This document shows, piece by piece, positions 1-52,202 of a DNA stretch of 52,202 nt (position 1 is the first letter of the stretch; the number at the start of each line of letters is the position of its first letter). Source of the stretch: Eledone cirrhosa (Eukaryota); the NCBI GenBank assembly GCA_964016885.1, contig CAXHJY010000186.1:1-52202 (forward strand), in the 5' to 3' direction. Position numbers and translations under genes: made by a program. The notes beneath the pieces are model-generated. The model did not search any database and was not told the DNA's origin. It saw only the letters and a program-made list of their open reading frames with translations.

Positions 1-318
1 TGTGAGGATTTGGCTAGGAACGGCTTTCATATTTTCTATACAAGGCCAACCGTGCTCCTTCAGATTATAATTTATTTGGGATTTTGCACCATTTTATTAA
101 TTGAAAAGAGTACAATTATTTAGAGGCACTTGAAATAGACCGACGCAACCTTTCGTCATCAAAACTGACTGATTTCTATAGGAATGGCATAAGAAACCTT
201 TTACAGCTTTGGAAGAATGATATTGATTTAGATGTGGAATATATATTTGATTAAATTAATGCGTAACTTTTGTTTATTACCTCTTCAAACCATAATACCA
301 GAAACTACATTACTTGTA

Positions 319-320
<2 letters not shown>

Positions 321-357
<37 letters not shown>
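321..357. repeat. (AT)n microsatellite
   Basis: Pure ATAT run read directly from the sequence. Confidence 0.95.
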
Positions 358-358
<1 letters not shown>

Positions 359-1279
359 GTGGTGTGTGTCAAATACGTTTATTGCATGCGCACACACATA
401 CATATATAATTAATCAGATTATAGTGGGTAATGTGAACGGAATGAAATATTAACACAACGGGCGGCTTTCGAACATATGAATACATGGAAAATCGTCGAT
501 TAATGTCTAGACTTTGAAAAATAGTAAATTGTTTATTTTGCCTTACATCTTACAGAAAAAGGCTCACACAAATCAATATATTAAAGAAAATAACTGAATT
601 AGAAGCAGATTTCTGTTTCACGAGTTTATTGACTTGTATTAGAAAACAAAGAGAGAGAAAAAAGAATATGAAATCTTTTATTTTTTTCCTTAATATTGTA
701 AATGGGAAGTTTATATCAATATTTTTTCTTCTCTTTGTGCATGAATCTATAACATCAGAGTGGATTGTCTTCTGACTTCCATCTCCGTCTCTACATTCTG
801 ATCTGCATCATCTGTTTTTCATTTCCAAAACTTCTAAAAATAGAACGATATTTTTTCGATTATATCCCTGCTTTACCTTTTCTGGCCTGGTCATTATTCC
901 AGTCATATGTATGTTGATGGTGTGAGTTTAGAATGTTTCGACATCCAAGTAAATTATCTGACATTTCTGCTATCTATTCTAGATATTTCCGTCTGTAAGT
1001 CAACTTGTGTAATGTCTGCTACTGTTACTTTAACTTCAGCCTCGAAACCACAATTATTTTGTGCAATGTGGAATTATATTTTCTCAATCAATTTTCCAAT
1101 GTTTGGCTGTTCCATTACACTATATATCAGTCATATTTTCTAGTCATTCTCATGTTAGACGTTGGAAGTCGTACACTGTTAATCAAGACCACATCACTTA
1201 TTGTTTTTCAATTCAGTTTTCTTAATCAATGAGATAATCGGGCAGGAGTGTATCTCACTTCACTTGGGGAAAGACTCAC

Positions 1280-1394
1280 CGTCGGATGTAAAGGTTAAAC
1301 GGGACTGGTTGAGCGTCGTAGACTGCTTGTACTAGGATCTTGCACGATGGAAAATATTCACCTGCTTGATATTTAACAAAGTAATCCTGCTCAG
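1280..1394 (+). pseudogene. Possible highly degenerate LSU (28S) rRNA-derived fragment
   Basis: Three colinear motifs: CGTCGGATGT (1280), CTGGTTGAGCGTCGTAGAC (~1306) and GTAATCCTGCTCAG (1381-1394). They resemble my recollection of the eukaryotic LSU 3' segment CGTTGGATTGTT...CTGGGTTTAGACCGTCGTGAGAC...GTAATCCTGCTCAG with similar spacing. The intervening sequence is diverged and no alignment was run. Confidence 0.3.
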
Positions 1395-2844
1395 CGGCAG
1401 TCTCCCCCAGTCAATGTTCTTTGCTGCCGAAATCTCACCTTCTTGTTCAAGCTCTTTCTTTACATACTTGCTCGGACCTCATCCTGGATAATATAGTTTC
1501 TCGCTTTGCTTTAGGGTTTGCCAGCCTGGATATTTGGGAAACAACCCAAACACGCTCTGCTACTTGCCACCGGTAAATTTCTGACATATACACTTCTATT
1601 CATTGCCCCCCCCCCCCCTTCTCACCTTACTGTCAGTTGATGACGTCTGCTAACACAGAGTTCATCTACGACAATATTTCTCTCGTCCACAATACCATGA
1701 AGTTTTCACGGAAACCACTGAATAGGTGTTGAATTGTGTTACGTGTTCCGTTCAATGCTGCACTACTCAGGCTGCGGAAAAGGCCCATCCACCTGTTGAG
1801 AAAGTCACAGATTTTCATTCCAAGGGACTCATACAGGCAGTCTAAATCATATTTCGATTTTTACCAACCCAGTAAAAGTTAAAAGAATGACAAAAATACT
1901 AAAGATAACAACTGTAATATTAAAATCGTTAGAGCCCTTGAAGGGATGCATTACGGTAATTGTTTTGGCTTTATGCGTTCTGAATTCAAACACATTCACA
2001 GTCTACTTGGGTTGTAGTCTTAATCCGTCGTCAGGTTTAATCCCACCTCGCGAAACGTGGGTCTACTCTGTTGCAAACATTCTGGTCAGGTCACCAATTT
2101 GAGAATAACAACCTCTCTTCCTACCACCAGTCTCGGATACACCGAAAGGTTTTATGGACGCTGCTTTTCCCCTATAATAAATAGCTAAATAAACTTCTAC
2201 AACGAAATATTGCTTTTAAATAGTTAAACAGCCAGGAGCTAGAGTATCAAAAATATTATTAGCCGGTTAAATCAAATTGAAAATAATAGCAAGTAATTCA
2301 TATTTCGTTAATCAAAATTTGGAGTAATTCGTTAAATTAAAAGGCTAATAATTAGATATATTTAATAACTAGCTCTTAGCTAGATTAAATTGTTTATTAC
2401 GAGCTTCATTAATTGACGAACTAGTTTTTAGATCAAATATTATGTATTAGTTAGTGTAATTACTAATTATGTAGACTACACTGCAAACAATTAATTAAAC
2501 AAGACAATGAGGGAATTACACCTTCAGGTAAATATCTTGTAAACCAGCTTAACGTACAGTTGCGAATGCAAATTTTGTTCTTGAGCCCGTCCCATCCACT
2601 ACAGCACAGATACCAATGTGGACGTGCTCAAATGCAACAAGTCATCCAGATAGGTTGACCACATTTTCTGCTATAGTTGTGTAGCTTGTTACTCAGAACA
2701 CAGGTTTGTGATTGGTTAACTTTGACAGAATATCCAAGCCAGAATATAATTGCTAGAAAGCGAAAGCGCCTTTTCCAATAGAGTGCACCTACATTAACTG
2801 AATTACAGAGTGATACAAGAATTGAGGAAGACTTTTATAAATAA

Positions 2845-3838
2845 CTAGCATTAAAGCCCGGCGTTGCTCGGGGTCATTTAGTTACCAAAGTTAGGTTGCA
2901 CCACCCATTTTATGGCAGCACTTTTTTGTCTGCCAGGCACTGGGTGAATGAATTGCAGACCTGGAAGCATGAGCTGCGCCAGCAGTGACAATTGTAGTTT
3001 CGCCTATGGATATTATCTCTGTGCAAAAAAGTGTTGAAATTTATTGTTTCACAGTACTTGCGCAACACGCGCGTAGACGATGCCAGCCGAACAACAGAGC
3101 TGAGATGAAGTTGTTCTGCATGGTTGTCTGTGTGTTTTCTAAATTTAAGACAGTAGGGAGGGTTGTGATATGAGGGAGAGTAAGCTGTTGTTTCTAGCAG
3201 GTTTAGTGACCTCATAGAGGATATGTGTTTTCTAAATTTAAGACAGTAGGGAGTGGTGTGATATGGGGGAGAGTTAGCTGCTGTTTCTAGCAGGTTTAGT
3301 GACCTCATAGAAGATATGTTTTCTAAATTTAAGACAGTAGGGAGGGGTGTGATATGGGGGTGAGTTAGCTGCTGTTTCTAGCAGGTTTAGTAACCTCAGA
3401 GGATATGTGTTTTCTAAATTTAAGACAGTAGGGAGTGGTGTGGGGAGGGGTGTGATATGGGGGAGAGTTAGCTGCTGTTTCTAGCAGGTTTAGTAACCTC
3501 ATAGAGGATATGTGTTTTCTAAATTTAAGACAGTAGGGAGTGGTGTGAACGGACAGTATCACCATCAAGCTTGGAAAGAGAAAGTAGCAGAAAGTATGAA
3601 GTTGTATAGATTTTGAATGGTAGTAGAAAGAGTTCAGCAGTTTAAATGAGAGAGAAAAATCGTAAAATATTGAGTTTTATCTATTTTTTGCGTAATTGTG
3701 GGTGAAATTGAAAAAATTATCTGCGTCAAGACGCAATCGAAACTATTTCGAATACTGAATTGTAAATTTCAATTGAAGAAATTCTATATCGTAGATTTCT
3801 ATAACGAAGGAGCATGACCACACACTGAGCTTTATAGA
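2845..3838 (-). mobile_element. Non-autonomous Helitron-like element
   Basis: The minus strand starts A|TCTATAAAGCTCAGTGTGTG (3838) and ends CCCGAGCAACGCCGGG-CTTTAATG-CTAG|T (hairpin 2857-2872, CTAG 2845-2848). A 5' TC, a 3' hairpin plus CTAG, an A|T target and no TSD are the canonical Helitron hallmarks. The 3' end is firmer than the 5' end. Confidence 0.75.
3131..3547. repeat. ~93-bp tandem repeat (~4.4 copies) inside the Helitron
   Basis: Unit TGTGTTTTCTAAATTTAAGACAGTAGGGAG...GACCTCATAGAGGATA restarts at about 3131, 3224, 3315, 3406 and 3511. Confidence 0.95.
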
Positions 3839-4015
3839 TTATGATACCCAGATAAATAAAAGGACTAACATTAGAAAATATTAAATTGTAAAGAGAGATA
3901 GCTGGTCGAGAAGAAGATGCATATATAGAACACATAGCTGCCAGTGTAGTGACGCGAAATCATGACGTGATGTTCGCTCTAGTGCACATGTTTTAGGCAC
4001 ACATTTGCGAAAGCA

Positions 4016-4049
4016 GAATTCGACACAAGTCGCGTGTGGTGTCGAATTC
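4016..4049. repeat. Perfect 11-bp inverted repeat (hairpin)
   Basis: GAATTCGACAC - 12-nt loop - GTGTCGAATTC. Confidence 0.85.
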
Positions 4050-4947
4050 CAAACAGATATATATACAATCTTTCAGCGATACTTTCTTGCTTGGAAAACT
4101 GGAGATGATGTACTTCAAATTTTACTTCGATTTTTTGCCATAACTCTTTAGCCGAACTGAGAAAATGTTGTAAAACGTCTGTAACAATATCTGAAATCAG
4201 GGAAGTAATGAGTAGATGTGTGAAAGTGTGGTAAAAGCATTTGAGTTACGGGGGGTACTGAACAGAGGTGTGAAAGGTTGGTAAAAACATCTGAGATGCG
4301 GGAAATAGTGGGCATTTTTGTGAAATACCTGTAACAACATGTGGAATAAGGGAACTACTGAAGATATGTGCAATAGATAAAACGATGGAGACACGTTGGT
4401 CTGCTCTAAAAGCTTTAACCAAATATGATATGTCAGATTCATTCATCCCTAATTTATATGACATGTAGCATAAGTAACATATTAAGAACAGCCCTAATCC
4501 TCTCAATTCCGGATAAAAGAAGGAAGAGAACATAACTTTGCTTAAGTCAGTTTTAAAAAGTTTAGTAGTGTTGTGAGCTACCTACATGTTAATATCATAA
4601 GCAGACCCTTTCGATTATTGAAGCACATAGAACATTCGTCGTCGTAATCGACGGAGGTCCAAAACACAAATACACGATAATGGTTATTTAATCATCTACA
4701 ACATTTACATGTCAGTAATCACCTTCCACTGCCGTCCTCCTTCTCATTATCATAAACCTTGGTATGATGTATCATCCATATTGAGCATGGAATAAGTATC
4801 TTTTCCGACTGGGGTTCAATTCAATCAACTGCCAGAAATCCTTCACAACATACCAATGCAAGAATCTATCGTTCTCAATACCCTTTGTTTATGATGACAA
4901 ACATCATCCTCGTTATTATACACACATATACACATACACACATATAC

Positions 4948-4967
4948 ATCTATCTATCTATCTATCT
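4948..4967. repeat. (ATCT)5 flank at the 5' end of the retrotransposon (target remnant or TSD)
   Basis: ATCTATCTATCTATCTATCT lies immediately before the element's unique 5' sequence and is the same motif as the 3' flank. Confidence 0.85.
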
Positions 4968-5168
4968 TGATAGAGTGAGACACGCTTCACATCGGCTCCG
5001 CTATTCCATCGGAATTTACCCTTACTATAGTAAGTACCAGTGAATTTTTTCAGTGCAACACATTTGGAACACTTACCCCTGTTATTTAGGGAAACATGTT
5101 TACATTTACCCTCTTTTTAGGGGGTAAAATAAATAACTATTTTGCTGTAAAATTTCTTTCTTGGCAGC

Positions 5169-6679
5169 ATGGCGGAAAAGATGGCAGACATGTCTGCCAT
5201 TAGCTATCCCACGCCCCACAAGTCTGAAGAACAAAAAATGGATACAACAAAACTAGACAACGAAACAAACAAGGAAAATGAAAAAAACAAATGTTACGGA
5301 AAATGAGCAAACGGAAAACAAACAAACAGAAAATAAGAATACAAGCGCAGAGGCTTTCCCTAAGCCCACTCGCATCAACAACATACAACTTCTATCCCTC
5401 CTACATGGGTAGAAGAACACAGAGAGTCAAAATACAAACAATGCTGCCCACAATGGACTTCTGGTGGGCTATTGCTGGCTTCATAGACATGGGCGAGGAC
5501 ACAGTGCTGTCAATGGGGAAGGCATCTGGAGATGCGTTCCTGGGAATGGGCCTCGACCTACTAGTCCAAATGAGGCCCGAAAGAATAGAGCAAATCCCGG
5601 ATCGCATCTGGCTGGATGACCTCACCCCAATATATATAATTGTAGAGGGGAGAAGACCAGCATGCTATTCATGCACGGAAAGAGGACACGTTAAGGCTAA
5701 CTGCCCGAAACGTATCCCCCAAAAAGGACTATTGCCCACACCCACTACAAACAGTACACCAACACCACCCACCTCCAAAAATACACTAATACCACACACA
5801 GCAAACAAAATACAGACACCACCAACCACAAGCACAACACAAACATCACCACCACCAGCACCAAACACAAGCACGACACAAAAATCACCACCACCATCAC
5901 CAACCACAACACAAACATCACCACTACCATCACCAACCACAAGCACGACACAAACATCACCACCACCACCACCACAAAACGCATTCCAAACAAATAATAA
6001 AAAAATAGCAACAAATCTACCCCTCCCGCAAAAAAAAAACAACCAGACCCCACGTCCCTCCCACCTAGCGCTGAAGAGTTTCCCCCAACTTCTGAAGAAG
6101 AAGGAGGAGAAGCCTTCAGACAAGTTAAAAGAAAAAAAAGAAAGCACACACCCAGCACACCACAAATAACCCACACACAAACACCAACTCCAATCAAAAA
6201 CACCCCACCCTCGACAAACAAAAATAAATCTGCGCCTCCCCTCTTCGAAACATTGACAGCATCACAAAAAAAGACTTTGCAATACACATATATAAATAAA
6301 GAAAACAAAAAACTGTTTAAATTAATAAACAATAGCCCTTTGGTGCAGTCCGAAGGGCCAAACTTTATCTCAACAGAGAACTTCACCCATTTAAAAATGA
6401 TAAAGGCCCTCTGGACCTTTATCGTTCCTTAAAAGAACAATTTAAACAGGACGTGAGCCCCCCCCCCCCTGTTTAAAACCGTTAAATCGCGTCCTCTTGA
6501 AATATTTCCCCATAACCTCCCCTCTCCCTGACACAACTCCAAATACCCCAACCCCACCACACTCGGATACCCCCACACCACCACAAAACATCCCTCCACC
6601 CAACACACCCGACGCCATGGAAATTACACAACCTGGAGAGGTAGGTGCTTGTCTTTCTTCACTTTCAACACCAAAATAG
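5169..6679 (+). pseudogene. ORF1 (gag-like nucleic-acid-binding protein), disrupted
   Basis: The likely start is ATG 5169 (MAEKMADM...). The largest piece, 5291-6169, has CYSCTERGHVKANC (CX2CX4HX4C, 5663-5704) and a Pro/Thr-rich linker. After a shift at the A10 run (6030-6039) the frame reads ...EAFRQVKRKKRK..., a basic NLS-like patch. The last piece, 6497-6679, overlaps ORF2. Joins between pieces are inferred. Confidence 0.75.
5821..5970 (+). repeat. In-frame 39/33-bp minisatellite (4 copies) in ORF1
   Basis: Units begin at 5821, 5860, 5899 and 5932 and encode variants of TSTTQTSPPPSPT. Confidence 0.85.
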
Positions 6680-9600
6680 ATCAATTGAGAGTTGGCTGTT
6701 TGAATGCGCGTGGCCTGGGCTCAGCTTGGAAGCAAGCAAAGCTTCTAAGTGACCCCAGGTCACGAAGTATAGATGTGATGGTTGTTTGCGAGAGTCGGAT
6801 CAGCAGCGTGCGACAGCTGGCTCCCACCTTCGATGACTTTGAGATGCACGCATCTCTCTGTCAACCCGGAGGCGGGGGTGGGGTTGCTGTACTGCTGGAT
6901 AAACGTCTGGCTCTCGACGTACAGATTGTTCACTCGGACCCGGGGGGTCGATTACTGGTGCTGGACGTCGGAGGCGGTGAAGGCGGGGCTTTCAGACTGG
7001 TCGGTCTTTATGCCCCCTTCGGGGCTGAAAGAGCCGACTTCTTCCAGCGTCTGGAGACTTTTCTAGGAACGTCGCGTTCCCTGCTTTTAGTGGGGGACTG
7101 GAATGGAATCCTAGATGCGCGTTGGGACTATGCAGGGGCATGTCCCGATAGAGGGGGTGTAGCAGCCTCAAGGGGTTACTCGATCGATTCGACCTGGTCG
7201 ATAGATTTCGACTAGATTTTCCAACTGTGCCAACCTGGACCTGGGCAAACCGCAGTGGTCAATCTAGATCGTACCTAGATAGGTTTTTGGTTAGGAGAAA
7301 GGATAGGGACGTATTTAGTTGTCCAGAATTGCTCATGGTTGGCTATACAGATCACAAATTAGTGACCTGCGTGGTCAACCTTGATAGAACGCATAGACAG
7401 GGTCCCGGTTACTGGAAGATGAACCTGTCCTTGCCGGCAAAGGAAGCTTACAGGAACCGGATTAGTAGCTTAGTTAAGATGCGGTTGACGGGAGCGATCG
7501 TCAACAGCAGGTGGTGGGTATCTCTAAAGAGAGAGATTAGAGTAAGTTCGATAGGTTACAGTAAGGAACTAGCGGCGAATAGAAATAGGAGGGAAAGGGA
7601 GTTAACAGATAAATTAGAAGAGGCGATTAGGAGCGGAGACGTGGCCAGAGTGTTAGCGGCGAGAACGGCGTTGAGCCATTTCTTTGACGCGAAACACGAA
7701 GGCTGCGTTGTCCGAAGTAAAATACGTGCTTTAGGAAACGAGGGGACCAAAGCTGTTAGCTGGGCCCGCGTGACAGAAGCCAAGAGTGGGATTAAATCCA
7801 CCATTCGGTCTTTGCGAGACCAGGATGGACGAGTGATCCTTGAACCTGAGTGGATGTGCGAGGCCTTTCAAAGGCACTTTGCTCGACTGTTCGGAGGGGG
7901 CGGGGGGCTGGACGAGGATGTGGACTTCAGTCCATACCTCGACGGTCTACCGCGTCTTTCGAGCGGCGAAGCGGAGTGCTGCGAAAGGCCAATCACAGCC
8001 ACTGAAATCGGGGAAGCGCTCAGCCAATGCAGCAGACGCAAATCTCCGGGTCTCGATGGTCTACCATACGAACTTTATTTAGCTATGCCGGTCTTGTTCT
8101 CCGAACTCCTCGAGGCTGTCTATTGCAACTGGCAACAGAACGGGAGAATTCCATTCCCTGTTCTGTGACCAAGGGCGTAGTCACGCTAGTGAGGAAGGAC
8201 GAGAGCAAGGGGGACGACTTAAGTAACTTTAGGCCCATAACTCTGCTGAATGCAGAGTTACAGATTTTGGCCAAGGTGTTGGCGAAGAGGTTGGCGCTTG
8301 TGGTGGGTGGTTTGGTGGGAGACGCGCAGACATGCGCTATCCCGTCCAGGTCCATTCACGACAACCTCCACCTCATGCGATACATTGTAGAGAGGGTTGG
8401 GAACGAACCCGGCTTTGGTGGGGCCCTGATCAACTTGGATCAATCTAAGGCGTTCAATAGGGTCGACCATGGTTACCTGGATGCGGTGCTAGCGGCGGCG
8501 GGCTTCGGACCCGTTTTCAGGGGCTGGATGTCTGCCATGCACAGTGGCAACATCTACTCTAGGATTAAAGTAAACGGCTATCTCTCGGAGCCGTTTCAAA
8601 TCACCCAGTCCATCAGACAGGGGTGCCCCCTCTCCTCCCTTCTGTACGTATTGACTCTCGAGCCACTTCTGCGGAAGTTGGAGTTGCTGCGGGGCATACC
8701 CCTGGAACCGGGATTGCAGAAAGCGGTCTCGGCCTATGCCGACGACGTAACAGTAATGGTGGCGGACGCTTCGGAAATAGGGGCGATCGCCACCCTACTG
8801 GAGGAATACGAAAGTCTGACGGGGGCCGGTGAAGCTGCTCGGGGTCTGGTTCGGACCGGACCTCCAGGTGGAGAAGAATTGGGGCGAGGTGACGAGCAGG
8901 GTGTTTGCGCTGACCCAGAAGTGGGCCAAGTGCAAACTATCACTGAAAGGTCGGGCGGAGGTGACGAACGCTTACATAGCGTCCGTCATCTACTACCGCC
9001 TGACCGTCGTGCCTTGCCCCAAGGAAACGCTCACCATCATGGAGCGCATGCTCTTCCAGTTCCTCTGCAAGAAGCGGCCTCCCATGGTGAGGAGATCCAT
9101 CTGCTGCCAGCACCCTTCGAAAGGAGGGCTGGGTATGCCGTGGCTGTTGATGCGTAGGCACGCATTGAGGCTACGGCATCTACAGGTATTCCTCACCGGT
9201 CAGCCGGTGTGGGCCCCGTTTGTGAGGCGAGCCTTCCTACAGCTCGTCTCGCTCACCGAGCTGCAATCCTGGGTGAAGCAAAGACCGAGAAAACTGGGCA
9301 ACTGGCACACCGAGTGTGCCCAGGCGCTCACGGCTCTCTGGCAAGCGGACCCGACTATCAGTGGAGAATCCACCTCGACATTCTATAGAGGGCTGGTGGC
9401 TAGCAGGGGCGACGACACCCTTGGAGAGTCGCTAGGCATGGCGGAGGACAAACTGGCCAGCCTGTTCGGTAGAACTTTCGGCCCGGGACTCATGGACAAC
9501 TACCAGAGGTCCCTAGCCTGGCAGTGCTACCGGGGGGCTCTGCCCGTTCGAGAAAAGCTCTACAGACACGGGCGCCCGGGCAGGGATCCCGCGAAAAAGA

Positions 9601-10019
9601 TCTGTCCCAGATGCGTGCGCGACGAGGAAACCGTTGCGCATGCACTGGTACACTGCCCGGGCGTTGCCGATCTGTGGGGCTACGTCGAACGACTGCTGTC
9701 GCGTGTGGCACCGATTCGATTGACCGCCGAGTCTCTGGTGAACATCAAGCCGCCTCCTCCCTTCAGAAATGAAGCAGAGGCGGTCTTTCTGTGCGTAATA
9801 GCCATGATGAAAGAGGTTGTGTGGTGGACGCGCCTGAAAGGTCTGAGGTCGGGTGACTTTCTCTCCGGCCAACACCTGGTTTACTTCTTCCGATACCACT
9901 TCGGAAGAAGGATCAGGATGGAGAGAGAAGTGCTTGGCCCCAGACAGTTTTATGAAAGGTGGGTGAAAGAAGCGAGAATGGCTCGTGTAAATGGGCCTTC
10001 TCTCTACATTGTTCTGTAG
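6649..10019 (+). pseudogene. ORF2 (APE endonuclease - reverse transcriptase - zinc finger), split into four frames
   Basis: APE motifs: LNARGL, CESR, LYAP, GDWN, TW, YLDRFL, TDH. RT motifs: NFRPITLLN, LDQSKAFNRVDH, RQGCPLS, YADD (8735-8746), KLLGV. C-terminal CPRC-x8-H-x4-C at 9603-9656; stop at 10017-10019. Lesions: -1 in G5 at 7153-7157, an ATTCC duplication at 8148-8157, and a deletion at ~8825. Confidence 0.93.
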
Positions 10020-10220
10020 GTGAAGAAGTGAAGAGGAAAGGGGGTGCGCCTCCTCTCTGGGCTTCCCCCGCGAAAAGAGTTGCACACTTTTCGAGGGTAT
10101 GTGCAATCCCTTTTGAGGACTTTTTATTATATTATTCTTATTGTTATGCCTTTTTCTTTACTCGCATTTCTGTACCCCCCCCCCTGTGTATTTGTCCCCT
10201 TCTCTTGTGCCCTAGTGGCA

Positions 10221-10226
10221 AATAAA
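10221..10226 (+). terminator. Polyadenylation-type signal AATAAA at the element 3' end
   Basis: AATAAAGAAA lies directly before the (TCTA)n tract, with no poly(A) tail. Confidence 0.7.
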
Positions 10227-10229
10227 GAA

Positions 10230-10310
<81 letters not shown>
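10230..10310. repeat. (ATCT)20 tract at the element 3' end
   Basis: Uninterrupted tetranucleotide run. Confidence 0.97.
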
Positions 10311-10311
<1 letters not shown>

Positions 10312-10314
10312 TCA

Positions 10315-10380
10315 TCTCTCTCTCTCTCTTTATATATATATGTATATTTATACTCACATATACATATATTTATGTATATA

Positions 10381-10457
<77 letters not shown>

Positions 10458-10458
10458 G

Positions 10459-10490
<32 letters not shown>

Positions 10491-10569
10491 CGATTGTATA
10501 GCACATATAAATATATATATTCATATATACATAAATATATGTATATGTGCGTATATATATATATATATA
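10315..10569. repeat. Compound (TC)n/(TA)n/(TG)n microsatellite
   Basis: Read directly; includes a long pure TA run at about 10385-10456. Confidence 0.93.
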
Positions 10570-11249
10570 CGTCTTTTATATTATTGTTCTGCATTCTCCT
10601 GCATCGAACCACCTAGGTACTATGACATAACCTGTGTATTTGCTGGCATGAGCGTACATCTGTGCGCTTATGTTAGTAGATATATTAAATTATCTATATT
10701 TATCTCCAAATCACTGATTTGTCGAGCAAACCTGCCAAAACCACTTCTAAAAATTTTTTTTGGGGGTGTTAGTAGGCGCTTGTCATCTTACCACCCCATT
10801 CCTACTGACTAGCCTCTGTGTCACGTGATTGATTCTTTAGAATCGGCCATATGATCAGTGGCAGTGAGAATTTTCAGTAGCTGGAATCCAGTCCTCGATA
10901 GCTGTTCCATTTACCGAATTATTATTATTTTTATATGAGTCGCCAGTGTCCGCCCATCGCCTGGAGACTCGGCTGAGAATGACCTCCCTGATGACGCAAT
11001 GAAATTCTCAACGGTTCATTACGTAACTGTCTTTATCCCATTGCAGAAACTAATTAGTTGGAGTGAAAATTTAAGTAAGCAAGTTAATTTTTTTTTTAAA
11101 TTTAAAAAAAAAATTTTCTTATTTTACGTCTTTTATATTATTGTTCTGCATTCTCCTGCATCGAACCACCTAGGTACTATGACATAACCTGTGTATTTGC
11201 TGGCATTGGCGTACATCTGTGCGCTTATGTTAGTAGATATATTAAATTA

Positions 11250-11256
<7 letters not shown>
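10568..11256. repeat. 132-bp direct repeats (10568-10699 and 11125-11256) around a 425-bp unique core
   Basis: TACGTCTTTTATATTATTG...AAATTATCTATAT occurs twice. The only difference I see is GGCATGAGCG versus GGCATTGGCG. (TA)n runs flank both sides. Confidence 0.93.
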
Positions 11257-11287
<31 letters not shown>

Positions 11288-11373
11288 GTAGGAGGTGAGT
11301 TTTATTGTAGTACAATAAAGCAATGCAGATATCGGATAAGAAGCACTCTACAGTTTGTAGGACTGGAGTATAC

Positions 11374-12575
11374 ATAATATATAAGATCAAAAGATGGTTA
11401 AATGAGTTCCATGTATTTTATTATGCGCATTTCAAAAACAAATATCATCATGCAATAACATTTGTATTTTCATCAGATAAAATAGGACATGATATGAAGG
11501 TTAAAAACACTTGTGGATAGTGCAGTTTTAAATCAACATATGGAAAGTAGTTTTAGATTGATGTGTGATATTGGGGAAAATTTTTTTTTGAGGGGGGGGG
11601 GGTTGGAAAGGATGAAAAAGAGGAGGAGATGAGAGTAAAAAGTGGAGGGGGAGGAGTATAATGAGGAAGGATGAGATAGGAGGAGAGATGGCTGATAGAG
11701 AGAGAGAGATAGCTTTTATAACTGAGAAAAATATATTGTTTTACATAGAGAGGTTGAAAAACCGTTGGAAGATAATGTATAAATTAAACGAATTTGAAAA
11801 TTAACGAAGAGAAAAATAACGAAGAGAAGAATAATATTTAAGGGTTTAATAATATGTGCGATGGAAAGAAAATGTTAATATGTATTAAGAATAATTTTAA
11901 GGGTTTAATAATATGTGCGATGGAAAGAAAATGTTGATATGTATTATTAAAAAAAAATGCTCATCTCACAATATATCCTTACTTACATTACTTCTGTTTT
12001 TTTAATAATACATATCAACATTTTCTTTCCATCGCACATATTATTAAACCCTTAAATATTATTCTTAATACATATTAACAATTTATTTTCATCGCACATA
12101 TTATTAAACCCTTCAATATACAAACCTTAACTTTACATTATTTTTCTCTTCGTTAATTTTCAAATTCTTTTAATTTATACATTATCTTCCAACGGTTTTT
12201 CAACCTCTCTATGTAAAACAATATATTTTTCTCAGTTATAAAAGCTATCTCTCTCTCTCTCTCTATCAGCCATCTCTCCTCCTATCTCATCCTTCCTCAT
12301 TATACTCCTCCCCCTCCACTTTTTACTCTCATCTCCTCCTCCTTTTCACCCCCCCCCCCAAAAAAAAATTTTCCCCAATATCACACAACAATCTAAAACT
12401 ACTTTTCATATGTTGATTTAAAACTGCACTATCCACAAGTGTTTTTAACCTTCATATCATGTCCTATTTTATCTGATGAAAACACAAATGTTACTGCATG
12501 ATGATATTTGTTTTTGAAATGCGCATAATAAAATACATGGAACTCATTTAACCATCTTTTGATCTTATATATTAT
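11374..12575. repeat. ~1.2-kb fold-back inverted repeat (arms ~580 bp, spacer ~39 bp)
   Basis: 11374-11957 is the reverse complement of 11997-12575 apart from scattered substitutions and indels. The same peptide YKIKRWLNEFHVFYY...KNTCG appears on both strands of the ORF track. Confidence 0.95.
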
Positions 12576-12716
12576 ATATATATATATATGTATGTATGTA
12601 TACATATATATATACTTATATATACATATATATATATATTTATGGTTAAGGACACACACATATATATATGTGCGTGTGTGTGTGTGTGTGTGTTTATATA
12701 CACACATACACACACA
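12576..12716. repeat. Compound TA/TG/CA microsatellite
   Basis: Read directly. Confidence 0.9.
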
Positions 12717-13159
12717 TTTAAACCATACAATGTATAAACAAGAAACAAATATCCTAAAATAAAAGTGAAAGTAGAAGTAATCAGTACATCGTATTGTTAT
12801 TGTTGATGTTTGTGTGTCAATATTGTCGTTGTTGTTGATCATTTTATATTGTTGTTCCTTTTATGTTGTTGATGTTATTTTCCTGTTATTGATGTTGTTT
12901 TCCAGCAAGTGTTTATTTTCAGCAAGAATACTTCTCTATAAGATTGTTTTCCACACTGCTTTCAAGAAAACCACGACAAAAGCCTTTCACACTCTCTTCC
13001 TACCACATCAACCAAGCCCCACACATATACACCTATATCGAAAAACCTAGCTTTACCTCCCGCCCCACCATCATCTGCCTCTGATCCGCACTATGCAATG
13101 GCGCCACTCACAACATCTTCACCTTCTGTCCTCTATGAGACACAGTAACATTATAAACA

Positions 13160-13705
13160 TCCCCTTCACCCACCACTGTCATTACCACCACAGATGTCAC
13201 CATCAACGTCAACATCATCATCACATATCACACCGCCACCACTAATATTATCCCCGCCGTCACTATCACTGTCAAGTCCTCTGTAGTCAACATAAACGCT
13301 AACACCACCACCACCACCACCACCACCACCACCACCACCATCACCACCACTTACATCATTATCATGTACGCCATCACAATCACACCATCTTCAAAACCTC
13401 CCCCACTATTACCACTAGCTCACTCTCCACCATCACTGCACAAACACACCACCACCACCAATTTCTCCACCACCACCACCGCCACCACCGTCAATCCCAT
13501 CGCCACTATGAACATTACCTCTATCATATCCCCAAACACACCACTCTTATGACGACCGCCATCATCATCACCACCACCACCACCATTAGATTAGTATCAT
13601 CTCCATACCCACCACCACTGTGTCAGCCCCACCCTCACCCTAACTACCCCACTTCCACACCCTACCACCACCAACAACACCACTACCACCACTATAGCTG
13701 CCACC
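13160..13705. repeat. Degenerate (CAC/CAT)n low-complexity region with a near-pure (CAC)n run at ~13303-13350
   Basis: Read directly. Confidence 0.85.
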
Positions 13706-13804
13706 ACGTCTTTATCGGACCGTCTAATCAGCTAAAAGGCCGATAATTTCAATCACAAAATGCACTGTTTCTTGTGAGTTTATGCAATTGATTTCTATCC
13801 AAAC

Positions 13805-16800
13805 CCACCACCATTACCTCCACTACAACCACCACTACTACAGTCATAACTATCACCACCACCATTACCACTACTACAACCAATACTACTACAGCCATAA
13901 CTATCACCACCATTACCTCCACTACAACCAACACTACTACAGCCATAACTATCACCACCACCATTACCACTACTACAACCAATACTACTACAACCATAAC
14001 TATCACCACCACCATTACCTCCACTACAACCACCACTACTACAGTCATAACTATCACCACCACCATTACCACTACTACAACCAATACTACTACAGCCATA
14101 ACTATCACCACCATTACCTCCACTACAACCAACACTACTACAGCCATAATTATCACCACCACCATTACCACTACTACAACCAACACTACTACAGCCATAA
14201 CTATCACCACCACCATTACCACTACTACAAGCACCACTACAACAGCCATAACTATCACCACCACCATTACCACTACTACAACCACCACTACAACAGCCAT
14301 AACTATCACCACCACCATTACCACTACTACAACCAATACTACTACAGCCATAACTATCACCACCATTACCTCCACTACAACCACCATTACTACAGCCATA
14401 ACTATCACCACCACCATTACCACTACAACAACCACAACTACAACAGCCATAACTATCACCACCACCATTACCACCACTACAACCAACACTACAACAGCCA
14501 TAACTATCACCACCACCATTACCACCACTACAACCAACACTACTACAGCCATAACTATCACCACCACCATTACCACCACTACAACCAACACTACAACAGC
14601 CATAACTATCACCACCACCATTACCTCCACTACAACCAACACTACTACAGCCATAACTATCACCACCACCATTACCACTACAACAACCACCACTACAACA
14701 GCCATAACTATCACCACCACCATTACCTCCACTACAACCAACACTACTACAGCCATAACTATCACCACCACCATTACCACTACTACAACCACCACTACAA
14801 CAGTCATAACTATCACCACCACCATTACCACTACTACAACCACCACCACTACTAAAGCCATAACTATCACCACCACCATTACCACTACTGCAACCACCAC
14901 TACAACAGCCATAACTATCACCACCACCATTACTACTACTGCAACCTACACTACTACAGACATAACTATCACCAACACCATTATCACTACTACAGCCATA
15001 ACTATCACTACCACCATTACCACAACTGCAACCACCACTACAACAGCCATAACTATCACCACCACCATTACCACTACTACAACCAACACTACTACAGCCA
15101 TAACTATCACCACCACCATTACCACTACTACAACCAACACTACAACAGCCATAACTATCACCACCAACATTACCACTACTACAGCCAATACTACTACAGC
15201 CATAACTATCACCACCACCATTACCACTACTACAACCAACACTACTACAGCCATAACTATCACCACCACCATTACCACTACTACAACCAACACTACTACA
15301 GCCATAACTATCACCACCAACATTACCACTACTACAGCCAACACCACTACAGCCATAACTATCACCACCACCATTACCACTACTACAACCAATACTACTA
15401 CAGCCATAACTATCACCACCACCATTACCACTACTGCAACCAACACTACTACAGCCATAACTATCACCACCACCATTACCACTACTACAACCAATACTAC
15501 TACAAACATAACTATCACCACCACCATTACTACTACAACAAACATTACTACAGCCATAACTATCGCCACTACCATTACTACTACTACTACAGCCAACACT
15601 ACTACAGACATAACTATCACCACCACCATTACCACTACTACAACCAACATTACTACAGCCATAACTATCGCCACCACCATTACCTCTACTACAGCCATAA
15701 CTATCACCACCACCATTACCACTACTGCAACTAACACTACTACAGACATAACTATCACCACTCCATTACCACTACTACAACCAACACTACTACAGCCATA
15801 ACTATCACCAACACCATTACCACTACTACAACCAACACTACTACAGCCATAACTATCACCACCACCATTACCACTACTACAGCCAACACTACTACAGCCA
15901 TAACTATCACCACCACCATTACCACTACAACAACCAACACTACTACAGCCATAACTATCACCACCACCATTACCACTACTACAACTAACACTACTACAGC
16001 CATAACTATCACCACCACCATTACCACTACTACAACCAATACTACTACAGCCATAACTATCGCCACCTTCATTACCACTACTACAACCAACACTACTACA
16101 GCCATAACTATCACCACCACCATTACCACTACTACAACCAACACTACTACAACAATAACTATCACCACCACCATTACCACTACTACAACCAATACTACAG
16201 CCATAACTATCGCCACCGCCATTATTACTACAACTACAGCCAACACTACTACAGCCATAACTATCACCACCACAATTACCACTACTACAACTAACACTAC
16301 TACAGCCATAACTATCACCACCACCATTACCACTACTACAACTAACACTACTACAGCCATAACTATCACCACCACCATTACCACTACTACAACCAACACT
16401 ACTACAGCCATAACTATCACCACCACCATTACCACTACTACAGCCAACACTAGTACAGCCATAACTATCACCACCACCATTACTACTACAACCACCTCTA
16501 CTACAGCCATAACTATCGCCACCACCATTATTACTTCTACTACAGCCAACACTACTACAGCCATAACTATCACCACCACCATTACCACTACTACAGCCAT
16601 AACTATCACCACCACCATTACCACTACAACAACCAACACTACTACAGCCATAACTATCACCACCACCATTACCACTACTACAACTAACACTACTACAGCC
16701 ATAACTATCACCACCACCATTACCACTACTACAACCAATACTACTACAGCCATAACTATCGCCACCTTCATTACCACTACTACAACCAACACTACTACAG

Positions 16801-19800
16801 CCATAACTATCGCCACCACCATTACCACTACTACAACCAACACTACTACAGCCATAACTATCGCCACCACCATTATTACTACTACAGCCAACACTACTAC
16901 AGCCATAACTATCGCCACCACCATTACTACTACAACAACCACTACTACAGCCATAACTATCGCCACCACCCTTACCACTACTACAAGCAACCTTACTACA
17001 GTCATAACTATCACCACCACCATTACCACTACTACAACCAACACTACTACAGCCATAACTATCACCACCACCATTACCACTACTACAACCAATACTACTA
17101 CAACCATAACTATCACCACCACCATTACCCCTAATACAACCAACACTACTACAGCCATAACTATCACCACCACCATTACCACTACTACAACCAATAATAC
17201 TTCAACCATAACTATCACCACCACCATTACCACTACTACAACCAATACTACAGCCATAACTATCGCCACCGCCATTATTACTACAACTACAGCCAACACT
17301 ACTACAGCCATAACTATCACCACCACCATTACCACTACTACAAACAACACTACTACAGCCATAACTATCACCACCACCATTACGACTGCTACAACCAATA
17401 CTACTACAACCATAACTATCACCACCACCATTACCACTACTACAACCAACACTACTACAGCCATAACTATCACCACCACCATTACCACTACTACAGCCAA
17501 CACTAGTACAGCCATAACTATCACCACCACCATTACTACTACAACCACCACTACTACAGCCATAACTATCGCCACCACCATTATTACTTCTACTACAGCC
17601 AACACAACTACAGCCATAACTATCACCACCACCATTACCACTACTACAGCCATAACTATCACCACCACTATTACGAATGCTACAACCAACACTACTACAG
17701 CCATAACTATCAGACCCACAATTACCAACTACTACAACCAACACTACTACAGCCATAACTATCACCACCACCATTACCACTACTACAGCCAACACTACTA
17801 CAGCCATAACTATCACCACCACCATTACCACTACTACAACCAATACTACAGCCATAACTATCACCACCACCATTACTACTACAACAACCACTACTACAGC
17901 CATAACTATCGCCACCACCATTACCACTACTACAACCAACACTACTACAGCCATAACTATCGCCACCACCATTATTACTACTACAGCCAACACTACTACA
18001 GCCATAACTATCGCCATCACCCTTACCACTACTACAAGCAACCTTACTACAGTCATAACTATCACCACCACCATTACCACTACTACAACCAACACTACTA
18101 CAGCCATAACTATCACCACCACCATTACCACTACTACAACCAATACTACTACAACCATAACTATCACCACCACCATTACCACTAATACAACCAACACTAC
18201 TACAGCCATAACTATCACCACCACCATTACCACTACTACAACCAATAATACTACAACCATAACTATCACCACCACCATTACCACTACTACAGCCAACACT
18301 ACTACAGCCATAACTATCACCACCACCATTACCACTACTACAGCCAACACTACTACAGCCATAACTATCACCACCACCATTACCACTACTACAACTAACA
18401 CTACAACGGCCATAACTATCACCACCACCATTACCACTACTACAACCAACACTACTACAGCCATAACTATCACCACCACCATTACCACTACTACAGCCAA
18501 CACTACTACAGCCATAACTATCACCACCACCATTACCACTACTACAACCAACACTACTACAGCCATAACTATCAGACCCACAATTACCAACTACTACAAC
18601 CAACACTACTACAGCCATAACTATCACCACCACCATTACCACTACTACAACCAACACTACTACAGCCATAACTATCACCACCACCATTACCACTACTACA
18701 ACCAATACTACAGCCATAACTATCGCCACCACCATTACTACTACAACAACCACTACTACAGCCATAACTATCGCCACCACCATTACCACTACTACAACCA
18801 ACACTACTACAGCCATAACTATTGCCACCACCATTATTACTACTACAGCCAACACTACTACAGCCATAACTATCGCCACCACTATTACTACTACAACAAC
18901 CACTACTACAGCCATAACTATCGCCACCACCCTTACCACTACTACAAGCAACCTTACTACAGTCATAACTATCACCACCACCATTACCACTACTACAACC
19001 AACACTACTACAGCCATAACTATCACCACCACCATTACCACTACTACAGCCAACACTACTACAGCCATAACTATCACCACCACCATTACCACTACTACAA
19101 CTAACACTACTACGGCCATAACTATCACCACCACCATTACCACTACTACAGCCAACACTACTACAGCCATAACTATCACCACCACCATTACCACTAATAC
19201 AACCAACACTACTACAGCCATAACTATTACCACCACCATTACCACTACTACAGCCAACACTACTACAGCCATAACTATCACCACCACCATTACCACTACT
19301 ACAACTAACACTACTACGGCCATAACGATCACCACCACCATTACCACTACTACAACCAACACTACTACAGCCATAACTATCACCACCACCATTTCCACTA
19401 CTACAGCCAACACTACTACAGCCATAACTATCACCACCACCATTACCACTAATACAACCAACACTACTACAGCCATAACTATTACCACCACCATTACCAC
19501 TACTACAGCCAACACTACTACAGCCATAACTATCACCACCACCATTACCACTACTACAACCAACACTACTACGGCCATAACTATCACCACCACCATTACC
19601 ACTACTACAACCAACACTACTACAGCCATAACTATAACCACCACCATTACCACTACTACAGCCAACACTACTACAGCCATAACTATCACCATCACCATTA
19701 CCACTACTACAACCAATACTACTACAACCATAACTATCACCACCACCATTACCACTACTACAACCAATACTACTACAACCATAACTATCACCACCACCAT

Positions 19801-20240
19801 TACCACTACTACAACCAATACTACTACAACCATAACTATCACCACCACCATTACCACTACTACAACCAATACTACTACAACCATAACTATCACCACCACC
19901 ATTACCACTACTACAACCAATACTACTACAACCATAACTATCACCACCACCATTACCACTACTACAACCAATACTACTACAACCATAACTATCACCACCA
20001 CCATTACCACTAATACAACGAACACTACTACAGCCACAATTATCACCACCACCATTACCACTACTACAACCAACACTACTACAGCCATAACTATCACCAC
20101 CACCATTACCACTACTACAACCAACACTACTACAGCCATAACTATCACCACCACCATTACCACTACTACAACCAACATTACTACAGCCATAACTATCACC
20201 ACCACCATTACCACTACTACAGCCAACACTACTGCAGCCA
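13805..20240. repeat. Satellite A: 51-bp tandem array, roughly 125 copies
   Basis: Consensus GCCATAACTATCACCACCACCATTACCACTACTACAACCAACACTACTACA, which matches the 17-aa periodicity in the ORF track. Most length variants differ by multiples of 3. Confidence 0.96.
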
Positions 20241-20505
20241 TTGCCATCACTATTACCACTAATACAACCACTACTCCTACAGCCATTACTATTGCCATCA
20301 CCATTACTTCGACTACAACGACCACTACTAAAACCACTTCTATTCCCATCATCATTAACACTATTACAACCACCACTACTACAACCACAACTAATACAAC
20401 CACCACTACTACAAATACCACATCTATAACCATTACCATCACTAACACCATTGCCACTACTAAAAACACCCCACTTCTTCCAACAACATTGCTATTAACA
20501 CTACT

Positions 20506-21410
20506 ACAACCATTACTACTATAACCATTACTACTAGAACTATAACTACTGCAACCATTATTACGACAACTATTACTACTACAAGCATTACTACAATAAC
20601 CATTACTACTATAACCATTACTACTAGAACTATAACTACTGCAACCATTATTACGACAACTATAACTACTACAACCATTACTACTATAACCATTACTACT
20701 ATAACCATTACTACAAGCACTATATCTACTGCAACCATTATTACGACAAATATTATTACTACAAGCATTACTACTATAACCATTACTACTATAACCATTA
20801 CTACTATAACTATAACTACTGCAACCATTATTACGACAACTATAACTACTACAACCATTACTACTATAACCATTACTACTACAACTATTAGTGCTAGAAC
20901 TAGAAATACTACAACTATTACTACTACAACTATTACTACTATAACCTTTACTACTAGAACTATAACTACTACAACTATTACTACTACAACTATTACTACT
21001 ATAACCATTACTACAAGAACTATAACTACTGCAACCATTATTACAACTATATCTACTACAACTATTACTGCTACAACCATTACTACTACAACCATTTCTA
21101 CTATAACCATTACTACTATAACCATTACTACTACAACTAATACTACTACAACCATTACTACTACAACCATTACTACTAGAACTACAACTACTATAACCAT
21201 TACTACTTCAACTATTACTAATACAAGCATTACTACTATAACCATTACTACTAAAACCATTACTACTAGAACTAGAACTACTACAACCATTATTACGACA
21301 ACTATTACTACTACAACCATTACTACTATAACCATTACTACTACAACTATAACTACTACAACCATTACTATTATAACCATTACTACTATAACTATTACTA
21401 CTACAACCAT
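20506..21410. repeat. Satellite B: 15-bp array with a 90-bp higher-order unit
   Basis: Units such as ATAACCATTACTACT, AGAACTATAACTACT and GCAACCATTATTACG. The GCAACC variant recurs at 20551, 20641, 20731 and 20821, then at 21031. Confidence 0.9.
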
Positions 21411-21599
21411 TACCGTTGCTATTATCTCTATTACGACCACCAATATTACAATTATTAACATTGTTATCATCATCAACATTATGGCCATCACCACCAACAA
21501 CAACATTATTACTTCCACCACCACCACCACACAACTACCAACAACAACATCATCACCATCACAATCATTACCACTGCAACCAACAACAACATCACCGCA

Positions 21600-24500
21600 A
21601 TCAACAACAAAACCATATCACCAACACCAGCAACGACAACAACATCATCACCACAACCAACAACAACATCATCACCATCACAATCATTACCACTGCAACC
21701 AACAACAACATCACCACAACCAACAACAAAACCCTATCACCACCACCATCAACAACATCATCACAACAACTAATAACAAAACACTATCACCACCATCATC
21801 AACAACAACATTATCACAACGACCAACAACAAAACCCTATCACCACCACCATCAACAACAACATCATCACTACAACCAACGACAAAACCCTATCACAACC
21901 ACCACCATCAAAAACATCTTCACAACAACCAACAACAAAACCCTATAACCACCACCATCAACAACAACATCATCACCACAACCAACAACAAAACCCTATC
22001 ACCACCACCATCAACAACAACATCATCACAACAACCAACAACAAAACCCTATCACCACCACCATCAACAACAACATCATCACAACAACCAATAACAAAAC
22101 CCTATCACCACCAGCATCAACAACAACATCATCACAACAACCAACAACAAAACCCTATCACCAAGACCATCAACAACAACATCATCACAACCAACAACAA
22201 AACCCTATCACCACCACCATCAACAACAAAATCATCACGACAACCAACAACAAAACCCTATCACCACCACAATCAACAACAACATCATCACATCAACCAA
22301 CAACAAAACCCTATCACCACCACCATCACCAACAACATCATCACAACAAACAACAACAAAACCCTATCACCACCACCATCAACAAAAACATCATCACAAC
22401 AACCAACAACAAAACCCTATCACCATCACCATCAACAACAACATCATCAGCACAACCAACAACAAAGCCCTATCACAACCACCATCAACAACAACATCAT
22501 CACAACAACCAACAACAAAAACCTATCACTACCACCATCAACAACAACATCATCACAACCAACAACAAAACCCTATAACAAACACCATCAACAACAACAT
22601 CATCACAACAACCAACAACAAAACCCTATCACCACCACCATCAACAAAACCATCATCATCACAACCAACAACAAAACCCTATCACCAACACCATCAACAA
22701 CAACATCATCATCACAACCAACAACAAAAACCTATCACCACCACCATCAACAACATCATCACAACCAACAACAAAACCCTATCACCACCACCATCAACAA
22801 CAATATCATCACAACAACCAACAACAAAATACTATCACCTCCACCAACAACAACAACATCATCACAACAACCAACAACAAAACCCTATCACCACCACCAT
22901 CAACAACGACATCATCATCACAACCAACAACAAAACCCTATCACCAACACCATCGACAACAACATCATCACAACAACCAACAACAAAACCCTATCACCAC
23001 CACCATCAACAACAACATCATCACAACAGCCAACAACAAAACACTATCATTACCACCACCAACAACAACATCATCACAACAACCAACAACAAAGCACTAT
23101 CACCACCACCATCAACAACATCTTCATCACAACAACCAACAACAAAACCCTATCACCACCACGACCATCAACAACATCATCACAATAACCAACAACAAAA
23201 CCTTATCACCACCACCATCAACAACAACATCATCACAACAACCAACAACAAAACCCTATCACCACCACGACCATCAACAACATCATCACAATAACCAACA
23301 ACAAAACCCTATCACCACCACCATCAACAACAACATCATCACAACAACCAACAACAGAACCCTACCACCACCACCACCACCATCAACAACATCATCACAA
23401 TAACCAACAACAAAACCCTATCACCACCACCAACATCAACAAAAACATCATCACAACAACCAACAACAAAACCCTATCACCACCACCATCAACAACAACA
23501 TCATCATCACAACCAACAACAAAACCCTATCACAACCACCATCAACAAGATCATCACAACATCCAACAACAAAACCCTATCACCACCACCATCAACAACA
23601 TCATCATCACAACCAACAACAAAACACTAGCACCTCCACCATCAACAACATCATCATCACAACCAACAACAAAACACTATCACCACCACCAATAACAACA
23701 ACATCATCATCACAACCAACAATAAAACCCTATCACAACCACCATCAACAATAACATCTTCACAACAACCAACAACAAAACCCTATCACCACCATCATCA
23801 ACAACATCATCATCACAACCAATAACAAAACCCTATCACCACCAGCATCAACAACAACATCATCACAACAACCAACAACAAAACCCTATCACCAAGACCA
23901 TCAACAACAACATCATCACAACCAACAACAAAACCCTATCACCACCACCATCAACAACAAAATCATCACGACAACCAACAACAAAACCCTATCACCACCA
24001 CCATCAACAACAACATCATCACAACAAACAACAACAAAACCCTATCACCACCACCATCAACAAAAACATCATCACAACAACCAACAACAAAACCCTATCA
24101 CCATCACCATCAACAACAACATCATCAGCACAACCAACAACAAAACCCTATCACAACCACCATCAACAACAACATCATCACAACAACCAACAACAAAACC
24201 CTATCACCAAGACCATCAACAACAACATCATCACAACCAACAACAAAACCCTATCACCACCACCAACAACAACAAAATCATCACGACAACCAACAACAAA
24301 ACCCTATCACCACCACAATCAACAACAACATCATCACATCAACCAACAACAAAACCCTATCACCAGCACCATCACCAACAACATCATCACAACAAACAAC
24401 AACAAAACCCTATCACCACCACCATCAACAAAAACATCATCACAACAACCAACAACAAAATCCTATCACCATCACCATCAACAACAACATCATCAGCACA

Positions 24501-27500
24501 ACCAACAACAAAACCCTATCACAACCACCAGCAACAACAACATCATCACAACAACCAACAACAAAACCCTATCACAACCACCATCAACAAGATCATCACA
24601 ACATCCAACAACAAAACCCTATCACCACCACCATCAACAACATCATCATCACAACCAACAACAAAACACTATCATCTCCACCATCAACAACATCATCAAC
24701 ACAACCAACAACAAAACACTATCACCACCACCAATAACAACAACATCATCATCACAACCAACAATAAAACCCTATCACAACCACCATCACCAACAACATC
24801 TTCACAACAACCAACAACAAAACCCTATCACCACCACCATCAACAACATCATCATCACAACCAATAACAAAACCCTATCACCTCCACCATCAACAACATC
24901 ATCACAACAACCAACAACAAAACACTATCATCACCACCATCAACAATAACATCATCAAAACATCCAACAACAAAACCCTATCACCATCACCATCAACAAC
25001 ATCATCATCACAACAACCAACAATAAAAACCTATCACCACCACCATCAACAACAACATCATCACAACAACCAACAACAAAACCCTATCACCAAGACCATC
25101 AACAACAACATCATCACAACCAACAACAAATGCCTATCACCACCACCAATAACAACATCATCATCACAACCAACAACAAAACCCTATCACCACCACCATC
25201 AACAACAACATCATCACAACAACCAACAACAAATCCCTATCACCACCACCATCAACAACAACATCATCACCACAATCAACAACAAAACCCTATCACCACC
25301 ACCATCAACAACAACATCATCACCACAATCAACAACAAAACCCTATCACCACCACCATCAACAACAACATTATCACCACAATCAACAACAAAACCCTATC
25401 ACCACCACCATCAACAACAACATCATCACCACAATCAACAACAAAACCCTATCACCACCACCATCAACAACAACATCAACACAACAACCAACAACAAAAC
25501 CCTATCACCACCACCATCAACAACAACATCATCACAACAACAAACAACAAAAGACTATCATCACCACCATCAACAACAACATCATCACAACATCCAACAT
25601 CAAAACCCTATCACCACCACCATCAACAACATCATCAACACAACCAACAACAAAACACTATCACCACCACCAATAACAACAACATCATCATCACAACCAA
25701 CAATAAAACCCTATCACAACCACCATCAACAATAACATCTTCACAACAACCAACAACAAAACCCTATCACCACCACCATCAACAACATCATCATCACAAC
25801 CAATAACAAAACCCTATCACCTCCACCATCAACAACATCATCACAACAACCAACAACAAAACACTATCATCACCACCATCAACAATAACATCATCAAAAC
25901 ATCCAACAACAAAACCCTATCACCATCACCATCAACAACATCATCATCACAACAACCAACAATAAAACCCTATCACCACCACCATCAACAACAACATCAT
26001 CACAACAACCAACAACAAAACCCTATCACCAAGACCATCAACAACAACATCATCACAACCAACAACAAAACCCTATCACCACCACCAATAATAACATCAT
26101 CATCACAACCAACAACAAAACCCTATCACCACCACCATCAACAACAACATCATCACAACAACCAACAACAAATCCCTATCACAACCACCATCAACAACAA
26201 CATCATCACCACAATCAACAACAAAACCCTATCACCACCACCATCAACAACAACATCATCACCACAATCAACAACAAAACCCTATCACCACCACCATCAA
26301 CAACAACATCATCACCACAATCAACAACAAAACCCTATCACCACCACCATCAACAACAACATCATCACCACAATCAACAACAAAACCCTATCACCACCAC
26401 CATCAAGAACCATATCAACACAACAACCAACAACAAAACCCTATCACCACCACCATCAACAACAACATCATCACAACAACAAACAACAAAAGACTATCAT
26501 CACCACCATCAACAACAACATCATCACAACAACCAACAACAAAACCCTATCACCACCACCATCAACAACATCATCATCACAACACCCAACAACAAAACCC
26601 TATCACCACCACCATCAACAACAACATAATCACAACAACCAACAACAAAACCCTATCACCACCACCATCAACAACAACATCATCATCACAAACAACAACA
26701 AAACCCTATCACCACCACCATCAACAACAACATCATCATCACAACCAACAACAAAACCCTATCACAACCACCATCAACAACAACATCATCACAACAACCA
26801 ACAATAAAACCTCATCACAACCACCATCAACAACAACATCATCACAACAACCAACAACAAAACCCTATCACAACCACCATCAACAACAACATCATCACAA
26901 CAACCAACAACAAAACCCTATCACCACCACCATCAACAACAACATCATCATCACAACCAACAATAAAACCCTATCACAACCACCATCAACAACAACATCA
27001 TCATCACAACCAACAACAAAACCCTATCACCAGCACCATCAACAACAAAATCATCACAACAACCAACAACAAAACCCTATCACCTCCACCATCAACAACA
27101 AACATCATCACAACCAACAACAAAACCCTAGCACCACCACCATCAACAACAACAACATCATCACAACTAACAACAAAACCCTATCACCACCACCATCAAC
27201 AACATCATCACAACAACCAACAACTAAACCCTATCACCACCACCATCAACAACAACATCATCACAACAACCAACAACAAAACCCTATCACCACCACCATC
27301 AACAACATCATCACCACAATCAACAACAAAACCCTATCACCACCACCATCAACAACACCATCATCACAACAATCAACAACAACATCATCACCACAAACAA
27401 CAACAAAACACTATCATCACCACCATCAACAAAAACATCATCACAACAACCAACAACAAAACACTATCATCACCACCATCAACAACAACATCATCACAAC

Positions 27501-30500
27501 AACCAACAACAAAACGCTATCACCACCACCATCAACAACAACATCATCATCATAACCAACAACAAAACCCTATCACCACCACCATCAATAACAACATCAT
27601 CACCACAACCAACAACAACATATTCACCACAACCAACGACAACATCATCATCACAACCAACAACAAAACCCTATCACCACCACCATCAACAACAACGTCA
27701 TGACAACAACCAACAACAAAACCTGTCACCACCACCATCAACAACCACATCATCAGAACAACCAACAACAAAACCCTATCACCACCACCATCAACAACAA
27801 CATCATCACAACAACCAACAACAAAACACTATCACCACCACCATCAACAATAACATCATCACAACAACCAACAACAATACCCTACCACCACCAACATCAA
27901 CAACAACATCATCACAACAACCAACAACAAAACCCTATCACAACCACCATCAACAACAACATCATCACAACAACCAACAACAAAACCCTATCACCACCAC
28001 CATCAACAACAACATCATCATCACAACCAACAATAAAACCCTATCACAACCACCATCAACAACAACATCATCATCACAACCAACAACAAAACCCTATCAC
28101 CACCACCATCAACAACAAAATCATCACAACAACCAACAACAAAACCCTATCACCTCCACCATCAACAACAAACATCATCACAACCAACAACAAAACCCTA
28201 TCACCACCACCATTAACAACAACAACATCATCACAACTAACAACAAAACCCTATCACCACCACCATCACAAACATCATCACAACAACCAACAACTAAACC
28301 CTATCACCACCACCATCAACAACAACATCATCACAACAACCAACAACAAAACCCTATCACCACCACCATCAACAACATCATCACCACAATCAACAACAAA
28401 ACCCTATCACCACCACCATCAACAACACCATCATCACAACAATCAACAACAACATCATCACCACAAACAACAACAAAACACTATCATCACCACCATCAAC
28501 AAAAACATCATCACAACAACCAACAACAAAACACTATCATCACCACCATCAACAACAACATCATCACAACAACCAACAACAAAACGCTATCACCACCACC
28601 ATCAACAACAACATCATCATCATAACCAACAACAAAACCCTATCACCACCACCATCAATAACAACATCATCACCACAACCAACAACAACATATTCACCAC
28701 AACCAACGACAACATCATCATCACAACCAACAACAAAACCCTATCACCACCACCATCAACAACAACGTCATGACAACAACCAACAACAAAACCTATCACC
28801 ACCACCATCAAAAGCAAAAACATCATCACAACCAACAACAAAACCCTATCACCACCACCATCAACAACCACATCATCAGAACAACCAACAACAAAACCCT
28901 ATGACCACCACCATCAACAATAACATCATCAAAACAAACAACAACAAAACCCTATCACCACCACCATCAACAACAACATCATCACCACAACCAACAACAA
29001 AACCCTATCACCACCACCATCAACAACAACATCATCACAACAACCAACAACAAAACACTATCACCACCACCATCAACAATAACATCATCACAACAACCAA
29101 CAACAATACCCTACCACCACCACCATCAACAACAACATCATCACAACAACCAACAACAAAACCCTATCACCACCACCATCAACAACAACATCATCATCAC
29201 AACCAACAACAAAACCCTATCACCACCACCATCAACAACAACATCATCACAACAACCAACAACAAAACACTATCACCATCACCATCAACAACATCATCAT
29301 CATCACGACCAACAAGTAAACCCTATCACCACCACCATCAACAAAAACATCATCACAACAACCAACAACAAAACACTATCACCATCACCATCAACAACAT
29401 CATCATCATCACGACCAACAAGTAAACCCTATCACCACCACCATCAACAAAAACATCATCACCACAACCAACAACAAAACCCTATCACCACCATCATCAA
29501 CAAAAACATCATCACAACAACCAACAACAAAACCCGATCACCACCACCATCAACAACAACATCATCACCACAACCAACAACAAAACCCTATCACCACCAC
29601 CACCAACAACAACATCATCACAACAACCAACAACAAAACCCTATCACCACCACCATCAACAACAACATCATCATCACAACCAACAACAAAACCCTATCAC
29701 CACCACCATCAACAACAAAATCATCACAACAACCAACAACAAAACCCTATCACCACCACCATCAACAACATCATCACAACAACCAACAACTAAACCCTAT
29801 CACCACCACCATCAACAAAAAAATCATCACAACAACCAACAACAAAACCCTATCACCACCACCATCAACAACATCATCATCACAACCAATAACAAAACCC
29901 TATCACCTCCACCAACAATAACATCATCAAAACATCCAACAACAAAACCCTATCACCATCACCATCAACAACATCATCATCACAACAACCAACAATAAAA
30001 CCCTATCACCACCACCATCAACAACAATATCATCACAACAACCAACAACAAAACCCTATCACCAAGACCATCAACAACAACATCATCACAACCAACAACA
30101 AAACACTATCACCACCACCAATAACAACATCATCATCACAACCAACAACAAAACCCTATCACCACCACCATCAACAACAACATCATCACAACAACCAACA
30201 ACAAATCCCTATCACCACCACCATCAACAACAACATCATCACCACAATCAACAACAAAACCCTATCACCACCACCATCAACAACAACATCATCACCACAA
30301 TCAACAACAAAACCCTATCACCACCACCATCAACAACAACATCATCACCACAATCAACAACAAAACCCTATCACCACCACCATCAACAACAACATCATCA
30401 CTACAAACAACAGCAAAACCCTATCACCACCACCATCAAGAACCATATCAACACAACAACCAACAACAAAACCCTATCACCACCACCATCAACAACAACA

Positions 30501-33500
30501 TCATCACAACAACAAACAACAAAAGACTATCATCACCACCATCAACAACAACATCATCACAACAACCAACAACAAAACCCTATCACCACCACCATCAACA
30601 ACAACATCATCATCACAACCAACAACAAAACCCTATCACCACCACCATCAACAACAACATCATCACAACAACCAACAACAAAACACTATCACCATCACCA
30701 TCAACAACATCATCATCATCACGACCAACAAGTAAACCCTATCACCACCACCATCAACAAAAACATCATCACAACAACCAACAACAAAACCCTATCACCA
30801 TCACCATCAACAACATCATCACAACAACCAACAAAATCCTATCACCACCACCATCAACAACAACATCATCACCACAACCAACAACAAAACCCTATCACCA
30901 CCATCATCAACAAAAACATATTAACAACAACCAACAACAAAAACCGATCACCACCACCATCAACAACAACATCATCACCACAACCAACAACAAAACCCTA
31001 TCACCACCCCCACCAACAACAACATCATCACAACAACCAACAACAAAACCCTATCACCACCACCATCAACAACAACATCATCATCACAACCAACAACAAA
31101 ACCCTATCACCACCACCATCAACAACAAAATCATCACAACAACCAACAACAAAACCCTATCACCACTACCATCAACAACATCATCACAACAACCAACAAC
31201 TAAACACTATCACCACCACCATCAACAAAAAAATCATCACAACAACCAACAACAAAACCCTATCACCACCACCATCAACAACATCATCATCACAACCAAT
31301 AACAAAACCCTATCACCTCCACCATCAACAACATCATCACAACAACCAACAACAAAACACTATCATCACCACCATCAACAATAACATCATCAAAACATCC
31401 AACAACAAAACCCTATCACCATCACCATCAACAACATCATCATCACAACAACCAACAATAAAACCCTATCACCACCACCATCAACAACAACATCATCACA
31501 ACAACCAACAACAAAACCCTATCACCAAGACCATCAACAACAACATCATCACAACCAACAACAAAACCCTATCACCACCACCAATAACAACATCATCATC
31601 ACAACCAACAACAAAACCCTATCACCACCACCATCAACAACAACATCATCACAACAACCAACAACAAATCCCTATCACCACCACCATCAACAACAACATC
31701 ATCACCACAATCAACAACAAAACCCTATCACCACCACCATCAACAACAACATCATCACCACAATCAACAACAAAACCCTATCACCACCACCATCAACAAC
31801 AACATCATCACCACAATCAACAACAAAACCCTATCACCACCACCATCAACAACAACATCATCACCACAATCAACAGCAAAACCCTATCACCACCACCATC
31901 AAGAACCATATCAACACAACAACCAACAACAAAACCCTATCACCACCACCATCAACAACAACATCATCACAACAACAAACAACAAAAGACTATCATCACC
32001 ACCATCAACAACAACATCATCACAACAACCAACAACAAAACCCTATCACCACCACCATCAACAACATCATCATCACAACACCCAACAACAAAACCCTATC
32101 ACCACCACCATCAACAACAACATAATCACAACAACCAACAACAAAACCCTATCACCACCACCATCAACAACAACATCATCATCACAAACAACAACAAAAC
32201 CCTATCACCACCACCATCAACAACAACATCATCATCACAACCAACAACAAAACCCTATCACAACCACCATCAACAACAACATCATCACAACAACCAACAA
32301 TAAAACCTCATCACAACCACCATCAACAACAACATCATCACAACAACCAACAACAAAACCCTATCACAACCACCATCAACAACAACATCATCACAACAAC
32401 CAACAACAAAACCCTATCACCACCACCATCAACAACAACATCATCATCACAACCAACAATAAAACCCTATCACAACCACCATCAACAACAACATCATCAT
32501 CACAACCAACAACAAAACCCTATCACCACCACCATCAACAACAAAATCATCACAACAACCAACAACAAAACCCTATCACCTCCACCATCAACAACAAACA
32601 TCATCACAACCAACAACAAAACCCTATCACCACCACCATTAACAACAACAACATCATCACAACTAACAACAAAACCCTATCACCACCACCATCAACAACA
32701 TCATCACAACAACCAACAACTAAACCCTATCACCACCACCATCAACAACAACATCATCACAACAACCAACAACAAGACCCTATCACCACCACCATCAACA
32801 ACATCATCACCACAATCAACAACAAAACCCTATCACCACCACCATCAACAACACCATCATCACAACAATCAACAACAACATCATCACCACAAACAACAAC
32901 AAAACACTATCATCACCACCATCAACAAAAACATCATCACAACAACCAACAACAAAACACTATCATCACCACCATCAACAACAACATCATCACAACAACC
33001 AACAACAAAACGCTATCACCACCACCATCAACAACAACATCATCATCATAACCAACAACAAAACCCTATCACCACCACCATCAATAACAACATCATCACC
33101 ACAACCAACAACAACATATTCACCACAACCAACGACAACATCATCATCACAACCAACAACAAAACCCTATCACCACCACCATCAACAACAACGTCATGAC
33201 AACAACCAACAACAAAACCTATCACCACCACCATCAAAAGCAAAAACATCATCACAACCAACAACAAAACCCTATCACCACCACCATCAACAACCACATC
33301 ATCAGAACAACCAACAACAAAACCCTATGACCACCACCATCAACAATAACATCATCAAAACAAACAACAACAAAACCCTATCACCACCACCATCAACAAC
33401 AACATCATCACCACAACCAACAACAAAACCCTATCACCACCACCATCAACAACAACATCATCACAACAACCAACAACAAAACACTATCACCACCACCATC

Positions 33501-36500
33501 AACAATAACATCATCACAACAACCAACAACAATACCCTACCACCACCACCATCAACAACAACATCATCACAACAACCAACAACAAAACCCTATCACCACC
33601 ACCATCAACAACAACATCATCATCACAACCAACAACAAAACCCTATCACCACCACCATCAACAACAACATCATCACAACAACCAACAACAAAACACTATC
33701 ACCATCACCATCAACAACATCATCATCATCACGACCAACAAGTAAACCCTATCACCACCACCATCAACAAAAACATCATCACAACAACCAACAACAAAAC
33801 CCTATCACCATCACCATCAACAACATCATCACAACAACCAACAAAACCCTATCACCACCACCATCAACAACAACATCATCACCACAACCAACAACAAAAC
33901 CCTATCACCACCATCATCAACAAAAACATCATCACAACAACCAACAACAAAACCCGATCACCACCACCATCAACAACAACATCATCACCACAACCAACAA
34001 CAAAACCCTATCACCACCACCACCAACAACAACATCATCACAACAACCAACAACAAAACCCTATCACCACCATCATCAACAACAACATCATCATCACAAC
34101 CAACAACAAAACCCTATCACCACCACCATCAACAACAACATCATCACAACAACCAACAACAAAACACTATCACCATCACCATCAACAACATCATCATCAT
34201 CACGACCAACAAGTAAACCCTATCACCACCACCATCAACAAAAACATCATCACAACAACCAACAACAAAACCCTATCACCATCACCATCAACAACATCAT
34301 CACAACAACCAACAAAACCCTATCACCACCACCATCAACAACAACATCATCACCACAACCAACAACAAAACCCTATCACCACCATCATCAACAAAAACAT
34401 CATCACAACAACCAACAACAAAACCCGATCACCACCACCATCAACAACAACATCATCACCACAACCAACAACAAAACCCTATCACCACCACCACCAACAA
34501 CAACATCATCACAACAACCAACAACAAAACCCTATCACCACCACCATCAACAACAACATCATCACAACAACCAACAACAAAACCCTATCACCACCACCAT
34601 CAACAACAACATCATCATCACAACCAACAACAAAACCCTATCACCACCACCATCAACAACAACATCATCACAACAACCAACAACAAAACACTATCACCAT
34701 CACCATCAACAACATCATCATCATCACGACCAACAAGTAAACCCTATCACCACCACCATCAACAAAAACATCATCACAACAACCAACAACAAAACCCTAT
34801 CACCATCACCATCAACAACATCATCACAACAACCAACAAAACCCTATCACCACCACCATCAACAACAACATCATCACCACAACCAACAACAAAACCCTAT
34901 CACCACCATCATCAACAAAAACATCATCACAACAACCAACAACAAAACCCGATCACCACCACCATCAACAACAACATCATCACCACAACCAACAACAAAA
35001 CCCTATCACCACCACCACCAACAACAACATCATCACAACAACCAACAACAAAACCCTATCACCACCACCATCAACAACAACATCATCATCACAACCAACA
35101 ACAAAACCCTATCACCACCACCATCAACAACAAAATCATCACAACAACCAACAACAAAACACTATCACCACCACCATCAACAACATCATCACAACAACCA
35201 ACAACTAAACCCTATCACCACCACCATCAAAAAAAAAATCATCACAACAACCAACAACAAAACCCTATCACCACCACCATCAACAACAACATCATCACAG
35301 CAACCAACAACAAAACCCTATCACCACCATCATCAACAAAAACATCATCACAACAACCAACAACAAAACCCGATCACCACCACCATCAACAACAACATCA
35401 TCACAACCAACAACAAACCCTATCACCACCACCATCAACAACAACATCATCATCACAAACAACAACAAAAGACTATCACCACCACCATCAACAACAACAT
35501 AACCACAACAACCAACAACAAAACCCTATCACCACCACCATCAACAACAACATCATCATCACAAACAACAATAAAACCCTATCACCACCACCATCAACAA
35601 CAACAACATCATCACAACTAACAACAAAACCCTATCACCACCACCATCAACAACATCATCACAACAACCAACAACTAAACCCTATCACCACCACCATCAA
35701 CAACAACATCATCACAACAACCAACAACAAAACCCTATCACCACCACCATCAACAACATCATCACCACAATCAACAACAAAACCCTATCACCACCACTAT
35801 CAACAACACCATCATCACAACAATCAACAACAACATCATCACCACAAACAACAACAAAATCCTATCTCCACCACCATCAACAAAAACATCATCACAACAA
35901 CCAACAACAAAACACTATCATCACCACAAATCAACAACAACATCATCACAACAACCAACAACAAAACGCTATCACCACCACCATCAACAACAACATCATC
36001 ATCATAACCAACAACAAAACCCTATCACCACCACCATCAATAACAACATCATCACCACAACCAACAACAACATATTCACCACAACCAACAACAACATCAT
36101 CATCACAACCAACAACAAAACCCTATCACCAACACCATCAACAACAACATCATGACAACAACCAACAACAAAACCTATCACCACCACCATCAACAACAAC
36201 ATCATCAACACAACCAACAACAAAACCCTATCACCACCACCATCAACAACAACATCATCACAACAACCAACAACAAAACCCTATCACCACCACCATCAAC
36301 AATAACATCATCACAACAACCAACAACAAAACCCTATCACCACCACCATCAACAACAACATCATCATCACAACCAACAACAAGACCCTATCACCACCACC
36401 ATCAACAACAACATCATCACAACAACCAACAACAAAACCCTATCACCACCACCATCAACAACAACATCATCATCACGACCAACAAGTAAACCCTATCACC

Positions 36501-39500
36501 AGCACCATCAACAACAACATCATCACAACAACCAACAACATAAAACCCTATCACCACCAACATCAACAAAAACATCATCACAACAACCAACAACAAAACC
36601 CTATCACCACCACCATCAACAACAACATCATCACAACAACCAACAAAAAACCCTATCACCACCACCACCAACAACAACATCATCATCACAACCAACAACA
36701 AAACCCTATCACCACCACCATCAACAACAACATCATCACAACAACCAACAACAAAACACTATCACCACCACCATCAACAACAACATCATCATCACAACCA
36801 ACAACAAGACCCTATCACCACCACCATCAACAACAACATCATCACAACAACCACCAACAAAACCCTATCACCACCACCATCAACAACAACATCATCATCA
36901 CAACCAACAACAAAACCCTGTCACCACCACCATCAACAACAACATCATCATCACAACCAACAACAAAACCCTATCACCACCACCATCAACAACAACATCA
37001 TCACAACAACCAACAACAAAACCCTATCACCACCACCATCAACAACAACATCATCACAACAACCAACAACAAAACCCTATCACCACCACCATCAACAACA
37101 ACATCATCACAACAACCAACAACAAAACCCTATCACCACCACCATCAACAACAACATCATCACAACATCCAACAACAAAACCCTATCACCACCATCAACA
37201 ACAACATCATCATCACAACCAACAACAAAACCCTATCACCACCACCATCAACAACAACATCATCACAACAACCAACAACAAAACCCTATCACCACCACCA
37301 CCAACAACAACATCATCATCACAACCAACAACAAAACCCTATCACCACCACCATCAACAACAACATCATCACAACAACCAACAACAAAACACTATCACCA
37401 TCACCATCAACAACATCATCATCATCACGACCAACAAGTAAACCCTATCACCACCACCATCAACAAAAACATCATCACAACAACCAACAACAAAACCCTA
37501 TCACCATCACCATCAACAACATCATCACAACAACCAACAAAACCCTATCACCACCACCATCAACAACAACATCATCACCACAACCAACAACAAAACCCTA
37601 TCACCACCATCATCAACAAAAACATCATCACAACAACCAACAACAAAACCCGATCACCACCACCATCAACAACAACATCATCACCACAACCAACAACAAA
37701 ACCCTATCACCACCACCACCAACAACAACATCATCACAACAACCAACAACAAAACCCTATCACCACCACCATCAACAACAACATCATCATCACAACCAAC
37801 AACAAAACCCTATCACCACCACCATCAACAACAAAATCATCACAACAACCAACAACAAAACACTATCACCACCACCATCAACAACATCATCACAACAACC
37901 AACAACTAAACCCTATCACCACCACCATCAAAAAAAAAATCATCACAACAACCAACAACAAAACCCTATCACCACCACCATCAACAACAACATCATCACA
38001 GCAACCAACAACAAAACCCTATCACCACCATCATCAACAAAAACATCATCACAACAACCAACAACAAAACCCGATCACCACCACCATCAACAACAACATC
38101 ATCACAACCAACAACAAACCCTATCACCACCACCATCAACAACAACATCATCATCACAAACAACAACAAAAGACTATCACCACCACCATCAACAACAACA
38201 TAACCACAACAACCAACAACAAAACCCTATCACCACCACCATCAACAACAACATCATCATCACAAACAACAATAAAACCCTATCACCACCACCATCAACA
38301 ACAACAACATCATCACAACTAACAACAAAACCCTATCACCACCACCATCAACAACATCATCACAACAACCAACAACTAAACCCTATCACCACCACCATCA
38401 ACAACAACATCATCACAACAACCAACAACAAAACCCTATCACCACCACCATCAACAACATCATCACCACAATCAACAACAAAACCCTATCACCACCACTA
38501 TCAACAACACCATCATCACAACAATCAACAACAACATCATCACCACAAACAACAACAAAATCCTATCTCCACCACCATCAACAAAAACATCATCACAACA
38601 ACCAACAACAAAACACTATCATCACCACAAATCAACAACAACATCATCACAACAACCAACAACAAAACGCTATCACCACCACCATCAACAACAACATCAT
38701 CATCATAACCAACAACAAAACCCTATCACCACCACCATCAATAACAACATCATCACCACAACCAACAACAACATATTCACCACAACCAACAACAACATCA
38801 TCATCACAACCAACAACAAAACCCTATCACCAACACCATCAACAACAACATCATGACAACAACCAACAACAAAACCTATCACCACCACCATCAACAACAA
38901 CATCATCAACACAACCAACAACAAAACCCTATCACCACCACCATCAACAACAACATCATCACAACAACCAACAACAAAACCCTATCACCACCACCATCAA
39001 CAATAACATCATCACAACAACCAACAACAAAACCCTATCACCACCACCATCAACAACAACATCATCATCACAACCAACAACAAGACCCTATCACCACCAC
39101 CATCAACAACAACATCATCACAACAACCAACAACAAAACCCTATCACCACCACCATCAACAACAACATCATCATCACGACCAACAAGTAAACCCTATCAC
39201 CAGCACCATCAACAACAACATCATCACAACAACCAACAACATAAAACCCTATCACCACCAACATCAACAAAAACATCATCACAACAACCAACAACAAAAC
39301 CCTATCACCACCACCATCAACAACAACATCATCACAACAACCAACAAAAAACCCTATCACCACCACCACCAACAACAACATCATCATCACAACCAACAAC
39401 AAAACCCTATCACCACCACCATCAACAACAACATCATCACAACAACCAACAACAAAACACTATCACCACCACCATCAACAACAACATCATCATCACAACC

Positions 39501-42500
39501 AACAACAAGACCCTATCACCACCACCATCAACAACAACATCATCACAACAACCACCAACAAAACCCTATCACCACCACCATCAACAACAACATCATCATC
39601 ACAACCAACAACAAAACCCTGTCACCACCACCATCAACAACAACATCATCATCACAACCAACAACAAAACCCTATCACCACCACCATCAACAACAACATC
39701 ATCACAACAACCAACAACAAAACCCTATCACCACCACCATCAACAACAACATCATCACAACAACCAACAACAAAACCCTATCACCACCACCATCAACAAC
39801 AACATCATCACAACAACCAACAACAAAACCCTATCACCACCACCATCAACAACAACATCATCACAACATCCAACAACAAAACCCTATCACCACCATCAAC
39901 AACAACATCATCATCACAACCAACAACAAAACCCTATCACCACCACCATCAACAACAACATCATCACAACAACCAACAACAAAACCCTATCACCACCACC
40001 ACCAACAACAACATCATCATCACAACCAACAACAAAACCCTATCACCACCACCATCAACAACAACATCATCACAACAACCAACAACAAAACACTATCACC
40101 ACCACCATCAACAACAACATCATCATCACAACCAACAACAAAACCCTATCACCACCACCATCAACAACAACATCATCACAACAACCAACAACAAAACCCT
40201 ATCACCACCACCATCAACAACAACATCATCATCACAACCAACAACAAAACCCTATCACCACCACCATCAACAACAACATCATCACAACATCCAACAACAA
40301 AACCCTATCACCACCATCAACAACAACATCATCATCACAACCAACAACAAAACCCTGTCACCACCACCATCAACAAAAACATCATCACAACAACCAACAA
40401 CAAAACCCTATCACCACCACCATCAACAACAACATCATCATCACAACCAACAACAAAACCCTATCACCACAACATCAACAAAAACATCATCACAACAACC
40501 AACAACAAAACCCTATCACCACCACCATCAACAACAACATCATCATCACAACCAACAACAAAACTCTATCACCATCACCATCAACAAAAACATCATCACA
40601 ACAACCAACAACAAAACCCTATCACCACCACCATCAACAACAACATCATCATCACAACCAACAACAAAACCCTATCACCACCACCATCAACAACAACATC
40701 ATCACAACAACCAACAACAAAACCCTATCACCACCACCATCAACAACAACATCATCATCACAACCAACAACAAAACCCTGTCACCACCACCATCAACAAC
40801 AACATCATCATCACAACCAACAACAAAACCCTATCACCACCACCATCAACAACAACATCATCACAACATCCAACAACAAAACCCTATCACCACCATCAAC
40901 AACAACATCATCATCACAACCAACAACAAAACCCTATCACCACCACCATCAACAACAACATCATCACAACAACCAACAACAAAACCCTATCACCACCACC
41001 ATCAACAAAAACATCATCACAACAACCAACAACAAAACCCTATCACCACCACCATCAACAACAACATCATCATCACAACCAACAACAAAACCCTATCACC
41101 ACCACCATCAACAACAACATCATCACAACAACCAACAACAAAACCCTATCACCACCACCATCAACAACAACATCATCATCACAACCAACAACAAAACCCT
41201 GTCACCACCACCATCATCAACAACATCATCCTTCACAACCAACAACAAAACCCTATCACCACCACCATCAACAACAACATCATCACAACATCCAACAACA
41301 AAACCCTATCACCACCATCAACAACAACATCATCATCACAACCAACAACAAAACCCTATCACCACCACCATCAACAACAACATCATCATCACAACCAACA
41401 ACAAAACCCTATCACCACCACCATCAACAACAACATCATCATCACAACCAACAACAAAACCCTATCACCACCACCATCAACAAAAACATCATCACAACAA
41501 CCAAAAACAAAACCCTATCACCACCACCATCAACAACAACATCATCGTCACAACCAACAACAAAACCCTGTCACCACCACCATCAACAACAACATCATCA
41601 TCAGAACCAACAACAAAACCCTATCACCACCACCATCAACAACAACATCATCACAACAACCAACAACAAAACCCTATCACCACCACCACCAACAACAACA
41701 TCATCATCACAACCAACAACAAAACCCTATCACCACCACCATCAACAACAACATCATCACAACAACCAACAACAAAACCCTATCACCACCACCATCAACA
41801 ACAACATCATCATCACAACCAACAACAAAACCCTATCACCACCACCATCAACAACAACATTATCACAACAACCAACAACAAAACCCTATCACCACCACCA
41901 TCAACAACAACATCATCATCACAACCAACAACAAAACCCTGTCACCACCACCATCAACAACAACATCATCATCACAACCAACAACAAAACCCTATCACCA
42001 CCACCATCAACAACAACATCATCACAACAACCAACAACAAAACCCTATCACCACCACCACCAACAACAACATCATCATCACAACCAACAACAAAACCCTA
42101 TCACCACCACCGTCAACAACAACATCATCACAACAACCAACAACAAAACACTATCACCACCACCATCAACAACAACATCATCATCACAACCAACAACAAA
42201 ACCCTATCACCACCACCATCAACAACAACATCATCACAACAACCAACAACAAAACCCTATCACCACCACCATCAACAACAACATCATATATCACAACCAA
42301 CAACAAAACCCTGTCACCACCACCATCAACAACAACATCATCATCACAACCAACAACAAAACCCTATCACCACCACCATCAACAACAACATCATCACAAC
42401 AACCAACAACAAAACCCTATCACCACCACCATCAACAACAACATCATCACAACAACCAACAACAAAACCCTATCACCACCACCATCAACAACAACATCAT

Positions 42501-45500
42501 CATCACAACCAACAACAAAACCCTGTCACCACCACCATCAACAACAACATCATCATCACAACCAACAACAAAACCCTATCACCACCACCATCAACAACAA
42601 CATCATCACAACAACCAACAACAAAACCCTATCACCACCACCATCAACAACAACATCATCACAACAACCAACAACAAAACCCTATCACCACCACCATCAA
42701 CAACAACATCATCACAACAACCAACAACAAAACCCTATCACCACCACCATCAACAACAACATCATCACAACATCAAACAACAAAACCCTATCACCACCAT
42801 CAACAACAACATCATCATCACAACCAACAACAAAACCCTATCACCACCACCATCAACAACAACATCATCACAACAACCAACAACAAAACCCTATCACCAC
42901 CACCACCAACAACAACATCATCACAACAACCAACAACAAAACCCTATCACCACCACCATCAACAAAATCATCATCACAACAACCAACAACAAAACCCTAT
43001 CACCACCACCATCAACAACAACATCATCGCAACAACCAACAAAAAACCCTATCACCACCACCACCAACAACAACATCATCATCACAACCAACAACAAAAC
43101 CCTATCACCACCACCATCAACAACAACATCATCACAACAACCAACAACAAAACACTATCACCACCACCATCAACAACAACATCATCATCACAACCAACAA
43201 CAAGACCCTATCACCACCACCATCAACAACAACATCATCACAACAACCACCAACAAAACCCTATCACCACCACCATCAACAACAACATCATCATCACAAC
43301 CAACAACAAAACCCTGTCACCTCCACCATCAACAACAACATCATCATCACAACCAACAACAAAACCCTATCACCACCACCATCAACAACAACATCATCAC
43401 AACAACCAACAACAAAACCCTATCACCACCACCATCAACAACAACATCATCACAACAACCAACAACAAAACCCTATCACCACCACCATCAACAACAACAT
43501 CATCACAACAACCAACAACAAAACCCTATCACCACCACCATCAACAACAACATCATCACAACATCCAACAACAAAACCCTATCACCACCATCAACAACAA
43601 CATCATCATCACAACCAACAACAAAACCCTATCACCACCACCATCAACAACAACATCATCACAACAACCAACAACAAAACCCTATCACCACCACCACCAA
43701 CAACAACATCATCATCACAACCAACAACAAAACCCTATCACCACCACCATCAACAACAACATCATCACAACAACCAACAACAAAACACTATCACCACCAC
43801 CATCAACAACAACATCATCATCACAACCAACAACAAAACCCTATCACCACCACCATCAACAACAACATCATCACAACAACCAACAACAAAACCCTATCAC
43901 CACCACCATCAACAACAACATCATCATCACAACCAACAACAAAACCCTATCACCACCACCATCAACAACAACATCATCACAACATCCAACAACAAAACCC
44001 TATCACCACCATCAACAACAACATCATCATCACAACCAACAACAAAACCCTGTCACCACCACCATCAACAAAAACATCATCACAACAACCAACAACAAAA
44101 CCCTATCACCACCACCATCAACAACAACATCATCATCACAACCAACAACAAAACTCTATCACCACCACCATCAACAAAAACATCATCACAACAACCAACA
44201 ACAAAACCCTATCACCACCACCATCAACAACAACATCATCATCACAACCAACAACAAAACCCTATCACCACCACCATCAACAACAACATCATCACAACAA
44301 CCAACAACAAAACCCTATCACCACCACCATCAACAACAACATCATCATCACAACCAACAACAAAACCCTGTCACCACCACCATCAACAACAACATCATCA
44401 TCACAACCAACAACAAAACCCTATAACCACCACCATCAACAACAACATCATCACAACATCCAACAACAAAACCCTATCACCACCATCAACAACAACATCA
44501 TCATCACAACCAACAACAAAACCCTATCACCACCACCATCAACAACAACATCATCACAACAACCAACAACAAAACCCTATCACCACCACCATCAACAAAA
44601 ACATCATCACAACAACCAACAACAAAACACTATCACCACCACCATCAACAACAACATCATCATCACAACCAACAACAAAACCCTATCACCACCACCATCA
44701 ACAACAACATCATCACAACAACCAACAACAAAACCCTATCACCACCACCATCAACAACAACATCATCATCACAACCAACAACAAAACCCTGTCACCACCA
44801 CCATCATCAACAACATCATCATCACAACCAACAACAAAACCCTATCACCACCACCATCAACAACAACATCATCACAACATCCAACAACAAAACCCTATCA
44901 CCACCATCAACAACAACATCATCATCACAACCAACAACAAAACCCTATCACCACCACCATCAACAAAAACATCATCACAACAACCAAAAACAAAACCCTA
45001 TCACCACCACCATCAACAACAACATCATCATCACAACCAACAACAAAACCCTGTCACCACCACCATCAACAACAACATCATCATCAGAACCAACAACAAA
45101 ACCCTATCACCACCACCATCAACAACAACATCATCACAACAACCAACAACAAAACCCTATCACCACCACCACCAACAACAACATCATCATCACAACCAAC
45201 AACAAAACCCTATCACCACCACCATCAACAACAACATCATCACAACAACCAACAACAAAACCCTATCACCACCACCATCAACAACAACATCATCATCACA
45301 ACCAACAACAAAACCCTATCACCACCACCATCAACAACAACATCATCACAACAACCAAAAACAAAACCCTATCACCACCACCATCAACAACAACATCATC
45401 ATCACAACCAACAACAAAACCCTGTCACCACCACCATCAACAACAACATCATCATCACAACCAACAACAAAACCCTATCACCACCACCATCAACAACAAC

Positions 45501-48500
45501 ATCATCACAACAACCAACAACAAAACCCTATCACCACCACCATCAACAACAACATCATCACAACAACCAACAACAAAACCCTATCACCACCACCATCAAC
45601 AACAACATCATCACAACATCAAACAACAAAACCCTATCACCACCATCAACAACAACATCATCATCACAACCAACAACAAAACCCTATCACCACCACCATC
45701 AACAACAACATCATCATCACAACCAACAACAAAACTCTATCACCACCACCATCAACAAAAACATCATCACAACAACCAACAACAAAACCCTATCACCACC
45801 ACCATCAACAACAACATCATCATCACAACCAACAACAAAACCCTATCACCACCACCATCAACAACAACATCATCACAACAACCAACAACAAAACCCTATC
45901 ACCACCACCATCAACAACAACATCATCATCACAACCAACAACAAAACCCTGTCACCACCACCATCAACAACAACATCATCATCACAACCAACAACAAAAC
46001 CCTATAACCACCACCATCAACAACAACATCATCACAACATCCAACAACAAAACCCTATCACCACCATCAACAACAACATCATCATCACAACCAACAACAA
46101 AACCCTATCACCACCACCATCAACAACAACATCATCACAACAACCAACAACAAAACCCTATCACCACCACCATCAACAAAAACATCATCACAACAACCAA
46201 CAACAAAACACTATCACCACCACCATCAACAACAACATCATCATCACAACCAACAACAAAACCCTATCACCACCACCATCAACAACAACATCATCACAAC
46301 AACCAACAACAAAACCCTATCACCACCACCATCAACAACAACATCATCATCACAACCAACAACAAAACCCTGTCACCACCACCATCATCAACAACATCAT
46401 CATCACAACCAACAACAAAACCCTATCACCACCACCATCAACAACAACATCATCACAACATCCAACAACAAAACCCTATCACCACCATCAACAACAACAT
46501 CATCATCACAACCAACAACAAAACCCTATCACCACCACCATCAACAAAAACATCATCACAACAACCAAAAACAAAACCCTATCACCACCACCATCAACAA
46601 CAACATCATCATCACAACCAACAACAAAACCCTGTCACCACCACCATCAACAACAACATCATCATCAGAACCAACAACAAAACCCTATCACCACCACCAT
46701 CAACAACAACATCATCACAACAACCAACAACAAAACCCTATCACCACCACCACCAACAACAACATCATCATCACAACCAACAACAAAACCCTATCACCAC
46801 CACCATCAACAACAACATCATCACAACAACCAACAACAAAACCCTATCACCACCACCATCAACAACAACATCATCATCACAACCAACAACAAAACCCTAT
46901 CACCACCACCATCAACAACAACATCATCACAACAACCAAAAACAAAACCCTATCACCACCACCATCAACAACAACATCATCATCACAACCAACAACAAAA
47001 CCCTGTCACCACCACCATCAACAACAACATCATCATCACAACCAACAACAAAACCCTATCACCACCACCATCAACAACAACATCATCACAACAACCAACA
47101 ACAAAACCCTATCACCACCACCATCAACAACAACATCATCACAACAACCAACAACAAAACCCTATCACCACCACCATCAACAACAACATCATCACAACAT
47201 CAAACAACAAAACCCTATCACCACCATCAACAACAACATCATCATCACAACCAACAACAAAGCCCTATCACCACCACCATCAACAACAACATCATCACAA
47301 CAACCAACAACAAAACCCTATCACCACCACCACCAACAACAACATCATCATCACAACCAACAACAAAACCCTATCACCACCACCACCAACAACAACATCA
47401 TCACAACAACCAACAACAAAACACTATCACCACCACCATCAACAACGACATCATCATCACAACCAACAACAAAACCCTATCACCACCACCATCAACAACA
47501 ACATCATCACAACAACCAACAACAAAACCCTATCACCACCACCATCAACAACAACATCATCATCACAACCAACAACAAAACCGTGTCACCACCACCATCA
47601 ACAACAACATCATCATCACAACCAACAACAAAACCCTATCACCACCACCATCAACAACAACATCATCACAACATCCAACAACAAAACCCTATCACCACCA
47701 TCAACAACAACATCATCATCACAACCAACAACAAAACACTATAACCACCACCATCAACAACAACATCATCACAACATCCAACAACAAAACCCTATCACCA
47801 CCATCAACAACAACATCATCATCACAACCAACAACAAAACCCTATCACCACCACCATCAACAAAAACATCATCACAACAACCAACAACAAAACCCTATCA
47901 CCACCACCATCAACAACAACATCATCATCACAACCCACAACAAAACCCTATCACCACCACCATCAACAACAACATCATCATCACAACCAACAACAAAACC
48001 CTATCACCACCACCATCAACAACAACATCATCATCACAACCAACAACAAAACCCTATCACCACCACCATCAACAAAAACATCATCACAACAACCAAAAAC
48101 AAAACCCTATCACCACCACCATCAACAACAACATCATCATCACAACCAACAACAAAACCCTGTCACCACCACCATCAACAACAACATCATCATCACAACC
48201 AACAACAAAATCCTATCACCACCACCATCAACAACAACATCATCACAACAACCAACAACAAAACCCTATCACCACCACCACCAACAACAACATCATCATC
48301 ACAACCAACAACAAAACCCTGTCACCACCACCATCAACAACAACATCATCACAACAACCAACAACAAAACACTATCACCACCACCATCAACAACAACATC
48401 ATCATCACAACCAACAACAAAACCCTATCACCACCACCATCAACAACAACATCATCACAACAACCAACAACAAAACCCTATCACCACCACCATCAACAAC

Positions 48501-51500
48501 AACATCATATATCACAACCAACAACAAAACCCTGTCACCACCACCATCAACAACAACATCATCATCACAACCAACAACAAAACCCTATCACCACCACCAT
48601 CAACAACAACATCATCACAACAACCAACAACAAAACCCTATCACCACCACCATCAACAACAACATCATCACAACAACCAACAACAAAACCCTATCACCAC
48701 CACCATCAACAACAACATCATCATCACAACCAACAACAAAACCCTGTCACCACCACCATCAACAACAACATCATCATCACAACCAACAACAAAACCCTAT
48801 CACCACCACCATCAACAACAACATCATCACAACAACCAACAACAAAACCCTATCACCACCACCATCAACAACAACATCATCACAACAACCAACAACAAAA
48901 CCCTATCACCACCACCATCAACAACAACATCATCACAACAACCAACAACAAAACCCTATCACCACCACCATCAACAACAACATCATCACAACATCCAACA
49001 ACAAAACCCTATCACCACCATCAACAACAACATCATCATCACAACCAACAACAAAACCCTATCACCACCACCATCAACAACAACATCATCACAACAACCA
49101 ACAACAAAACCCTATCACCACCACCACCAACAACAACATCATCACAACAACCAACAACAAAACCCTATCACCACCACCATCAACAAATCATCATCACACA
49201 ACCAACAACAAAACCCTATCACCACCACCATCAACAACACATCATCGCAACAACCAACAAAAAACCCTATCACCACCACCACCAACAACAACATCATCAT
49301 CACAACCAACAACAAAACCCTATCACCACCACCATCAACAACAACATCATCACAACAACCAACAACAAAACCACTATCACCACCACCATCAACAACAACA
49401 TCATCATCACAACCAACAACAAGACCCTATCACCACCACCATCAACAACAACATCATCACAACAACCACCAACAAAACCCTATCACCACCACATCAACAA
49501 CAACATCATCATCACAACCAACAACAAAACCCTGTCACCACCACCATCAACAACAACATCATCACACAACCAACAACAAAACCCTATCACCACCACCATC
49601 AACAACAACATCATCACACAACCAACAACAAAACCCTATCACCACCACCATCAACAACAACATCATCACAACAACCACAACAAAACCCTATCACCACCAC
49701 CATCAACAACAACATCATCACAACAACCAACAACAAACCCTATCACCACCACCATCAACACAACATCATCACAACAACCAACAACAAAACCCTATCACCA
49801 CCATCAACAACAACATCATCATCACAACCAACAACAAAACCCTATCACCACCACCATCAACAACAACACATCATCACAACAACCAACAACAAAACCCTAC
49901 ACCACCACCACCAACAACACATCATCATCACAACCAACAACAAAACCCTATCACCACCACCATCACAACAACATCATCACAACAACCAACAACAAAACCC
50001 TATCACCACCACCATCAACAACAACACCATCATCACAACCAACAACAAAACCCTATCACCACCACCATCACAACAACATCATCACAACAACCAACAACAA
50101 AACCCTATCACCACCACCATCAACAACAACATCACACACAACCAACAACAAAACCCTATCACCACCACCATCAACAACAACATCATCACACACCACAACA
50201 AAACCCATCACCACCATCACAACAACATCACACACAACCAACACAAAACCCTTCACCACCACCACAACAACAACATCATCACAACAACCAACAACAAAAC
50301 CCTATCACCACCACCATCAACAACAACATCATCACACAACCAACAACAAAACCCTATCACCACCACCATCACAACAAACATCACACAACAACCAACAACA
50401 AAACCCTATCACCACCACCATCAACAACAACATCATCACACAACCAACAACAAAACCCTATCACCACCACCATCAACAACAACATCATCACAACAACCAA
50501 CAACAAAACCCTATCACCACCACCATCAACAACAACATCATCATCACAACCAACAACAAAACCCTTCACCACCACCATCAACAACAACATCATCAACACA
50601 ACCAACAACAAAACCCTATCACCACCACCATCACCAACAACATCATCACAACAACCAACAACAAAACCCTATCACCACCACCACACAACAACATCATCAT
50701 CACAACCAACAACAAAACCCTATCACCACCACCATCAACAACAACATCATCACAACAACCAACAACAAACCCCTATCACCACCACCATCAACAACAACAT
50801 CATCACAACAACCAACAACAAAACACTATCACCACCACCATCAACAACAACATCATCATCACAACCAACAACAAAACCCTATCACCACCACCATCAACAA
50901 CAACATCATCACAACAACCAACAACAAAACCCCTATCACCACCACCATCAACAACAACATCATCATCACAACCAACAACAAAACCCTGTCACCACCACCA
51001 TCATCAACAACATCATCATCACAACCAACAACAAAACCCTATCACCACCACCATCAACAACAACATCATCACAACAACCAACAACAAAACACTATCACCA
51101 CCACCATCAACAACAACATCATCACACAACCAACAACAAAACCCTATCACCACCACCATCAACAACAACATCATCACAACAACCAACAACAAAACCCTAT
51201 CACCACCACCATCAACAACAACATCATCATCACAACCAACAACAAAACCCTGTCACCACCACCATCAACAACAACATCATCATCACAACCAACAACAAAA
51301 CCCTATCACCACCACCATCAACAACAACATCATCACAACAACCAACAACAAAACCCTATCACCACCACCATCAACAACAACATCATCACAACAACCAACA
51401 ACAAAACCCTATCACCACCACCATCAACACAACATCATCACACACAACCAACAACAAAACCCTATCACCACCACCATCAACAACAACATCATCACAACAT

Positions 51501-52202
51501 CCAACAACAAAACCCTATCACCACCATCAACAACAACATCATCATCACAACCAACAACAAAACCCTATCACCACCACCATCAACAACAACATCATCACAA
51601 CAACCAACAACAAAACCCTATCACCACCACCACCAACAACAACATCATCACAACAACCAACAACAAAACCCTATCACCACCACCATCAACAAAATCATCA
51701 TCACAACAACCAACAACAAAACCCTATCACCACCACCATCAACAACAACATCATCGCAACAACCAACAAAAAACCCTATCACCACCACCACCAACAACAA
51801 CATCATCATCACAACCAACAACAAAACCCTATCACCACCACCATCAACAACAACATCATCACAACAACCAACAACAAAACACTATCACCACCACCATCAA
51901 CAACAACATCATCATCACAACCAACAACAAAGACCCTATCAACCACCACCATCAACAACAACATCATCACAACAACCACCAACAAAACCCTATCACCACC
52001 AACATCAACAACAACATCATCATCACAACCAACAACAAAACCCTGTCACCTCCACCATCAACAACAACATCATCATCACAACCAACAACAAAACCCTATC
52101 ACCACCACCATCAACAACAACATCATCACAACAACCAACAACAAAACCCTATCACCACCACCATCAACAACAACATCATCACAACAACCAACAACAAAAC
52201 CC
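21600..52202. repeat. Satellite C: 53-bp tandem array, roughly 575 copies, running off the window end
   Basis: Consensus AAAACCCTATCACCACCACCATCAACAACAACATCATCACAACAACCAACAAC. Common variants are CATCATCATCACAACC and 50-bp units. The consensus has no G. Confidence 0.97.

What the first reader, a model, noticed from the sequence alone, without database searches (positions are those of the whole stretch)
4948..10310. Probable (TATC)n/(GATA)n microsatellite-targeting Tx1-clade retrotransposon
Seen: the element is bracketed by (ATCT)5 at its 5' end and (ATCT)20 at its 3' end, four bases after AATAAA, with no poly(A). Removing it rejoins one compound CA/TA-(TATC)-(TC)-(TA) microsatellite. Established: Tx1-clade elements are often sequence-specific through their APE domain (Kibi at TC repeats, Koshi at TTC repeats, Keno at U2 snRNA, Mutsu at 5S rDNA, Dewa at tRNA arrays). 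Inference: this family's endonuclease targets TATC repeats, possibly priming by annealing of a read-through (UCUA)n tail. I know of no described TATC-specific family but cannot search for one.
Basis: partly seen in the sequence, partly recalled or inferred. Interest (0 to 1): 0.75.

Follow-up and report, generated by a model that had tools for sequence, protein, structure and literature searches.

The report
Octopus LINE that targets GATA repeats
This is a broken copy of a young, abundant jumping gene from what is likely an octopus; its family sits at TATC/GATA repeats at one exact position and likely finds and joins its landing site by carrying a few repeat units on both ends of its RNA, a new target for a known kind of repeat-seeking element.

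Summary
Confirmed. Window 4968-10232 is a damaged copy of a young 5.7-kb L1/Tx1-group LINE of a probable octopod. Genome-wide, 571 of 620 5' ends follow TATCTATCT directly (background 2.6e-4). None of 284 sampled 3' ends has poly(A). Shortened copies show that the target is real: 13 of 16 have TATCT at the 5' junction, and seven carry 16-21 bp target duplications that begin at TATCT. The 3' repeat is therefore mostly target DNA, not a synthesized tail. Full-length copies usually lack the duplication (4 of 30, against 7-8 of 17 shortened; p 0.02-0.07) yet join at one phase. This suggests the RNA carries repeat units at its 5' end too, as some R2 elements do (inferred). Sister lineages about 80-85% identical target (TGTC)n or dispersed repeats; the TGTC lineage differs in the endonuclease hairpin loop. 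Repeat-targeting Tx1 elements are known. I found no TATC target in ten searches, but Repbase and Dfam could not be checked, and Tx1 membership was not tested against named references. This scan noted the GATA target before on other DNA (e1-9510316, e1-9514738, e1-9556944).

The parts
4918..4947 (+). CA/TA microsatellite, left part of the pre-existing compound repeat
4948..4967 (+). (ATCT)5 ending TATCT at the 5' junction; target array, last units possibly RNA-borne (inferred)
4968..5168 (+). 5' UTR, starting TGATAGAG in this lineage; holds a splice-donor-like GTAAGT (5030-5035) and a CCC/GGG hairpin (about 5105-5128)
5169..6432 (+). ORF1, broken in this copy (351 bp missing at 5343); CCHC zinc knuckle at about 5660-5710
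6680..10019 (+). ORF2 (APE, RT, zf-RVT), frameshifted in this copy (indels at 6966, 7152, 8147; 98 bp missing at 8825); no ATG at its start in the copies of this lineage shown
6692..7370 (+). APE-type endonuclease domain; the stretch aligned to the L1 betaB6-betaB5 hairpin loop lies at about 7239-7274
8213..8800 (+). reverse transcriptase domain (Pfam RVT_1, E 3.3e-21)
9510..9677 (+). C-terminal zinc-binding domain (zf-RVT, E 6.5e-06)
10020..10232 (+). 3' UTR with AATAAA at 10221-10226; element ends about GAAATC, no poly(A)
10233..10309 (+).
10310..10569 (+). (TC)n-(TA)n-(TG)n, right part of the compound microsatellite

Best explanation
The element is a damaged copy of a young L1/Tx1-group LINE family whose copies sit at one exact phase of TATC/GATA repeats, and it likely gets there by nicking the GATA strand with its own endonuclease and by annealing repeat units carried on both ends of its RNA. 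Shown: fixed junctions (element end followed by TATCT; TATCT followed by the element head), no poly(A), 16-21 bp duplications starting at TATCT in shortened copies, head-to-tail stacking. Inferred steps: (1) transcription starts a few bases upstream inside the flanking array and runs past AATAAA into the downstream array, so the RNA has UAUC units at both ends; (2) the APE domain nicks the GATA strand opposite the start of TATCT; (3) the freed AGATA end pairs with the read-through UAUCU and primes reverse transcription, so no poly(A) is copied; (4) the other strand is cut about 16-20 bp downstream, which leaves the duplication in shortened copies; (5) full-length cDNA ends in repeat units that pair in register with the upstream array, the unpaired overhang is trimmed, and the junction is uniform with little or no duplication; (6) each insertion leaves TATC on both sides, so later copies stack.
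For: 571 of 620 5' ends follow TATCTATCT(T); 30 of 30 loci; 109 of 111 distinct heads in my loci; background 2.6e-4. 0 of 284 distinct 3' ends with a run of 8 or more A; 225 have TATCT and 37 TGTCT within 12 nt. Shortened copies picked on their 3' UTR alone: 13 of 16 have TATCT at or within about 21 nt of the 5' junction, against 2.8% of random positions. Duplications starting at TATCT and reaching into non-repeat DNA: L073 21, L092 20, L099 18, L150 18, L175 16, L266 18, L286 18 bp, some counting microhomology. Full-length copies with a readable downstream flank show such a duplication in only 4 of 30; L275 has the duplication plus 8 extra ATCT bases and L273 about 16 extra, not present in the target. 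Tandem joins: 39 of 56 have a pure spacer, of 5, 9, 13 ... 97 nt. Precedent: uniform R2 5' junctions when the RNA keeps upstream target sequence (PMC3774820, abstract); annealing of target-like 3' RNA in SART1, R1Bm and R2Ol (PMC7265360, PMC6530143, passages).
Against: No RNA ends were seen and no nicking was assayed. The full-length versus shortened contrast is small: 4 of 30 against 7 of 17, Fisher p 0.07 (8 of 17, p 0.016), and most of those rows were selected for a broken array. Three of 16 shortened copies (L166, L178, L188) and two more from the selected set (L253, L260) have no TATC at the 5' side, and L271 has neither TATC nor a duplication. 49 of 620 5' ends lack the exact 10-mer. A sequence-specific second cut after TATCT could also fix the phase. 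L1 loop-graft work argues that loop sequence alone does not set specificity (PMC1950540, passages). The spacer lengths follow from the pattern asked for and are not an independent test of phase.
Confidence: 0.65

Rival explanations
1. Endonuclease only: the APE cuts both strands sequence-specifically (before TATCT on the GATA strand, after TATCT on the TATC strand); the RNA carries no upstream repeat.
For: Explains the fixed TATCT junction of full-length copies without unusual transcription; a 17-bp stagger in a pure array also ends in TATCT, and L282 is full-length with a 17-bp duplication. Tx1L endonuclease is sequence-specific in vitro (PMC1950540, passages).
Against: In shortened copies the second cut falls in unrelated sequence 16-21 bp away. 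26 of 30 readable full-length copies lack that duplication, and L275 and L273 carry extra ATCT units absent from the target.
Confidence: 0.2
2. RNA-guided choice: the APE is loose and nicks many sites; only nicks whose 3' end pairs with the read-through UAUC RNA are extended, so the target follows the RNA and a lineage switches target when a copy lands in another repeat.
For: Some insertions are at single TATCT motifs (L266, L286). The TGTC lineage's APE lies very close to that of one TATC lineage, and L258 has a TGTC-type head inside a TATC array. The last element word tracks the target as its complement: TAGAAA with TATCT 115 times, CAGAAA with TGTCT 28 times, CAGAAA with TATCT 3 times.
Against: Eight APE positions set the TGTC lineage apart from all three TATC lineages, two of them in the hairpin loop. 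Five bases of pairing alone seem too few for 92% fidelity (inference). The TAGA/CAGA link is one evolutionary event.
Confidence: 0.12
3. No targeting: TATC is only a tail and head that the element writes itself, at random sites; tandem stacks come from template jumping.
For: Repeats on both sides of full-length copies could be RNA-borne; 50 of 111 heads have a relative's 3' end within 260 nt upstream.
Against: Shortened copies cannot carry a 5' head, yet 13 of 16 have TATCT at the 5' junction and seven duplications begin with TATCT; the flanks continue into compound microsatellites; stacked neighbours are often of other lineages 70-86% identical.
Confidence: 0.03

Closest known systems
Kibi (TC)n and Koshi (TTC)n of teleosts; crocodilian Tx1 families on (TTCC)n/(TTTC)n (PMC4494074, passages and section 15; PMC3812793, passages)
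   Same: APE-type LINE of the L1/Tx1 kind that inserts into a pyrimidine-rich microsatellite strand; tetranucleotide targets already known in crocodilians.
   Different: Target is TATC/GATA, with a TGTC sister; host is a cephalopod; relationship to Kibi and Koshi not tested; the figure listing further targets and the supplement of PMC4494074 could not be read.
R2 elements whose RNA keeps upstream 28S sequence (PMC3774820, abstract)
   Same: Uniform 5' junctions in full-length copies, explained by annealing of target sequence on the cDNA end.
   Different: R2 has a restriction-like endonuclease, one ORF, an rDNA target and an HDV-like ribozyme; here APE, two ORFs, a microsatellite, and no Rfam ribozyme match in the 5' UTR.
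SART1Bm, R1Bm, R2Ol 3' read-through annealing (PMC7265360, PMC6530143, passages)
   Same: Target-like sequence at the RNA 3' end is proposed to pair with the nicked strand and start reverse transcription.
   Different: Other clades and targets; SART1 inserts with poly(A), this family does not.
Octopus vulgaris L1-Tx1 families (PMC13282606, passages and one supplementary table)
   Same: 80 L1-Tx1 families annotated, 13 recently active; this family or a close relative may well be among them.
   Different: The main text has no occurrence of 'target'; no site specificity seen in what I read; the consensus library was not available.

Membership tests
L1 group of non-LTR retrotransposons | ORF2 with N-terminal APE, RT and C-terminal zinc domain; separate ORF1 | tested here: met
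   Pfam Exo_endo_phos 1.6e-12, RVT_1 5.6e-24, zf-RVT 2.4e-05 in intact sibling L140; weak zf-CCHC in ORF1
L1 group of non-LTR retrotransposons | ORF2 closer to L1 than to R2 | tested here: met
   best solved-structure match human L1 ORF2p E 1.3e-49 over residues 25-878; R2 3.8e-23, RT only; other LINE clades were not among the 11 hits
L1 group of non-LTR retrotransposons | 5' truncation and target-site duplication (TPRT marks) | tested here: met
   seven shortened copies with 16-21 bp duplications
L1 clade proper | poly(A) tail and loose T-rich target (recalled; consensus also in PMC3812793 passage) | tested here: not met
   0 of 284 ends with poly(A); fixed TATCT junction
Tx1 clade | RT phylogeny groups with Tx1L, Keno, Kibi, Koshi | not testable with these tools
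   no named Tx1 sequence among 240 listed homologues or 10 clusters looked up; the atlas gave no answer
Tx1 clade | frequent target-sequence preference | tested here: met
   shared with other clades, so not diagnostic
Microsatellite-targeting Tx1 families (Kibi/Koshi type) | more than 20% of flanks carry the repeat (criterion of PMC4494074, section 6 passage) | tested here: met
   92% of 5' ends (571 of 620); 13 of 16 shortened copies
Microsatellite-targeting Tx1 families (Kibi/Koshi type) | target is (TC)n, (TTC)n, (TTCC)n or (TTTC)n | tested here: not met
   target is TATC; one examined copy of this lineage (L309) ends in (TC)n
Microsatellite-targeting Tx1 families (Kibi/Koshi type) | endonuclease cuts the repeat specifically | not testable with these tools
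   needs a nicking assay
R2-type 5' processing | HDV-like ribozyme at the 5' end | tested here: inconclusive
   no ribozyme family among 5 weak Rfam matches, E 1.2-4.9, in 4900-5300; divergent ribozymes can be missed

The most novel reading that the evidence does not exclude
Octopods carry a young radiation of L1/Tx1-group LINEs in which the RNA is framed by target repeats at both ends and does much of the site selection and joining, R2-style but without a ribozyme. Lineages only 15-20% apart have switched between TATC, TGTC and dispersed-repeat targets through a few endonuclease changes (hairpin loop R/H to N) together with a complementary change in the last bases of the RNA (TAGA to CAGA). 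That makes a natural series for separating protein readout from RNA annealing in LINE targeting.
Probability: 0.3. Interest if true: 0.7.

Novelty: new variant of a known kind. Interest (0 to 1): 0.5.

Why it matters
How APE-type LINEs pick microsatellites was called not well understood in a 2013 review (PMC3812793, passage). Here hundreds of near-identical copies, natural intact ORF2s and close sister lineages with different targets let one test whether the endonuclease or the RNA ends set the target, and which residues matter. The family also shapes this genome: it interrupts and stacks inside GATA microsatellites, which matters for repeat annotation and for tetranucleotide markers in octopods.

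Tried and rejected
Random insertion with a self-written TATC tail: rejected (shortened copies, duplications). Poly(A) tail: 0 of 284. The 529 of 1509 short-pattern 3' ends not followed by NN-TATCT looked like counter-evidence; of 20 examined, about 14 belong to a lineage about 80% identical that targets another repeat, 3 are TATC ends with a shifted spacer, 1 ends in (TC)n (this lineage), 1 is an unexplained exception, 1 had no further homology. Ribozyme in the 5' UTR: no Rfam match. Spliced retrocopies joining the 5' UTR donor-like site to the ORF1 start: 0 exact matches. Expression: no RNA holder listed; contigs of four runs did not show the 5' junction in other organisms. Tx1 placement by named homologues or the atlas: no named reference obtained. 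NCBIfam added nothing. The ORF2 start/stop pairing of e1-8673698 was not among the 25 longest inverted repeats shown of 61 (DNA pairing only, a weak test). Kojima and Fujiwara 2004 is not held; the supplement of PMC4494074 could not be read and may list further Tx1 targets.
Full report
Observation. The window holds (ATCT)5 at 4948-4967, a 5.26-kb element, AATAAA at 10221, three or four bases, and (ATCT)20 at 10230-10309 followed by (TC)n and (TA)n. There is no poly(A). Joining the flanks gives one compound microsatellite.

What the element is. The pieces match zf-CCHC (ORF1), APE, RT and zf-RVT. Against sibling L061 the window copy is 97.4% identical, lacks 351 bp in ORF1 and 98 bp in ORF2, and has three small ORF2 indels. 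The family is 5.7 kb long. Of 140 long loci held at that point, 18 have an open ORF2 of 1159-1168 aa from this lineage, so the family is young. The best solved-structure match is human L1 ORF2p (E 1.3e-49), ahead of R2 (3.8e-23). Named homologues come from Argonauta hians (68-69%) and Acanthosepion pharaonis (52%), so the host (3.0 Gb) is probably an octopod. No named Tx1 sequence came up, so L1-group placement is shown and Tx1 membership is not tested.

Targeting, genome-wide. The 5' core occurs 620 times, and 571 of these are directly preceded by TATCTATCT(T). In 20 arbitrarily placed 10-kb stretches that 9-mer occurs at 2.6e-4 per strand-position. A 22-nt 3' pattern has 1365 matches and covers several lineages. 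Among 284 distinct 3' ends in my loci, none has a run of 8 A, 225 have TATCT and 37 TGTCT within 12 nt. A shorter 3' pattern gave 1509 matches, 980 followed by NN-TATCT; of 20 of the remainder examined, most belong to a sister lineage with another target, three are TATC variants and about three are exceptions or unclear.

Target or tail. Full-length flanks could be carried by the RNA, so shortened copies are the test. Of 16 shortened or rearranged copies of TATC lineages picked on their 3' UTR alone, 13 have TATCT at or within about 21 nt of the 5' junction; L166, L178 and L188 do not. Four further rows (L070, L128, L148, L174) had no resolvable junction, and rows of the TGTC and other lineages were left out. 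The background is 2.8%. Seven copies show a duplication that starts at TATCT and runs into non-repeat DNA: 21, 20, 18, 18, 16, 18 and 18 bp; L266 and L286 come from a set selected for a broken array. In these seven the element end abuts the duplication, so the 3' repeat is target and not a synthesized tail. L266 and L286 sit at a single TATCT, so arrays are favoured but not required.

Full-length versus shortened. Among 116 distinct insertions with a TATCT 3' junction, 54 had a break in the downstream array within 12 nt. Of the 30 full-length ones, 4 show the duplication, three of them in tandem-repeat settings; of 24 others I dropped 7 (two full-length TGTC-lineage copies, one chimera with another head, four rearranged) and kept 17, of which 7 show a 16-21 bp duplication and one more a 12-bp match in a minisatellite. 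Fisher p is 0.07 or 0.016. Full-length heads still join after TATCT in 109 of 111 cases, and two copies carry extra ATCT units that the target lacks. I infer that full-length RNA begins with a few UAUC units, whose cDNA pairs with the upstream array. R2 elements that keep upstream target sequence have uniform junctions for this proposed reason (PMC3774820, abstract only). No ribozyme was found, so an upstream transcription start is the likelier source (inference). Annealing of target-like 3' RNA is proposed for SART1, R1Bm and R2Ol (PMC7265360 and PMC6530143, passages).

Stacking. 50 of 111 heads have a relative's 3' end just upstream (my loci are enriched for such cases), and 39 of 56 tandem joins have a pure repeat spacer, as short as 5 nt. 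Neighbours are often other lineages, which favours successive insertion over template jumping.

A radiation with several targets. APE and RT trees of 44 copies (thinned from 85 with both domains, of 121 examined) recover the same groups: the window's lineage (100/100), two more TATC lineages, a TGTC lineage (261 matches of its 3' pattern; 26 of the first 30 followed by TGTCT), a lineage at TATATC in a dispersed repeat and one in a satellite. TATC occurs in three lineages and may be ancestral (midpoint root only). Eight APE positions separate the TGTC lineage from all three TATC lineages; two lie in the stretch aligned to the L1 hairpin loop, where mostly R or H becomes N. That loop probes the minor groove in L1, but grafting work found its sequence alone does not transfer specificity (PMC1950540, passages). 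The last element word also tracks the target as its complement, TAGA with TCTA and CAGA with TCTG; this is a single event and only a hint.

Known and new. Listed microsatellite targets are ACAY, AC, TC, TTC and TAA (PMC3812793, passages), TTCC and TTTC (PMC4494074, passages and section 15; no TATC or GATA in its main text), and TG (PMC4640811, passages). A 2026 O. vulgaris annotation counts 80 L1-Tx1 families, 13 recently active, and its main text does not use the word target. Ten searches (about six aimed at targets or cephalopods) turned up no TATC/GATA target, judged from listings and the passages read. Repbase, Dfam, Kojima and Fujiwara 2004, and the figure and supplement of PMC4494074 could not be seen and may hold it. 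Earlier notes of this scan report the same target on other DNA; they are not independent support, and I had formed my reading before opening them.

Verdict. A real, strongly site-specific family with a target not found in print, inside a known kind of element. The added value is the genome-wide count, the duplications, the likely RNA-borne 5' repeat and the sister lineages with switched targets. Interest 0.5.

Noticed in passing
L136, L145, L151, L169, L176, L221-L250: Sister lineage 80-85% identical with (TGTC)n at both junctions; 261 matches of its 3' pattern; forms long head-to-tail runs (e.g. nine matches about 5.6 kb apart on C3 near 358.7 Mb).
   Followed up: partly
L102-L107, L131, L132: Sister lineage that inserts at one fixed site of a satellite repeat (3' end GAAACCACTC...), six matches about 5.8-7 kb apart on C1 near 4.23-4.26 Mb.
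   Followed up: partly
L292-L310: Sister lineage about 80% identical that lands at TATATC within a dispersed CT-rich repeat; sister to one TATC lineage in both trees.
   Followed up: partly
window 5030-5035 and about 5150-5168; 6638-6680: A splice-donor-like GT(A/G)AG(T) or GTAGGT lies 60-100 nt into the 5' UTR of all eight heads shown, with acceptor-like stretches before ORF1 and ORF2; no spliced retrocopy found for the one join tested.
   Followed up: partly
window about 5105-5128: A TTT..CCC/GGG..AAA hairpin is kept across otherwise diverged 5' UTRs; 6 of 14 predicted pairs show a two-sided change in 9 sequences.
   Followed up: partly
window 6620-6700: ORF2 has no ATG at its start in the three copies of this lineage shown, where the TGTC and satellite lineages have one; a short ATG-led frame of about 20 codons precedes it.
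   Followed up: no
L065, L134, L137 versus L138, L161, L163; L258: 5' UTR/ORF1 swaps: one head type sits on two different ORF2 lineages, and a TGTC-type head sits on a TATC-ended copy.
   Followed up: no
window 13805-21413 and 21710-52200: Large tandem arrays of 51 bp (131 copies), 30 bp (31 copies) and 53 bp (581 copies); the 51- and 30-bp units read as Thr-rich repeats, with open frames of up to 816 aa on the + strand; satellite or mucin-like exon not decided.
   Followed up: no
L159: A related 3' end (82%) flanked by TG/TGCG repeats on both sides; possibly a further target.
   Followed up: no
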